The notes below the pieces were generated by a model that saw only the letters and a list, made by a program, of their open reading frames with translations, ran no database searches and was not told the origin of the DNA. Positions 1-64,000 of a DNA stretch of 64,000 nt are shown here, in pieces. This stretch comes from Candidatus Hodarchaeota archaeon (GTDB lineage Archaea > Asgardarchaeota > Heimdallarchaeia > Hodarchaeales > Hodarchaeaceae), in contig JAEOTC010000031.1 of NCBI GenBank assembly GCA_016840035.1, forward strand, positions 1-64,000. Reading direction: 5' to 3'. A program made the translations under genes and the position numbers. Every line of letters begins with the position of its first letter. Positions within the stretch are counted from its first letter, which is position 1.

Positions 1-2
1 TA

Positions 3-779
3 GCAGGGGAGAAAGGAAAGATCGAATATGTATTGCGAAAGAGAGTAGAAAGATCAATCATTCTTCGGAAGGAGCGACAAGTAGTGGCATTGAACTTATA
101 CCACTCATTACATCAAAGTTTAGAAGCAAAATTAGATTTTGTCAATACAACAGGGGAAAATATTCAAGAAATTCTCATAGAAGATGTAATTCCACCAGAA
201 TTAAAAGTAAATAAAGCAGAATCACCTCAAAATATTCGCTCTATGAGAATTCCTACTCATGATTCAACCCTATATCGGTGGATCTTTAGTAATCTGCCTC
301 CAGGTGGTAATTTTTCTGTTAATTATGTTTTTAAAGAAAAACCGTTGACTCGACATTATATAACTGAGGTGGAAACTGGCTCAGGTAAATTAATATGTAA
401 CAAAATCTCTCAACCTCTCATAGATTCATTTGATTGTGAATACATTTGGATGTACACCATTGAAAACTCTTCAACTAATGAAATCATTTTGACTGACCGT
501 ATACCACTTGACTATAGGGTATCCCTTGTAGATCCTATTCATTTACGCCCTACAATTCTACAAGAAAAAGCATGTATCAGATTGACATGGAATTTGGAAT
601 CAGATAAGAAGATTTTTATTATCCTACGAATGAATGGAATGGAATCATTTACACCTCTCTCACCAATCATTGAAATGAAAAACTTTAGTGAGGTTCAAAT
701 GATGGATACAAGTTCTGAGTCAAAAAAGGCTTTGATCGATATTAGACATCAAAAACTCAAATTCTTGGAGCTAATCTAA
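3..779 (+). CDS. Hypothetical protein with tandem DUF11/Ig-like beta-sandwich repeats, 5'-truncated by window edge
   Basis: Frame is open from position 3 (AGEKGKIEYVLRK...). Two similar units: FVNTTGENIQEILIEDVIPPELKV...YRWIFSNLPPG and YTIENSSTNEIILTDRIPLDYRV...LTWNL. Confidence 0.6.
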   Translation, partial: AGEKGKIEYVLRKRVERSIILRKERQVVALNLYHSLHQSLEAKLDFVNTTGENIQEILIEDVIPPELKVNKAESPQNIRSMRIPTHDSTLYRWIFSNLPPGGNFSVNYVFKEKPLTRHYITEVETGSGKLICNKISQPLIDSFDCEYIWMYTIENSSTNEIILTDRIPLDYRVSLVDPIHLRPTILQEKACIRLTWNLESDKKIFIILRMNGMESFTPLSPIIEMKNFSEVQMMDTSSESKKALIDIRHQKLKFLELI

Positions 780-2729
780 ATGTCTGACGTTACAAGTGGT
801 TTTGATATCCCTGATTTTGATCATGTAGTATTAGCAGTATTATGGGATGATATTTCAGGTCCTTCGATTATTTCTCTCTATCCTTTAGCTTATGATGACC
901 CTGAATCAGTAGCTTTACAAATATATCTAGCTTCAGTAACAGTTTTCGGGCAGCACGGGCAATCTCAGAGAACAGAATTTAGTGTTCCTTTGTTAAGTTT
1001 GGGAAAAAATATTTTAGCTCGTGTAGCTTTTGATGCTTGGTACGATCCATCAATCCGTGGAGAAGAGAGGCCCTTTTTCTTAGCTATCATTGCTAAGCAT
1101 GATAGTGCAAATTTATTAAATACACATCTTGATACACATATTTTTACTTACCTAGATTATTTAAAACAAGAGAAAGACTTGTTTAATGCAAGAGTTGTTT
1201 GGCAAAGAATTACTGACTCAATAACCGAACCAACTCTCAAAAGTGCGCATTTTGATCAGGCTAGTTTAGATTCGGAATATGCGATTTCTAAAGCCTTGAA
1301 AGATTTGCAAAAGGCAACTACTGCTTGGGAAAAACTGAAAGACCGCACTCAATTATGGGTAGCAATGAAAGTAGCAAACAGATTAGAAAAAATAGATGAT
1401 AGAGCAGCTGGTGAAGCATTTCTGTTATCTGGCACTATTTTTCAGGCCTCCAATAATTTCCACGATGCTCAATCAGCTTTCAAGCAAGCAACTGAAGCAT
1501 TTTCCAGAGTTCATGAATTTCAAAAATCAGGTCAAGCTTTTTGTCTTGCGGGAAAGATGGCTTATCAGTTAGGAAATAACGACCAGGCTATTGAGTTATT
1601 TCAAATTGGTGCAGGCTGGATAAAAGATATCAAATCACAGGCTTCCCTCCAATACGATATGGCTCTCGTATATCAGGACTTAAATCGCTTTGAAGAAGCA
1701 AATGGAAGTTTCGAGAAAGCAGTTAAATTGATTGAAGAGTTCAATAGTCACGATGCAGCAAAATATACTTCCACATATGCAAGTAAATTGATGCTTCAAG
1801 CAGACAAAGAAAGAGAAGAGAATCCAGCATATGCTCTTGGTTTGACACGCAAATCTGCAGAACAGAGAGTAAAAGCTGCAGAATTTTTAAAAGCAAGTGA
1901 TGAAGGACTTGAAGAAGCAGCAACATCACTAATGTTGGCATCTAAGATATACTTTTCCTTAGAGAACGAAAAAATGGGAATAAATCTGGTTAAGGATGCT
2001 TCTTCATTATTTAGACAAGTAGAAAACATTCAATCGGCTATTAAAGCTTTATACGATGGTGCTCAGACAATAAACGATACAGAAATTAAGATATCATTAT
2101 TAAATGATGCTTCCTCATTTATTCCTAAAGAAAATGATGTTGAATCTCTGAATAGACTATTAGGGTTAATTAAATACGAAATTGGTAAGCTGGAATTTGA
2201 AAGAAATCACCTTTTGGTCTCTAAAGAAAATCTTTTCCAATCGAAACAACTGTTGACATCAGCCAAAGTGACATCTACCGAAATTATTCCCGTATTTTTA
2301 CTTAATGCGAATATATCCTTTAACTTTGAGAGCTTTGAGGAAGCTGCAGGTGATTTTTATAGCGCTTATGAGCTCTTGTCAGAATTGGAAGAAACAGATT
2401 CTGTTAAAAATCAAAAAACACGAGTACTAACAAACGCATTGATTAGCTGGAGAAGAAGCAGTACAATATATCACAACGCAGGATTAGTTTCCCTAACAAA
2501 TGAGAGAGAAAGAGAAGCTGTTGAATATTTCACTCGATCGGCAGCTATCTTAATTGGATGGGCAGAGAATAATGAACTTGACTCTCAAGATGAGATTCAA
2601 AAGATATTGCAAGAAAGAATTCAGAAATTAAAGTTAAAGAATGACTTATTCCTCTTAGCAGAGTCAAAGCACAAAATTGATGCCATAATTTCTGATCTTT
2701 CCACCTTAGTCAATGGAAAAACGTCTTAA
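780..2729 (+). CDS. Longin/uDENN-like N-terminal domain fused to TPR/alpha-SNAP-like helical repeats
   Basis: N-terminal VVLAVLWDDISGPSIISLYP fits the hydrophobic-(F/W)D-x3-GP-hydrophobic start of uDENN/NPRL2-type longin domains. From about aa 165 on, Ala-rich helical repeats such as AAGEAFLLSGTIF and KSGQAFCLAGKMAYQLG. Confidence 0.6.
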   Translation: MSDVTSGFDIPDFDHVVLAVLWDDISGPSIISLYPLAYDDPESVALQIYLASVTVFGQHGQSQRTEFSVPLLSLGKNILARVAFDAWYDPSIRGEERPFFLAIIAKHDSANLLNTHLDTHIFTYLDYLKQEKDLFNARVVWQRITDSITEPTLKSAHFDQASLDSEYAISKALKDLQKATTAWEKLKDRTQLWVAMKVANRLEKIDDRAAGEAFLLSGTIFQASNNFHDAQSAFKQATEAFSRVHEFQKSGQAFCLAGKMAYQLGNNDQAIELFQIGAGWIKDIKSQASLQYDMALVYQDLNRFEEANGSFEKAVKLIEEFNSHDAAKYTSTYASKLMLQADKEREENPAYALGLTRKSAEQRVKAAEFLKASDEGLEEAATSLMLASKIYFSLENEKMGINLVKDASSLFRQVENIQSAIKALYDGAQTINDTEIKISLLNDASSFIPKENDVESLNRLLGLIKYEIGKLEFERNHLLVSKENLFQSKQLLTSAKVTSTEIIPVFLLNANISFNFESFEEAAGDFYSAYELLSELEETDSVKNQKTRVLTNALISWRRSSTIYHNAGLVSLTNEREREAVEYFTRSAAILIGWAENNELDSQDEIQKILQERIQKLKLKNDLFLLAESKHKIDAIISDLSTLVNGKTS

Positions 2730-2742
2730 ACATCTGAATCCT

Positions 2743-4965
2743 TCATTCTTTGAATTTAAGTGTTAACTGATCCACTAGTTCTTCTCGTCTTTGTGTTAAC
2801 CGTTTTTTCTTTTTATTCAGTCGTTTAACTATTTCTTCGTGTTTCTGATCAGACACTTCATCATTTAGAAATTTCTCATCCGCTTTTTCTAACGAATCTT
2901 CAACTTGCGCTAGCTCAGCATCTACTACATTGAGCTCTGGATGGTTGGTTGGGATTCCATTTGGATCATATTCGTACTGATCAGAACTGACATCTGGTTC
3001 TTGTTTTTGTTTATCTTTTGGGCCTAAGGTAAATGTTTTAGTAATTACTTTAGGACCTACAACCTTTTTAGCCTTAGGCGAAGGTTTTTCGCTTTTTTTA
3101 CTCTTTCGTTTGCTTTTAAGCTCCTTATCACTTAGAGATTCAGTCTCACCGAATATAAATCCTTCTCGTTCTCCCTCAGAATCCGTTAGCAGTAGATTGG
3201 GCATGTCTCCTTCAGAGAACAGAGATTCAACTTGATCTGTGAATAGACGATCAAATCGTTCCTGAGCCATCAGAATTTCTTTCCGAGCTTCCTCTAAATC
3301 GATCTTTTCACCCTCTTGAATTTTAATTCCAAATACTTTGACAATTTCACCTGCAGGAGTTTCTAAGACTGAAACAAAAGGTGTTTGCACGAATGAGTAA
3401 TCTGGAGTGTCTAATACAGTAACAAGTCCTCCAAACACTTTAACGTATTCTCCGACACCTTTAATCTCCACAACCTGAACAAATCCTCCGAGTATTTGGA
3501 CTAAGTTTATTCCGAGCCTTTCAAACACAAAAACCCCTGGAAGGCGGACTAGAGAATAGTCTTCAGTTTCCGTAATTGTATATTTTGAAGGAGTTGAGTC
3601 AAACACTGACGAAAAGAGTCCTTCCGGTCCTTTCCAACTCTTCAATTGAGAAATAGCTTGTTTTGCTTTATCAAATAATTCGGCCGTCGATTCAAGTCCC
3701 GCGGTAACCAATTCGTCTTCGGTTAGTTCGTCTATTTGTTTGGGTTTCAGTTGAAGTTTTATTTGGTCCCACTCTTCAGGAGGAACCCAAATAGTTGTAG
3801 TACCGTCGATTTCCTTTTTTGATGTCTCCTGTTCCTCTGATTCTGTTTCAAGTTCTGATTTACCCATTAATACAAGAGTTGTCCCTTTTTCCGAGACAGT
3901 CGGTATAGCAATGGTACCTTTTTTAGCTGAAACAGAAGTTTTTCCTTTGCTAATAATCTTCATATCATCTGTGGGTATAGTGAAAACCCGTTCTGGTCTT
4001 TCATAAGAGGTTTCTTGAATTGTGGTGGCAAAATTATTAATTGTACTGCCAACTTGACTATTAGGATCAACAATTTTGCCAGTTAGAGAATTTAGAACAG
4101 AGCTAAATCCATTGGTTTTTTTCTTTTGGGGGGTTAGGAGGAGGAGGACTCCAATAATGAGTAAGAAGAATGCCATATATTGAATTACATCTTTTTGGTT
4201 ATCAATCCAGCCTAACCATAAAAATAACAATAGTATAAAAGCAGATGAAAGAAATCCATCCCGAACCCTTTCTATTCTGCTTTTCAGCGCGAAATTTTCA
4301 CGAAGTAGAGTATTAATTGAAATATTCTGCCTAGGTGTGGTACCTGGAATAATAATTCCAATAATATTCAAAATTAGAGCAGTTATTAAAATTATTTCGA
4401 GTTCAAGTGTAATACTCTCTGGAATAATGAGAACAGAAAGACCTAGTAAAAGAAAAATTACTAGAGTTGCAATCCAAACCCCACGAAGAATTTCACCCAC
4501 ATAGTGCAGATAACCAAAGTGTAGAGATTGCAGGTCAAATCTGTTCCAAATGATCGCTAGAGGAACAAGAAGACATGCTGTGAGCGATTCAAATTCAGAA
4601 TAAGAAATGTCTGGAAAAGTGGTATCCCATAATTCAAAAGTTACCGTTCCAGTTGAAAAAAAGTTAATGATTAGAAATGCTATGAGTATTTTCATCGCTC
4701 TATTAAGAGGGGAAGGGATATCCCGTTCATCATGAGAAAAGATCTTTGAAACTGGAATTACGAAAAATAAAACAAGAAGAAAGCCAAATAAAGTGGCTCT
4801 TATGGCCGAATCACCGGAAAAGATAACTGCAACAATGCACCAAAAAATAAGTATAAGAGTAAAGATATAATCTAAAGGCGTTTTCGGTCGAAGAAATTCC
4901 TCCGTTTGATCAAGTGCAAAGCTCTCTAAAGAACCATATTTCTGTAATTTTTGAATATTCTCCAT
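2743..4965 (-). CDS. Polytopic membrane protein (about 8 TM) with large soluble beta-rich domain and C-terminal coiled coil
   Basis: Hydrophobic segments across aa 30-280, repeated short strand units (GGFVQVVE, GGLVTVLD, PFVSVLE) and a Lys/Glu-rich helical tail. Confidence 0.7.
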   Translation of the reverse strand: MENIQKLQKYGSLESFALDQTEEFLRPKTPLDYIFTLILIFWCIVAVIFSGDSAIRATLFGFLLVLFFVIPVSKIFSHDERDIPSPLNRAMKILIAFLIINFFSTGTVTFELWDTTFPDISYSEFESLTACLLVPLAIIWNRFDLQSLHFGYLHYVGEILRGVWIATLVIFLLLGLSVLIIPESITLELEIILITALILNIIGIIIPGTTPRQNISINTLLRENFALKSRIERVRDGFLSSAFILLLFLWLGWIDNQKDVIQYMAFFLLIIGVLLLLTPQKKKTNGFSSVLNSLTGKIVDPNSQVGSTINNFATTIQETSYERPERVFTIPTDDMKIISKGKTSVSAKKGTIAIPTVSEKGTTLVLMGKSELETESEEQETSKKEIDGTTTIWVPPEEWDQIKLQLKPKQIDELTEDELVTAGLESTAELFDKAKQAISQLKSWKGPEGLFSSVFDSTPSKYTITETEDYSLVRLPGVFVFERLGINLVQILGGFVQVVEIKGVGEYVKVFGGLVTVLDTPDYSFVQTPFVSVLETPAGEIVKVFGIKIQEGEKIDLEEARKEILMAQERFDRLFTDQVESLFSEGDMPNLLLTDSEGEREGFIFGETESLSDKELKSKRKSKKSEKPSPKAKKVVGPKVITKTFTLGPKDKQKQEPDVSSDQYEYDPNGIPTNHPELNVVDAELAQVEDSLEKADEKFLNDEVSDQKHEEIVKRLNKKKKRLTQRREELVDQLTLKFKE

Positions 4966-5188
4966 AAAAAAGTCTTTCCTGTATTATTCCGCATACTTCT
5001 TGGATTTTTAGCAAATATTTTCTGAAATGTTGATTTTAACACAATTTTCTTTAACTTCTCAAAACGATTTTCTATTTGTAATCGAGAGAATGAAGTTAAA
5101 CCAACTCTAGAAGTTTATTCACTTTTGTGATAGATTTACACTTTCATTTATATCACTTACATTTATGGTAAGTATAATGAAATTAAAA

Positions 5189-8100
5189 TTACTCTATCCC
5201 TTTAGGACTTTGACAATAAACGCAACCATCTTCTTCGACTTCTGAAATATTTATGAATGCTCCACACTGACTGCATACGATCTCATCTTCAGAGAGTGAG
5301 TCCTCTTGGGAAAGTAATGGTTGGATTTTTGGCGTGTTGCCATTGGTAAAAATTTCAGCCCTTTCTAACTCTACAATCTCATCAGTAGTAACGATTGATG
5401 AAGAGATCTTTGAAGCAATTTGTTCTTCAGTTTCCACTGCTTCAGAGCCCTTTTGACTGTTCATTAATGGTTTAACAGTTTGAGAATCTAATACTACATT
5501 AACCTCGATTTCTGTCTTTTTCTTACGGACTTTCTTCTTTGGCCTAGGTGATTTCGGGAAGTTGAAGATTGCATCCAAAGATTGCGTTTTCGGTCTGGTC
5601 TTTCTTCTCTTGTTTTTTTGTACTCTTGTCTTTGAAGTTATTGTTACAGGTCTGGGTGGTTTTTTTGTTTCTTTTGTGACAATAGAACTTCCTCCAGAAT
5701 CAGAAACCTCTTCCAAAACGGTTTCGGGTATATTTTGCTTTTCAGCTTCTTTAATATCCTCAAGATTGAGGGTTCTTTGAGATCCAGATTGAATCTGCTG
5801 ATTTTTCATAGGAAATCGGATCATTCGATCATAAATCCGACCAGGATCATAAATATCTTTTAAATACTGTTTAGTATCGACTAATTGCTTGATATCTTCT
5901 ATTGAAGTAAGTTCATTAAGCATAAAACTCAAAGTACAAATACCATGTTTGATGAAGACTGATTTAACTTTATCAAAAGCGAAATCAAATACTTGGGCTG
6001 GGATGACATGATTTCCTTTAATGTTAACCATTTGGATACGAATACCAGGATCAATAGAATAGCCGAGATCCTTTAAAATGTAAGCAGCAGTCACTTGAGG
6101 TAATTTCGATTTATATTCTCTTAGATCTTTATTGATAGCCTTTGGTTTGACAAAATATGAAGGATCAAGGTTCCCTCCTTCAACCTCAGTTCGGATTCTG
6201 TCCGAAGCTTTGAATGCATTTTGATATATTTGTTCTAATGTAATTGGGTTCTCTGGATGGTAATCTTCCAAATATGCTTTTATGATCTCTTCTTGAAAGT
6301 GTTTTTGAAGTTTGGAAAAATCAGCCCTTTTAGATTCTAAACCAGTAATTTCCTCCTCCTCCCACTTATTATCCTGTTTTAAATGATTGTAAACAATATA
6401 TTTCTTCTTCCCCATAACAAATTGGAAGTCATAGGGGCCGTCTTGTTCGAATTGTATTAAACTCTTACTTGTACGTTTAATTGTGCTACCATCATTTAAC
6501 CAGTAGTTATCATTTTTGAATCCGGCCTTAACAACTTTTTCATTCAAAATCTTATCGATGAGACTAACTTTGAAATATATTTTTTCATCCATTTCCGATG
6601 GATTACTTAAAGTAACTTGAAAATCAAGGGGGAAATCTTTGGGAACCCATAACCAGACCCCATCCGTATCCAACTCTGTAACCATTCCAATAGATTCTAA
6701 TTGATTAGCAACCCAGTGAATTAAATCCGCAGATAACTTAGTTGTAATTCCAGCGCATGGTGTACTCGCATTTCGTACCCCTGCACGCATGCCAAGAAGA
6801 CCATAGACAGAATTATGAACTCCAACATATGCATGACCTGCAAAAAATCGTTCCGTCTCATCTACAGAAATATCATACACAAATTCTGGTGTTTCAATTT
6901 CAACAATGGATTTAATGTGATCAAACCAAATACTTGAGTCTACTATTTTTGATGTATGCCCCTTTTCTTTGAATAATCCAATAGACATGTTTTTTGAATA
7001 ATTAACAGGAATCCAAGCACTCGGTACCAGATCTAGACTTGTTTTCCTTAACAAATAATCGAATTCTGCGACACCCTCTATAGACTGTAAGATTTTGATC
7101 CGAAATATCGGATAATTGGTTCCAGTCTCTTCTTTGATAGTGAACTGATAGACCGATAATTGTAGTAATAATAATGGAAGGTCAACGAAGGCCAATCCAT
7201 CGCTTATAGTGGAATATCGAATAAATTTGTTCTCATAATCGATAGTACCATCGCCAGCTATTAAAGTTTGCAAAAACTGAATTTTCGCTTCATTAGGTAG
7301 GTTAAATACTAAGTTTGGAATTCTTTTCGTCTTCGAATCATCACCAATACCAAGAGAATCGAGAATAGAATATGCAACAGCATTATTTGATTGAACATAT
7401 ACAACAGTAGAGTTTTTGTTATCGGATAAGGTAGGATCGCCAAATATCGAAGCACATTGAATCATATCTTGAATTATATCTTTATCGTTATTACACACGT
7501 TAACATCATATGAATTCCTTTGAATTCTTCTATAGCCTTCGCTAACATAATAACCTAGATATCTAGCCAACTTTTCAGTTGGGACTAGAGGCTTTAGAAA
7601 TTGGCCACTATAGTGTCCAACCTCCCATTCTTGAAAGACTTCATTAGGGATAAACTGAATGAATTCAATTACATCTATTAATGGTACATCATATGACTCA
7701 GTGTGATGATTTCGTTTAGCTTTTTTTATTATTATCTCAAGGAAACTCAAGTAATTCTCTGATCGTTCATTCGTTGAGTAATATTTCCCATCATCTTTAA
7801 TAAAATCATATTTGACTAGTCTTTTTGCGTTCTTCGTAGCAGTTCTTGGGTCAGAAAATATTCTTTTTATTTCTTTATGGGCAGTTTTAGTTTTTGATTC
7901 TACCAGTTTAGAGAGAATCTTAATTTCCGTTTTCCATCTCTTAGATATAAAATATCCTCCCCTTACTTTTAAAATGAGATTAATATTGTTTTTTATGAGA
8001 ACAGAGGGATCTATCAGTTTTATTAAATTGATCTCAACGGATCGATATTTGGAGGGCACGGGAGGAAATAGCTTGGGGATCACCAGCTTCTCTCCTCTTT

Positions 8101-11100
8101 TTAATTCAGCTCCTCTTCTTACAACGATATCCTGATTGTCTTCTACAACGAAAACACTATGATCTTCGGTTACCTTCACCTTTCTTCCGTTCTCGGTTGT
8201 AACCAAAAACGATTTATGACTAGTTTTATGTTTAAAGACATGAGTGATATCTTTAATTTTAATTCTCCCAGAATTATCAAAGGTAAAAGTTTTAATTCCC
8301 TTCTTAATTGAGTTTGATAGAATTTCTTGTGAGTGTAAATTTCTATTTACGAAATCACCTATCTTTACCGGTTGAATACCTTTTTCATCAATGATTACTA
8401 TCGGTTCATCATAAAAGATAGAATTTAGCGGAACTTTCATTCCTAGTTGCGTACTGTCGTGGAATTTCTGCTGACGAAGCATATCTGGTGGGACTGGTTG
8501 ATTAGCCATGCTTTTCTGTTGGATGACCTGTTTTAGTCTTTGAGCCTCAAATTTATGTCTCACTCGAGTAATAAAGAAGTCGTCCATAATCCGAGCTACA
8601 AAATTAAATGCTTTCTGACAAACACGTGATTGTACAGATATGAGGACAGTAATCTTTTTTGTCCGAACATCAATGCTTAGATATGTATTCTTAGGAAGAT
8701 GGAAATCATCAGGTTGATCTTCAAAAATATCAAAATGGTTTTTATCTAAATGAATCCCTAGTTGTGTAGCATCAACTGTTTGATTTAGCCATCTTTTAAT
8801 CTTTTTAAAAGGATCGATTGAGGTTGAGTTCTTCCCTAAATATGATTTACCTAGTGGAATCTTTATTAATCCTGATTTCTTCTTCAATCGATAGGCCTGT
8901 GTCTGCTTCCCATTGTAGGTAAGAATTTCTTGAATTCGTCCAAAAGTAGCTTCTTCAGGTTCATATTCTTTACATGTTGATTCATTTTTGGTTGTACAAA
9001 TAGAGGGATCACATTTGGAGGAACCTTTAATTCTATGTTTACAAGGCCTTCGAGCTGTTAGTTTGATCACCCAATCTCCTTCAAAAAAGCAAGAATCATC
9101 TTTTTCACGATGTTTACATTCTTTGCATTTAGATAAGGGGACTATTCCAGATGGTTGTAGCTTATATTGCCGTATTTGTGAGGGGTACATAGATGTGACA
9201 TCTACATGCACACCCCTCATTTGAACAGGACCAGTTGTTTCAATTAATTTTTCAACTTGGCTGAGTGTCTCCTGTACAACATTCTCAACCCCCTCAGTTT
9301 GAATATTTGCAAGATCCTCCAGAATTCCACGTAATAGATCATTTTTTTCTTCAAAAAGTGATTCTGATACCCCATTTTTTTTCAAAGCTACCTTGAAATT
9401 CTTGAGCAATAATTCAAGATCATCTGTATAGGAGAGTGATAAATCACCAAATTTTTCAAGGATTCTTCTCTCAAATTGATTTTTCATTTCCCTTTTGGCA
9501 ATATCTTTACTGTTCTTAGTAATAATATCTTGAATAAGTGGTTTAAGTTCGATTAAAGAATTCTTATCAGGTATGAATTCAGTAAAAATATCACTACGGA
9601 ATATACCTGATCTTCTAGCCTCAACTAAACCTCCTGTGTAGGCAAATGAATCAATCATCAAGTTAGGTGAGAACGATTCAATGTACTTTTGTTCAATACG
9701 TCTCCTACCAACAATGTTAAAATGATGATCCTCGGCATCTATGAGTAAATCATCCAAAGATCCCGCACGACGAGTTAAAAGTTCTGATGATGGGACAGGA
9801 AACATTTGACCTAACGAAATGAAAAAATCTAGAACGATTTCTTTAACATATCTATAGGTTATGTAACCATCACAGGCAGCATAGCCAACTGCATCAACAG
9901 GACTTTCCTCGATCGCAAATAAAGCTTCTCGGCCAATCGGAATAATTTTTAACTTTTTCTCGACGCTTGGTTTCAATCCTAAATCTTTTTTTGGTAAATA
10001 GCTATACTTCTCATTGAACAAATATGCATCAAGATGAATTACTCCTCCACCAGCAACAGAGTCGATACTTGCAGGGGAGTAATTTTGTCGAAGATCAATT
10101 TTACCTTTATCTTGTCCATTGGGTTGACGTTTATATTTGATTTTAAATCCAGTCCTCCTCTCTAGTGAAATATTATAGTTGGAGGAGCGAACTGCTAAGA
10201 ATGGTATATCAAAGCGATCACCAAAAAAATCTGCGATAATATCAGGTTTATAATCCTCTATTATTTCGTAGAATCTGTGTAGAAGCTGTTGTTCAGTTTT
10301 AAAAATCTTTAATTCAACAGGAACACGTTCTATTATAATTTCAGACGGGAGTTCAGTACCAGTCTTACACCAATCAACCCACGGTTTTGAATGATCCGCG
10401 TCCTTTTGTTTCAGGATAATATCAATTCCTGAAACATCTTTTGTTTCTACAACCTCGTCATTAATTATCAAATGATTAGTTTCACCTGTAAACAACGAGA
10501 TCATTGAAATTGCATCACGATTTGGATTTGGTTCACGAGTTTGATCAAAGACAGTCTCAATATCATAGGCAAGAATTCGAAGTTCAGGAGGAGCTTTATT
10601 TCGAAGAATTTCTATTTGGTGGATTTGCCCACCACTAATGTCAGCTTGATACCACGATCCAACCCTAATGTTATGATCAATAGCAACTCTGTGGTTATAG
10701 AGAACATCCGCTTCACGCCACTCGACAACACCTTTGATTTTCTCGCACTGTGACCTTAAACTTGGTACAGAACGAGGATGGTCAACTGTAACCTTTAAAA
10801 AGTCTTTTTTGACAAGGAAGGTAAGATCAGCCGCATCGTGACACACTTCTTTCGAAACTGCAATGACCTTATTTTCTCCCATTTCCTGAATCTGGGCAAT
10901 TATGCGGTTGATCTGATTGGATTGTAAGGCAGGAGCTATCAGGAGGTAAAAGTAAGGAGCATGCCTTAAAAACGCACTTCGTTTATTATGTTGCTCATCC
11001 AAAAAATATATCTGAATTCCATTTATTATTTTTCTATTAGCTCTCGTAGAGTATGTATCATCGCTATCAAAAGTAGATTCATAGGTTTCATCTTTCCTAC

Positions 11101-11218
11101 TAGTAGCTTCGTAGTCCAAGATAAAGATAGGTTGGTTTACCTGTTGATTATAAAGATAAGGCTGAAACCATGAGCGATAACCTTGACTTACCCAACGATC
11201 TTGCCCTGAACTAGCCAT
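5189..11218 (-). CDS. polB: Family B DNA polymerase, DNA polymerase epsilon-like, intein-containing (about 1472 aa after splicing)
   Basis: ExoI AYDIET, ExoII GDRFDIPF, ExoIII YAACD; Pol-epsilon-type signatures IHLD...YSYLP, YTGGLVE...SGIFRSD, HVDVTSMYP...LQP, QLGMKVPLN|SVYG, ELDTDGVW, EQDGPY; C-terminal CxxC-x13-CxxC. Confidence 0.92.
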   Translation of the reverse strand: MASSGQDRWVSQGYRSWFQPYLYNQQVNQPIFILDYEATSRKDETYESTFDSDDTYSTRANRKIINGIQIYFLDEQHNKRSAFLRHAPYFYLLIAPALQSNQINRIIAQIQEMGENKVIAVSKEVCHDAADLTFLVKKDFLKVTVDHPRSVPSLRSQCEKIKGVVEWREADVLYNHRVAIDHNIRVGSWYQADISGGQIHQIEILRNKAPPELRILAYDIETVFDQTREPNPNRDAISMISLFTGETNHLIINDEVVETKDVSGIDIILKQKDADHSKPWVDWCKTGTELPSEIIIERVPVELKIFKTEQQLLHRFYEIIEDYKPDIIADFFGDRFDIPFLAVRSSNYNISLERRTGFKIKYKRQPNGQDKGKIDLRQNYSPASIDSVAGGGVIHLDAYLFNEKYSYLPKKDLGLKPSVEKKLKIIPIGREALFAIEESPVDAVGYAACDGYITYRYVKEIVLDFFISLGQMFPVPSSELLTRRAGSLDDLLIDAEDHHFNIVGRRRIEQKYIESFSPNLMIDSFAYTGGLVEARRSGIFRSDIFTEFIPDKNSLIELKPLIQDIITKNSKDIAKREMKNQFERRILEKFGDLSLSYTDDLELLLKNFKVALKKNGVSESLFEEKNDLLRGILEDLANIQTEGVENVVQETLSQVEKLIETTGPVQMRGVHVDVTSMYPSQIRQYKLQPSGIVPLSKCKECKHREKDDSCFFEGDWVIKLTARRPCKHRIKGSSKCDPSICTTKNESTCKEYEPEEATFGRIQEILTYNGKQTQAYRLKKKSGLIKIPLGKSYLGKNSTSIDPFKKIKRWLNQTVDATQLGIHLDKNHFDIFEDQPDDFHLPKNTYLSIDVRTKKITVLISVQSRVCQKAFNFVARIMDDFFITRVRHKFEAQRLKQVIQQKSMANQPVPPDMLRQQKFHDSTQLGMKVPLNSIFYDEPIVIIDEKGIQPVKIGDFVNRNLHSQEILSNSIKKGIKTFTFDNSGRIKIKDITHVFKHKTSHKSFLVTTENGRKVKVTEDHSVFVVEDNQDIVVRRGAELKRGEKLVIPKLFPPVPSKYRSVEINLIKLIDPSVLIKNNINLILKVRGGYFISKRWKTEIKILSKLVESKTKTAHKEIKRIFSDPRTATKNAKRLVKYDFIKDDGKYYSTNERSENYLSFLEIIIKKAKRNHHTESYDVPLIDVIEFIQFIPNEVFQEWEVGHYSGQFLKPLVPTEKLARYLGYYVSEGYRRIQRNSYDVNVCNNDKDIIQDMIQCASIFGDPTLSDNKNSTVVYVQSNNAVAYSILDSLGIGDDSKTKRIPNLVFNLPNEAKIQFLQTLIAGDGTIDYENKFIRYSTISDGLAFVDLPLLLLQLSVYQFTIKEETGTNYPIFRIKILQSIEGVAEFDYLLRKTSLDLVPSAWIPVNYSKNMSIGLFKEKGHTSKIVDSSIWFDHIKSIVEIETPEFVYDISVDETERFFAGHAYVGVHNSVYGLLGMRAGVRNASTPCAGITTKLSADLIHWVANQLESIGMVTELDTDGVWLWVPKDFPLDFQVTLSNPSEMDEKIYFKVSLIDKILNEKVVKAGFKNDNYWLNDGSTIKRTSKSLIQFEQDGPYDFQFVMGKKKYIVYNHLKQDNKWEEEEITGLESKRADFSKLQKHFQEEIIKAYLEDYHPENPITLEQIYQNAFKASDRIRTEVEGGNLDPSYFVKPKAINKDLREYKSKLPQVTAAYILKDLGYSIDPGIRIQMVNIKGNHVIPAQVFDFAFDKVKSVFIKHGICTLSFMLNELTSIEDIKQLVDTKQYLKDIYDPGRIYDRMIRFPMKNQQIQSGSQRTLNLEDIKEAEKQNIPETVLEEVSDSGGSSIVTKETKKPPRPVTITSKTRVQKNKRRKTRPKTQSLDAIFNFPKSPRPKKKVRKKKTEIEVNVVLDSQTVKPLMNSQKGSEAVETEEQIASKISSSIVTTDEIVELERAEIFTNGNTPKIQPLLSQEDSLSEDEIVCSQCGAFINISEVEEDGCVYCQSPKGIE
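6812..8422 (-). mobile_element. Intein with LAGLIDADG homing endonuclease (537 aa) inserted in polymerase motif B
   Basis: Removing aa 933-1469 restores KVPLN-SVYG. Begins SIFYDEP; block B VKVTEDHSVF; endonuclease motifs LGYYVSEG and FLQTLIAGDG; block F FVYDISV; ends VHN before extein Ser. Confidence 0.95.
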
Positions 11219-11737
11219 ATAATCTACTCGTAGTGTTAAAGTGGAAACTAATCACTAAGTGTAAAAACTTGTATAGATTCCAATATTTTGGTTTTTTCTT
11301 AATTAGACCCTTTATTTTTCTTGAATTTAGATGGTAATTTATTTGAAAGATAGATGTATCAGGTATTTTTTAATTAAAGAAAATCCCCTTCATGGAAAAC
11401 CGTAATGACCTTTATGTAGAGCCGATTTAAAAAAGTACTTACATGCTTTAGTATTTAAAAAGGCAATGCCTCAGCTTTATATAGTCCTTTAATGGTGATA
11501 TAGGTCTGTTAGGAAAACGAAGTGAGTATCTATCAGAAGATACCTCCTGTCCTTGATTAATGGGGCACATTTTAAGAAGAAGATTAACCCCAGAAACCAG
11601 AATGTTTTAAAAATCCTAAATCTTGTTTATAAATACAATTAATGAAAAAGGAAAATCGTGCAATTTCTTGGACAGAAATGGTAAAACTTTAGAGATTATT
11701 TGGAATCTATCAAGTGATTGTAGGAGATCCAAAGTTT

Positions 11738-11998
11738 ATGCAGCTCTCAAAACTAATAGAAAGATATCGTACGGAAATTCTTGGGTTATTAGCAGCTTTA
11801 GTTCTGATTATGGCTGGACTGATTTTTCCAAGTTTTATTCCTGATCAAATTGATGCTCCTCCAGGATTTCAGGACATGACTTGGGTAAGGACTTTGATTT
11901 CATATTTACTAATAGGAATGGGACTTGTGAGCTTCTTTTGGCTTGTAATAATCCACCGTTTCATGGTTCACCGAAGTAAAAAAGATTATATGTACTAG
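11738..11998 (+). CDS. Small two-TM membrane protein
   Basis: Two hydrophobic stretches; AGGAGA ahead of ATG 11738. Confidence 0.6.
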   Translation: MQLSKLIERYRTEILGLLAALVLIMAGLIFPSFIPDQIDAPPGFQDMTWVRTLISYLLIGMGLVSFFWLVIIHRFMVHRSKKDYMY

Positions 11999-12044
11999 AA
12001 GATATTGAGAAATCCATATCTTTAGAAAGGCTTGTGATTCAGTA

Positions 12045-12452
12045 ATGACAAAAGGAAAAAAAACTAGAGACCCTCCCTTGTATGTAAATTCAAATGTTTG
12101 GAAGATCCTGTTGGAAATTGAAGATTTACGTGTTAAAGAACATAAACTAATCAGAAAATTATGGGGTGATCTGAGAGAAGACAGTACTCGTAGGGTTCAC
12201 AAGATGGTCTTTGAGCAAGCACTTCAATCAAATTCAGCCTTTCCCTCAATGAATGAAAAGGAATTGGAAAAGTGGATAACTGAAAATATATCATCAGTAT
12301 TCATTGCACTCATTGAACAAGGGGATATAATCGTTGAAGAAGCTGAACCAAGCAAGTGGAGGGAAGCTGGGATTGCTATCTACGACAAAATCAAAAAAAC
12401 CGTAATTAAAGAAGAAGAAGAAACTACCCCCAATACCGAGAATAATGATTGA
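12045..12452 (+). CDS. Hypothetical protein
   Basis: 135-aa ORF, co-oriented and closely spaced with neighbours; no recognised motif. Confidence 0.6.
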   Translation: MTKGKKTRDPPLYVNSNVWKILLEIEDLRVKEHKLIRKLWGDLREDSTRRVHKMVFEQALQSNSAFPSMNEKELEKWITENISSVFIALIEQGDIIVEEAEPSKWREAGIAIYDKIKKTVIKEEEETTPNTENND

Positions 12453-12467
12453 ACTTGGAGATAGAGA

Positions 12468-15002
12468 TTGTCCTTTGAGTTAAAATCCAATATCGCCCTT
12501 AAACGGCATAGAAATTTTGCTTTAAATCGTATAAAGGATTTAATCAAGATTATCAGGAGGGAGAAATTCGGTAGTTTCAACACCAAATGTTCTTATCCTC
12601 CATTTTGGGAAATTCTAATCCTACAATTTGTCACAGTATTGCTAATCGAAATAAAAAATATCAATAAGGTGTTAAACCATCAATTTGAAAATTGGAAAGA
12701 AGTATTTGAAGAATTTAATGATCCAGTTTCTATTATAATCCAATTGAAAACAGTATTACCAATTTTGAAATCGCAGCATTGTCTAACTGCCGATTACTTA
12801 GGAAATAAGAATGAGTATCAACCAATCTTGAGGAATATTCCATGGGCTATCTATGCCGAGAGGATTACTGGAAATCACAAAATTGTGAGAAATTATATTT
12901 CTCTATACGACTCGAGTGATAATTCTCTAACCTTTGAGATCTTGGATAAATTACCTTCATTATTGAAAAGTTTTGACCACATAGATATCAAGAAATATGG
13001 AAGAATCTACACTCCATACTACTTAGCAGAACAGATTACAGAAAAAGCAATAAACCAATGGTATGATAATAAATTAAATCATAATCCAAGAAATGAGAAG
13101 AATTTGTGTCTTTCCCTGCTTGATCCTACCGTTGGAACAGGAACATTTCTTATTGCGGCAGGAAATATTCTATTCTCTAAGTTAAATAACAGCTTGACTG
13201 AGGAGACACCTTTAACGATTAAGACTGATATTGTAGAGAATTACATTTTTGGTTATGATAGGGATCTGCTAGGTATCGTGATAACCAAAATTAAATTGAA
13301 TTTGTGGATGTTAGATGATATCATCTCAATTTCTGAAGATCAGTTAGACCTAAATGATAACATTTTTCATCAAGATTCATTATTTGAGGATACAAAATCA
13401 GAACAGAATAGAGAAAGCCCGAAAATTTTCATTCTACCTTCCAAATCACGATTTCGTGATAGAATTCTTGACATCAATACGTTAGATTCAGAAATGAACA
13501 ATTGGTCGAATACTCACTATTTTATTATTGAAGGAATATTGCAGGATTGGAATGAGAATAAATCGCTTTTAGAACCCAATTCTAGTAAAAGGGTTTATTT
13601 TTCTGCTTCTGATTATTTTAATCCTACTAATTACACTTATATTGTTTTTCCAGACGGATTTCAACAAGAGAAATCACTTTCACTCAATGAACTCACTTTT
13701 TGGAGTTTTTTAGAAGCAGTTAATGAAAATAAAAAGAAACCCAACATTAAATTTGATATAATCATCGGAAATCCTCCTTATATAGCATTAACAGATTTAG
13801 CTATGATAACACGGTTATATCTCAAACTTTCATTCCGTAAAATTTATGATGGAAATTCTGATTTATCGTATTTCTTTATCAGAAGAGCTCTGCAATTTCT
13901 AAACTACAAGGGAGTTCTAGGGTTCCTGTTACCGAAAGCTCTTATTTCGAGTGTTCATGCACAAAAAATAAGGAATTATTTTTCTGAAAAAACACAAATT
14001 CTTGAGATCCATGATTTTGGAGATTACATGATGTTTCCCCAAATCAATATCAAAACATGTTTTCTCTTACTGCAAAACCAGAGTAGGGAAGAAAACAATT
14101 TTCTATCTGCCTATAAGTACTTTAAATCAGATCGATTGTATGTTAAGGAATTAAAAATTACACAAGACCATCTTAGGTCCGAAAAATGGATCTTAATATC
14201 GAGTTCAAAGATGGAAATCATCAGAAAACTCAATAGAATTTCACCTCATAAATTGAAAGACATCTCAGTGATAAGCAAAGGAATTGAGACGGGTTGTGAT
14301 GAAATTTTTGCACCTAAAACTCCCTACTTTTTCTCTAAGCATTTACGACTTGAATCATATGAATTTAAGCCATGGCTAAAAGGAAAGGAAATAAAACCCT
14401 TTACTATAGCACGTACAGGGAGAGAAGTTTTATATGCTCCAAAATCACAACAGGATCAGGTCAAAAAGTCCACAAGAGCTTATGAGTATCTCAAAGAACA
14501 TCAAAATGAATTAATGAACCGAAGTAGAGTGTATAAGTTCTATTTATGGAGAGAAGGAGACGAACGAAACACTATGGATTGGCAAAAAACCAAGATTGTC
14601 ACTCCATATAAAGGAAGTAGAAATTCATTTGCCATAGACAATCAAGGATGTCTTACCTCAAAGGATGTCGTATGGATCATCCCAAACAAGGCCTATTGTA
14701 GTAATGAAACCTTGCTAGTTCTGATTTCATTATTAAACTCATCGACCCTTACTTTTTACGCCCGTTGTACATTTAAAGATCTAGGTGGAATGTATGATTT
14801 CTATCCAGTTCAAATACAGAATTTTCCGATATTAATTCCTCCTGCAAAATCTCAAGAATATCTAGACCTAGTTTTCTTAGCAAAACAAGTATCTGCTCGT
14901 GAAAGTGTAAATAATCAGGGATTAATTCACGAAATAGATAAAATTGTGTATAAAATCTATGATTTGACTCAAAAAGAAATTTTAGTGATTGAAACTTCCT
15001 AG
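12468..15002 (+). CDS. N6-adenine DNA methyltransferase (Eco57I/TaqI-like gamma class) with C-terminal target-recognition domain
   Basis: GRIYTP (motif X), LLDPTVGTGTFL (I), FDIIIGNPPY (IV), LLNSS and GGMYDF in a TaqI_C-like tail. Confidence 0.85.
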   Translation: MSFELKSNIALKRHRNFALNRIKDLIKIIRREKFGSFNTKCSYPPFWEILILQFVTVLLIEIKNINKVLNHQFENWKEVFEEFNDPVSIIIQLKTVLPILKSQHCLTADYLGNKNEYQPILRNIPWAIYAERITGNHKIVRNYISLYDSSDNSLTFEILDKLPSLLKSFDHIDIKKYGRIYTPYYLAEQITEKAINQWYDNKLNHNPRNEKNLCLSLLDPTVGTGTFLIAAGNILFSKLNNSLTEETPLTIKTDIVENYIFGYDRDLLGIVITKIKLNLWMLDDIISISEDQLDLNDNIFHQDSLFEDTKSEQNRESPKIFILPSKSRFRDRILDINTLDSEMNNWSNTHYFIIEGILQDWNENKSLLEPNSSKRVYFSASDYFNPTNYTYIVFPDGFQQEKSLSLNELTFWSFLEAVNENKKKPNIKFDIIIGNPPYIALTDLAMITRLYLKLSFRKIYDGNSDLSYFFIRRALQFLNYKGVLGFLLPKALISSVHAQKIRNYFSEKTQILEIHDFGDYMMFPQINIKTCFLLLQNQSREENNFLSAYKYFKSDRLYVKELKITQDHLRSEKWILISSSKMEIIRKLNRISPHKLKDISVISKGIETGCDEIFAPKTPYFFSKHLRLESYEFKPWLKGKEIKPFTIARTGREVLYAPKSQQDQVKKSTRAYEYLKEHQNELMNRSRVYKFYLWREGDERNTMDWQKTKIVTPYKGSRNSFAIDNQGCLTSKDVVWIIPNKAYCSNETLLVLISLLNSSTLTFYARCTFKDLGGMYDFYPVQIQNFPILIPPAKSQEYLDLVFLAKQVSARESVNNQGLIHEIDKIVYKIYDLTQKEILVIETS

Positions 15003-15024
15003 AAGATTATTTACTTGAACTGAA

Positions 15025-17511
15025 TTAAGCAAGATAAGAAAAATCAGTTTGAGCTTTTTCAATACGCGTTCTTACAGTTTGTTGTAGTGTTTCATGCATG
15101 TGGGAAATTTCTTTATCTGAAAAATGACATAAAGTCTTGAGAAATCCATCTAATTCTTTTTTGGATTTAGGAGAGACATTTCTAATAAAAGAAATGGGTT
15201 CTAAAGTAATTACTTCTTGGAATGTAATCTCAAGAATTGAACTCAATTTCTTGAGAGGGGGAATTGGTATTTTTATGTCAAGATATTCATAAACTTTTAC
15301 ATCTAGTCCCCCCTCTCCCAAGTTACTCCTCCCAAGTAACTCAAGTTGCTGAGAAACGAAAACAGTATTAAGATATAAAAACAGAAACATCATAAGTTCG
15401 AAAGAATCTGGAATATCGTCATTCTTAGGAGTAATGCCATAAAATCTGGCATCAAAGTAATAATTCATGGGATTGTAAAAGAATGGATAACGATCATTAA
15501 TAGTCATTATGCAAAGTAAAGGACAATTCTTAAAATATTCCTTTGGTAAGGAATACCAGAATTTACGACTTGCGCAGGTTGTTCTATAAGCAAAAGATTC
15601 TCTCCCAACAGGTTTCCATGTTTCTCCCCAAGTTATGTAACTTCTGACTCCTGGGTGAAGTTCTGACTTTTTCTTCTTGGGTATCAACAGTACGATATAA
15701 TTTGTCTGTTCTTCATTAATACTAAACCCAGACACTTCTTTAGGAGATTTAATCAAATGATTTGGTGTCCAGAGATCAAGTTCTTTGTTATCAGGTAAAC
15801 TGAAATTTATCTGATCTTCAGACTTCTTTTCAACTGGATGCATCCAGTATTCCCTCTCTATTACAAAAGAATCAGCTTCAAGCAAAAATCCTTGTCGATT
15901 TAAATCCTCAAGTATATTTTTATCTTTGGGAGTTAACCACAAACTGGCATCATTTGAATTTATTGAGGAATCAAAGTATTTATTCGATTTTCCAGGTTTT
16001 CCAAGATAAAAAAAGTCATTTGCACCACTAGTGAATCCTCTACGAACTGATGTGAAATCTTTAAGATGTTTTAACTTGATTTTAGTGTTTTCCAAGAATT
16101 TCAAATAGAAATCAGGAGCCTTTGCGAATATTCCCCACTTAGGTTCCAATAAAAGCTTGTCTTCCTGAATAGAAAAGAACACACCATCTTTTATCTTAGT
16201 AAGCGTCTTTTCAACTCCCAGAGACGTAATGGTGGATAGATCCTCTTTGGAATTAACCCATAAAAACTTTATTTTGTGAGTAGAGGTATTTAGCGTTAAA
16301 CGTTGTTCTTTACTCTTAAACCTAAGAGAGACTATGGCAGTGTTCACATCAACCGAAGGAATCAGCTTTTTTAAGCGTGTAGATACAATTAGATCTATAT
16401 AAAAATATTCTACAAGAAATGTTTGGAGCATGGAACCATACTTAACATCCATCCATGAATTTGGGACTATAATTCCCATTGAATCTCCTGGATTTAGAAA
16501 TTCTGAGAGATAGAGGATAAAATAGATGTACAAGCTAGATTGACCAGAAATCTGGAGAGACTTAAATCTCTGTTTAAAATCTGAAATAATTTTAGTAGAC
16601 ATAATCTTCTCACGAATGACTTTTTTCTCCTCAGTAGATATTAACTCCTGACGAGTATATGGAGGATTCATCAAAACAGAAATAGGAGTCTTCGCACGTT
16701 GATGTAAATTGTCTAAGATCTCTTGACAAGTAAATAAATCTTTATTGTAAACACGAAAATTATTTGGTGTTTGATTAAATTTACTAAAAACTGTTAGGGC
16801 AGTTTCACAAACAAGTGAAAGCACTGGATCCTTTTCTATAGCAATAATTGTCTTTGTAGAGGACCCGCTAGAAGAGAAGAGTAATTCCAAGGTACGAAGT
16901 AGCATAACACCTGTACCAGCAGCAGGGTCGATAATGATATCAGAATCAGAGACTTTACATTGGTCAAAAATAAAATCCACAATTGGAAGTGGAGTAAAAA
17001 CTTGCCCTTGGATTTGCATTTGGTCTTGTTCAATAATTCTATCAAAATAGTACGGTAATTTCATCTGAGTGTAGTAGTCAACATTCGAGCTGTTCTGTTG
17101 TATATATTTAAGACATAATTTTGAAAGAAATTCATCCCTGCTGAAAAGATCAATGATTGATCTCAGAGGAAAAATTGGGGATTGGAATAATGGCAAATCA
17201 TGGTTTTTTTCTAGAATTCTCTCTAATATTCCAAAGATCTCACTGTCCCCAATTAAGTCTTCCTTTTCAATCGTTTTCAATCCTATGTTTAATAAATCAT
17301 AAATTAGAACTGAAATAAGAGTGGAAAGGGATTCCAAGTATTTTTCTTTGATATTCTTTTTATTAAAATTTGAATAAATTTGCAAAATATCATGTAGGGT
17401 CTGATTGGAGCTTGTAGATTTTATCAATTCGGTTATTATTTTAAGGATAGCAGGTGAAACTTGCTGTATAAAGTCAGAAAAGGGATCCTTTTCTCTAAAA
17501 TTCAATTTCAA
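15025..17511 (-). CDS. N6-adenine DNA methyltransferase (gamma class) with target-recognition domain
   Basis: GQVFTP, IIDPAAGTG, LMNPPYTRQE, VRRGFTSGANDFFY, LGRSNLGEGGLDVKVYE. Confidence 0.85.
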   Translation of the reverse strand: MKLNFREKDPFSDFIQQVSPAILKIITELIKSTSSNQTLHDILQIYSNFNKKNIKEKYLESLSTLISVLIYDLLNIGLKTIEKEDLIGDSEIFGILERILEKNHDLPLFQSPIFPLRSIIDLFSRDEFLSKLCLKYIQQNSSNVDYYTQMKLPYYFDRIIEQDQMQIQGQVFTPLPIVDFIFDQCKVSDSDIIIDPAAGTGVMLLRTLELLFSSSGSSTKTIIAIEKDPVLSLVCETALTVFSKFNQTPNNFRVYNKDLFTCQEILDNLHQRAKTPISVLMNPPYTRQELISTEEKKVIREKIMSTKIISDFKQRFKSLQISGQSSLYIYFILYLSEFLNPGDSMGIIVPNSWMDVKYGSMLQTFLVEYFYIDLIVSTRLKKLIPSVDVNTAIVSLRFKSKEQRLTLNTSTHKIKFLWVNSKEDLSTITSLGVEKTLTKIKDGVFFSIQEDKLLLEPKWGIFAKAPDFYLKFLENTKIKLKHLKDFTSVRRGFTSGANDFFYLGKPGKSNKYFDSSINSNDASLWLTPKDKNILEDLNRQGFLLEADSFVIEREYWMHPVEKKSEDQINFSLPDNKELDLWTPNHLIKSPKEVSGFSINEEQTNYIVLLIPKKKKSELHPGVRSYITWGETWKPVGRESFAYRTTCASRKFWYSLPKEYFKNCPLLCIMTINDRYPFFYNPMNYYFDARFYGITPKNDDIPDSFELMMFLFLYLNTVFVSQQLELLGRSNLGEGGLDVKVYEYLDIKIPIPPLKKLSSILEITFQEVITLEPISFIRNVSPKSKKELDGFLKTLCHFSDKEISHMHETLQQTVRTRIEKAQTDFSYLA

Positions 17512-17525
17512 ACCTTCACCTATAG

Positions 17526-18236
17526 TTATCTATTAAGAAATGTATCTAAGGGGATAATTTTCGGAACAACAAGACGATAGTATTGACAAATCACATTCAT
17601 AGGACATAAATAGCAGTTTGGTTGTTTAGCAATACAGATTGTTGCTCCTAGATCCATTATTGCTTGATTTTTATTCCAGACATCTCCATTGCTAATAAAT
17701 TCTTCAGCAAACAACCATATTTTCTTTTCGAATCGTGAATTCTTTACTTCTTCCCAAAAACCAAAGATCCGGCTTAGCACCCTCTCAACATTAACGTCTA
17801 CAATAGCAGCGTTCTTATCATTCTTTTCAAAAGCAAAGCTCAAAATCGCTCCTGCGGTATATCGACCTACACCTTTCAACTCTAAGAGCTCATCAAGAGA
17901 GGAGGGAAATCTACCCTTCTTTTCGTCAATAATTTCTTTAGCGATCGCAAAAAGATATTCCCCTCTCCGGGTATATCCAAGTTTATCTGTAATAGATCGA
18001 ACATGTTGAAGCGAAGCTCTTGAAAGAGCTTCTAGAGACGGAAACGTTTTCAAAAATTCCTTATATATAGGAATTACAATCTCTACATTTGTCTGTTGTA
18101 GCATTATCTCACTAACAAGAATGTGATAGGGATCTCGTGTCTCTCTCCAAGGTAAATCCCGTCTGTTTTCTTCAAACCATTCCAGCAGAAGTTCGATAAA
18201 TCTGTGTAACGTATTAAGTTGCGATTCATTAAGCAA
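17526..18236 (-). CDS. mutY: HhH-GPD DNA glycosylase, MutY/MIG-like short form with 4Fe-4S loop
   Basis: RDLPWR, VSEIMLQQT, LKGVGRYTAGAI, VDVNVERV, C-x6-C-x2-C-x5-C; no C-terminal NUDIX-like domain. Confidence 0.85.
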   Translation of the reverse strand: MLNESQLNTLHRFIELLLEWFEENRRDLPWRETRDPYHILVSEIMLQQTNVEIVIPIYKEFLKTFPSLEALSRASLQHVRSITDKLGYTRRGEYLFAIAKEIIDEKKGRFPSSLDELLELKGVGRYTAGAILSFAFEKNDKNAAIVDVNVERVLSRIFGFWEEVKNSRFEKKIWLFAEEFISNGDVWNKNQAIMDLGATICIAKQPNCYLCPMNVICQYYRLVVPKIIPLDTFLNR

Positions 18237-18496
18237 GTAGTTTCACTCTAATCAAATACACTGTAGGTGCGATGTAGATTCTTAAAAGATGAACAGTGAT
18301 ATAATGTTTATATGATTTACCTATTTTTTAATGGGAAAATCAGTATCCCTAGGAAAATTTTTCATTGAGGTACTAGGCGTAAAGTGTAGGAACTTTTTTC
18401 TAAGAATAAGGATTGAAGAGATTAAATACCGATAGACGAATCCTTAATAATCGAATGGCCTGTTTAGTGCTAAAAATAACGGGATGCTTGAAAAAA

Positions 18497-19297
18497 ATGA
18501 GCGAAAAAGATGAGTCAACAACTAAGAAACTTGGTCGTTTTTTTGGAAAGAAAGCTGTTGAAGCTGGTAATATAATTAACCGTGAGATGAGACGTGCGGG
18601 AAAAGTTGCTAGAGAAGAAATTTCTGATATTGATTTTGGAAATGTGGTAGTAAAACCATCTCAAAGACCAAAAAACGAATCCTACGTTAGATTTACACGT
18701 AGAGAGAGACCAACAAAAACTTATACACAAGCACATAGAACCGTTCAATTTTTCTCAAGGAATCCAGATAAAAAGGAAATGAATCCAGGGATAGATGGAC
18801 TTGTCAGTTTTTCAATTTTAATGACACCAATTGCCTTAATTATCGGATCATTAATTTTATTCACGGATTTGAATGAGTTTGTTGCTCTATTTCTTCTTTT
18901 TATGTATACCCTATTCATTGCGATTCCAGGTGCATATCTAGGATTAGATTCCATTCTAGCAGGAGCCCGATCGGTTATTTTGGGAGGTGCATCCGTTTTC
19001 CGCGGTTTTCTTGAGTTTATTAAACTAATTTTCAAAGGAGTCATTGAATTAGGAATTTTAATGTTAAACAGTATGTTTGGATTCCTAAAAGGAGCTTTTG
19101 ACACTGTAGCGGACTATGTAGTATTCATTATTGTCTATGCTATCTTTGCTGGTGGAATTTGGGCTATTCTTTTGAGCTTACAGTTAGAACTTGAAACATT
19201 GGTGGTTCTTGGCCTTATGGTCTTGATTCCAGCCTTACTACCCGCAAGTATTGCTCATCGCTATTGGTTAATTTGGCGCTTAGGAAGAAATTCTTAA
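18497..19297 (+). CDS. Membrane protein with basic soluble N-terminus
   Basis: Several hydrophobic helices in the C-terminal two thirds; ATG 18497 preferred over the upstream TTG. Confidence 0.65.
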   Translation: MSEKDESTTKKLGRFFGKKAVEAGNIINREMRRAGKVAREEISDIDFGNVVVKPSQRPKNESYVRFTRRERPTKTYTQAHRTVQFFSRNPDKKEMNPGIDGLVSFSILMTPIALIIGSLILFTDLNEFVALFLLFMYTLFIAIPGAYLGLDSILAGARSVILGGASVFRGFLEFIKLIFKGVIELGILMLNSMFGFLKGAFDTVADYVVFIIVYAIFAGGIWAILLSLQLELETLVVLGLMVLIPALLPASIAHRYWLIWRLGRNS

Positions 19298-19345
19298 TTT
19301 AAAGGTGATCGGAGATAATCACTACGATATCGGGGGTACACTTCA

Positions 19346-19813
19346 ATGGATAAGTTATTAGACGAAATAGATCGCACAATATTACGTACTCTCTATAAGG
19401 ATGGACGAAAAAAGTATCGTAAAATTGCAGAAAAGTTAAATGTATCCCCACAGACTATTTCTGATCGTGTCAGGAAACTCGAAGAAGAGAAGAAGATAAT
19501 CCGGAAATTTACAATTGATATCGATCCAGAAACCCTTGGGTATGGCATCGAGTTTATTTGTGAACTAGATATTAATGCAAGTTCTATGGAACAGATTCTG
19601 AAAATACTTGAAGGAATACCAGAAATTCATGAAATAAAGATTACAACGGGAATTCATGATATTTTATGCATTGGAAATGCAACCTCTATCGTGAACTTAC
19701 ATGATATCGTTGAAAAACAGATTTCTACCATTGAAGGGGTAAATAAGACATACACATCCATTACACTAAGAAAAGTTAAAGAAAACCAATTCCAAGTTTT
19801 TGACATAGATTGA
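19346..19813 (+). CDS. Lrp/AsnC family transcriptional regulator
   Basis: LDEIDRTILRTLYKDGR...IAEKLNVSPQTISDRVRKLEE HTH and RAM-domain TTGIHDIL. Confidence 0.92.
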   Translation: MDKLLDEIDRTILRTLYKDGRKKYRKIAEKLNVSPQTISDRVRKLEEEKKIIRKFTIDIDPETLGYGIEFICELDINASSMEQILKILEGIPEIHEIKITTGIHDILCIGNATSIVNLHDIVEKQISTIEGVNKTYTSITLRKVKENQFQVFDID

Positions 19814-19947
19814 TTTAGTTCAGTCATTTCTTACTTTTAATGGACAAACTCAATGGAGTTCGAGCTTCTAATATAGCTCTGATCAAAAGTTTTTTATTGA
19901 ATTATGATTTTGTCCATATAGAGATCTAAATTTTTGGTGAAAATAAA

Positions 19948-21147
19948 ATGCCAAGCTCAAAAGACTTTATTGAACTAGATGAACATTATGGTGCTCATAA
20001 TTATCACCCCATACCTGTTGTAATTACCGAAGCCAAAGGGGTGTGGGTTTTTGATCCTGAAGGAAAAAAATATCTTGATTGTCTTTCAGCCTATTCTGCG
20101 GTTAATCAGGGGCATCTCCATCCGAAAATTGTTAAAGCTATTGAAGAACAGATGACTCGCGTTGCATTAACCTCTAGAGCCTTTCATAACGATCGTATGG
20201 GCCTTTTTCTGAAGCATTTACTTGAAATATGCGGAGAAGGATTTGATATGGCCTTACCCATGAATACAGGAGCAGAAGCAGTTGAAACCGCGTTAAAAAT
20301 GACACGTAAATGGGGTTATGATGTAAAGGGTATTGAAGAAGATAAAGCTGAAATTATCGTTTGTGAAAATAACTTCCATGGCCGAACTACAACTATAGTT
20401 GGCTTTTCTACAGATCCTGATGCAAACACAGGATTTGGTCCATTTACACCTGGATTCAAAATTATACCATATAATGATATAGAAGCACTAGAAAAAGCAA
20501 TCACTCCAAATACTGTTGGATTTATGGTTGAACCGATTCAAGGAGAAGCAGGAGTAATCGTTCCCAAAGAAGGGTACTTACAGAAAGTTCGGGAAATTTG
20601 TACAAAAAATAATATTCTGATGATCTTAGATGAGATACAAACTGGTTTCTGTCGTACTGGAAAGATGTTTTGTCACCAGCATGAAGGTATAATCCCCGAT
20701 GTAATGACTCTAGGTAAAGCATTGGGAGGAGGTTTACTTCCTGTTTCCGCAGTTGTCAGTAGAAAGGAAATTATGAAAGTTTTCACTCCTGGTTCACATG
20801 GTTCTACTTTCGGTGGCTTTCCATTAGCTTGCGCGGCAGGAGATGCAGCCCTTGATGTTCTTGTTGAAGAAAAACTTGATGAAAGGGCTAGAGACTTGGG
20901 AAACCTCTTCCTAAATAAATTAAAAGAGATCGATCATCCACGTATTAAAGAAGTGCGAGGGAAAGGGCTTCTAACAGCAATTGAACTAAATGAAAAAGCA
21001 AGACCTTTTACACAACAATTAATTGACAAAGGAATTTTAGCCAAGGAAACACATGATTATGCCATAAGATTTGCTCCACCTCTAGTAATCAAGGAAAAAG
21101 AAATTTTGTGGGCAGTGAATATTATTAAGGAAATTCTTGAAAGCTGA
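19948..21147 (+). CDS. rocD: Ornithine--oxo-acid aminotransferase (class III PLP)
   Basis: GAHNYHP, LSAYSAVNQGH, MNTGAEAVE, NFHGRT, EPIQGEAG, DEIQTG, LGKALGGG, HGSTFGG. Confidence 0.95.
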   Translation: MPSSKDFIELDEHYGAHNYHPIPVVITEAKGVWVFDPEGKKYLDCLSAYSAVNQGHLHPKIVKAIEEQMTRVALTSRAFHNDRMGLFLKHLLEICGEGFDMALPMNTGAEAVETALKMTRKWGYDVKGIEEDKAEIIVCENNFHGRTTTIVGFSTDPDANTGFGPFTPGFKIIPYNDIEALEKAITPNTVGFMVEPIQGEAGVIVPKEGYLQKVREICTKNNILMILDEIQTGFCRTGKMFCHQHEGIIPDVMTLGKALGGGLLPVSAVVSRKEIMKVFTPGSHGSTFGGFPLACAAGDAALDVLVEEKLDERARDLGNLFLNKLKEIDHPRIKEVRGKGLLTAIELNEKARPFTQQLIDKGILAKETHDYAIRFAPPLVIKEKEILWAVNIIKEILES

Positions 21148-21238
21148 ATTACTTTGCTGGGGGGTTCTCACCTAAATCTTGAGCTTCGACGCAGTTCATT
21201 CTGCCTTTTTAATGGAATTTAAGGCTAGGAAATGAAAA

Positions 21239-21661
21239 ATGATGAATTTAAAAGTCAAAAAGATTTCGAAAATGGCGAAAATTCCTTCAAAACATAATAC
21301 AAATGATGCGGCATTTGATCTTTACGCAATTGAAGATTGTACGCTTCCTACAAATAGTACTGTTATTGTACACACTGGAATTTGCTTAGAAATTGAACCT
21401 GGGTTTTATGGAAAAATTGAAAGCCGGAGCTCTCTTGCCAAAAAAGGGATTTTCTGCACTGCTGGAATTATTGATTCAGGCTATCGAGGAGAAGTAATGA
21501 TTGTAATGAATAATCATGGAAAAGAGCATCACTTCATCCAAAATGGACATCGTATTGCTCAATTGATCATTCACAAAGTAGAGGAGGTTCGAATCATTGA
21601 ATCTGAAACTCTTGATAATCAATCAGACAGAGGTGGAGGGTTTGGAAGTAGTGGGGAATAA
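21239..21661 (+). CDS. dut: Trimeric dUTP diphosphatase
   Basis: AAFDL, RSSLA, GIIDSGYRGE, RIAQLI, RGGGFGSSG (motifs 1-5). Confidence 0.95.
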   Translation: MMNLKVKKISKMAKIPSKHNTNDAAFDLYAIEDCTLPTNSTVIVHTGICLEIEPGFYGKIESRSSLAKKGIFCTAGIIDSGYRGEVMIVMNNHGKEHHFIQNGHRIAQLIIHKVEEVRIIESETLDNQSDRGGGFGSSGE

Positions 21662-21690
21662 CTAAAAAGCTCTGTACTAACTTCCCATTA

Positions 21691-21996
21691 TTAAACGGAA
21701 ACGATACGAAATTTCTGAGGATTTATTCGCTCAGAGTGGCATTCAGGACATTTATGAGGATCGCTAATCCGTCCTCTGCCAGGAAACACATAATTACAAG
21801 CTATGCATGATGCTGGATTCACTTCAATTCTCTTATTGTCGTATTTAATTGTTTTTCGAACAGAATCTAAATCCATAGCCACAGTTTTAACTGAAGCTTT
21901 AGTATGATCAGATAATTCTAGTATAGTCATCTTCTCATTCTTTGATAATAATTCAACTATTAATTCTCTTCGTGTTTTCATTTTCAGTAACTCCAC
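21691..21996 (-). CDS. Archaeal HTH plus Zn-ribbon transcriptional regulator (COG3357-like)
   Basis: TRRELIVELL HTH followed by PASCIACNYVF and CPECHSERI. Confidence 0.8.
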   Translation of the reverse strand: MELLKMKTRRELIVELLSKNEKMTILELSDHTKASVKTVAMDLDSVRKTIKYDNKRIEVNPASCIACNYVFPGRGRISDPHKCPECHSERINPQKFRIVSV

Positions 21997-22180
21997 GCAT
22001 TTTAAGTTGGATATTACAGATATTATGAATATCCTATTTCGAAATAAGTCAAGTTCCGCAAGAATAATATTAATTTAATAATAATGCATAAGGAATATTA
22101 TTGTGATTTAATTATCACCAACATTAATTAAATAATCCTAGGAAGATGATTTGGAACTATATATCATAAGGTGAATTCTC

Positions 22181-23551
22181 ATGCTAGAATCGATAATTAC
22201 GATAGGAGTCGTCCTCATTATTGTTTATTTCATAGTGTATGCATTATATTCCCAGAATATTAAAGCGGAGAGTGATTTTGCAAAAGATGTCTATTTTTTT
22301 CTAATACGTAGATATCCCACAACGAAAATTATCGATCAAGGAGGATTATCTTCAGATCCTATAATAGAAGCTTCTAATGCCGGTCCATTTAAATCTCTTG
22401 AAATAAAAGTGATCACAAACAAAACAGGGGGAACCACTGATCGCGATCTCATACTAAGAGGGGTTATTGATAAAACTAAATTTAGTCAGTCAAGCAATGA
22501 ACGATTAAACCTGCTAATATCACCTGAGATCACATGGAGTGATTCATCATCAAGGGTAAAACTCGGAGACTCCCGATTCGACCAGCGATTTAAAATTAGT
22601 GCTGATAACTCTATCTTTGTCCACGATTTATTTCGAGAAAAAGAGCTAAGAGAGATGCTAAGAAACAATTACGATTTAGAAGCATTCAGTTTATACTGGT
22701 ATCAGGACGGTACAACAGTTATTCAGGTTAGAATGGAATCAATGACATCGAACAGCTTCTTAAACGCTTATAACATGGTTTTAGCAACAGTGGGTATCCT
22801 AAATCAAAGAGGATACTTAATTAAACCTGGTAAAATTCCTGAAGAACCCGGTACTCAATTGTGGTCAGCTAAAACACCTTCTATTCATGCAACAGATTAT
22901 TCAGAAGAAAAATATGTCCAAAAGTACCAACCTGAGGATACAACTTACCAAGTACAGGAATTACCAAAAATTAAACTTCACCCCCAACGAGACCAACGCA
23001 GATTAGATGAGAAACAAGGGATAAAACATTACGAAGAAGTTGACAAGAAAATTGATAGAATAGCAAATTCTACAGAAGTAAAGACTATTTCTGAGGATTT
23101 AATTTCCTTATTTACCTCAATTCGTTATCAAGTTAAGAATATTACATATTCTGACCACTCAGTTCAGTTAGAAACTTTCTCATCCCAATTAGAGGTTGTA
23201 AATGTTACATTTCCCTCGGTAGATCAGATTCTACTCTCAGGTGTGTCTATTCAAATCCCTCAAAATGACTTTTCGCTCCATATAACCAATACTCATGAGT
23301 CTCGTTCACCATCTTGGGAAAATCCATGGAAGGAAATTGATATAAAAGGAAATGAGTTTATTGTTAAACAGCTTAAACATCGTACCGCAATAGCAAACCG
23401 AATAAAGGAACTAGGAACGATGAAAATTGATATTACAGGATCTAAAAATGGTATTAAATACGATATTCTGGGATTAAAATCAAAAGAAGGAATTACCATT
23501 GGTTATTCTTTACTTCTAGATTTAGTATGGTTTTTTGAGATGATAGAATAA
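22181..23551 (+). CDS. Single-pass membrane-anchored protein with two related soluble domains
   Basis: N-terminal TM helix; two similar alpha/beta units separated by a Pro/Gln-rich linker. Confidence 0.6.
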   Translation: MLESIITIGVVLIIVYFIVYALYSQNIKAESDFAKDVYFFLIRRYPTTKIIDQGGLSSDPIIEASNAGPFKSLEIKVITNKTGGTTDRDLILRGVIDKTKFSQSSNERLNLLISPEITWSDSSSRVKLGDSRFDQRFKISADNSIFVHDLFREKELREMLRNNYDLEAFSLYWYQDGTTVIQVRMESMTSNSFLNAYNMVLATVGILNQRGYLIKPGKIPEEPGTQLWSAKTPSIHATDYSEEKYVQKYQPEDTTYQVQELPKIKLHPQRDQRRLDEKQGIKHYEEVDKKIDRIANSTEVKTISEDLISLFTSIRYQVKNITYSDHSVQLETFSSQLEVVNVTFPSVDQILLSGVSIQIPQNDFSLHITNTHESRSPSWENPWKEIDIKGNEFIVKQLKHRTAIANRIKELGTMKIDITGSKNGIKYDILGLKSKEGITIGYSLLLDLVWFFEMIE

Positions 23552-23619
23552 AATTATACAGAACCCGATTTCCACTTAGATAATATTTTTCAGTCGAAGA
23601 GCTAGCTTTTTGGTTTACT

Positions 23620-24948
23620 ATGTATTCCGATGAAAAAACAGTCTCATCCTCTCTTGACTGGACAAAAACCTTCCTGATTGGCTTAGGGTTCTTTACCACA
23701 GGAATTTCGTGGGCACTTTATAATAGCTATGTACCCTTATGGTTAAACGAGCTTATCCCTGATCGGTTTATCGTAGGTATCATTATGGGATTAGATAATC
23801 TAGCAATGATATTTATGGAACCTGTAGTGGGATCAATTTCAGATAAAACACAAACAAGATGGGGGAGAAGAATTCCATTCTTGATGATTGGAATACCTGT
23901 TTCTGCAGGATTTTTCATACTCCTACCGATGTTTCGCGGAACGCTTCTTATTTTAATGGCAGTGGTTTTTGGTTTCTTATTGATGATGGCTTTTTATCGG
24001 GCACCAGTGGTTGCATTAATGCCTGATATTATCCCATCAAAAAATAGATCGAAAGCCAATGGAGTTATCAATCTGATGGGAGGCTTAGGTGCTGTATATG
24101 CTTTTCTTTTCGGATCTATGTTATATTCCATTGACCCCTTATTTGCTTTCGGGAGTACATCAATTATTATGATAGTTGCACTAGTCTTGCTATTTTTGTT
24201 CGTCAAAGAACCAATAGTCACAGATTCAGAAACTGTTATTCCCGAATCAACTAAAGAAGAAATTTCTGTACTTAGTAGCTTGAGAGAAGTCTTTACAGAT
24301 AGTGACAAATCAGGTTTATTTGTCCTATTCGCAATTTTCTTCTGGTTTGTTGGTTATAATGCTCTTGAAACTTGGTTAACTTCTTGGGCCACATCCACAT
24401 TACCACACGTTATGGATATTGCTGCTCCTGCTACAGAAGAAGCAATAGACGATGCACAGGCAGCAGCAGGGTTTATATTAACAGTGTATGCTCTAGTGTT
24501 TGTTATCTTCGCTATACCTGCTGGGATTATAGGTCAGCGAATCGGAAGAGCGAAAACAATCCGAATTGGTTTACCAATTGCAATCGTGTTCATCTTCATC
24601 GTATACTTGGTCGGTCAATTCAACATTTTATCAATGGGTAGTTCTGCCCAATACTATTCGATGATAATCATTCTGGGTTGTGCTGCTTTTGGATGGGCTT
24701 TAGTTAATATCAACTCAATAGTCATAGTTTGGGAAATAGCAACTGATGTCAAGTTAGGATCCTATACAGGATTATATTACCTATTTAGTAGCTCAGCGGC
24801 CGTACTGGGTCCAGGAGCTGTAGGATTAATTTTTGATGTGTTTTCTGAAGGTTCTTTTGAGTTATTATTCCCAGTTAGTATATTCTGTCTCTTGATAGCG
24901 TTTGTATTGATGTTTGGAGTAAAATCTGGAGAAACAAAAACTTCCTAG
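23620..24948 (+). CDS. MFS transporter (glycoside/SLC45-like)
   Basis: About 12 TM; GSISDKTQTRWGRRIPF motif A; RSKANGVINLMGG. Confidence 0.88.
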   Translation: MYSDEKTVSSSLDWTKTFLIGLGFFTTGISWALYNSYVPLWLNELIPDRFIVGIIMGLDNLAMIFMEPVVGSISDKTQTRWGRRIPFLMIGIPVSAGFFILLPMFRGTLLILMAVVFGFLLMMAFYRAPVVALMPDIIPSKNRSKANGVINLMGGLGAVYAFLFGSMLYSIDPLFAFGSTSIIMIVALVLLFLFVKEPIVTDSETVIPESTKEEISVLSSLREVFTDSDKSGLFVLFAIFFWFVGYNALETWLTSWATSTLPHVMDIAAPATEEAIDDAQAAAGFILTVYALVFVIFAIPAGIIGQRIGRAKTIRIGLPIAIVFIFIVYLVGQFNILSMGSSAQYYSMIIILGCAAFGWALVNINSIVIVWEIATDVKLGSYTGLYYLFSSSAAVLGPGAVGLIFDVFSEGSFELLFPVSIFCLLIAFVLMFGVKSGETKTS

Positions 24949-24983
24949 AGGGTTGTTAATCAACCCTCATATTTTCCTTCTAG

Positions 24984-25970
24984 TTAGATTTCTACGAGTG
25001 TACCGATATTATCAGCTTTAGCAGTATCATACACTAATTTCGCTGTAGCAGCATCTTGGATTGCCAATCCTACTGATTTAAATAGAGTAATTTCCTGATC
25101 ACTTTCTCGTCCAGCCTTTTTACCAGTAATAATCTCACTAAGTTCTCCGTATATTTGTTCCTTGGTAAAAACTCCTTCAGTTATAGGGATAATAATATCT
25201 CCCGCCTCTGCAAGACATGCACTAACTTGATCGCATACCACTTTGGAACGTAGAACTGTATCGCTATCTAATTCGCGTGTACCGGGGTTATGAGATCCAA
25301 TCCCAGAAATATGGGTACCTGGTTGGATCCATTTACCATGAAAGATTGGAAGTGGTGACGTTGTTGCAGTTAGTACAATTTCGGAAGTTTTAATGACTTC
25401 TTCTGCTGATTCCGCAACTTCTATTGGAATCTTCAGTTTTTCGGTCATACTCTTAGCAAATTTCTCTGCCACCTCCTTTCGGACATCAAACACCTTTCCA
25501 GATTTTAAAGAAGGACGTGCAACACAGGCTGCCCAAAGTTGAGTCATTCCTTGAACACCTGTACCAAATAGACCGACTGTTTTTGCATCTTCTTTTGCTA
25601 AATATTCAATAGCACAACCTGATACAGCTCCTGTTCGCATAGCTGTTAAATACCCTCCATCCATAATACAGATTACATCTCCTGTTTCAATATCTTGCAG
25701 TAACACCTTTCCCAAGGTAGTAGGGAGACCATAATCTTTAGGATTGTTTTTAAAAACAGTTACAACTTTAACTGCTAGGGATTTTGACTGTGGGAGAAAA
25801 GCAGGCATGTAAAGACTAAGGCCCTTCTTATTCGAGATTACAATCCGTTGTGGAAGAATTGCAGTCCCATCTGAAAGCTGACTGAATGCAGTTTTCATAG
25901 CTTTAATCGTATCTTTCATATCTAAAACAGTTTCAACCTGTTTTCTATTCAGCAACAAGACATTACTCAT
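24984..25970 (-). CDS. Ornithine cyclodeaminase / alanine dehydrogenase (mu-crystallin) family protein
   Basis: LTAMRTGA, GTGVQG, GTHISGIGS, EAGD, FKSVGLAIQD. Confidence 0.9.
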   Translation of the reverse strand: MSNVLLLNRKQVETVLDMKDTIKAMKTAFSQLSDGTAILPQRIVISNKKGLSLYMPAFLPQSKSLAVKVVTVFKNNPKDYGLPTTLGKVLLQDIETGDVICIMDGGYLTAMRTGAVSGCAIEYLAKEDAKTVGLFGTGVQGMTQLWAACVARPSLKSGKVFDVRKEVAEKFAKSMTEKLKIPIEVAESAEEVIKTSEIVLTATTSPLPIFHGKWIQPGTHISGIGSHNPGTRELDSDTVLRSKVVCDQVSACLAEAGDIIIPITEGVFTKEQIYGELSEIITGKKAGRESDQEITLFKSVGLAIQDAATAKLVYDTAKADNIGTLVEI

Positions 25971-26252
25971 TTTCCTATCTCACTTTTTTTTTCCTTAGAT
26001 GAATTTCAATTATCAAATATGTATGCTTAAGCAGCCCCGTTTCTTAAGAAAATCTTTTCAAAGTTCCATTAGTCAAATCTAAAAATTCAAATACTGTCAT
26101 TATATGTGCGTACATACGTCGTCAAATTAGTAAGAAAACGCTTAAACGTTAAATCAACAATTCTGATTCACTGGATATTCGGAGAATATTACTAGAAAGA
26201 CATAATAAGTTTTATTCTTCATTTTAACCATTGATAGTAGGAAGAGTGATCA

Positions 26253-26876
26253 GTGACCGTTTTAAAAATCGTACTTATTGGAGATGGAGGAGTAGGAAAG
26301 ACAGCTATTCGTGAGCGGTACCTAGGGAAGGGATTTAAATCGCAATACCTCCTCACAATTGGTGCAGATTTTGCTATGAGAGACGACATAGTCAATGGAG
26401 TGGATATCCGATACCAAATCTGGGACTTGGCGGGGCAACAAAGATTTGATGCCGTTAGAGAGGTATACTACAAAGGTTGTGTCGGTGCTCTCCTTGTATA
26501 TGATGTTACACGTCCTGATTCATATTTTAATACTCCTAAGTGGATTAATGAACTATGGGCAAACAATGGAAGAGGCCGTGTACCTATTGTCGTTGTTGCA
26601 AACAAAATTGACATGAGAGAATTATCTGATGATACAGTCTCTCCAGAACAGGGTCGTGTATTTACTAATCGATTATCCAATCTCACTAAAGCGGAGGGGT
26701 TCGAATGTCACTACATAGAAACTTCAGCGAAAACAGGCATTAATATCCAGAATGCATTTGGCCTCCTTGGGACTAATGTCATGAGATTCGTGGAAAATCA
26801 GAGAAAAACTAGTCGTACAACAAGTCGACTGAAAGCTACTCCCCAAAGAACAGTTCCTGAACAGAGACAAACCTAA
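26253..26876 (+). CDS. Rab-like small GTPase
   Basis: G1 GDGGVGKT, G2 TIGADF, G3 WDLAGQ, G4 NKID, G5 ETSAK. Confidence 0.92.
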   Translation: MTVLKIVLIGDGGVGKTAIRERYLGKGFKSQYLLTIGADFAMRDDIVNGVDIRYQIWDLAGQQRFDAVREVYYKGCVGALLVYDVTRPDSYFNTPKWINELWANNGRGRVPIVVVANKIDMRELSDDTVSPEQGRVFTNRLSNLTKAEGFECHYIETSAKTGINIQNAFGLLGTNVMRFVENQRKTSRTTSRLKATPQRTVPEQRQT

Positions 26877-26900
26877 GTCTCAAAATATCTTTTTCTTTTA

Positions 26901-27617
26901 TTAAAAAAGGGAGCGAAAGTAAACCAGTATATGCTTCATACCTATTTTCGATTCTCCGGCCGATCGAGTTTGAAATTCATAATAAAACTCTCCTATCCTA
27001 GTATCTTTAGGTAAGACCTTTAAGACATCAAATAACAGTTTATAACCACGAGGGGAGACAGTTTTTGGGTGATCGCTTATGAGGGAACCCACATATTCAG
27101 TTTCTCCACCAAAAAATCCACTCATTATATCCTTAGGCCTTTTTCTTCTTCGTAAGAACAAACTGATTTTTCCCAGAGTTGTTGCACCCCAAGAAATAAC
27201 TTTTCGTTTAAAACTCCATCCCTCAACACTTGAACGAGTACCGATTACTAATTGATTACCTTCGCCAAAGAGTTTTATCCCTTCACCGATTTTCTCGGGA
27301 GGATGTTGAAAATCTGAGTCAATCACGAGAAAATAACGAGTTTCTGTAATCTCTAATGCATCAATTAAGGAAATAGTCAATCCTTTAACTTCTGCTTCCG
27401 AGCGATCAAGTAATCGAATTCGTTGATTTTCAGCATGAAACTTTGTTACAATCTCTCCTGTTTTATCCTTAGAGCCATCATCAGCTACTACTACTGATAT
27501 ATCGGGATATAAACTTGTTAATCTAGAAATCATGTTTTTAATGTTTTTTTCTTCGTTCAAAGTCGGAATAATAATCGTTGTCTCGCTTTCAGGATTCAGA
27601 TCACTCACCTCGATCAC
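26901..27617 (-). CDS. GT2 glycosyltransferase, dolichol-phosphate mannose synthase-like
   Basis: IIPTLNE, DDGSKD, IDSDFQHPPE, DIMSGFF, RSAGESK. Confidence 0.88.
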   Translation of the reverse strand: MIEVSDLNPESETTIIIPTLNEEKNIKNMISRLTSLYPDISVVVADDGSKDKTGEIVTKFHAENQRIRLLDRSEAEVKGLTISLIDALEITETRYFLVIDSDFQHPPEKIGEGIKLFGEGNQLVIGTRSSVEGWSFKRKVISWGATTLGKISLFLRRRKRPKDIMSGFFGGETEYVGSLISDHPKTVSPRGYKLLFDVLKVLPKDTRIGEFYYEFQTRSAGESKIGMKHILVYFRSLF

Positions 27618-27715
27618 AAATTGATATCGAGCTTTTTGAGCTTTTTACTCTTCTTGAATATCGATTATTTTAAGAGTCTTCACAGATATGAATCTTACAA
27701 GTAAAATCTATACTT

Positions 27716-28150
27716 GTGATTCAAGTGAGCTTACGTGATCTACTCAACAAATTCGCTGTAGGATTTTCTGTTGCGGGGATATTTATTCAAACTCCGCAAG
27801 AACTATTCCCCATTGTTCAGGAAAACCCAAATTTTTACCTGGCGATCAAAAGAATTCCAATTCTTGAGGAGGGAACAATAGAGGTAAAAATAGGGGATAA
27901 AAAATATGGGCTCCTTGTAAATATATTAAATGAGCAGATGAAGATATTAATCGTCTCAAATATCAAAAATACACAAGAGATTGAATCACATTGGAAACGG
28001 TTTGCTCCAGTAATTCGTGAAAAAGTGCAAATTAACGATTTTATTCTACAAGAGAGTATTGAAACACGATTATTTAATCGTCTTGAAGATATAAGGATAT
28101 CATTTGAAGATTCAATATTCAATTTTAAGGAGAAAACTAAAATTGGCTGA
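27716..28150 (+). CDS. Hypothetical protein, possibly profilin/longin-like fold
   Basis: 144-aa alpha/beta ORF overlapping the next start; fold guess from pattern only. Confidence 0.55.
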   Translation: MIQVSLRDLLNKFAVGFSVAGIFIQTPQELFPIVQENPNFYLAIKRIPILEEGTIEVKIGDKKYGLLVNILNEQMKILIVSNIKNTQEIESHWKRFAPVIREKVQINDFILQESIETRLFNRLEDIRISFEDSIFNFKEKTKIG

Positions 28151-29366
28151 TCCACAACATTCAAATTCGAATCCTGAGTACATTGAATTAGCTCAAAGAC
28201 TTTTAGAGCTTACCACATTTCTGCAAAAGAATTCAGAAGCAATTGAGGACTTAAAGAAAGAAATGGGAGAGATGAAATCAAAAACCCAAGATCTCGATCT
28301 GGAGCTTGGTAATAAATTCAATGAGTTTAGAGATAGTCTTAATTCCGATATGAAACAGATAAATGATAAATTCGATTCACAAATTGCTGAGATTAAAGAA
28401 ACTCTGGAAACACAAAAAGAACTTCTAGCTTCCGAGGTCAAAACGGTAACTGAAGTTATTGAAACCCAAGAAAACCATTTTAATGATAAGTTTTCCTCAC
28501 AGAAACAGGTTGAGGAGAGATTACAGGCCTCCATCGATAATCATGAAGACAAGTTGGTAGAACTATCTGGTGGAATAAAAAACGGTATATCAGATATATC
28601 AGAACAGCTCAATGAACGTGAAACAACTCTTAAGTCTTCTATATCTGCCTTAGGAGAGCTAGTTCGAACTCAGAACGAAACAACAACAAAAACCTCAGAT
28701 AAGCTGGAAACAGATATCTCCTCACTTAATGAACTGACTCAAGCTCATACAGAGGCGTTTAACAATGTTCGGCAAAGTCTCCTTTCTTTCAAAGATAAAC
28801 TTCAAGAGATAATTACTCTATCAAAGAAAGATCAGCAGTCCCATTTTGAAAACTTCTCACGAATGCTGGAAAGCTTTAATGAAAATATAAGAACAGAAAT
28901 AACTCTTACGGCACAAAACCTTAAAGAATCCGATATTCAGATTCTCAATGAAGTAGCGGAACATTATACACGAAAAAAGGTTGGAGATGATCTTCAACAA
29001 GCTTTCACAAGCTTTAGTGACGAACTCCAACAACAAACTTCTCGTACACGGGAGGAGATTACTCAAAACCTTCAAAATTCACTAAATGAATATGAAACTA
29101 TAGTAGAATCTCAATCACAGAGTATTCAAACCTATAAGGAGGAGCTTGAACGAATCCAGAGCGAAATTCAGGCGATAATTGACCGAAAGGTGAATGAAAA
29201 ATACGAGGCAGTCTTCTCACTGCTTTCAACGGTAGCATTACACGCTGAAGAACTTTCTATGCTCATAAAAACTGCAGAAATTCATTTACCAAAAGAAATT
29301 TCATCATCTGTTGAAAATAAGGATACTCAAGGGACCAATACTGAAAATCAAGATGATGAGCATTGA
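28143..29366 (+). CDS. Long coiled-coil protein
   Basis: Nearly continuous E/K/Q/S-rich amphipathic helix, almost no Pro; TTG 28143 preceded by AGGAGA. Confidence 0.75.
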   Translation: MADPQHSNSNPEYIELAQRLLELTTFLQKNSEAIEDLKKEMGEMKSKTQDLDLELGNKFNEFRDSLNSDMKQINDKFDSQIAEIKETLETQKELLASEVKTVTEVIETQENHFNDKFSSQKQVEERLQASIDNHEDKLVELSGGIKNGISDISEQLNERETTLKSSISALGELVRTQNETTTKTSDKLETDISSLNELTQAHTEAFNNVRQSLLSFKDKLQEIITLSKKDQQSHFENFSRMLESFNENIRTEITLTAQNLKESDIQILNEVAEHYTRKKVGDDLQQAFTSFSDELQQQTSRTREEITQNLQNSLNEYETIVESQSQSIQTYKEELERIQSEIQAIIDRKVNEKYEAVFSLLSTVALHAEELSMLIKTAEIHLPKEISSSVENKDTQGTNTENQDDEH

Positions 29367-29531
29367 ATTAGTCTTTTATTTCAAAAAACTCGAACTTAAA
29401 TTAAATAATAATAGTAGAAGGCTAATTGATAAGCTTTAAATGAAATATTAGTAAACAAAATTATTGTAGAATAATAGTATAAAACTCATAATCAAATCAA
29501 AAAGAGTCTCTCTTCGGAATGGGAATTCTGG

Positions 29532-30056
29532 GTGTCACAGAACAAATCAGTAAAAGTGGTAATAGCAGGAGAAAAACGCGTAGGAAAATCCTCACTTGTA
29601 CATCGTTTTATACATGAGAAATTCCCATTAAAAGATCTTTATTCCACCGTAGGATTTGATTTCACGGTGAAAAGTATTACATTTGAAGATGGAGAGATTA
29701 TTGATGTCCTTCTTTTTGATTTCGGCGGAGAACCACGATTCCAGACGATATTTCCGCAGTATGCTTCTGATTGTGATGGGTTAATTTTAGCTTTTGATCC
29801 CTCCCGAGAACAGACATTTACTGCACTTCATGAATGGATAAAGGTATATGGTAGAGAAAGCGAAAGCATCAATTTCTTAGTCTCGACGAAATCTGACCTT
29901 GGAGTTACAATTTCACCCGTTGAAATAAACGAGTTTAGAAATCAATACAACATTGATGAATATTTTACAACGAGCGCCATCACAGGGAAAAACACCCAAG
30001 AACTCCTTCATAAGCTTGTATCACGAATTCTAGAACAGCAGAATGTAAAAGCATAA
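29532..30056 (+). CDS. Rab-like small GTPase, divergent
   Basis: GEKRVGKS, TVGFDF, DFGGE, TKSD, TSA. Confidence 0.85.
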   Translation: MSQNKSVKVVIAGEKRVGKSSLVHRFIHEKFPLKDLYSTVGFDFTVKSITFEDGEIIDVLLFDFGGEPRFQTIFPQYASDCDGLILAFDPSREQTFTALHEWIKVYGRESESINFLVSTKSDLGVTISPVEINEFRNQYNIDEYFTTSAITGKNTQELLHKLVSRILEQQNVKA

Positions 30057-30079
30057 TCATAATTCGGAATGATCAATCT

Positions 30080-30646
30080 ATGACTGATACTAAATTTCAG
30101 TTTACTCCCGATGTATTGACAGTAAAAGTCGTTGTTGCTGGTCCTGGAGGTGTGGGAAAAACTACTCTCCTTAAACGTCTTGAAACCAATAATTATATTC
30201 CCGCTATTAGCACTGTGGGAGTGAACTTTCTTGTCTTAGACCACGAAATCGGTGAAACTATTTTAAGAATTGCATACTGGGATTATGCAGGGGAAAATCG
30301 GTTTAAATCACTTTTTCCCGGCTATTGTCAAGGATCATCGGGAGGAATACTAGCATTCGATACATCACGGATTCAAACTCTGTCAGAAATACCAGAATGG
30401 CTCAATATGATGAAGGAACATAATGATCCAAACCTTCCAATCATTTTACTTGGAAATAAGATAGACACAGTCGAGGAAAATAAGAGAAAATTGATTGCAG
30501 AGGCAGCTGCAAAATTTGTCAGAGATTATGGTTTATCTGGTTACTACTTCTGCTCTGCAAAATCTGGTGAGGGATTAAGTTCCCCATTTCAACATTTAGG
30601 GATCTTACTTGTGGAGAGAGAGAAAAGAGGAAGTATGAAGAAATAA
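30080..30646 (+). CDS. Rab-like small GTPase
   Basis: GPGGVGKT, TVGVNF, WDYAGE, NKID, CSAK. Confidence 0.88.
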   Translation: MTDTKFQFTPDVLTVKVVVAGPGGVGKTTLLKRLETNNYIPAISTVGVNFLVLDHEIGETILRIAYWDYAGENRFKSLFPGYCQGSSGGILAFDTSRIQTLSEIPEWLNMMKEHNDPNLPIILLGNKIDTVEENKRKLIAEAAAKFVRDYGLSGYYFCSAKSGEGLSSPFQHLGILLVEREKRGSMKK

Positions 30647-30962
30647 GGATAGAGGTTTAATTTTTTATCAGACTAATACTAGTTCTGATCTGAAGATCTG
30701 TAAACTTATTTCCATTAGTATGAGTAACTTCTAGGGACACAAACCTATCGTTTTTGTTTTTATGAACATTTTCGAATTTCTTTCATTACAATCATTCTCC
30801 CTCCCACCATAGAACGAGGAATGGATTATTTGAATACCTTTTTAATAGACATTTCATCCAAAATCATTGAATAGAATGAAGTTTTATTAGGAAGGGCTTT
30901 AATTCAAGTAATCAATCTGCTAATATTGCACTTCTTTTAATCTCTTAATAGGGGCCCGACAT

Positions 30963-33900
30963 TTGGTACATATCAAAGAAATTAGGATGACCGGTTGGAA
31001 ATCATATGGACCCGGTACTGTCCGAATGCCTCTTGCGAAGGGATTTACGGTTATTGTTGGGCCAAATGGGAGTGGAAAATCCAATTCTATTGATGCTGTT
31101 AACTTTTGTCTAGGTGCTCTCTCTAAAAAGAGTATGCGAGCAGATAAGATGGTAGGCCTCATCTATAACGGAATTGGAGGCAAAAGAAAGTCAGAAAAGG
31201 CATTTGTTGAAATTGTTTTTGATAATGCTGACTTTGCCATCCCTATAAGAGAAAAAGAAGTTATTGTAAGTCGAGAACTAAAAACCAATGGCTCAGGAAC
31301 TTATAGACTGAATGGTAAAAGAACCACTCGGACTGATATTTTAGATAAACTTAGAATTGCAGGTATTGATGTCGTTAATAGTTATAATATTATTGCTCAA
31401 GGGCAAGTCGGCGAAATTGTTGGAATGAATCCAAATGAGCGACGCCAAATGATGGAAAATCTTGCTGGCGTCGGCCAATTTGATACGAAGAAGCAATCTG
31501 CTCTATCAGAATTAGAAGAAGCAAATAAGAGAATGGATGAGCTTCAGCTCCTTGTAAATGAAGTCGCAAAGCGTGTGGAATCTCTTCGAAAGGAAAAACA
31601 AGATGCTGAAAGGTGGAGTCAACTAGACTCTGAAATTTTAAATCTTAAGGCCCTCCTAATTTCATATTCATTTCACACCAATAATCGGGCATTGGTAAAG
31701 TTTGATGAGGATATTGCATCAATCCGCAGTAATCAGGAACAATTTGTAACCGAGCGATCACAGATTGATACAAACGTAGAAGAAGTCACCGAGAAAATTC
31801 GGACCCTTGAAGATTCATTAATTCGTGTTGAAACTTCACTAAAGGAGATCAGGACTTCCGCAGAAGAAAAGAATATTGAAAAAACAAAAGTTCAGGAAAA
31901 GGCTGAATATAATAAAAAGACAATTAAATCGAATGAGAAACGAATAAAGCAGTTAGAATCACGTTCTGAAGAAATTCAGAAGAAAATTGAAGATGATAGT
32001 AATACGAAAGAGGAACTCTTACAGAAAAAAGACGAATTAGTCGAGCGGATAGAACAGATTCAAAATGATAGAACTTCTCTTGAAGAGGATCTTGAACTAA
32101 AAAATCAGGAATATGACGAAATCAAGGGAGAATTTGAAGACGGAGAGAGACGTTTAAAGATTGAAAATGATAGATTAACAAAAACTCAGGTCTCCTTTGA
32201 AGTATCACAAAATATGGTTAATGCTTTTCAAAATAATGTTGATGAATATCAACGACGGCAATCAGAAGCAGAAGAACAGATTAAATCAGCTTCAGAAAGA
32301 GCTGAAGAACTTAAGATTCAAATTGAAGAAGAAAATACTCAACAAACAGAAGCATCTGGGAAATTAGAGGAAATCGAAACTAAAAAATTGAATTTAGAAA
32401 CTCAAATTGAGAATATCGATGATCAGGTAAGAGAATTAAGTGACAAACAACTAGTTTTAAAGGCAAAAATTGAAACGATATCTTCCTTCGTTAAATCAGA
32501 AGCAGGAAAAGAGAATCCAGCGGTATCCTATATTAATGGGAAGAAAAATGATGGCAATATTGCTGGAGTTCTTGGTGAATTCCAAAATTTGTCTGATGAA
32601 GGAATTACTCTTCCTCCAGAAGTTGGCCATCTGTCTGATGCAATAATAACTGATACCATTGAATCTAGTTTAAACTGTATAAATCTTTTAAAAGAACATT
32701 CAATAGGTGCTGCGAATTTTATTCCTCTTGAAAAATTCAAACTTAAAAAAACTGATAATTTCTCAAATATAGTGAAGAAAGTTAGAGAACAGAATCAAGT
32801 CGTTACATCATTATCAGAAGCTGCTAATCTTTGGAAAAAACATAGTTCCACTTTATCAACCGCTGATGGTGACATTTTTTACTCGAACGGAATAATTTAC
32901 GGAGGATTTCATCTACTTTCTGCTCAAGCCTCCGTTGATTCGCTTGATTTAGAGATGGGCCAAATCACTTCTGAACTTGAGGAATATAAATCTAAGTTGA
33001 AAGAAGAAAAGGAAAACCAGAAAAAACTTCTGGGAATAGAAAAAGTGATTATTTCCTCAATAGAGAAACTCGAAAAAAGTATTCAAGGAGCTACTGTTCA
33101 GCTAAATCAACAAGAAAGTGAAATTAAACTATATACCGAGAATCAACAGAGTATTGAGGGTGAACTTGATCCATTAAAGCAAAAGCTTGAAGAACGTTTA
33201 TTGGAAAGGGATAAACAAAAACAGGAAATGGATCACCACGAGCAGAATCTTGAAGTTATCGGGGAAGAAGTAAGAAGTATTGAAGAGAGACTAGAAGCTG
33301 CAGATACAAGACCGTTATTAGAGAAAATGAATCAAATAGAACAAAAGTTAGGAAAAAGTCAAGGTCAGTTAAGTGGTATCGATTCAAGAATCGAAAGTCT
33401 CGAAACACAGAAAGAAGAAAGATCTGGGCGTTTAACTGAGACAAAAACTGAAGTTAACACAATCAAGGTTGAAACAGCTAATTTAGAAGGAGAAATTCAA
33501 GTCCTGCATGAACAAGTTGATCAGTTTAATTCCGATTTAGAAAAGATTCTAGAAAATGAAGAATCTCTCTCGACAGAGATAAAGGATTATAAATCCGATC
33601 TATCAACTCAAAAGAAATACCAAGGACAATTAATCAAGGATAAGGAACGATTAAATGAAAAAATCTCGAAAGATGAGGAGAAAGTAACTGAAATCAAATT
33701 ACAACGGGAACGAATAGCTGTAGAAACAGAAAAATTACAGAGTGAGGCATTGGATTCACAGATAGAAATTATGCCAGAAGATGCAGAAGAAATACAAAAA
33801 GTAAACGAGCAAAAAATTAATTCTGAAATAAATCGAAAATCAGATGAAAAGAAACGGCTAGAACCTGTAAATATGCGTGCTTTGAAGGAATTCCAATCAG

Positions 33901-34550
33901 AAAATTCAAGATACATAGAATTACTTGATCGACGTGACATATTAATTGAAGAACGTCAGGTTATTCTTGATTTTATCGAGGAGATTGAAACAGAGAAGTA
34001 CTCCGTTTTCATGAAAGTTTTTAAATCTGTTAACAAGCATTTCGGTCAAATTTTCAATGAGCTCTCGGGTGGAGATGCAAGACTCATACTTGAAAAAGAT
34101 CCTAAGAAAGGAGAAGATATTTTTGAAGGGGGTCTTTTTATTGAAGCTCATCCCGCAGGAAAAAAGATTGCATCTTTAGAAAGTATGTCAGGTGGAGAAA
34201 AAGCTCTCACTGCATTAGCGTTTATTTTTGCCGTTCAAACAGTTGATGCTCAACCATTCTACATTTTAGACGAAATTGATGCAGCTCTTGACCCGATGAA
34301 TGTACGAAGAGTAGCGAAACTATTATATCGAATGTCTAGGAGTGTTGGTAGAGGAGGAGAGGAAGAAGAGGGGAAAAAATTACGGAAAAGTGCAGCTCCA
34401 GCGGCTCAATTCCTTGTCATCAGCCACAGGGATATTTTAATGGCATGGGCTGACAGATTATATGGGTGTACAAACGTTAAAGGCCTAAGTTCTGTTTTCT
34501 CAATTCAAATGAGTGAAGATCAACAATTAGAAAGAGATCAAGCATTTTAA
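30963..34550 (+). CDS. smc: Chromosome segregation protein SMC
   Basis: Walker A GPNGSGKSN, Q-loop IAQG, hinge G-x6-G-x3-GG (DGDIFYSNGIIYGG), PVNMRA, signature MSGGEK, Walker B ILDEIDAALD, ISHR. Confidence 0.97.
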   Translation: MVHIKEIRMTGWKSYGPGTVRMPLAKGFTVIVGPNGSGKSNSIDAVNFCLGALSKKSMRADKMVGLIYNGIGGKRKSEKAFVEIVFDNADFAIPIREKEVIVSRELKTNGSGTYRLNGKRTTRTDILDKLRIAGIDVVNSYNIIAQGQVGEIVGMNPNERRQMMENLAGVGQFDTKKQSALSELEEANKRMDELQLLVNEVAKRVESLRKEKQDAERWSQLDSEILNLKALLISYSFHTNNRALVKFDEDIASIRSNQEQFVTERSQIDTNVEEVTEKIRTLEDSLIRVETSLKEIRTSAEEKNIEKTKVQEKAEYNKKTIKSNEKRIKQLESRSEEIQKKIEDDSNTKEELLQKKDELVERIEQIQNDRTSLEEDLELKNQEYDEIKGEFEDGERRLKIENDRLTKTQVSFEVSQNMVNAFQNNVDEYQRRQSEAEEQIKSASERAEELKIQIEEENTQQTEASGKLEEIETKKLNLETQIENIDDQVRELSDKQLVLKAKIETISSFVKSEAGKENPAVSYINGKKNDGNIAGVLGEFQNLSDEGITLPPEVGHLSDAIITDTIESSLNCINLLKEHSIGAANFIPLEKFKLKKTDNFSNIVKKVREQNQVVTSLSEAANLWKKHSSTLSTADGDIFYSNGIIYGGFHLLSAQASVDSLDLEMGQITSELEEYKSKLKEEKENQKKLLGIEKVIISSIEKLEKSIQGATVQLNQQESEIKLYTENQQSIEGELDPLKQKLEERLLERDKQKQEMDHHEQNLEVIGEEVRSIEERLEAADTRPLLEKMNQIEQKLGKSQGQLSGIDSRIESLETQKEERSGRLTETKTEVNTIKVETANLEGEIQVLHEQVDQFNSDLEKILENEESLSTEIKDYKSDLSTQKKYQGQLIKDKERLNEKISKDEEKVTEIKLQRERIAVETEKLQSEALDSQIEIMPEDAEEIQKVNEQKINSEINRKSDEKKRLEPVNMRALKEFQSENSRYIELLDRRDILIEERQVILDFIEEIETEKYSVFMKVFKSVNKHFGQIFNELSGGDARLILEKDPKKGEDIFEGGLFIEAHPAGKKIASLESMSGGEKALTALAFIFAVQTVDAQPFYILDEIDAALDPMNVRRVAKLLYRMSRSVGRGGEEEEGKKLRKSAAPAAQFLVISHRDILMAWADRLYGCTNVKGLSSVFSIQMSEDQQLERDQAF

Positions 34551-34561
34551 GCTGATTAACT

Positions 34562-35422
34562 ATGTCTGAACCTGAAAATATCCAAGAGGAAGATTCATCA
34601 GAAACTGACGATGAATATATCAGGTTATTCAGTCATCGTGAGCAATTTTTTCTGGAAGAACCTTATGTTTATTTAATCAATCCAGATCTTTTCCCGGAAA
34701 GAGTCGCATACGTTAAAGATTTTAAACTAAAAGAGGTATTACCTGATTTCCATAGAAAATTACTTGATCAGGGATTAGATTTCCGCATTTTAGGACAAGC
34801 AATTTACTCTGCAGCCAGAATTCATAAAAAGAAGGTCAGTCTAGCAATTCAGTATGAGAAAAAACAAGAAGAAAAAATTTCTATTAGAACAAAACGAAGA
34901 GCCTTTCAATTCAAGATTCCTTTACCATATTATATTACTCGAGAACTACTTTCGCTTGCGGAAAGTGCAAATCCAGATGAATTTTATGCAGAACTCCTTC
35001 TAGGGCTTCAAGAAGAAGATGAAAAACTTAAAATTGAAAAAATAAAGGAAGAAAAGAGGAAACAAAAGGGAACGGGAGAGGAAAAACGAAAAAGACGAAA
35101 ACTAGAAATTTCTGACTTCGAAAACTTTGATTACGAACTAGACCTAGATCGTGTAGCGATTGAGGATATTGTGAATAGAACCTTCGAAATAATAAAAGCA
35201 CTTGCTAAGCAAGATAAAAACAGTGAAGCTGAATTTACTAAAGTAGTTAGAGGGATGGAAACTAAAGAAGGATCCGATGAACAAAAACGTCTTACCAGAG
35301 CAAGAGTATTGATTTCATTACTTTATCTATTCCGTGATGAGTCAATCACAGCTGAACAAGAATTAAATCCACCCTATGAGATATATATCAAGGTTATCGG
35401 AGAAAGAAAAATGAAAGCGTAA
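34562..35422 (+). CDS. scpA: Kleisin ScpA
   Basis: Directly after smc; N-kleisin DFRILGQAIYSAARIHKKK and C-terminal winged helix RARVLISLLYLFRDESITAEQE...PYEIYIK. Confidence 0.8.
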   Translation: MSEPENIQEEDSSETDDEYIRLFSHREQFFLEEPYVYLINPDLFPERVAYVKDFKLKEVLPDFHRKLLDQGLDFRILGQAIYSAARIHKKKVSLAIQYEKKQEEKISIRTKRRAFQFKIPLPYYITRELLSLAESANPDEFYAELLLGLQEEDEKLKIEKIKEEKRKQKGTGEEKRKRRKLEISDFENFDYELDLDRVAIEDIVNRTFEIIKALAKQDKNSEAEFTKVVRGMETKEGSDEQKRLTRARVLISLLYLFRDESITAEQELNPPYEIYIKVIGERKMKA

Positions 35423-35426
35423 GGGT

Positions 35427-37826
35427 TTACACCCCTACTTCTGCACGAGTAATTTCTGTTGACCTAGCAAGGAAATAATCGCCTAAAACGATTTTCCCCA
35501 TCAAAACAATAAATGAATCTGCTAGACTAGCAATACCTATTGTTTCACCAGTATCTTCCTTAATTCCAATTATTACTTCTTCAGCATCGCGATCAGCAGC
35601 TAAATATCCTTCTATTCCCTCAAATTTATGAGAATCGATCTGACGAATCCGAACATTAGGTTTCTGTAGAAGTTTCTTCAGCAAGTCTAGATGCTTTTCT
35701 TTGTCTATCATTGTAACCAAATTTACTCGTTGATGGTTCTTTGTGGCTAGAATTAGGTCAACTGGGATATCTTCAATGAAAGGAATCAATAAGGTTATTC
35801 CACCTTTCAAACGGTCAAACATACCTGCGATATACGTTAAATTAGCTTCCTTCGAGATAATAGGAGCAGTTTGAACTTCTGGATGCTTAGTAGCTGTTAC
35901 CAATGAAGCAAGTTTTTCTAAAGAGAATAAATAGTTTTTCAATGCCTCTTCATTCTTCTTCGAGACTTCCTGGAACTTGGTAGTATAGTCTCCTAATTCT
36001 CTCTCGAGAGTCTCCATTTCGGTATGAATCCCGCTTGAAATTACTTCATTAACCTCTCCCAACTTTTGTACTGTTGAATTTGACATAGAACTTATAGTGG
36101 CAGTGGTTTTTTCTTGTAATCCGCGAGTTTTTGAAATCAATCCTTCTGATGCCTTATTAACTGTGTCTATAAGCGAAGTACCATATTTCTCGTCGTAAGA
36201 CTGCACTAGAGTCTTCATTTCGGAAACTGATTGTTGAATGCTTTGTTTTAACTCATTCATTTCATTTTGAATATGTGATGATAGTTCCTGATTTTTTGCT
36301 GTAACCTCATCCCTAAAGGAATCAATAGTTGCAGTATATTGAGAAAGAGATTGATTCTGACTAGTTGAAAAATCAGTTTTGAATCGATTTAATTCATCTT
36401 TGAGTGCAGATTCATGAGGTTTCATCGTAGTTGTAAACTCTGATACTTGTTTTTGAATTTCTTTTCTCAAAGATTCAATAGTTTCTTTCACATTGTTCAG
36501 AGAGGACTCCTTAAGTGTATTAATTTGAGAATTCGAATCTGTTTCAAACTGAACATAGTGAGATTCAATATCGGTAACAGCTTTCTCATACGTGGTATTT
36601 GCATTCGTAACCAAGTCAGTTAAAGTGCCTGTTGTATCATCAATTACTTTTTGGAAGTCATTTTCCACCTGTTGCTTCAATGAGTCCGAGTAAGAACCCA
36701 TAGAACTTTCCACTTGTGATTTTGCAGAGTTTATCTTTTCGTTGAGAGAATCATGAATGTTCTGAATCATCTCAGATATTTGATTTTGCGCAGTACTCAA
36801 GATTTCATTAACAGATTCCTTAATATTTTGCGCATTATCTGTAGTTTTACTCGTGAACTGGTCACGTGAACTTTGGAAAACATTAATTGCAGCATCTTTC
36901 TTTATCTCAAGATTTTGTTTGAAATTTTCCTGATAAGCGCCCAATGAATCCTTCACAAGCTGCTTACCCTGAGAACTCGTACTACTTACTGCATTTGATA
37001 TTTCAGAAGAAGTGTCTGTCACAAAAGTAGTTAGAGTCTCCTCTTGAGAATTTATTGAAGAAATTACGGTTTCACCAGAAGTTTTCATGGTCGATTGAAC
37101 CACTTCAAAACCCTGACTTAATTTTGTACCCGTTTCTGTGGATAACTGTTCAAAGGACTCCACAAGACCTGTATTTCTCTCAGTTTCTCCAGATTTTAGT
37201 GAATCCAATCCTTCTAAGTACTTAGCTTCTAGATCTTTACTAGATTCACCGTATTTATTCTGAAATTCGTCTGCTTTCTGTTCAAACGTTGTACCCATAC
37301 CAGATAATAGTTCTTCATGCTCTGATTGTTTCTGTTTAATAGCCTCTTCAATTTTTTTCTTGCTTTCCTCATTTGCTTGCTCAGTTTCAAGAACTGCTTT
37401 AGCAGTATGTTCCTCAATATCAGTTTGTGATTGAGTTTCGAACTGATCCACAGCGGTTTGCCCACTAGTGATACTCTCTTTCATACGTTGAGATTCATCA
37501 CCCATTGTAGCAAGAATAGTTTCCAATTTTTTAGCAACTTCTTCCCCTAATTGTGAAGCAAGAGCTTTAAGTTCAGCGATTGTTGCTTCTCCAGCACTTT
37601 TCAAATCTTTAAACGGTAAGATCGCGTGATATCTTGTAGCAATACCAGGGATATCAAAAGCATAATTTTTGTTCTTTAATCCCTCCATTGCATTCTTTAT
37701 TTCCGCTGAAGAGAACTCAGTACTCTTAATCAGTTCACCTAAACTAAGTGGACCATTTGCTAATAAGATTATATAGAGTTTACTTTCCTGATCGTTTAAA
37801 TCTAATGATTTGAGTCCCAGACTCAT
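35427..37826 (-). CDS. TrmB-like wHTH protein with roughly 570-aa coiled-coil insertion and C-terminal TrmB/PLD-like domain
   Basis: LKSLDLNDQESKLYIILLANGPLSLGEL...RYHAILP (TrmB-type wHTH), long Pro-poor helical region, C-terminal alpha/beta domain ending AADRDAEEVIIG. Confidence 0.7.
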   Translation of the reverse strand: MSLGLKSLDLNDQESKLYIILLANGPLSLGELIKSTEFSSAEIKNAMEGLKNKNYAFDIPGIATRYHAILPFKDLKSAGEATIAELKALASQLGEEVAKKLETILATMGDESQRMKESITSGQTAVDQFETQSQTDIEEHTAKAVLETEQANEESKKKIEEAIKQKQSEHEELLSGMGTTFEQKADEFQNKYGESSKDLEAKYLEGLDSLKSGETERNTGLVESFEQLSTETGTKLSQGFEVVQSTMKTSGETVISSINSQEETLTTFVTDTSSEISNAVSSTSSQGKQLVKDSLGAYQENFKQNLEIKKDAAINVFQSSRDQFTSKTTDNAQNIKESVNEILSTAQNQISEMIQNIHDSLNEKINSAKSQVESSMGSYSDSLKQQVENDFQKVIDDTTGTLTDLVTNANTTYEKAVTDIESHYVQFETDSNSQINTLKESSLNNVKETIESLRKEIQKQVSEFTTTMKPHESALKDELNRFKTDFSTSQNQSLSQYTATIDSFRDEVTAKNQELSSHIQNEMNELKQSIQQSVSEMKTLVQSYDEKYGTSLIDTVNKASEGLISKTRGLQEKTTATISSMSNSTVQKLGEVNEVISSGIHTEMETLERELGDYTTKFQEVSKKNEEALKNYLFSLEKLASLVTATKHPEVQTAPIISKEANLTYIAGMFDRLKGGITLLIPFIEDIPVDLILATKNHQRVNLVTMIDKEKHLDLLKKLLQKPNVRIRQIDSHKFEGIEGYLAADRDAEEVIIGIKEDTGETIGIASLADSFIVLMGKIVLGDYFLARSTEITRAEVGV

Positions 37827-38265
37827 ATAATCACCTGTTTAACATTTTTATTTCTCATTTGTGGATTGATAATTACTCCTAGAATCTGATAAACATCAAA
37901 TTTTGTCACAGATGAATAATTCTTCCCTGTTTCAAAAAGTGAAATCCTCAAATGAGGTAGTCGCTTAAAATTAACACTAAACAGATGTTATAAAGATACG
38001 CTTTCTAAGATAGAAGCAAAAAAAGACCATTATTTTGTATTAAAATATGTTCATAAACGTGAGAAGGCATTAACAGTCTAGAAATCTGCGTAAAATTTGC
38101 TGTTTCGACGTTAGGTTGTAATTTAACTGAATCTTAAATAATAATAATCAGCATTTCAAGAATTCAAGTTATTGCGTTAGTGTACCAAATAAATTTGATA
38201 CTGTATCTATTGAAAAATTATTATAAGTCTTGAAAACCACTTACAGTTTAGGGTAATCTGGTGGT

Positions 38266-38835
38266 ATGTACGTGGATTTAAAATCATTGAATGAAATGGA
38301 TATCCTTGAAGCAGCATTGTTTATTATTGATCGACCAGTTACCTATCAAGAACTGTCAGAAATTATTCAAAAAGATGAGAATGAAATAGAACGCTATATC
38401 GAAGAAATTAGAGACATACATTTGGACAAAAATACTGCTTATCACATTGTGAATGTGGAGGATAAAGTTGTACAGCTAAAAATCAGAGATGAAGTTGCAG
38501 CTCACCTACATTGGCCATTCATTAAGCGTAGTGATGTCCCAAGGCATCTTTTGAAGATTTTAAGTCTAATAGCGTTTAAGGAATATGTTCTCAATGAAAT
38601 AGTAAGTCCAAGTAAACTCATTCGGATTTTTGGAAAAGCAGTTTCACAGGATCTTGACGAATTACAAACCATGTCACTAATTAATGTAACGCCTAAAGGG
38701 AATAAGCGGGAAATAACTGTTACTGAAGACTTCTTAAACCTTTTTAAGTTACCTCATGAACCTGACAAAGTCAAAATCGCAATCCAGAGAGGTCTTAAGG
38801 ATTACGCTATGAGTCAACTTCAAATGACCGACTAA
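38266..38835 (+). CDS. scpB: Kite subunit, ScpB-like paralogue 1
   Basis: ILEAALFIIDRPVTYQEL, LKILSLIAF, LDELQTMSLI, VTEDFLNLFKL: tandem winged helices of ScpB. Confidence 0.8.
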   Translation: MYVDLKSLNEMDILEAALFIIDRPVTYQELSEIIQKDENEIERYIEEIRDIHLDKNTAYHIVNVEDKVVQLKIRDEVAAHLHWPFIKRSDVPRHLLKILSLIAFKEYVLNEIVSPSKLIRIFGKAVSQDLDELQTMSLINVTPKGNKREITVTEDFLNLFKLPHEPDKVKIAIQRGLKDYAMSQLQMTD

Positions 38836-38858
38836 GTACCCCAAATTGAGGAGAAAAT

Positions 38859-40019
38859 ATGTTTCGCTTATTTCGCAGAAGGAAGAAAGAGGATACGAAA
38901 GAACCTGTAGAAGAGAAGGTTCCAACGGAGACTGTAGTCGAGGAAAAATCAGTAATTCCTGAAGTCCCAAGCATTGAAGAGAAAGTAGAAGAAGAGCAAG
39001 TTTTTGAAACAAAAGAAACCCCTTTTGAAGATAAGTTCGCCCAATTAACGCATATTCTTCCCGAAACCCTCTTAGAAGAAGAACCAACCACACCTGAACA
39101 AAAAATTCTACCTTTTATTCAAAATGTAATCGAACAAGGCTCTTCCTTTGCCGATTTCATGTCTCCTCAGATTATAAGCAAAGAATCAGAAGGAGAACTA
39201 AAATTAAGGGAGGAAGAATACGTTATCACAAGGAAAGAACTCCCCCCAGCTTCTCTTGAAGAACGAATTGATGGAGCTCTGTTTTCGGTCGGAAGACCGA
39301 TTCATGCAGATGAGTTAATCGAAAGTTTTGAAGAAGACTCACCAACAGTCAAACGCGCAATAAGAAAGTTGAGTAGGAAAAGACAACGTACCAGTGCAAT
39401 AGTAGTTGAAGAAATCTCCAAGGATAGGTGGGTAATGCAACTCAACCCAATATTCCATGAATTTTTCCAACCTTTGCTACCCGATCAATTTCTGTTGCCT
39501 GATGAAAGGAGAGTATTAACAGAGATCGCCTATCGTCAACCAATTTCCTTAGCGTTGGTTAAGAAAATGGTCGTTGGAATGGGCCCTCTTAAGATTAATG
39601 AAATCTGTAAGAAGTTGGAAGAACAAAGTTTCATTGTATCGGAGCAAAGAGCAAGATCCTTGATTTTCACCACGACACCTAAATTTGCTAGTTCATTTGG
39701 GTTTGACAATGAAAGCCGTAGATTAAAATTACAGATGCTTTGGAGATTGAAACGGTTGATGGGTGACTTTGAAGCAGAAGAGGAGGAAGAGGGTGAGGAA
39801 GAATTACTCGAGACTCAAGCAACTACAGAAACTCAACCTGAATCCGACACAATCAAACCTCCCACGGATGGGGAACCTCATGAGCCAGAATTAGAGGAAG
39901 AACAACCTCAGGTCGTAGAAGAAGAACCCCTTACTGATAGTGTGGATGCAAATAGTACAGATCGGATGATAAAAGAAGTCTCAGAAATAAAGGCAGATAT
40001 TCTTTCAGAAGAAGAGTGA
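38859..40019 (+). CDS. scpB: Kite subunit, ScpB-like paralogue 2 with long acidic N- and C-terminal extensions
   Basis: RIDGALFSVGRPI, VLTEIAYRQPIS, TTTPKFASSFGF core flanked by Glu/Pro-rich tails. Confidence 0.82.
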   Translation: MFRLFRRRKKEDTKEPVEEKVPTETVVEEKSVIPEVPSIEEKVEEEQVFETKETPFEDKFAQLTHILPETLLEEEPTTPEQKILPFIQNVIEQGSSFADFMSPQIISKESEGELKLREEEYVITRKELPPASLEERIDGALFSVGRPIHADELIESFEEDSPTVKRAIRKLSRKRQRTSAIVVEEISKDRWVMQLNPIFHEFFQPLLPDQFLLPDERRVLTEIAYRQPISLALVKKMVVGMGPLKINEICKKLEEQSFIVSEQRARSLIFTTTPKFASSFGFDNESRRLKLQMLWRLKRLMGDFEAEEEEEGEEELLETQATTETQPESDTIKPPTDGEPHEPELEEEQPQVVEEEPLTDSVDANSTDRMIKEVSEIKADILSEEE

Positions 40020-40024
40020 CACAC

Positions 40025-40549
40025 TCACATATCGATTTTGTCAATATTATCTTTTACTAGCTTAGTGTATATCTCAGTAATGATATCCCCTCCTATTTTT
40101 GCAGAACATTCATAAAAGGGGATACTAAATGATTTGGCTAAGGCAGTACCTTCTTCAGTAGTAACTTGTCTTTCATCTTCCAGATCAATTTTATTTCCAA
40201 TAATCGCAATCGATTTTTCCTCTCCCTGAACACTACGATAATCATTTATCCAGTATTCCAACGAATCAAAGGTTTCCTTTCGAGTAATATCATAAACAAT
40301 CAGACAACCGACTGACCCTTCATAATAAAATTTGCGGAGTTTACCAAAATACTCCTGACCTGCGGTATCATGTAAAATGAGCTTAACTTCTTGTGTGTTG
40401 ATTGTTATTACTTTAGTAGTAATATCAACTCCAATCGTTGGCATATAATTCGTAGAGAAAGCCCCTTCAGCATACCGTCTAATAAGTGATGTTTTACCTA
40501 CTTGGTAAGACCCCGAAGAACAAATTTTCAGAACATATCTATCCTTCAT
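40025..40549 (-). CDS. Rab-like small GTPase
   Basis: GSYQVGKT, PTIGVD, DTAGQE, NKID, ECSAK. Confidence 0.92.
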   Translation of the reverse strand: MKDRYVLKICSSGSYQVGKTSLIRRYAEGAFSTNYMPTIGVDITTKVITINTQEVKLILHDTAGQEYFGKLRKFYYEGSVGCLIVYDITRKETFDSLEYWINDYRSVQGEEKSIAIIGNKIDLEDERQVTTEEGTALAKSFSIPFYECSAKIGGDIITEIYTKLVKDNIDKIDM

Positions 40550-40796
40550 TGAATTAATTCCCCTAATTTCTCGGTTGAATACTAGTTTCTCAATTGAATT
40601 GACTAAGAAGTTACATCTATTTACTTACATTATTGATTGAAAAACTTCAGAATTTAACTCTATGGATATTAAGATTTGATTCTTTATATACACTCGTTTT
40701 GACCTAAATGATAGATCAATTAGTGAGAGGGATGTTTACCATTGTTAAGCAATATATCTAATAAGATTCCTTGGGAACTTTTATTTGCCTAGTAAG

Positions 40797-40829
40797 GTTA
40801 TTAGAGCGGTTTTATGGGCTCTTAATAAC
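40797..40829. promoter_or_regulatory. Inverted repeat just upstream of the por operon ribosome-binding site
   Basis: GTTATTAGAGC-N10-GCTCTTAATAAC (11 bp with one bulge), followed by AGGAGA and TTG 40847. Confidence 0.4.
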
Positions 40830-40846
40830 TAGGAGATGTACTTGTT

Positions 40847-41425
40847 TTGACAGATAATATAATAGATATCCGATTACACGGTAGAGGTGGACAAGGTGTC
40901 ATGACTAGTAGTTACTTGATAGCAGAGGCTGCACTACTAGAAGATAAGCATGTTCACGCCTTTCCAACTTTTGGTCCGGAGCGCAGTGGCGCACCTATTG
41001 CTGCATTTGCACGAATTTCGGACGAAAAGTTTTACATGAAGACAGAAGTCTATGAACCAGACGTAGTCGTCGTTCAAGACCCCTCACTCCTCAGTCAAAT
41101 TGATGTGACGGCAGGATTACAAGAAGGGGGGTTAGTTTTAATTAACACAAATAATCCCAATAAAGAGGATGTACAGGCTGTAAAACAAAAACGACCCGAT
41201 GCAAAGTTCGCTACTGTTGATGCATCAAAAATTGCAGCAGAAGAAATTGGTTTATCTGTTACCAATACCGCAATCCTTGGTGCTCTATGTAAAGTAACTG
41301 ATAATAAAATCATAAAGCTGAATGTTCTTGAAAAAGCAATAAAAAATCGTTTTAAAGGGAAAGGAGCAATTGCTGAAAAGAATATCAAAGCTATAAACCG
41401 TTCTTATGCGGAGGTTATGATGTAA
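40847..41425 (+). CDS. porC: 2-oxoacid (pyruvate-type):ferredoxin oxidoreductase gamma subunit
   Basis: IRLHGRGGQG, FGPERSGAP, NTAILGA. Confidence 0.92.
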   Translation: MTDNIIDIRLHGRGGQGVMTSSYLIAEAALLEDKHVHAFPTFGPERSGAPIAAFARISDEKFYMKTEVYEPDVVVVQDPSLLSQIDVTAGLQEGGLVLINTNNPNKEDVQAVKQKRPDAKFATVDASKIAAEEIGLSVTNTAILGALCKVTDNKIIKLNVLEKAIKNRFKGKGAIAEKNIKAINRSYAEVMM

Positions 41426-41778
41426 TGCCAGACGTATTACCTACTGATGTAAATGATGATGAATTTAAGAAATGGGTAGCAGAAAAATGGGGATACAAGA
41501 AGCTGCCAATGGCTGGCTCTACTCCGGCTGGTACAGCAAAATTCTTTCGAACAGGAGATTGGGCCGCAAAACAACCAAGATTAATCGTAGAAAATTGCAC
41601 AAGCTGTTTTAAATGCTACTTCTACTGTCCTGATAGCGCAATCACAATGGTTGAAGGTGAAGATGGAAAAGCTCATCCTGAATTCGATATGTATTACTGT
41701 AAAGGATGTGGTGTTTGTGCACATGAATGTCCAGGAAGGAAAGGAGAAAAAGCAATCGTTATGGAGGATTTAAAATGA
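41425..41778 (+). CDS. porD: 2-oxoacid:ferredoxin oxidoreductase delta subunit (2x4Fe-4S)
   Basis: TGDW, CTSCFKCYFYCP and CKGCGVCAHECP. Confidence 0.92.
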   Translation: MPDVLPTDVNDDEFKKWVAEKWGYKKLPMAGSTPAGTAKFFRTGDWAAKQPRLIVENCTSCFKCYFYCPDSAITMVEGEDGKAHPEFDMYYCKGCGVCAHECPGRKGEKAIVMEDLK

Positions 41779-42950
41779 GTAAAATTGCAGTAACAGGCGA
41801 TGATGCAATCGCTCAAGCAGCTAAATTGGTCAATCCTGATGTGGTAGCCGCCTACCCGATTACTCCCCAAACAATTATTGTCGAACGATTTTCTGACTTC
41901 GTCGCTGATGGAGAAGTAGACACAGAATTTGTGTGTGTTGAATCTGAGCATTCAGCCATGTCTGCTTGTATCGGCGCGAGTACAGCAGGTGGTAGAGTAT
42001 TCACTTCTTCCGCAAGCGCAGGTCTAATGTTGATGTATGAGATCATACAGATCGCTTCTTCATCTCGTACTCCAATTGTCTGTGCAGTTGCAAACAGAGC
42101 AATTTCTGGTCCCATTAACATTCACGGAGAACAGACCGATCAACTTCTGTTTAGAGACAGTGGATGGATTAGCCAATTTGCTGAAACAAACCAAGAAGCT
42201 TACGATCAAACAATTATGGCCTTCAAAATCGGTGAACACCCAGAAGTTCTCCTTCCCGTTGCTGTAGGAATTGATGGATTCATTCTTTCCCACGCAATTG
42301 AAGGGATTGAACCCGTAACGAAAGATTCAGTTTATAATTTCCTTGGAGGAGAAAGAAAATCCACTCTTCGCTTGGATCCCGACAATCCAGTGAGTATAGG
42401 ATTATTACATCTTCAGGATTATTATATGGAAGCACGAGCTCAAGTCCGAGATGCCCAGCAGCGCTCAAAGCAAGTCATTATTGATACATTTAACGAATGG
42501 AAAAACCTCACTGGCCGTCAATACAACCCAGTTGAAAGTTACAAAATGGATGATGCAGAATATGCATTCGTTACAATGGGAAGTGGAGCTGGAAATGCTC
42601 GAACTGCCATTGACGAGTTACGTGCCAAAGGTGAAAAGGTTGGACTCATCAAAGTAAGAGTATACCGACCTTGGTTTGGAGAAGAATTTTCAAATTTGAC
42701 CAAAAACGTGAAAGGTGTAATTACAGTTGAACGGGCACATTCATTCGGTAGCCCTGGAGGTATTTTAGGACAAGATGTCAAATCTACCTTATTTGATGCG
42801 AAACAAACCCCCTATGTCGCAGAATATTGTTATGGTCTAGGTGGTCGTGACTGTTTAGTCAAAGAATGGGTAGAAATTTACAATCGGTCAAAACAGAGTT
42901 TCAGCGAAGGTAAGAGCCTTCCATATTTCTGGTGGGGTGTTCGAGAATAG
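41775..42950 (+). CDS. porA: 2-oxoacid:ferredoxin oxidoreductase alpha subunit
   Basis: AAYPITPQT, VESEHSAMS, NRAISGPINI; ATGA overlap with delta. Confidence 0.93.
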   Translation: MSKIAVTGDDAIAQAAKLVNPDVVAAYPITPQTIIVERFSDFVADGEVDTEFVCVESEHSAMSACIGASTAGGRVFTSSASAGLMLMYEIIQIASSSRTPIVCAVANRAISGPINIHGEQTDQLLFRDSGWISQFAETNQEAYDQTIMAFKIGEHPEVLLPVAVGIDGFILSHAIEGIEPVTKDSVYNFLGGERKSTLRLDPDNPVSIGLLHLQDYYMEARAQVRDAQQRSKQVIIDTFNEWKNLTGRQYNPVESYKMDDAEYAFVTMGSGAGNARTAIDELRAKGEKVGLIKVRVYRPWFGEEFSNLTKNVKGVITVERAHSFGSPGGILGQDVKSTLFDAKQTPYVAEYCYGLGGRDCLVKEWVEIYNRSKQSFSEGKSLPYFWWGVRE

Positions 42951-42961
42951 GAGGAATAATC

Positions 42962-43909
42962 ATGCCTACACTAAAAGATTATGCAAAAAAAGAAGTTACG
43001 TTTTCTGGTGGACATCGATTATGTGCTGGTTGTGCAGCTGGATCCATGGCACGACAGGTTACCATGGCATTTGACAAACCAACAGTAATTTGTAATGCCA
43101 CTGGTTGCTTGGAAGTAGCAAGCACAATTTATCCGTTTACCGCATGGGAAGTCCCCTGGTTACATGTTGCATTTGAAAACACATCTGCTGTCGCTAGTGG
43201 TGTTGAAGCAGCATATAAAGCAATGCGTCGCAAACATATGATTAAAGATGAGCATATTGATATCATCGCCTTTGGTGGTGATGGTGGGACTTTTGATATA
43301 GGACTACAATCACTTTCTGGTGCATTGGAAAGAGGACATGACTTTCTCTACATCTGTTATGACAATGGAGCCTATATGAATACTGGTATTCAACGATCAG
43401 GTGGTACTCCCTTCACTGCAAGCACAACCACTTCCCCTGCAGGTACCGTTGTACCAGGTAAAGGTCAATTCAAAAAACCTCTTATGGACATTGTGGTTGC
43501 TCATAGAATTCCCTTTGTAGCAACAGCTGTTCCTGCAGAACCGAAAGATTTGATTGAAAAGGTCAGACAGGGATTAGATGTCGAAGGCCCGGCATTTATT
43601 CATGTAGATGCCTCGTGCACACGTGGACAACGATTTGATCCATCTCTTTCCATCGAAATCACTCGATTAGCGGTCCAGACATGTATTCATCCTCTGTATC
43701 GTGTAGTAAATGGAGAATACACAATGGATCGGCCTAGTCTTCGTATTGCAAATGATCCAAGTAAGAAAAAATCTATTGAGGAATATCTTAAGTCTCAAGG
43801 AAGATTTAGACATCTGTATAAACCTGAAAGACAAGATGATCTTATTAGGATGTTTCAAGAGGACATTGACAAGCGATGGGAAGAAATTAGAACCAAATGT
43901 GGGGTATAA
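42962..43909 (+). CDS. porB: 2-oxoacid:ferredoxin oxidoreductase beta subunit (TPP-binding)
   Basis: GHRLCAGC, ATGCLEV, GGDGGTFDIG, YDNGAYMNTGIQRS; AGGAGG before ATG 42962. Confidence 0.93.
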   Translation: MPTLKDYAKKEVTFSGGHRLCAGCAAGSMARQVTMAFDKPTVICNATGCLEVASTIYPFTAWEVPWLHVAFENTSAVASGVEAAYKAMRRKHMIKDEHIDIIAFGGDGGTFDIGLQSLSGALERGHDFLYICYDNGAYMNTGIQRSGGTPFTASTTTSPAGTVVPGKGQFKKPLMDIVVAHRIPFVATAVPAEPKDLIEKVRQGLDVEGPAFIHVDASCTRGQRFDPSLSIEITRLAVQTCIHPLYRVVNGEYTMDRPSLRIANDPSKKKSIEEYLKSQGRFRHLYKPERQDDLIRMFQEDIDKRWEEIRTKCGV

Positions 43910-44023
43910 AATCTCCCATCAATTTTTCTTTTTTCTACTATCTCCATCTGAGTATAAGTTTTTAACCCCAAAGTGATTATTATATTCGAATTATCCAGAA
44001 TTCGCTAAAATTGAGGGTTTCAA

Positions 44024-44194
44024 ATGGAAACTGATGGTATTTCAGTTCAACAAACTACTACAGGACTTAAACTAGTTTTAGAAGGAGATCTCTATAAATC
44101 AATTGCTGCAAAATGGGAAGAAGGGCAACTTCGTCCTTTTTACACACTTTTAAAAGATTTTATTAAAGCACTTGAAGAATCATATGATGAATAA
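44024..44194 (+). CDS. Small hypothetical protein (56 aa), absent from the ORF track
   Basis: ATG 44024 to TAA 44194, METDGISVQQTTTGLKLVLEGDLYKSIAAKWEEGQLRPFYTLLKDFIKALEESYDE; GAGGG upstream; fills the gap and ends 3 bp from the convergent gene. Confidence 0.6.
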   Translation: METDGISVQQTTTGLKLVLEGDLYKSIAAKWEEGQLRPFYTLLKDFIKALEESYDE

Positions 44195-44197
44195 ATC

Positions 44198-44524
44198 TTA
44201 CCACTCATATGGTGAAGTTCCATCAATGAGTTTTCCTTCAAAGAGAACTAGTATTTCATAGATTTCATTGCAGGCTTCTTGGATCTCCGATGTCAACTCC
44301 TGAGAGGTCTGCAGATTTACAAATAAATTATCATTTTGCCAATCGATACGTAATTTTATCCCTTGACTTTGATAGACGATGTGAAATGTCGGTACTTTTT
44401 CAGAATACTGATATTTTATTTCATTTTCCCGTAGTATACTCTTTAAATCTTCTTTAAAATTGTTCCATTCATTCCTATCATCAAATTTTAAAGTAAAAAA
44501 ATGTGGCTTTACTTGCTCATTCAA
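44198..44524 (-). CDS. Hypothetical protein
   Basis: TTG 44524 overlaps the stop of the upstream hydrolase gene, suggesting translational coupling. Confidence 0.6.
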   Translation of the reverse strand: MNEQVKPHFFTLKFDDRNEWNNFKEDLKSILRENEIKYQYSEKVPTFHIVYQSQGIKLRIDWQNDNLFVNLQTSQELTSEIQEACNEIYEILVLFEGKLIDGTSPYEW

Positions 44525-45881
44525 TGTGTATTCGACTCCTCTTTGTATAGATGAACTTAGCAATTTCCTGTCCCACCTGAGTAGGAGATTCAATGGGAAA
44601 CATGTGCCCTCCAGGTAAAGTTTTATGGTGAAGAAATTCTTTGGGTAGGAGTTTTACCATTTCCTCTCTCAATTCAATGGGGATGAGCTGATCATCTTTT
44701 CCCCATAGACATAGGATAGGCTTCTGAATAGTCTCTAAAGTTGATATATAATCGTATTTTGGTAAAAAATCCCGAAATATATTCGCGTACACCTTGTCAG
44801 GAATGAGAAATGCCTCCTTTATGAACGCTTGGTGGATATCAGAGGAACATGCCTTTGAAAACAAAACTCCGGGTGCCATCTTCTTTACTTGTCCTTTAAA
44901 TGGACCCCAGAGCTTAGTAGGAGGGAGTGCTTTTACCCCATTTCTGAAAGTATTTGGTGCACGATGAAGTCCTGATAGAATCACATACTTTTCGATATTG
45001 GTATATTCTTCTTTCATAAATTCTTCAAAAACAATTGCTGACAAAAGCGAGTGAGCTCCTAAAACTACTTTTTTGTTCTGCGTGAGGAACTCAAGAAGGT
45101 GTTTCAAGTCAACAATATAATCTTTCTTTTTAAATTCAGTATCTTGACTAATTGGAGAAGAAAATCCTCTTATGCCGTAGATAATTACATTAAAATTATT
45201 CTTTGTGAGGGATTTGTTTAGAGGAAGAAAATCTTCCAATTTCCCTCCCAATGGTGACAGTATGATTAAAGAAGTATCGAACCTGTTGGTTGATTGAAAA
45301 TATCGAATCGTCCTACCGTATAGTGATACTTCCTGAACCTCATAACTTTCAGGAGGATCAAGAGATGAGAGAATTTTTGTTCCAAATGATTTGGGTTTGC
45401 TTGTAAAAAGACGAAGCTGAGATGTTACATCATCAAATAGATGTTGTAATTGTTCAACTGGCTTCATTAACAGAGTTGAGAGGGCTGTAAGTATATCAGG
45501 ATCCTGCGATTCTTTCTTTTCTTTTAGTTTTTGTTTATTTTCCTCTTGGAACTTTAGAACATCACTTGAAATGTTTTCGATTTCTGCCAAATTAAAAGAA
45601 AAAAGAGGTTTCATTACATTGGGACTAGTACCGAACGTAAATTCAAGATATTCGTGTTTTTTCAACTTTTTCCTTTTTTCAACATTTCTAATACTCTGTA
45701 AATATTGAATTGGGTAATGTACAAGAACGAAGGGGGCATCTTCAGCTTCTTTTGTCTGTACAGCAAACTCGAGTCTATTTTCCTCTTTGTTTATTCTTAA
45801 AATACCGTGTCGTTTATTCTGAAGACGAGAGTCTCCCTCATGATATGTGGCAAACCACTCATTCTTGTAAGATTTATTCAT
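44517..45881 (-). CDS. Alpha/beta hydrolase with N-terminal PH-like domain
   Basis: YGIRGF, GAHSLLS nucleophile elbow, WGKDDQLIP, GGHMFPIE; N-terminal beta-rich unit closed by one helix. Confidence 0.75.
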   Translation of the reverse strand: MNKSYKNEWFATYHEGDSRLQNKRHGILRINKEENRLEFAVQTKEAEDAPFVLVHYPIQYLQSIRNVEKRKKLKKHEYLEFTFGTSPNVMKPLFSFNLAEIENISSDVLKFQEENKQKLKEKKESQDPDILTALSTLLMKPVEQLQHLFDDVTSQLRLFTSKPKSFGTKILSSLDPPESYEVQEVSLYGRTIRYFQSTNRFDTSLIILSPLGGKLEDFLPLNKSLTKNNFNVIIYGIRGFSSPISQDTEFKKKDYIVDLKHLLEFLTQNKKVVLGAHSLLSAIVFEEFMKEEYTNIEKYVILSGLHRAPNTFRNGVKALPPTKLWGPFKGQVKKMAPGVLFSKACSSDIHQAFIKEAFLIPDKVYANIFRDFLPKYDYISTLETIQKPILCLWGKDDQLIPIELREEMVKLLPKEFLHHKTLPGGHMFPIESPTQVGQEIAKFIYTKRSRIHIE

Positions 45882-45900
45882 ATGTCTAATTCCTTGTTGA

Positions 45901-46242
45901 TCAAAGTAGAGGTATAATACAGAGAAAAATTAGATCACTATTTCCTGTGTTTTCGTAGCCATGAGCTTCATTTGGAGGAACATAAAGTGTATCATTCGCT
46001 TTAATATCCTGCTTAAAACCTGAATCATCAATAACGGATCCTTTTCCTGAAAGAACAAAAATCTCGTGCTCCTCTTTGTGATTATGAATCCCAATTTTAC
46101 CTCCTGGTTGGACAATAAATCGTCGTAATGCAAAATTGGGCACACCATCATCCTTACCCCACAGCCATTGAATAGATGTTCCAATTGAATTATAGATTGT
46201 TATATTTTGTGATTCAATATCGGTACTATCTTTAATCTTCAT
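45901..46242 (-). CDS. Cupin domain protein
   Basis: FALRRF, HNHKEEHEIFVLSG, VPPNEAHGYEN. Confidence 0.9.
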   Translation of the reverse strand: MKIKDSTDIESQNITIYNSIGTSIQWLWGKDDGVPNFALRRFIVQPGGKIGIHNHKEEHEIFVLSGKGSVIDDSGFKQDIKANDTLYVPPNEAHGYENTGNSDLIFLCIIPLL

Positions 46243-46582
46243 ATCAGCGCCTATCCATAATTCTCCTTGCTTGTAGTATTTGTAAAATTTTACACTCCAT
46301 TCAACAAAGGTTTGATGAGGATTTCAAAATTATTAGCTCATTCTTTTTCTACTTTAATAGATTCTTATGTAATTCTAGTCATTGTTTCGGATACTGTTCT
46401 TTCTTGATATATTTAAAGCTTCTTTGCTTGTGTTTTTTGATATCTCTTGTACCTGTTTATGATTCATCTCCCGAAAGAACTTTATTCGGCATAAAAAAAA
46501 GGATTCGTATTCAGGCACAGTAGGTCTTTAAATTCAATCCTACTGTATAGTCTTTAAGATCGTTTAAATTATAATATTCGGA

Positions 46583-49171
46583 ATGAAAATTATGCAACCC
46601 TGGTTTAAAGTTGTTAAACCAAATTCTTTCATTGAATCTCTTGGTAGACAAGAGGATCTACTAGTTGCTGATTTGGGTGATGTTATAGCTGGAACAGCTC
46701 ATCCAATCTATCTTGAGCCTGAGCTCTTCGCAAATTCTACTTACTTTACAAGTGGATTGATTACCTTTCTTGACTCTATTCTTGCTAAAATATCAACAGG
46801 TGAAGGCAATAGCATAATTCGATTACAAACGCGATTCGGTGGAGGAAAAACTCATAGCTTAATTGCGGCTCATCATCTATTGAATGACCAATCCATTTTT
46901 AGGAAACACATATCTCCTATCACTTTAGAGCATGAACCGCGTATTGCTAGAATTATAGGAACCCATCTCAATCCCATAGAAGGTCGTAGAGTAAAGGATA
47001 TTCAGATCTACACTCCCTGGGGAGAACTTGCATACCAATTAGGAGGATCTGAATCTTACGCGAAAGTCCTAGAAAATGACCAAAGCCGTATCTCACCGGG
47101 AAAGACCGTACTATTAACACTTTTTTCAGCAAACAACCCTACTGTGATATTATTGGACGAAATCACGGAGTTTATCGCAAAAGCGAGGGGAGTAAAAGTC
47201 AATGATTCAAATTTGGGTCTTCAAACACTCATATTCTTACAAGAATTAACTGAATGCATTCGATCGTTAAATAAATCAATTTTAGTAATAACTCTACCTG
47301 AAAGAGAGTATGAAATTACTGAGGGGAATGATAAACCCGTTCTCATTGAAATTGATCATATATTAGGGCGAATTGATTCACTAATCGTTCCTTCGGAGCG
47401 ATCTGATTTATATCAAATAATCAGGAAGAAATTAATCAAAGAAATCATCGATAGTGAGGCATTAATACAAATTGTTGATAGTTATACTGAATTCTATTAT
47501 CAGAACAGGAAGGAATTTCCAACTTTCTCTGTAGAAAAATCATATCGATCTCAGTTAAGAGACGCATACCCCTTCCATCCTGCAACAATTGATTTATTAT
47601 TTGATAAATGGAATAAACTACCTACATTTCAGGGTACACGGACAATCTTACATGTGTTAGCAAGAACCTTGTTCGAGCTGGATCATGCAAATAATAATTT
47701 GTTATTGATTAAGCCTACAGATTTTCTTCTTCTAGAAAATTCATGGAAAGTCCTTTTTTATCGTCATCTTCCAATTAAATTAACAGAAGTTCTAAAACAT
47801 GAGATAAACATATTTGAAACCTTCATTCGTTTGGAACACAAGCCTAAAAACTGGTTAGATCTAGGTAAAATGATTATATTTTCAATTTTCTTGAATTCAG
47901 TCCCCTCATTGGATGATCGCGGGATTTCTTTGCAAGAAATATGCCTAGCCACCTGGGGGCCTGATAAAGAATTGGTACTTATCTTGGAAATATTTAGTTC
48001 ATTATTACAAAACCAGGAATACCTTCACCAAAGGGATAATAAAAATTACATATCAGAAGATACGAATTTTAATCATAAAGTTACAAATCTGAAAAATAAA
48101 GTTGAATCTGATGCCTTAATAGAAATCAAAAACACCTTGAATTCACAGAAGAGAAATCAATCTATCGAGGTTTATGTGTGGCCAAAATCGTCAGATGAAA
48201 TCCGTGACAGTCCGAATTTGAAGCTCATTCTATTATCACCAGCTCTCCAAGATATGGATTTAAAGACCTGGGTCAAGTTGAAAGGAGACAAATTTCGTAA
48301 ATATCAAAATACGATGCTATTCAGCAGACTTCATTCCCATAATTTCCATCAACTAAAGGAACTTACTCAGAAGAAAATTGCTATTAAGCGAATAAAAGAC
48401 GAATCCAAAATTGAGGATTTAGACAAGAAAAGTAAACTGAAACTAAACTCAAGAAAGGTTGAATTAGAAAATGGAATAGAGTATTTTCAAAATCGAATTT
48501 ACTTGGAATTCTCTGATGGTAATCATAATTATTTTCTTCATCCTCCGAAACATTCTAACACGTCGATTACAAGATGGATGATTCAACAACTAATTGAAAA
48601 CGAAGTAATTGTCAATAAAATTCATCCACTTTATATCAAAGACAACTTTCTTAAGAAAGATGGAAAAATTAATACACACAGTATTCTAAATCAATTCTTG
48701 AAAAATATAGATTTTCCTAAACTATTGAATAGGAATATCTTACAAGATTCTCTATCCAAAGGAATAAAGGAGAACATATTCAAGTTTGAAGTTATATCAG
48801 ATACAAAATCTGATTCAAGTTCACCTCAAGAAACTCCAATGGACTATGTTATCTCATTCACAAGAAATGAAATAATAAGAGCGCCAAATCAACATCTTCA
48901 ATCGTCTGTTGAGACAGACATAAAAAAAGACGAAAAAAGTCAACAGATAGACAAGAACCGTATAACTTTAAGTTTTCAATCTCTAGACTCAAAAAAAATC
49001 CAACAAATTAAGAAAGGAATAGTCGAACCTTTAGAAACAGAGGAAGGGGATTTTAAGATTGATATAACTTTTAGAATATCCAATCCAGAGAATCTGAAGA
49101 ATAAATTGACCCTACACCTGATTAAAGAAACAGTCAATCAACTCGAAGGAGAAATTACGGAGGAAGAATAA
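46583..49171 (+). CDS. DUF499 family AAA+ ATPase
   Basis: PWFKVVKP, LQTRFGGGKTHSL, TPWGELAYQLGG, ILLDEI, YPFHP, FQGTR. Confidence 0.85.
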   Translation: MKIMQPWFKVVKPNSFIESLGRQEDLLVADLGDVIAGTAHPIYLEPELFANSTYFTSGLITFLDSILAKISTGEGNSIIRLQTRFGGGKTHSLIAAHHLLNDQSIFRKHISPITLEHEPRIARIIGTHLNPIEGRRVKDIQIYTPWGELAYQLGGSESYAKVLENDQSRISPGKTVLLTLFSANNPTVILLDEITEFIAKARGVKVNDSNLGLQTLIFLQELTECIRSLNKSILVITLPEREYEITEGNDKPVLIEIDHILGRIDSLIVPSERSDLYQIIRKKLIKEIIDSEALIQIVDSYTEFYYQNRKEFPTFSVEKSYRSQLRDAYPFHPATIDLLFDKWNKLPTFQGTRTILHVLARTLFELDHANNNLLLIKPTDFLLLENSWKVLFYRHLPIKLTEVLKHEINIFETFIRLEHKPKNWLDLGKMIIFSIFLNSVPSLDDRGISLQEICLATWGPDKELVLILEIFSSLLQNQEYLHQRDNKNYISEDTNFNHKVTNLKNKVESDALIEIKNTLNSQKRNQSIEVYVWPKSSDEIRDSPNLKLILLSPALQDMDLKTWVKLKGDKFRKYQNTMLFSRLHSHNFHQLKELTQKKIAIKRIKDESKIEDLDKKSKLKLNSRKVELENGIEYFQNRIYLEFSDGNHNYFLHPPKHSNTSITRWMIQQLIENEVIVNKIHPLYIKDNFLKKDGKINTHSILNQFLKNIDFPKLLNRNILQDSLSKGIKENIFKFEVISDTKSDSSSPQETPMDYVISFTRNEIIRAPNQHLQSSVETDIKKDEKSQQIDKNRITLSFQSLDSKKIQQIKKGIVEPLETEEGDFKIDITFRISNPENLKNKLTLHLIKETVNQLEGEITEEE

Positions 49172-49194
49172 GTTAAAATTAATTCATCGGGCTC

Positions 49195-51027
49195 TTACTT
49201 TTCTTTTTTAGAATTAGAATTAAAATGAAGAAAAATCTTCTCCCCAGTCGAACGGTTGATAGTTTCAACTTGACAGAGCTCTTCAACGCTCGCACTTTTA
49301 ATTCTCTCAATACTCCCAAAATGAGATAACAAATTCTTTCTTCTTTTTGCACCTACTCCAGGAATATTATCCAGTTCAGATTTCTGTTGTAAAACACGCC
49401 GTTTTTTATGATAAGAAACCGCAAAACGGTGTGCTTCATCTCGGGTTTGCTTCAATAATCTCAACGCAAGACTATCGATTGGAAACAAAACAGGTTTTCT
49501 TTTTTGAGGTAGGAATACTTCTTCCTCCCTTTTTGCTAATCCGATAACTGGAATTGTTAACTTAAAGGACTTTAATATTTGTCCGATCGCGTTTACCTGT
49601 GGTTTTCCCCCATCTACAACAATTAAATCAGGTAAATCTTTTGCAAACGTTTTATCCTTGTGTTTCAATCTACGATTTAATACCTCTCGCATCATTGCAA
49701 CATCATTTGGTTCAGGAGGCAAAGTTTTTATTTTAAACTTTCGATACTGAGATTTATGCGGCACTCCCTCATAGAAAACGACCATTGATCCCACAGGTAA
49801 CTGACCTTGTAGATTAGAAATATCGTATGTCTCAATTCTTGTGGGTAGATCCTTTAAGTCGAGTCGAGTTTTTAGCTCTTTTAAGGCATTTTTCTTGATT
49901 TCTAACTTGGTTTTCGCTTTTCGTACCTGTTCACCAAGCTGAAACCGTTTTTTCAATACTATTGGTTTAAACATTTTACGTTCTTGAATTTCAGGAATGT
50001 TGTGAAGTTGTATGGTTATACCTTGTCTTTTAGACAACCATATTTCAAGAGTTTCTTGTTCATCACTGATATCTACAGATGATTCGATAATTGGTGGAAT
50101 AAAATCGGAGTCAAGATAGAAATTCTTGATGTAGCTTTTTACTATCTCAGCTTCTGAAAGAGAACTCAACTGACCCCAATTACGTTCATCTATATTAATT
50201 ATTTCGTTGTCTTGAATCCAAAAGTTGAGTAAAAGATAGTGATCATCCTCAGAGATGAGGATTACTACATCTTTAGCCCTCGGAATTGCCAAGGTCTTCT
50301 GGGAAGCAATTGTCCTTTCAATTTGAGAAATTCTGTCGCGAATTTTGGCTGCACCTTCAAAATTCAGCTTTTCGGATAGAGAATTCATCTCATTATATAA
50401 TATCTCTAATAGATCCTCTCTTTTGCCTTGAAGAAATAGAACTAGTTCGTTAACTATCTGCTGATAATCATCAAGAGAGATATTTCCAACACATGGAGCA
50501 CTACACCTCTTAATTGAATAATCTAGACAGGCTTTTTTCGTTCTAAAACAGTAAGTTTTATTAGCAACAGGGAAAATACGACGAAGGACTCTTACAGAAG
50601 ATCTCAATGCTGTAACATCTTTTTTCCTTCCAAAAAACCAATCATATGAATTTAAAGGACTACGTACAATAAAAAGGCGACTAAATTTCTCATTTTCTGA
50701 AGGAATCGTGATTTGTACCAGAGGATAATCTTTATCATCTTTCCAGTCAATATTATAACGCGGGTGATAAATTCGAATTAGATCCCGCTCACGAATAAAT
50801 GCTGCTTCGCTTGATTCATGGATCTCATAGTCAAATGATTTGATATTGGCAACAAGCTCACGAGTTTTTCTATCTGGAATATCACGTCTAAAATAGGAGC
50901 TAACTCGCTTTTTCAAATCCTTAGCTGCTCCTACATAAATTACTTTACCTGAATCATCTAGCATGAGATAAACCCCGGGAAGATGGGGCAACTTTGCTAA
51001 ATCAGATTGTAAAGTTGAACTTTCCAC
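49195..51027 (-). CDS. uvrC: Excinuclease ABC subunit C
   Basis: GIY-YIG (PGVYLM, IYVGAAKDL), UVR domain FEGAAKIRD, RIETYDISN, PDLIVVDGGKPQ, RDEAHRFA, HhH GVGAKR. Confidence 0.96.
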   Translation of the reverse strand: MESSTLQSDLAKLPHLPGVYLMLDDSGKVIYVGAAKDLKKRVSSYFRRDIPDRKTRELVANIKSFDYEIHESSEAAFIRERDLIRIYHPRYNIDWKDDKDYPLVQITIPSENEKFSRLFIVRSPLNSYDWFFGRKKDVTALRSSVRVLRRIFPVANKTYCFRTKKACLDYSIKRCSAPCVGNISLDDYQQIVNELVLFLQGKREDLLEILYNEMNSLSEKLNFEGAAKIRDRISQIERTIASQKTLAIPRAKDVVILISEDDHYLLLNFWIQDNEIINIDERNWGQLSSLSEAEIVKSYIKNFYLDSDFIPPIIESSVDISDEQETLEIWLSKRQGITIQLHNIPEIQERKMFKPIVLKKRFQLGEQVRKAKTKLEIKKNALKELKTRLDLKDLPTRIETYDISNLQGQLPVGSMVVFYEGVPHKSQYRKFKIKTLPPEPNDVAMMREVLNRRLKHKDKTFAKDLPDLIVVDGGKPQVNAIGQILKSFKLTIPVIGLAKREEEVFLPQKRKPVLFPIDSLALRLLKQTRDEAHRFAVSYHKKRRVLQQKSELDNIPGVGAKRRKNLLSHFGSIERIKSASVEELCQVETINRSTGEKIFLHFNSNSKKEK

Positions 51028-51191
51028 TCATATCAAATCCAATTAGATGTTTTTAGGGTGCATCCTTAGAATTTATTGGTTTTTGCTTAAGTGTGTGAAA
51101 TGATATAAAATATAAGAGGCAAACCCTCATTTCAATAAATGTCTCCTCCCCCTCAAGTTAAGCTTAAAACACTCTCTAACAACAAGAAATA

Positions 51192-52031
51192 ATGGGGATT
51201 ACACCTGTGGTTAAGGAAAAAAGATATTTTTTTATGTGTCCTCCTTTTGAGATCGTAGGACGGAAAAAGCAATTAGTTGTGGGTCGACGTGGCCAATTTG
51301 AGATTTCACAGAATTTAGTCCAATACAAACTTGGGAACTCTGTGACGAACTTCCTAATCTTACATCCTTCAGAAGGACTTGGCGAATTTACCGAACTCCC
51401 ACCTGATTCTAATTTTGATAGTTATCACCTTTTCAGACAAATCTGTCAAGGAAGATCAGAAATTAACCTTCTACCTAGTAGTTCAAATCAGGAACAAACC
51501 AAAACCGCCCTTGATTTCATTTATGGAAATACACTTCCATTTACAGATAACGAAATGGGACCAGGATTTTACAATCTACATTCAATTCCTCCAAATGTAT
51601 ATGAAGAATTTTATAGGTTAGCAGAGCAACAAGAAGACTCAATTACCACGACAGTGGCAACCTTCAATAAAAATGTGTTCATTCCATTTAAACAAAAAGT
51701 TATTGGGACTTATCACACAGATGGAGAGGCGGATGAAGAGAAATCAAAGTCTGCACTTGATGTAATTAATAGAGATTTCCCAGGATTTCTGAATCTACAT
51801 CAAGACCTTCAAACTATTTTATTCAATCAAGCCGATCTTATATCTGAATATCGAAATATATCTTTCAGCATAATTAGTCCACTACTTAGAAAATTTCGTA
51901 TGTTAAGCTTATTGCAAGCCGCTTTAATAACCGAAAAGAAGAAAAAGGGATTAGAAATGAGGTTTAAACCTAGAACCTACACTGTAAAAGAAGTTGTGGA
52001 TTCTATATCCCCTTCGATTGTACCTAGATAG
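51192..52031 (+). CDS. Hypothetical protein
   Basis: 279-aa ORF, no recognised motif. Confidence 0.6.
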   Translation: MGITPVVKEKRYFFMCPPFEIVGRKKQLVVGRRGQFEISQNLVQYKLGNSVTNFLILHPSEGLGEFTELPPDSNFDSYHLFRQICQGRSEINLLPSSSNQEQTKTALDFIYGNTLPFTDNEMGPGFYNLHSIPPNVYEEFYRLAEQQEDSITTTVATFNKNVFIPFKQKVIGTYHTDGEADEEKSKSALDVINRDFPGFLNLHQDLQTILFNQADLISEYRNISFSIISPLLRKFRMLSLLQAALITEKKKKGLEMRFKPRTYTVKEVVDSISPSIVPR

Positions 52032-52045
52032 AAGTTTGGTAACCT

Positions 52046-52720
52046 TTAAGACTCAAAAAGATAGACCTTTAGAATCTCGAAAAGTTTGTTGATTTCGCTA
52101 TAAGGGCTATAGAGTGCAGAAATGTAAGAAATACCAAATTTTGATCTAGGAAATGTTTCTTTAAAGATATCCATTATTGAAGCAAATTGGGAAAGAAACT
52201 CTACGGCTTGATCTTTGATTTCTGGTGAAATGTGAAAATCTTTTGCGCTATAAGACGTTGAAACACAGGTGTCACATTTATTGACTACAAAATGAAAAAT
52301 GTACTTCTTCGTCTTAGCCTTCTCATCAGCTCGTTCAGGATTCAGATCTAGTGAGTCTAAAAAATAGTTATAGGCATCTTCCATTGCTATGCGTGTGATT
52401 TCAATTGACTGTTGGGGATCAAGAAGGAAAAGCATTCCATCGGTATTAAATGCTCTTAAAACCTCTCTCCATTGTCTTCTGTATTTTATTTCCCCTGGAT
52501 TATCAATAGCAAGAATTTGATATTTTCGATAGGCTTCAGGATGATACCAAGGATATGAATCTGAACTTTGAAGTCTAATTTTCTTTTGTTCGATATTTAT
52601 TTGATAGCTTTTCTTGCTTTTTATTGTTCTGACATCAGTTCCCTTCATCCGGTCAATTAACGTTGTTTTACCGACACCAGTATTTCCAAGAATTGAAATT
52701 CGGATTTTTCTATCAAACAC
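52046..52720 (-). CDS. Divergent small GTPase (Ras superfamily, Arf/Roc-like)
   Basis: GNTGVGKTT, DNPGE, VNKCD, ISAL; insertions before G3 and after G4. Confidence 0.8.
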   Translation of the reverse strand: MFDRKIRISILGNTGVGKTTLIDRMKGTDVRTIKSKKSYQINIEQKKIRLQSSDSYPWYHPEAYRKYQILAIDNPGEIKYRRQWREVLRAFNTDGMLFLLDPQQSIEITRIAMEDAYNYFLDSLDLNPERADEKAKTKKYIFHFVVNKCDTCVSTSYSAKDFHISPEIKDQAVEFLSQFASIMDIFKETFPRSKFGISYISALYSPYSEINKLFEILKVYLFES

Positions 52721-52863
52721 AATGGATCCTCTGAGTTTTTAACATATTAATTTGATTAGTCTCTATTTCTTGAGCTTGACTCCCTCTATAAAAAGCTGAT
52801 TTTATTACCAGCATCAAAATTTATAAGACACTAACCAGAATTTACAGCTTGGAGTGAATCCTA

Positions 52864-54873
52864 CTGTCAAAATTTAACTTAGTTTCGGAGTTCAAGCCAC
52901 GAGGCGATCAAACTCAAGCAATCCAGTTACTAGTTGATGGAATTAAAACGGGGAAAAATTTTCAAACGTTATTAGGTGTAACAGGATCAGGAAAAACTTT
53001 CACAGTAGCTAACGTAATTGAGAAGATAAATCGTCCAACTCTTGTGATTTCTCATAACAAGACCCTTGCGGCCCAACTTTATCAGGAATTCAAGGAATAC
53101 TTTCCAGAAAACGCTGTTGAATATTTTGTTTCCTTTTATGATTATTATCAACCCGAAGCATATCTACCCACTCCTGATCGCTACATAGAAAAAGATTTTG
53201 ACATAAATGAAGAAATAGACAAAATGCGAGCTTCAACAACCAGAAGTTTATTAGAACGGGATGATGTAGTTGTTGTAGCCTCTGTCTCCTGTATCTATGG
53301 CCTTGGCAAACCAGAGCATTACAAAAATATGAGCTTCTTTGTACAGAAAGGCATGGAGATTACAAAAGAAAAGATTTTATCCCATCTGATTGACATTTTA
53401 TATGAACGAAATGAGGTAGCTCTCACTAGAGGGAAAATTAGGTCAAGGGGGGATATAATTGATGTTTGGCCAGTATACGATGACACTGCGGTTCGAATCG
53501 AATTGTTTGGGGATGAGGTTGAACGTATTTCCATAATTCACCCAGTTTCAGGTAAACGCATCTCAGAATTAGACCGTACATATATTTTTCCTGCTAAACA
53601 CTATGTAAGACCAAGGGAAGAGCTACAGGCAGTCCTTGGTGATATTCGAAAGGAATTAAAAGAGCGGTTATCGGAGTTAACTAATCAAAAGAAGTTAGTT
53701 GAAGCTCAACGACTACAACAACGAACTCAGTATGATTTAGAACTAATCGATCAAATCGGGTATGCCCCGGGAATGGAAAATTACTCTAGATATTTTGATG
53801 GCCGAAAACCGGGAGAACCTCCTTCTACATTGTTTAATTTCTTCCCCTCTGATTACCTTCTAATTATTGATGAATCACATATGACAATTCCTCAGGTCGG
53901 AGGAATGCGAGAGGGTGACTACTCAAGAAAGAAGAATCTTATCGATTATGGATTTCGCTTACCTTCAGCATTTGATCATAGACCCCTCGCGTTCTCTGAG
54001 TTTGAAGAAGAAATGGGAAAAACAATATTTCTGAGCGCAACTCCTGGTCCCTATGAAATGCATTTAACTGGAAAAACTAATGTCGTTGAACAAATAATCC
54101 GACCTACTGGCCTCGTAGATCCTGAAATCATTGTTCGTTTGAATTTACCAAATCATATTGATGACCTCGTTAATGAAATTCAAAAAACAACAGAAAAAGG
54201 GGAAAGGACTCTTGTGACGACCTTAACCAAGCGAATGGCAGAGAATCTGGCTGATTATTTTGATGAAATAGGTATTCGGTCACGATATTTGCACTCTGAA
54301 ATTAAAACGTTAGAACGAACCGATATTCTGCGATCACTCAGGCTAGGTGACTTTGATGTCCTTGTAGGTATCAATTTGTTGCGAGAAGGACTTGACCTCC
54401 CTGAGGTATCATTAGTTGCAATTCTCGATGCTGATAAACAAGGTTTTTTGCGAAACGAACGAGCTTTGATTCAAACAATAGGCCGAGCCTCCAGAAACGT
54501 GAATGGAAGAGTAATATTCTATGCAGATGCAATTTCTGATTCTATGGAAGCTGCAATTAGAGAAACAAAGCGCAGACGACGGATCCAACTTCGATTCAAT
54601 GAAAAAGCGGGATTAACACCTAAAACTATCATCAAAGAGGTTCGTTCTCCATTGATTGAATTAGAAACGAGTTTTTCTAATATCAAGAAGGAAAAGATTG
54701 CTAAAGAAGACCTACCTGAATATCTTGATGCATTAAAAGAGGAGATGCAGCTTGCAGCAAAAAATCTCGAATTTGAAAAAGCAGCAGAGATTCGTGATAT
54801 GATACTCGTTATGCAAGATCCTAAAGCAAAAACAATCCCCAAGCTAATAGAAAGGAAGAAAAAGAAAAAATAG
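52864..54873 (+). CDS. uvrB: Excinuclease ABC subunit B, probable CTG start
   Basis: The frame upstream of GTG 53044 reads SKFNLVSEFKPRGDQ...LLGVTGSGKTF; also HNKTLAAQL, YYQPEAY, IDESH, GINLLREGLD, QTIGRA and a C-terminal UVR domain. Confidence 0.95.
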   Translation: MSKFNLVSEFKPRGDQTQAIQLLVDGIKTGKNFQTLLGVTGSGKTFTVANVIEKINRPTLVISHNKTLAAQLYQEFKEYFPENAVEYFVSFYDYYQPEAYLPTPDRYIEKDFDINEEIDKMRASTTRSLLERDDVVVVASVSCIYGLGKPEHYKNMSFFVQKGMEITKEKILSHLIDILYERNEVALTRGKIRSRGDIIDVWPVYDDTAVRIELFGDEVERISIIHPVSGKRISELDRTYIFPAKHYVRPREELQAVLGDIRKELKERLSELTNQKKLVEAQRLQQRTQYDLELIDQIGYAPGMENYSRYFDGRKPGEPPSTLFNFFPSDYLLIIDESHMTIPQVGGMREGDYSRKKNLIDYGFRLPSAFDHRPLAFSEFEEEMGKTIFLSATPGPYEMHLTGKTNVVEQIIRPTGLVDPEIIVRLNLPNHIDDLVNEIQKTTEKGERTLVTTLTKRMAENLADYFDEIGIRSRYLHSEIKTLERTDILRSLRLGDFDVLVGINLLREGLDLPEVSLVAILDADKQGFLRNERALIQTIGRASRNVNGRVIFYADAISDSMEAAIRETKRRRRIQLRFNEKAGLTPKTIIKEVRSPLIELETSFSNIKKEKIAKEDLPEYLDALKEEMQLAAKNLEFEKAAEIRDMILVMQDPKAKTIPKLIERKKKKK

Positions 54874-55060
54874 TTATCTTACATTTCTGAACCAGTGATA
54901 TAAAGTATTATCTCTGTTTGTATTGATATTAAGAAAAAATGTTTCCATTATATTCAGGTAACTGCTCCTAGACTAACTTGATACAATGCAACTTAAGAAT
55001 TAATTTAAATGAAAACCATATGCTATTTCTTAACATTATTAGATGTAGAGATGTTAGGAA

Positions 55061-56470
55061 ATGGAAGAATCAATCGCTACTGATATTACAATAATTGGTG
55101 GTGGCCCTGCTGGCTACGTTGCAGCCATTAGAGCCGCTCAACTTGGTGCAAAAGTTGTCTTAATAGAAAAAGGACATATTGGGGGCACCTGTCTCAATCG
55201 GGGGTGTATCCCTACTAAAGTCTTCGTGGAATCAGCAAAACATTGTAAATCCCTACGAGAAATGGCACGATTTGGGCTAAAATCAGAATATATAGGTGTC
55301 GACTTCCCTAGTATAATAAAACGTAAAACCATGATTGTTAAGAGACTTGTTCGAGGAGTAAGTTATCTACTAAGAAAAAACAATATTCAGGTTTTACATG
55401 GAGAAGGTAGTTTTATCGACGTACATACAATTTCAGTTTCCTCATTAGAGAAAAAATATGTAGTTACAACCAAAAAAACACTCATTGCAACAGGAAGTAA
55501 ACCATTCTTTGTACCTATACCTGGAATTGATGGAGCAAAGGTTTTAACTAGTAAAGAAATGCTTGAAATTGGTAATCTACCACAAAGTTTGATTGTAATT
55601 GGTGGAGGTGTAGTGGGTGGAGAATTCGCATGTGTGTTCAGATGCTTTGAAGAAACAGATGTGACTGTAGTTGAAATGCTCCCACGTTTACTCCCAATGG
55701 AAGATGCGGATTTAGGAGAGGAATTAGAAGCATCTTTTAAGAGAATAGGCATTGGAGTTCATACAAATTCGCGTGTGACTCGGATTTCTGATACTCCCGC
55801 TGGGAATAAACGAGTAACATTTACCGATTCAGAGGGGAAAGAGGTCAACATTGAAGCTGAGTTTGTCCTCGTATCTATAGGGAGAACTCCCTGTTTAGAT
55901 GGACTAAATCTCAGAGCTGCAGGGGTAAAATATGAACGAGGAGTATTTGTCAATAAAAAAATGGAGACCAATATTCCCGATATCTATGCTGCTGGCGATG
56001 TCGTGCAAGGTGTTCCCTCTCCAATGCTTGCATATACTGCATCTCATGAAGGGGAAGTAGCTGTTGAAAATGCACTCGGTCACGAAGTGGAAATGAGTTA
56101 CCACGCTATTCCAAGTACAATTTTTACAAATCCTGAAGTGTCTTCTGTTGGATTATCCGAGGAAAAAGCACGTGAACTTTATGGTGAAATTCTTGTAGGA
56201 AAATTCCCATTCCAAGGTAATGGCCGGGCTATTATTGCAGGCCATAATAGGGGATTTGTGAAAGTAATACTAGATGCAAAGACCACTGAAATAGTGGGAG
56301 TACATATAATCGGACCTTTTGCGACTGAAATAATATCTGAAGGAGCTTTAGCAGTTGCAAATCGAATGAAAGCTGAAGATATTATAAAAGTAGAACACGC
56401 TCATCCTGTGGTTTATGAAGCAATAAAAGAAGCAGTTTTAGTTGCGCTTGGTCGTCCTATTCACGCGTGA
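55061..56470 (+). CDS. lpdA: Dihydrolipoamide dehydrogenase
   Basis: GGGPAGY, GGTCLNRGCIP, IYAAGD, HAHP-x3-E. Confidence 0.92.
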   Translation: MEESIATDITIIGGGPAGYVAAIRAAQLGAKVVLIEKGHIGGTCLNRGCIPTKVFVESAKHCKSLREMARFGLKSEYIGVDFPSIIKRKTMIVKRLVRGVSYLLRKNNIQVLHGEGSFIDVHTISVSSLEKKYVVTTKKTLIATGSKPFFVPIPGIDGAKVLTSKEMLEIGNLPQSLIVIGGGVVGGEFACVFRCFEETDVTVVEMLPRLLPMEDADLGEELEASFKRIGIGVHTNSRVTRISDTPAGNKRVTFTDSEGKEVNIEAEFVLVSIGRTPCLDGLNLRAAGVKYERGVFVNKKMETNIPDIYAAGDVVQGVPSPMLAYTASHEGEVAVENALGHEVEMSYHAIPSTIFTNPEVSSVGLSEEKARELYGEILVGKFPFQGNGRAIIAGHNRGFVKVILDAKTTEIVGVHIIGPFATEIISEGALAVANRMKAEDIIKVEHAHPVVYEAIKEAVLVALGRPIHA

Positions 56471-56725
56471 ATTCAGAAAGGACAATATCCTAATCCGGAT
56501 CTTTGAAACTAGTACATATATACAAAAAATGAACCTCCGATTTGGTGTATTGGTCAAATTTCCCGTCCCAGTTTCCTATACAACCCTAATTTCGATTACT
56601 TCAAACATTAGATATAAAAATTGAATTTATTTCCATTCCCATGTCGTCCTACTAAATTCCTTTTTAGCTAGGAAATATCCTTGATTTTTAAATTAGAAAT
56701 ATATGAGTACAAGCTGGGCCTCACA

Positions 56726-58045
56726 ATGGAAGATCAAACAGTGCAACTTATCGGACTTTTAATCTTCATAGTCACTTATATTCTAATTTCAACCGAAAAA
56801 CTTCATCGACCTATTTCCGCACTACTAGGTGCTAGTGCGCTGTCCATTTTACTTATTGTTTCAGAGTGGAAACCTGAAGGTTATGAGCATTCTGTTGAGT
56901 TTCACGATATCGTATCCAAGGTTGAATGGAATACGATAATATTTATCACAGCAATGATGATTATCACAATTATCTCAAGTAAATCTGGTTTATTTCAATA
57001 TGTCTCGATATTAATTGTTAGGTTTACAAAAGGGAATCCTAGAACCCTCCTCCTCTCTTTGTCACTTTTGACGTTTGTTATAAGCTTTGTTTTTGATGTA
57101 ATCACAACTATGTTGATAATTGCACCCCTAACAGTCGAGATCTATAAAATCTTGGAATTTGATTTCAGGCCTACACTTATCATCGAAGCAATCACAGCAA
57201 ATTTTGCCTCGATTTCATCTCTCGTTGGTAGTATACCAAACATCGTACTTGCTGAAAAAAGCGGTGCTAGCTTCCTCGATTTTGTTTTGATAATGGGTCC
57301 ATTAAGTATTATTCTATTTATTACCGCCATTCCTGTTTACTATCTGTTTGCCCGTAGTTCCTTTGTAGATCCTCCTAAAATCCTAGTGGAGGATATATTT
57401 CTTCTCGATCCAAGCATTTTGGTTGAGGATCGAAGAACATTCTATGTAGTAATAATCGGTCTAATTATCCTTGTATTCGGTTTTATATTCGGAAGCGTGA
57501 TTAACTTAAAAGCTGCAGAAATCGCACTTCTTATTGCCGCTAGTTTATTACTCTTTTCAGGGATGCACCCAAAGGAAGTATTTGAGGATGTTGAATGGAT
57601 CTCAATTTATTTCATCATGGGCCTATTTATTCTTGTAGGATCGATAGATATACTTGGTCTCTTGGATACTTTAGGAGAAATCCTAACTCCATTTCTAGAA
57701 CTTCCCTTGATTGTATCATTACCCTTCATCTCATTCGGTATCGGAATAATCTCTGCAGTTGTAGATAATATCCCGATTTCGGCTGCCCTTGCTCCTGTAT
57801 TTTCCCGACTTGAGGCTGAGGGAATAGTTGGTCCAATCCAATGGTGGGCTTTGGTGATTGCAGTCAATCTTGGTGGGTATATCTTACCAATTGGAAGTCC
57901 TGCTAATATTTTAGCTATCAATCTATCAAATCGAGAGGGATCTCCAATTTCATTCATGTTATTTCTTAAGATTGGTGGTCTTCTAGGCCTAATACACCTG
58001 CTTATCGGAACAATTTGGTTACTTTTATTATCTCCGGTTTTGTAA
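56726..58045 (+). CDS. ArsB/NhaD (SLC13/P-protein-like) ion transporter
   Basis: Polytopic; VGSIPNI, SAVVDNIP, NLGG, IGSPANI. Confidence 0.85.
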   Translation: MEDQTVQLIGLLIFIVTYILISTEKLHRPISALLGASALSILLIVSEWKPEGYEHSVEFHDIVSKVEWNTIIFITAMMIITIISSKSGLFQYVSILIVRFTKGNPRTLLLSLSLLTFVISFVFDVITTMLIIAPLTVEIYKILEFDFRPTLIIEAITANFASISSLVGSIPNIVLAEKSGASFLDFVLIMGPLSIILFITAIPVYYLFARSSFVDPPKILVEDIFLLDPSILVEDRRTFYVVIIGLIILVFGFIFGSVINLKAAEIALLIAASLLLFSGMHPKEVFEDVEWISIYFIMGLFILVGSIDILGLLDTLGEILTPFLELPLIVSLPFISFGIGIISAVVDNIPISAALAPVFSRLEAEGIVGPIQWWALVIAVNLGGYILPIGSPANILAINLSNREGSPISFMLFLKIGGLLGLIHLLIGTIWLLLLSPVL

Positions 58046-58164
58046 GTTTACTTACGGGCATCACTTCTACTTTACTTTTACAAACAGATAATGTAGTCTC
58101 TTCTTCGAATTTTTTAGAACATTAGAGGGCACTCAAAATCTCGATTCTTGCCCGAAGAGGAGAA

Positions 58165-58213
58165 TATATAAAGTCAATAGTAAGTTTCTTACATATTAGT
58201 GTAAGTATGTAAC
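58165..58213 (+). promoter_or_regulatory. TATA box and candidate autoregulatory operator of the ArsR-like gene
   Basis: TATATAAA 58165-58172, then GTAAG-TTT-CTTAC (58180-58192) and another GTAAG at 58201. Confidence 0.45.
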
Positions 58214-58250
58214 TATCATACACAAACAACCTCATCTGGAGGATTCAAAA

Positions 58251-58997
58251 ATGGAAGATGAATTTAAGAAAGAAGAAAATGATGACAGTCCTTCCAAAGG
58301 TGAATTTGGAGAATTTAGTGAAATAAAAAATCTTTTTCGAGATTTAAAAGACGAAATTCGTGAAGAATTCCAAGATATCCGTGATGAACTTGAACAAGTA
58401 AAGGATTCAGAACCAAGATCAAGTAGGAAGGCCCGTCGAAGAGGACGATCGCGAAGTAGATCACGTTCTGACGAAGATTGGAAAGATTGGGGCGAAAATA
58501 TTGGCACTTCCTTGGAACGCTATATTGGAAGTATCTTAGAATCGGTTTGGGACTCTGTGGATCAGTCAGTTGGTTCTTTATTCCATTCTTCATCAGGTTC
58601 TAAAAGACGAGGACGAAAGCAAGAGAGAACAGAGCACTACCCCTCGATTCCAGAAAAGGAGTTAGAAGAATTTTATCAACGAGGGGCCGAATTATTAAGC
58701 GCATTATCTGATCAAAAACGATTACAAATGTTAAAAGAGCTGGAACAGGAACCTTTACGTCAATCTGACTTATCTGAAAAAACAAATATTCGAGGAGGAA
58801 ATTTTAAGCACCATATTACTATCCTAAAAGATGAGGGTTTGGTTCATCAAGAAGGTGTAAGAGAAAGGTACATGCTAACCTTTGCAGGTCGTGAGGCGTT
58901 AAAGTTAGCAGAATTTCTTTATCATAGAGCAAAAAAACCAGTTGGTGTACCAATTCAAATAGATGAAGATGAATCTGACAAATACGAGGAGGAGTAG
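58251..58997 (+). CDS. ArsR-family wHTH regulator with long charged N-terminal extension
   Basis: LSALSDQKRLQMLKEL...SDLSEKT...FKHHITILKDEGLV...YMLTFAG. Confidence 0.8.
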   Translation: MEDEFKKEENDDSPSKGEFGEFSEIKNLFRDLKDEIREEFQDIRDELEQVKDSEPRSSRKARRRGRSRSRSRSDEDWKDWGENIGTSLERYIGSILESVWDSVDQSVGSLFHSSSGSKRRGRKQERTEHYPSIPEKELEEFYQRGAELLSALSDQKRLQMLKELEQEPLRQSDLSEKTNIRGGNFKHHITILKDEGLVHQEGVRERYMLTFAGREALKLAEFLYHRAKKPVGVPIQIDEDESDKYEEE

Positions 58998-59001
58998 TAT
59001 A

Positions 59002-59670
59002 TTGATAGAACTTGGATTAGGTGATCAAGTTTATTCATGGCAAGGAGATCATTCATTCCTCAATGAGAAATACTTCCAAATTAATGTAAATGGAAAATTA
59101 AATCTACTGGAACTAAGAGGAACGAGTAAAATACATGGAGTTGTTCTTGTTGGCAAAATAAGCATTATAGTGGATTCAGTAATATATACACAGTCTCATG
59201 GTGCAATTGGTGAAACTACTGAATTTGTAGGCTCTAGTTTGGCCATCCTTGGGATGAATATCAATTCAATTCAACAATCACTTAAGGAAGAAATCGATCC
59301 AAATCACTCTGAGTCTATAAAAACAGAAGCAGACCAATTAATTACCAAATTACGAGATAGTTTAACCAACAAAGTAACCAATGTACAATTTGAGGAAGAT
59401 TCTGATGGAAGCTATGTTATTTTTGGTAAAAGCGACCTATTCTTAGTTGGATCATCCAATGAGCTTGTGGTGGTACATAAAAAGAAGATTTCAGTACGGA
59501 ATGGAGAAACTTCTCTTGTTCAGGTTGATCCTAAAGAAGGAATTATAATTGCAAATGATGATGAATGTATACAAATCGGTTCAAAGGGTAAGGGTTCCGA
59601 TCTTTCGATCCTAGGAAGTTTAGGAATAAATTTTGCTTCAAAAATATTAGATTCAATCATATGGGATTAA
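59002..59670 (+). CDS. Hypothetical beta-rich protein
   Basis: TTG 59002 follows GAGGAGGAG and the regulator stop; probably co-transcribed. Confidence 0.6.
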   Translation: MIELGLGDQVYSWQGDHSFLNEKYFQINVNGKLNLLELRGTSKIHGVVLVGKISIIVDSVIYTQSHGAIGETTEFVGSSLAILGMNINSIQQSLKEEIDPNHSESIKTEADQLITKLRDSLTNKVTNVQFEEDSDGSYVIFGKSDLFLVGSSNELVVVHKKKISVRNGETSLVQVDPKEGIIIANDDECIQIGSKGKGSDLSILGSLGINFASKILDSIIWD

Positions 59671-59827
59671 TTATCTAATCCAGCTTCATATATTTTCATT
59701 TTCACTCCCCTCTCTCTGTGAAATCTATTTAACCATTCACTAATTCTATTGCTTTGGTAGAAACATTCGTTTTTCTCCTATTTTTTTTGTGAATGAAACC
59801 AAGAACAAAGTTTAATTTACCTATAAA

Positions 59828-61042
59828 ATGCTGACAAATACCTTGTCATACAACCAATTCATGAATCCAGTAGTGTTAGCAACTCCCATATCAGGTATTC
59901 GACTTGTAAATTCATGGGAATCAAAGATATCTTTGAAAAACCAAATATTCCTTAATATAGGTCAACCTGATCTACCTACACCCGATTATATTAAAGAAGC
60001 AGTAGTACAAGCACTTGAAAAAGACAAAACCAGATATACGAATATTTTGGGGGAAAAATATCTACGTGAGGCTATTGTTGAATTCCAGAAAGAATCTCAT
60101 AACCTTAGTTATTCATCAAATGAAGTTTTAGTCACGGCTGGAGGGCAGAGTGCGATTTTTGCAGTCTTGAACTCCATTTTGTCCCCAAAAGACAATATTG
60201 TTATTCCATTCCCTAGTTATCCACCTTACCTCAACGTAGTTAAGTATTGTAGATCGAAAATTATTCCATTAGAGACAAAAGGAGAAGAGGATTTCGATAT
60301 AAATATTGAAAAACTGGAGGTAATCCTCAAATCCAATCCAGTAAAGGTTTTTTTGTTAATCAGTCCAAGTAATCCGACTGGTACCGTCATCCCCTTAAGG
60401 ACTTTAGAAAAGATTGTTGATTTATCCATTAAATACAACTTCTTAATTATCTCTGACGAAATATACAGCGATATAATATTTGATAAACTTCCTTATACTT
60501 CTATAGCTTCCTTTCCAGAAGCTCGGGAAAGAACCATCATAATACAAAGTTTCAGCAAGATGCTATCCATGTGTGGGTTTCGGATTGGTTATATTTTAGC
60601 TCCTACACCAATAATTGACCAAGTTAAGGTAATTCATCATACCATGACTATTTGTGCAAATAATCTTGCTCAATACGCAGCGTATAAAGCGTTAGAAGAT
60701 AAAAAACAGCTAAAAAACTCAATATTACATTTAGTTCACACTTATCAAGATCGTCGCAATTTGTGTATGGGAATTCTCAAAGAATCCGCCTCTTTTTCTG
60801 TTTCCAAACCTCGTGGGGCATTTTACCTCTTTCCCAAGGCCGATAGTATCAATATGATTGAATTTTGCCAATGGTTGAAATATAACTATGGAGTTACTAC
60901 AGTTCCAGGTTCTTATTTTTCATTGGAACAGATTAAAGAACATCACCAGTACTTAAGGATTTGTTACACAGCCGAAAAAGAAAAATTAATGCTAGGTATG
61001 AATAAAATAGTTTCAGCGATTGAAGCATTTAAGAAAAAGTAG
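59828..61042 (+). CDS. Class I/II PLP-dependent aminotransferase (aspartate aminotransferase-like)
   Basis: GQPD, SPSNPTG, SDEIY, SFSKMLSMCGFRIG, GAFYLF. Confidence 0.92.
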   Translation: MLTNTLSYNQFMNPVVLATPISGIRLVNSWESKISLKNQIFLNIGQPDLPTPDYIKEAVVQALEKDKTRYTNILGEKYLREAIVEFQKESHNLSYSSNEVLVTAGGQSAIFAVLNSILSPKDNIVIPFPSYPPYLNVVKYCRSKIIPLETKGEEDFDINIEKLEVILKSNPVKVFLLISPSNPTGTVIPLRTLEKIVDLSIKYNFLIISDEIYSDIIFDKLPYTSIASFPEARERTIIIQSFSKMLSMCGFRIGYILAPTPIIDQVKVIHHTMTICANNLAQYAAYKALEDKKQLKNSILHLVHTYQDRRNLCMGILKESASFSVSKPRGAFYLFPKADSINMIEFCQWLKYNYGVTTVPGSYFSLEQIKEHHQYLRICYTAEKEKLMLGMNKIVSAIEAFKKK

Positions 61043-61368
61043 TTAATTGGGAATAAGAATTGAGTGACAGAAAAACATGTTCTAAATGTCAAGAGCCATT
61101 ATATGCAAGCTATAAGAACAAGTATTATTGCATCAAACATCTAAAAGAATTCCTTTTGGAGGAGAAAACCTCTTCACACCTCCCCAAGAAACAGGAGTCA
61201 ATTTAATCTCTTTAATATTGATCAGAGATTATATTCTCAGCCTCTGAGGGAAAGTTACCCTCACTTAAATTTCGATAATAAGAAAAGTTTCTTAAAAACC
61301 CAAAGATGAGATGTTAAATGAACTCTAAATCAAAGAGTAAGTTCTCCTTCTCAAAGTAAAAGGTATGA

Positions 61369-61935
61369 GTGGTTCTTATCTTGTCCGCACCAAACGATAT
61401 TCTATTTGAAATCCCTCATTATAGTCAATACAAAATTGTTGTCGCTGGCGACGCATTAGTCGGAAAAACACAACTTGTTTCCGTCTTTACTAAACGTGAT
61501 TTTGAACATAAACCCACTGCTGGAGCTGATATCTCTTTTATTAAGCTTACAAGTCCAAGTGAAGGAAAAAGTACTACTACAGCTATTTTTTGGGATCTCT
61601 CTGGACAACCTGCCTTCCACAAAGTTCGCCCGATTTTCTATGAAGGAGCTCATGCTGTAATCTACGTTTTTGACATTACCAGGGAAAGCACGGTACTTTC
61701 TCTTCCCAGTTGGTTTAAAGAAGTAAAAAAAGTACTTCCAGATAGTCCAGCTGTGTTGATTGGTAATAAAGTAGATTTAGAAGGCGATCGACAAGTTAGT
61801 GACGATATTGGACAAAGATTCGCTGATAAGATGCATGCTCAGTACTTCCCTACATCTGCAATCCAGAATAAAGGTGTGGTTGTAGCTTTTGCATCCGCTA
61901 TTAGACGTGCTGTTTCATATCGAGATCTAAGTTAA
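61369..61935 (+). CDS. Rab-like small GTPase
   Basis: GDALVGKT, TAGAD, WDLSGQ, NKVD, TSA. Confidence 0.9.
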   Translation: MVLILSAPNDILFEIPHYSQYKIVVAGDALVGKTQLVSVFTKRDFEHKPTAGADISFIKLTSPSEGKSTTTAIFWDLSGQPAFHKVRPIFYEGAHAVIYVFDITRESTVLSLPSWFKEVKKVLPDSPAVLIGNKVDLEGDRQVSDDIGQRFADKMHAQYFPTSAIQNKGVVVAFASAIRRAVSYRDLS

Positions 61936-61946
61936 TGGTGATAATC

Positions 61947-62615
61947 TTAATTTAATTGCTTTATCAATTCAGCAATCCGAGAATTAATATTCTTTAGCCT
62001 ATTTGAACTTAATAGATCAATATAGGAGATATGGTTTTTATCCTCATTCGTGTAATACTTCCAATTGGCTGCATACGGGTCACAAATGAATCCTTTTTTC
62101 GCCAATTTTTTTGTTAATTGGCTAATAGTCCTTATCAGTTGAAGATCATCCTGTATTGTATCACCCTGAACTTCTTCAACGATTAGAGTAGGAAATTCTC
62201 TCTCGAAAGCTTCAATTTTGGCAATTCCAATTACTTTTGGGGTGATAAACCGATACTTCGGTATTTCAGGCTCTAAATTGATTTTTTTGAGAGTAGATAA
62301 AAAATCATTGATACAAAAATAATGAATAAGTAATTGTGTGAGATGGCGAGAATAGTAAGGTTTGTACATCAATCTACCAACTTGTTCAGACGGAAAACTC
62401 CACCCAAAAAGAACGCTGGAACCTCCTGGATAAAATCGTGTCCCAATTAGTTTTTTCCCGAGTTTTTCTTTAATTATTTCGATTTTCTCGGGATTAAGAA
62501 ATTGACCACGTGAGAACTGAACAACACTCTCAACTAATTCAAGGTTTTTTTGGAGTGCATAGTAGGAATAGTTATTCTTAAATTCAGGAAGGATGCTAAA
62601 TGTTGGGGGACACAT
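61947..62615 (-). CDS. Atypical protein-kinase-like fold protein
   Basis: PGGSSVLF (Gly loop), LMYK, TPKVIG, IVEEVQG, DPYAAN (D-x4-N), YIDL. Confidence 0.55.
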   Translation of the reverse strand: MCPPTFSILPEFKNNYSYYALQKNLELVESVVQFSRGQFLNPEKIEIIKEKLGKKLIGTRFYPGGSSVLFGWSFPSEQVGRLMYKPYYSRHLTQLLIHYFCINDFLSTLKKINLEPEIPKYRFITPKVIGIAKIEAFEREFPTLIVEEVQGDTIQDDLQLIRTISQLTKKLAKKGFICDPYAANWKYYTNEDKNHISYIDLLSSNRLKNINSRIAELIKQLN

Positions 62616-62627
62616 ATACTCTTTGAC

Positions 62628-63998
62628 CTATACCCAATCTGCCGAGTCTATTTTTGTTGGAAGATATGTACCAGTCATATATCGCCAGTTCTTACTTGCT
62701 AGCGCTTGAATTTCTGCTTTTTGTTTTGTATTCTTCATGATGAGAATTTGCTTTTCCCATTCAGGTCTGGATTTAACAAAATCCTCTTTCAATAAATCAT
62801 CAGCACGCTTAATGTCATTATCTGTCATTTTAATAAGTACGGATTTTGGAATTTGATATTCTTCAATATCAGAAGGTAATAAGCCTAACCACCGAATATC
62901 AGGAACCGCTAGCTCCACACTCTCAAAGCTTAATGCTTTACTTCCAATGGAATATACCCTTAAGATATCTAGTCCGTATGGATCAGCATCTAAGAATCCT
63001 AAAATTGGAATTTTCAACTCTTGGTACATTTTCTTAATAAATAGTCTAGTGGCCATATCAGGTTGTCCAGAGGCGGTAATTAGAATACAAGGTACGTAAT
63101 TAAAGAATTTATCTTCTGCTAAATCTTGGAAAACTGCATCCTTCTCAATTACGAGAATAAATTCCGCATCGCTTTCAAAATTATCTACTTGATCTAGCAT
63201 TGGTGTAATCGCGTGGCCACCTAATCCCTTTGTACAATCGATTTGATCCCCACCTTCTCTGAATGTCAATCTACCAATGACTTTTCCTTTAGCTGTTGCA
63301 ATGACATTTAATGAATTTCTGGACACACGTAATAATGCTCCAAGATCCTCAATTAATCCGTCTGAAACTCTTTGATTTCCAAATAGGTTCACATCACGAT
63401 AAAATAGATGCCTTTTTGTGGCGTGTTTATCTGTTGCAAGAATCTCAGTTACATATCTCATTAATCCAGTTAGTTGAACCACACTTTGAACACTACTCAG
63501 ATGACGAAATTGTCTATCAACAACATTACTTCCCAGTAGCACCATTCGTGAATTATTATCATATCCAACATTCTCAGAACTTCGAGATGGAATCCTAAAT
63601 GCGGCGTTCTTAGGATCTTCAGCTATTTCATCCAAAAATTCCAATGCTACTCTATTTAGACGGGATCTTGCTTCTTCTGCTGGAACATTATCTACTTTTA
63701 GGATGGAAACAGGTAAGTCCACTTCGGAATCGGTAACATCTTCCCTAATTTTTCTAAGTCCCGTTAAGTTAATTTTTCGACGAATCTGTAAAACTACGTC
63801 TCCTTCTTCCGTCATATCCCACAATTTAGAAATGTTCTGTTTCGTTAGGACTTCAAAGGTTTTTGACTTCTTCAAACCGTAAAAAATCTGTAATTTTTCA
63901 GATTTAAGGCCAAGAGTACTCTTAATAAGCCCAATAATTCCTTGAATTGTATCTTTTTGTTCCATCTCAACTTTTATTACTTTATTTGTAAAAGAATA
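62628..63998 (-). CDS. top6A: DNA topoisomerase VI subunit A / Spo11 family with N-terminal ubiquitin-like domain, 5'-truncated by window edge
   Basis: TKRHLFY (catalytic Tyr), VIEKDAVF, GQPD, DADPYG, KAEIQAL; frame is open upstream of ATG 63965 to the window end (YSFTNKVIKVE). Confidence 0.93.
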   Translation of the reverse strand, partial: YSFTNKVIKVEMEQKDTIQGIIGLIKSTLGLKSEKLQIFYGLKKSKTFEVLTKQNISKLWDMTEEGDVVLQIRRKINLTGLRKIREDVTDSEVDLPVSILKVDNVPAEEARSRLNRVALEFLDEIAEDPKNAAFRIPSRSSENVGYDNNSRMVLLGSNVVDRQFRHLSSVQSVVQLTGLMRYVTEILATDKHATKRHLFYRDVNLFGNQRVSDGLIEDLGALLRVSRNSLNVIATAKGKVIGRLTFREGGDQIDCTKGLGGHAITPMLDQVDNFESDAEFILVIEKDAVFQDLAEDKFFNYVPCILITASGQPDMATRLFIKKMYQELKIPILGFLDADPYGLDILRVYSIGSKALSFESVELAVPDIRWLGLLPSDIEEYQIPKSVLIKMTDNDIKRADDLLKEDFVKSRPEWEKQILIMKNTKQKAEIQALASKNWRYMTGTYLPTKIDSADWV

Positions 63999-64000
63999 GT

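Follow-up and report, generated by a model that had tools for sequence, protein, structure and literature searches.

Can the kite of an archaeal SMC complex be built from two different ScpB proteins instead of two copies of one? This question is raised by a locus of Candidatus Hodarchaeota archaeon, lying in a window (the whole stretch of DNA analysed) of 64,000 nucleotides, in which genes for an Smc and a putative ScpA are accompanied by two unlike ScpB genes, referred to as B1 and B2. To our knowledge, the kite is a homodimer in all prokaryotic SMC complexes studied to date (Smc-ScpAB, MukBEF, and Wadjet). Eukaryotic SMC complexes have two different kleisin partners, either Nse1 and Nse3 or A- and B-type hawks.

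Organization of the smc locus

The features of the locus are as follows.

30963..34550, plus strand: smc, 1195 aa, TTG start, condensin-type Smc ATPase
34562..35422, plus strand: divergent kleisin (ScpA-like, "scpA"), 286 aa, assigned by position and predicted fold
35427..37826, minus strand: inserted TrmB-HTH/coiled-coil gene, 799 aa
37827..38265, no strand: AT-rich spacer of 439 nt upstream of B1, from reading of the sequence
38266..38835, plus strand: ScpB paralogue B1, 189 aa, PF04079 match
38859..40019, plus strand: ScpB paralogue B2, 386 aa, PF04079 match

The original prediction described smc-scpA followed by an operon-like pair of ScpB genes. The reading frames, their coordinates, and the 23-nt gap between B1 and B2 were borne out, but smc-scpA does not adjoin the pair, as the 799-aa minus-strand gene and the 439-nt spacer lie between them. 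The kleisin gene follows smc after 11 nt. GAGGAG precedes the start of B2, and B1 and B2 are probably co-transcribed, with the spacer as the likely promoter region of the pair. Because the opposite-strand gene separates them, the pair would be transcribed apart from smc-scpA in this genus. The inserted gene encodes a TrmB-type HTH (PF01978 TrmB, 34.5 bits at residues 5-69), a coiled coil of approximately 570 aa, and a C-terminal domain. It occupies the same position in all loci of the genus that were read (33-74% identity) and is missing from the loci of the sister family (L030 and L031), where the four genes adjoin one another on one strand in the order smc-kleisin-B1-B2. It can be seen that the locus is interrupted in this genus only. 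This foreign gene had been overlooked in the original prediction, as had the occurrence of the pair in Helarchaeales and a second Smc-kleisin-ScpB set in the assembly.

The Smc protein matched TIGR02169 SMC_prok_A (NCBIfam) with 611 bits over residues 3-1182, under the curated cut-off of 729, and PF02463 (Pfam) with 143 bits. Its orthologues across the genus are 69-90% identical. A single full-length Smc was counted in each of the closed genome G010 and the genomes G008 and G012, which are 96-99% complete; the complete genomes of the genus also have just one kleisin. Another SMC-like gene (C13) was rejected as a further Smc, being Rad50 adjoining Mre11. The second set lies on the 8.6-kb contig C70 and comprises a long Smc, a kleisin, and a canonical ScpB. 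It was rejected as a native complex: it is in no other genome of the order, its ScpB groups with Lokiarchaeia ScpBs with 100/100 support, its proteins share 45%, 51%, and 62% identity with those of a Loki set, and its contig has the most deviant tetranucleotide profile among 160 contigs of at least 7 kb. The C70 set is probably a Lokiarchaeia-like, mis-binned contaminant, though it may alternatively reflect HGT. The best explanation is that the locus represents the sole SMC complex of this Hodarchaeales archaeon and is condensin-type, with an Smc that presumably forms a homodimer from the single smc gene.

For the kleisin, searches with PF02616 and the rest of Pfam, NCBIfam, and PDB profiles gave no sequence match for the protein or for 18 orthologues. 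The name scpA given to it earlier thus lacks a Pfam or NCBIfam match, and the protein is a kleisin by position and predicted fold. Its architecture consists of N-terminal helices, a conserved middle region of approximately 84 aa (about 116-199), and a C-terminal winged helix (200-278). The AF2 model (pLDDT 66) includes this C-terminal WHD, which superposes on the C-WHD of P. furiosus ScpA (4i99_C) with a TM of 0.81. In a Foldseek search the top 13 matches were all kleisins, with weak E-values (8e-3 or worse); the best was Brn1 (7q2x_C, E 8e-3), and B. subtilis ScpA-C, Scc1-C, and Nse4 were also matched. Accordingly, the fold model and gene position provide the N-terminal helices, the C-terminal winged helix, and the smc-adjoining gene by which kleisin membership is recognized. 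Orthologues of this kleisin are 74-94% identical within the genus, against 36-40% for the sister family. The middle region contains 18 invariant columns and, at about 84 aa, is longer than in archaeal ScpAs reported not to bind ScpB, where it measures 30-66 aa (PMC7055376).

Two ancient ScpB paralogues

Both B1 and B2 are members of the ScpB family, with PF04079 SMC_ScpB scores of 60.7 and 62.1 bits, respectively, against a cut-off of 27.4. B2 matched TIGR00281 with 54.5 bits, under the equivalog cut-off of 89.2, and B1 had no NCBIfam match. BLASTP aligned the two proteins over just 11/32 identities (E 1e-3), and profile-profile alignment gave 19% identity over 159 columns (E 4e-10), so that the description of two clearly different ScpB-like genes, both PF04079-positive, was correct. 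A further weak PF04079 match (C69) was rejected as an additional kite and is a TrmB-type HTH protein. Profile searches of the PDB with B1 and B2 retrieved ScpB structures only, with 6juv at 1.5e-28 for the B2 core and 2.5e-32 for B1. The AF2 model of B1 (pLDDT 84.5) contains two WHDs, as H-H-H-E-E units, and a C-terminal helix, and its top 10 Foldseek matches were ScpB chains only (best 6juv, 4e-11). The B2 core (about 125-303) spans positions 2-153 of the 160 in the PF04079 profile and residues 12-161 of 6juv. Tandem winged helices are thus seen in B1 by the AF2 model and in the B2 core by profile alignment.

The motifs quoted previously are present. B1 contains IAFKEYVLNE without Y-x-Q-P, a 5-residue insertion in the second WHD standing in place of the Y/K-Q-P motif, and B2 contains IAYRQPIS. 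The dimerizing helix of the first WHD is canonical in both (IEAALF in B1, IEGALF in B2). B1 is compact, and the acidic extensions reported for B2 were confirmed from the sequence at both its N- and C-terminus; B2 also carries the N-terminal motif MFRLFRRRKK and a conserved basic helix, LKLQMLWRLKRL.

Among Asgard archaea, the pair is kept in the same order and strand in 22 of the 24 genomes of the Hodarchaeales order, with intact frames, closed genomes included, and it is also found in Helarchaeales. The two genomes without the pair are 71% and 80% complete. The gap between B1 and B2 is 9-34 nt across the order. Exactly two PF04079 genes are present in the closed G010 and in the near-complete G008 and G012. 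Instead of the single homodimerizing gene expected of ScpB, the 22 genomes each have two paralogues, which fall into two deep clades. In an ML tree of a set of 58 non-eukaryotic kite sequences, support was 96/96 for the B1 clade and 99/99 for the B2 clade; each mixes Hodarchaeales and Helarchaeales, and single-copy Asgard ScpBs lie outside both. In Helarchaeales, the B1-type gene, the B2-type gene, a kleisin of the same subtype, and an Smc form one locus, and this kleisin scores 123 bits to the A3 profile compared to 48-55 bits for Loki-type kleisins. Since the B1 and B2 clades also contain Helarchaeales genes, the tree argues that the duplication is older than the two orders or that the genes moved between them as a set. 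B1 has a dN/dS of 0.03-0.23 and the B2 core one of 0.08-0.10, values close to those of kleisin and Smc; both genes are under purifying selection. B1 and B2 are therefore true ancient ScpB-family paralogues linked to a single Smc and a single kleisin.

Predicted pairing of B1 and B2 and the alternatives

The original prediction proposed a ScpB1-ScpB2 heterodimer. When B1 and the B2 core were modelled as a complex, such pairing was predicted with a score of 0.76 (best control 0.01), although the score does not separate a heterodimer from homodimers. Of 80 solved complexes, 58 attain the score mark used, as do 2 of 110 mismatched pairs. The runs share at least 70% of their contacts, and partner pLDDT is 72-73. 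The predicted interface joins nWHD to nWHD, resembling solved ScpB homodimers; it is mostly hydrophobic and quasi-symmetric, and charge complementarity is non-discriminating. The value of 0.76 may reflect likeness to, or memory of, those solved homodimers.

We judge it fairly probable that the complex is a variant of Smc-ScpAB in which the kite position is filled by the two ancient paralogues as a B1-B2 heterodimer. The stricter proposal, that this heterodimer is obligate and that each protein is fixed to one of two non-equivalent sites on the single kleisin, is favoured only by a little. B1 and B2 would most likely pair via their N-terminal winged-helix domains, and the dimer would occupy the kleisin's long, conserved middle region, taking the place that the ScpB homodimer has in bacterial Smc-ScpAB. 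Structures of ScpA-ScpB2 complexes show two copies of ScpB in asymmetric contact with one kleisin. Because the copies already bind one kleisin in this manner, duplication can fix each in one of the two positions. The basic and acidic extensions of B2 could regulate binding to DNA or partners, with B1 as the compact copy. Two points weigh against this reading: the separation of the pair from smc-scpA by the opposite-strand gene in this genus, and the reported failure of P. yayanosii ScpB (6JUV) to bind its ScpA in vitro.

Several alternatives were weighed against this heterodimer. B1 and B2 could each homodimerize, giving two alternative Smc-kleisin-kite complexes for different tasks (e.g., basal and regulated or targeted). 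Every solved ScpB is a homodimer, the canonical dimerizing helix is retained in both paralogues, long extensions are found on B2 alone, and the complex model is compatible with homodimers too. However, the strict co-occurrence, fixed order, and gap of 9-34 nt across the order suggest equal dosage, Helarchaeales likewise keep both types together, and among the genomes searched no B2-type was found without a B1-type in the same lineage, so we regard such switching as unlikely. It is also improbable, in our estimation, that only one paralogue is the working kite while the other has left the complex (e.g., for a DNA-binding or regulatory role of its winged helices), or that neither binds the kleisin, as reported for the ScpB of Thermococcales. 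The loss of Y-x-Q-P in B1 and the acidic tails of B2, missing from canonical ScpB, are consistent with such a departure. Moreover, six archaeal ScpAs were reported to be unable to bind their own ScpB (Jeon et al. 2020, PMC7055376), and the closest solved relative of B1 and B2, which is also the top PDB match for each of them, is P. yayanosii ScpB (6JUV). Against this stand the four-gene smc-kleisin-B1-B2 arrangement of the sister family, the co-occurrence of the kleisin subtype with the pair in two orders, the long and conserved kleisin middle region, and the strong purifying selection on both proteins.

The original prediction set the pair beside eukaryotic Nse1-Nse3 and called it an asymmetric intermediate-like state. 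In the full form of such a link, B1 and B2 would be archaeal orthologues of Nse1 and Nse3, and the eukaryotic kite heterodimer would be inherited from them. Hodarchaeales are reported to be close to eukaryotes, the Nse1/Nse3 duplication has been suggested to be possibly pre-eukaryotic (van Hooff et al., bioRxiv 10.1101/2024.01.07.573240), and B1 has weak fold matches to Nse1, Nse3, and MAGE (E 2.6e-3 to 1.4e-2). These matches are 4-8 orders of magnitude weaker than those to ScpB (best 4e-11), and the PDB profile searches gave ScpB only, retrieving none of Nse1, Nse3, and MAGE even at E values as high as 10. Both clades nest among Asgard ScpBs in the tree of non-eukaryotic sequences. The Smc and kleisin that accompany the pair correspond to the condensin-type set as defined by van Hooff et al., whose listing gives Hodarchaeum a ScpB-like kite and no SMC5/6-related subunits. 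Orthology is therefore very improbable, and the intermediate link was not upheld, as both proteins belong to ScpB by profile and by fold. The likeness to Nse1-Nse3 thus appears, from these profile and fold comparisons, to be a parallel of separate origin and not ancestry. Finally, the original prediction allowed for a recent, decaying duplicate. Apart from the fact that two genes of one family lie side by side, nothing points to this or to an assembly artefact: the identity of B1 and B2 is 19%, their deep clades have orthologues in two orders, dN/dS is well below 1, and frames are intact in 22 genomes, closed ones included. Decay is ruled out by the dN/dS and the deep clades, and the chance of either origin is negligible.

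Relation to other SMC complexes and significance

Compared to Smc-ScpAB of B. subtilis, G. stearothermophilus (3W6J), S. pneumoniae (4I98), and P. yayanosii (6JUV), the locus has the same Smc, kleisin, ScpB kites, and gene neighbourhood, and pairing is predicted at the same nWHD-nWHD interface. It differs in that two old, strongly diverged kite genes (19% identity) are present, not one; the kleisin is too divergent for PF02616; the insertion in B1 replaces Y-x-Q-P; and B2 adds basic and acidic extensions. With Nse1-Nse3-Nse4 of Smc5/6, it would share the logic of a homodimer-to-heterodimer change, with two kite paralogues presumed on one kleisin. In contrast to Smc5/6, the kites are non-orthologous, of ScpB type, and carry neither a RING nor a MAGE signature; they accompany a condensin-type Smc, and there is no Nse2, Nse5, or Nse6. 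The absence of the Nse1 RING, stated previously, was confirmed, as B1 and B2 have no extra Pfam domain and no Cys/His-rich region. Pfam searches of genome G000 also gave no match to Nse1 (PF07574), MAGE (PF01454), or Nse4. MukBEF and Wadjet JetABC are likewise SMC-kleisin-kite complexes, and fold searches match B1 weakly to MukE and JetB; in these complexes, a single gene supplies a homodimeric kite of another family, and the kleisins (MukF and JetA) differ as well.

Kite paralogues have been surveyed in Asgard archaea by van Hooff et al. (bioRxiv 10.1101/2024.01.07.573240), who reported two or three kites in some of them, a condensin-type kleisin with a ScpB-like kite in Hodarchaeum, and two ScpB-like kites in one Helarchaeales genome. 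In that work, paralogous kites are allotted to different SMC complexes with their own operons, and Hodarchaeum mangrovi is listed with only one ScpB-like kite. Published surveys count these kites, and neither the B1-B2 pair nor two kites on one Smc-kleisin are described there. The present results refine inventories that count one ScpB-like kite in Hodarchaeum and place kite paralogues in separate complexes.

If the heterodimer is real and obligate, no earlier prokaryotic SMC complex would be known to have asymmetric kleisin partners, and the homo-to-hetero transition of Nse1/Nse3 and of A- and B-type hawks would have happened in archaea too. The heterodimer would have originated with a condensin-type Smc, in a part of the Asgard archaea to which the proposed closest relatives of eukaryotes belong. 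The pair sits in genomes without a second SMC complex, in an order proposed as sister to eukaryotes. It also offers a system to ask whether archaeal ScpB binds kleisin, a question left open by Jeon et al. 2020 (PMC7055376), and a small one, expressible in E. coli, for what asymmetry of the kleisin partners does in DNA loading or loop extrusion.

Gene layout of the locus and family of its members

The interval in which the original prediction placed smc, scpA and two ScpB paralogues contains five genes in total, counted as open reading frames of the window. Together with the gene downstream of B2, they are arranged as follows.

30963-34550, + strand: smc, 1195 aa; TIGR02169 611 bits over full length, PF02463 143 bits
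34562-35422, + strand: divergent kleisin by predicted fold, 286 aa; start 11 nt past smc
35427-37826, - strand: TrmB-type HTH/coiled-coil gene, 799 aa
Between the 35427-37826 gene and B1: AT-rich spacer, 439 nt
38266-38835, + strand: B1, 189 aa; PF04079 SMC_ScpB 60.7 bits
38859-40019, + strand: B2, 386 aa; PF04079 SMC_ScpB 62.1 bits
40025-40549, - strand: Ras-like small GTPase, 174 aa, downstream of B2

It can be seen that two divergent tandem ScpB-like genes do exist, 23 nt apart and both above the PF04079 cut-off of 27.4 bits, and the motifs originally quoted for them were found in both sequences. They are mutually very dissimilar: BLASTP matched 32 residues only, and profiles of 21 orthologues each aligned over 159 columns with 19% identity (E 4e-10). 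The proposed succession of smc-scpA and ScpB pair holds for the genes present, but a gene on the opposite strand lies between these two parts of the locus.

In the PDB profile search, the best match was 6JUV for both B1 (2.5e-32) and the B2 core (1.5e-28), and the further matches, 1T6S, 3W6J, 4I98 and 2Z99, were all ScpB; no Nse1, Nse3, MAGE or MukE was found to E 10. The B1 model (pLDDT 84.5) displays a tandem winged helix and a long C-terminal helix. Its ten best fold matches were all ScpB (4e-11 to 7e-6), followed by JetB, Nse3, Nse1, MukE and MAGE at 2e-3 to 1e-2 only. Therefore, B1 and B2 are both ScpB-type kites. B1 lacks the Y-x-Q-P motif and has a Hodarchaeales-specific 5-residue insertion; Helarchaeales B1-type proteins retain K-Q-P. 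A basic helix of B2 after the second winged-helix domain, LKLQ[ML][LV]WRLK, is conserved in both orders, and the N-terminal motif MFRLFRRRKK exists only in Hodarchaeales. As MFRLFRR(R/K)KK (window 38859-38890; B2 alignment A2), this basic start is near-invariant in both Hodarchaeales families. Two more conserved short motifs, ETPFEEKF and FISPE, occur in the otherwise variable acidic N-terminal arm, and all three are absent from Helarchaeales B2-type proteins.

The scpA call found no sequence support, the gene having no match in Pfam, NCBIfam or the PDB profile search. In a moderate model (pLDDT 66) from an 18-orthologue alignment (A3), the N-terminal part is helical, with one long helix spanning 74-115; the middle is ordered in part, and residues 200-278 form a clear winged helix. 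The top Foldseek matches were all kleisins with weak E-values: yeast Brn1 (E 8e-3), B. subtilis ScpA-C, Scc1-C and Nse4. Additionally, 4i99_C, the P. furiosus ScpA C-terminal winged-helix domain bound to the Smc head, matched with TM 0.81. These predicted fold matches, together with the position directly after smc, indicate that the gene is a divergent kleisin.

Distribution and age of the ScpB pair

The window's genome belongs to the Asgard order Hodarchaeales, in which the pair was found in 22 of 24 genomes; it is also present in Helarchaeales. All 22 have exactly one pair type, B1 (~187-205 aa) followed by B2 (~365-520 aa), and the two genomes that lack it have completeness values of 71% and 80%. 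Throughout the genus the arrangement is smc, kleisin, TrmB coiled-coil gene (-), B1, B2 and Ras-like GTPase (-), with identities of 61-89% for B1 and 48-68% for B2. In the sister family (loci L030, L031), smc, kleisin, B1 and B2 follow one another directly on the same strand, with 3-160 nt between neighbouring genes and nothing inserted. This cluster thus looks ancestral, and the TrmB coiled-coil gene, missing from these loci, looks like a later insertion. The inserted gene encodes an N-terminal TrmB-type HTH (Pfam), ~570 aa of coiled coil and a C-terminal domain; its position is kept throughout the genus (33-74% identity, dN/dS ~0.1), and a functional tie to the Smc complex is possible. One genome, G013, has two B1-B2 pairs on separate contigs (C38, C485) and looks like a mixed bin.

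A single full-length Smc and two PF04079 genes were found in the closed genome G010 and in two genus genomes that are 96-99% complete. In the window's own genome, the Nse1, MAGE and Nse4 Pfam models gave no match, and the one further SMC-like gene, a neighbour of Mre11, is Rad50. An 8.6-kb contig of this bin, C70 (L001, L008, L009), encodes a long Smc (ORF ~1500 aa), a kleisin and a canonical ScpB (116 bits). As a native second set it was rejected: such a set exists in no other genome of the order, its ScpB groups with those of Lokiarchaeia (support 100/100), the three proteins share 45%, 51% and 62% identity with the corresponding Loki set, and its tetranucleotide profile is the most deviant of 160 contigs >=7 kb. 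C70 is therefore most likely a mis-binned contaminant (estimated contamination of the bin, 4%), with horizontal transfer as the alternative.

B2-type proteins (profile A4, E <=1e-40) were found in 28 of the 400 Asgard genomes searched: the window's genome, 19/21 of its family, 2/2 of the sister family, and two further families (3/3 and 2/2), both Helarchaeales, an order to which van Hooff et al. (bioRxiv 10.1101/2024.01.07.573240) assign GCA_019058315.1 (G121) and GCA_005191415.1 (G118). The remaining copy (G079:C26:4485-5024; 295 bits) is genus-like and probably contamination; it lies in an incomplete bin of another family (64% complete) that looks mixed. The Helarchaeales order is kleisin, B1-type, two ORFs, Arf/Rag-like GTPase (-), B2-type and Smc, in some genomes with one more ORF before Smc. 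A small GTPase gene flanks B2 in both orders, downstream and Ras-like in Hodarchaeales, upstream and Arf/Rag-like in Helarchaeales (383-386 aa; L097 1751-2911 (-), L098 1772-2923 (-)), which may be chance given the abundance of small GTPases in Asgard genomes.

In a maximum-likelihood phylogeny (LG+C20) built from 58 ScpB-family cores, with bacterial sequences as outgroup, the B1 (96/96) and B2 (99/99) clades each contain Hodarchaeales and Helarchaeales sequences, and single-copy ScpBs of other Asgard families fall outside both. This topology suggests that either the duplication predates both orders or the locus was transferred from one to the other as a whole. Judged by sequence, one subtype of kleisin accompanies the pair: the Helarchaeales kleisin scored 123 bits on the Hodarchaeales profile, against 48-55 bits for kleisins beside a single canonical ScpB. 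Helarchaeales also have a third, fast-evolving ScpB-like paralogue, a short kite on a very long branch within the B1 clade (163-166 aa; PF04079 41-49 bits; L077 885-1385 (-), L078 917-1408 (-), L079 955-1446 (+)). The closed Lokiarchaeia genome G126 has a first set of long Smc, kleisin and canonical ScpB (L075) and, at L076 6177-10393, a second Smc (1206 aa) that has a divergent PF04079 kite (196 aa, 70 bits) directly after it and no recognisable kleisin in between.

Two or three kites were previously reported in some Asgard archaea and attributed to distinct SMC complexes, each encoded in its own operon; the same table lists one ScpB-like kite for Hodarchaeum mangrovi and, without comment, two for one Helarchaeales genome (van Hooff et al., bioRxiv 10.1101/2024.01.07.573240). 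In contrast to that inventory, two ScpB paralogues occur here at one Smc-kleisin locus, an arrangement of which literature searches found no description.

Predicted pairing of B1 and B2

Complex prediction for B1 and the B2 core (alignments of 23 rows with genomes in matching order, three runs) gave a score of 0.76 (runs 0.75-0.77) versus 0.01 for the best control, but this pass may reflect likeness to solved ScpB homodimers, since the pairing mode is theirs, and a heterodimer and two homodimers cannot be told apart by the score. The score mark is passed by 58/80 solved complexes and 2/110 mismatched pairs. Contact agreement between runs was at least 70%, with partner pLDDT of 72-73. The predicted interface is quasi-symmetric, N-terminal winged-helix domain to N-terminal winged-helix domain (B1 8-21, 55-59, 73-90; B2 128-156, 174-181, 195-207).

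Separate homodimeric complexes of B1 and of B2 would share this pairing mode and are considered unlikely. Equally unlikely is that one paralogue only, or neither, is still a kite, as Jeon et al. (PMC7055376) describe for Thermococcales. In that study, archaeal ScpAs without ScpB binding reportedly have middle regions of 30-66 residues; the middle region of the present kleisin (~116-199) has 84 residues, with 18 invariant columns over two families (A3). Orthology to Nse1/Nse3 is highly improbable, as the profile matches are to ScpB only and the Nse1/Nse3 fold matches far weaker. The intermediate-like state first suggested is not supported; both proteins belong to ScpB, and the likeness to Nse1-Nse3 of eukaryotic Smc5/6 is one of architecture, not descent. 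A recent decaying duplicate, named beforehand as a refuting case, has a negligible probability and is excluded: dN/dS values (B1 0.03-0.23, B2 core 0.08-0.10, kleisin 0.06-0.13, Smc 0.03-0.13; many pairs synonymous-saturated) indicate purifying selection on both genes.

On balance, the most likely mechanism is that B1 and B2 form a heterodimer seated on the middle region of the kleisin, within the only Smc complex that the organism has. Such a heterodimer would represent a subfunctionalised form of the ScpB dimer, whose binding to ScpA is already asymmetric in 3W6J and 4I98.
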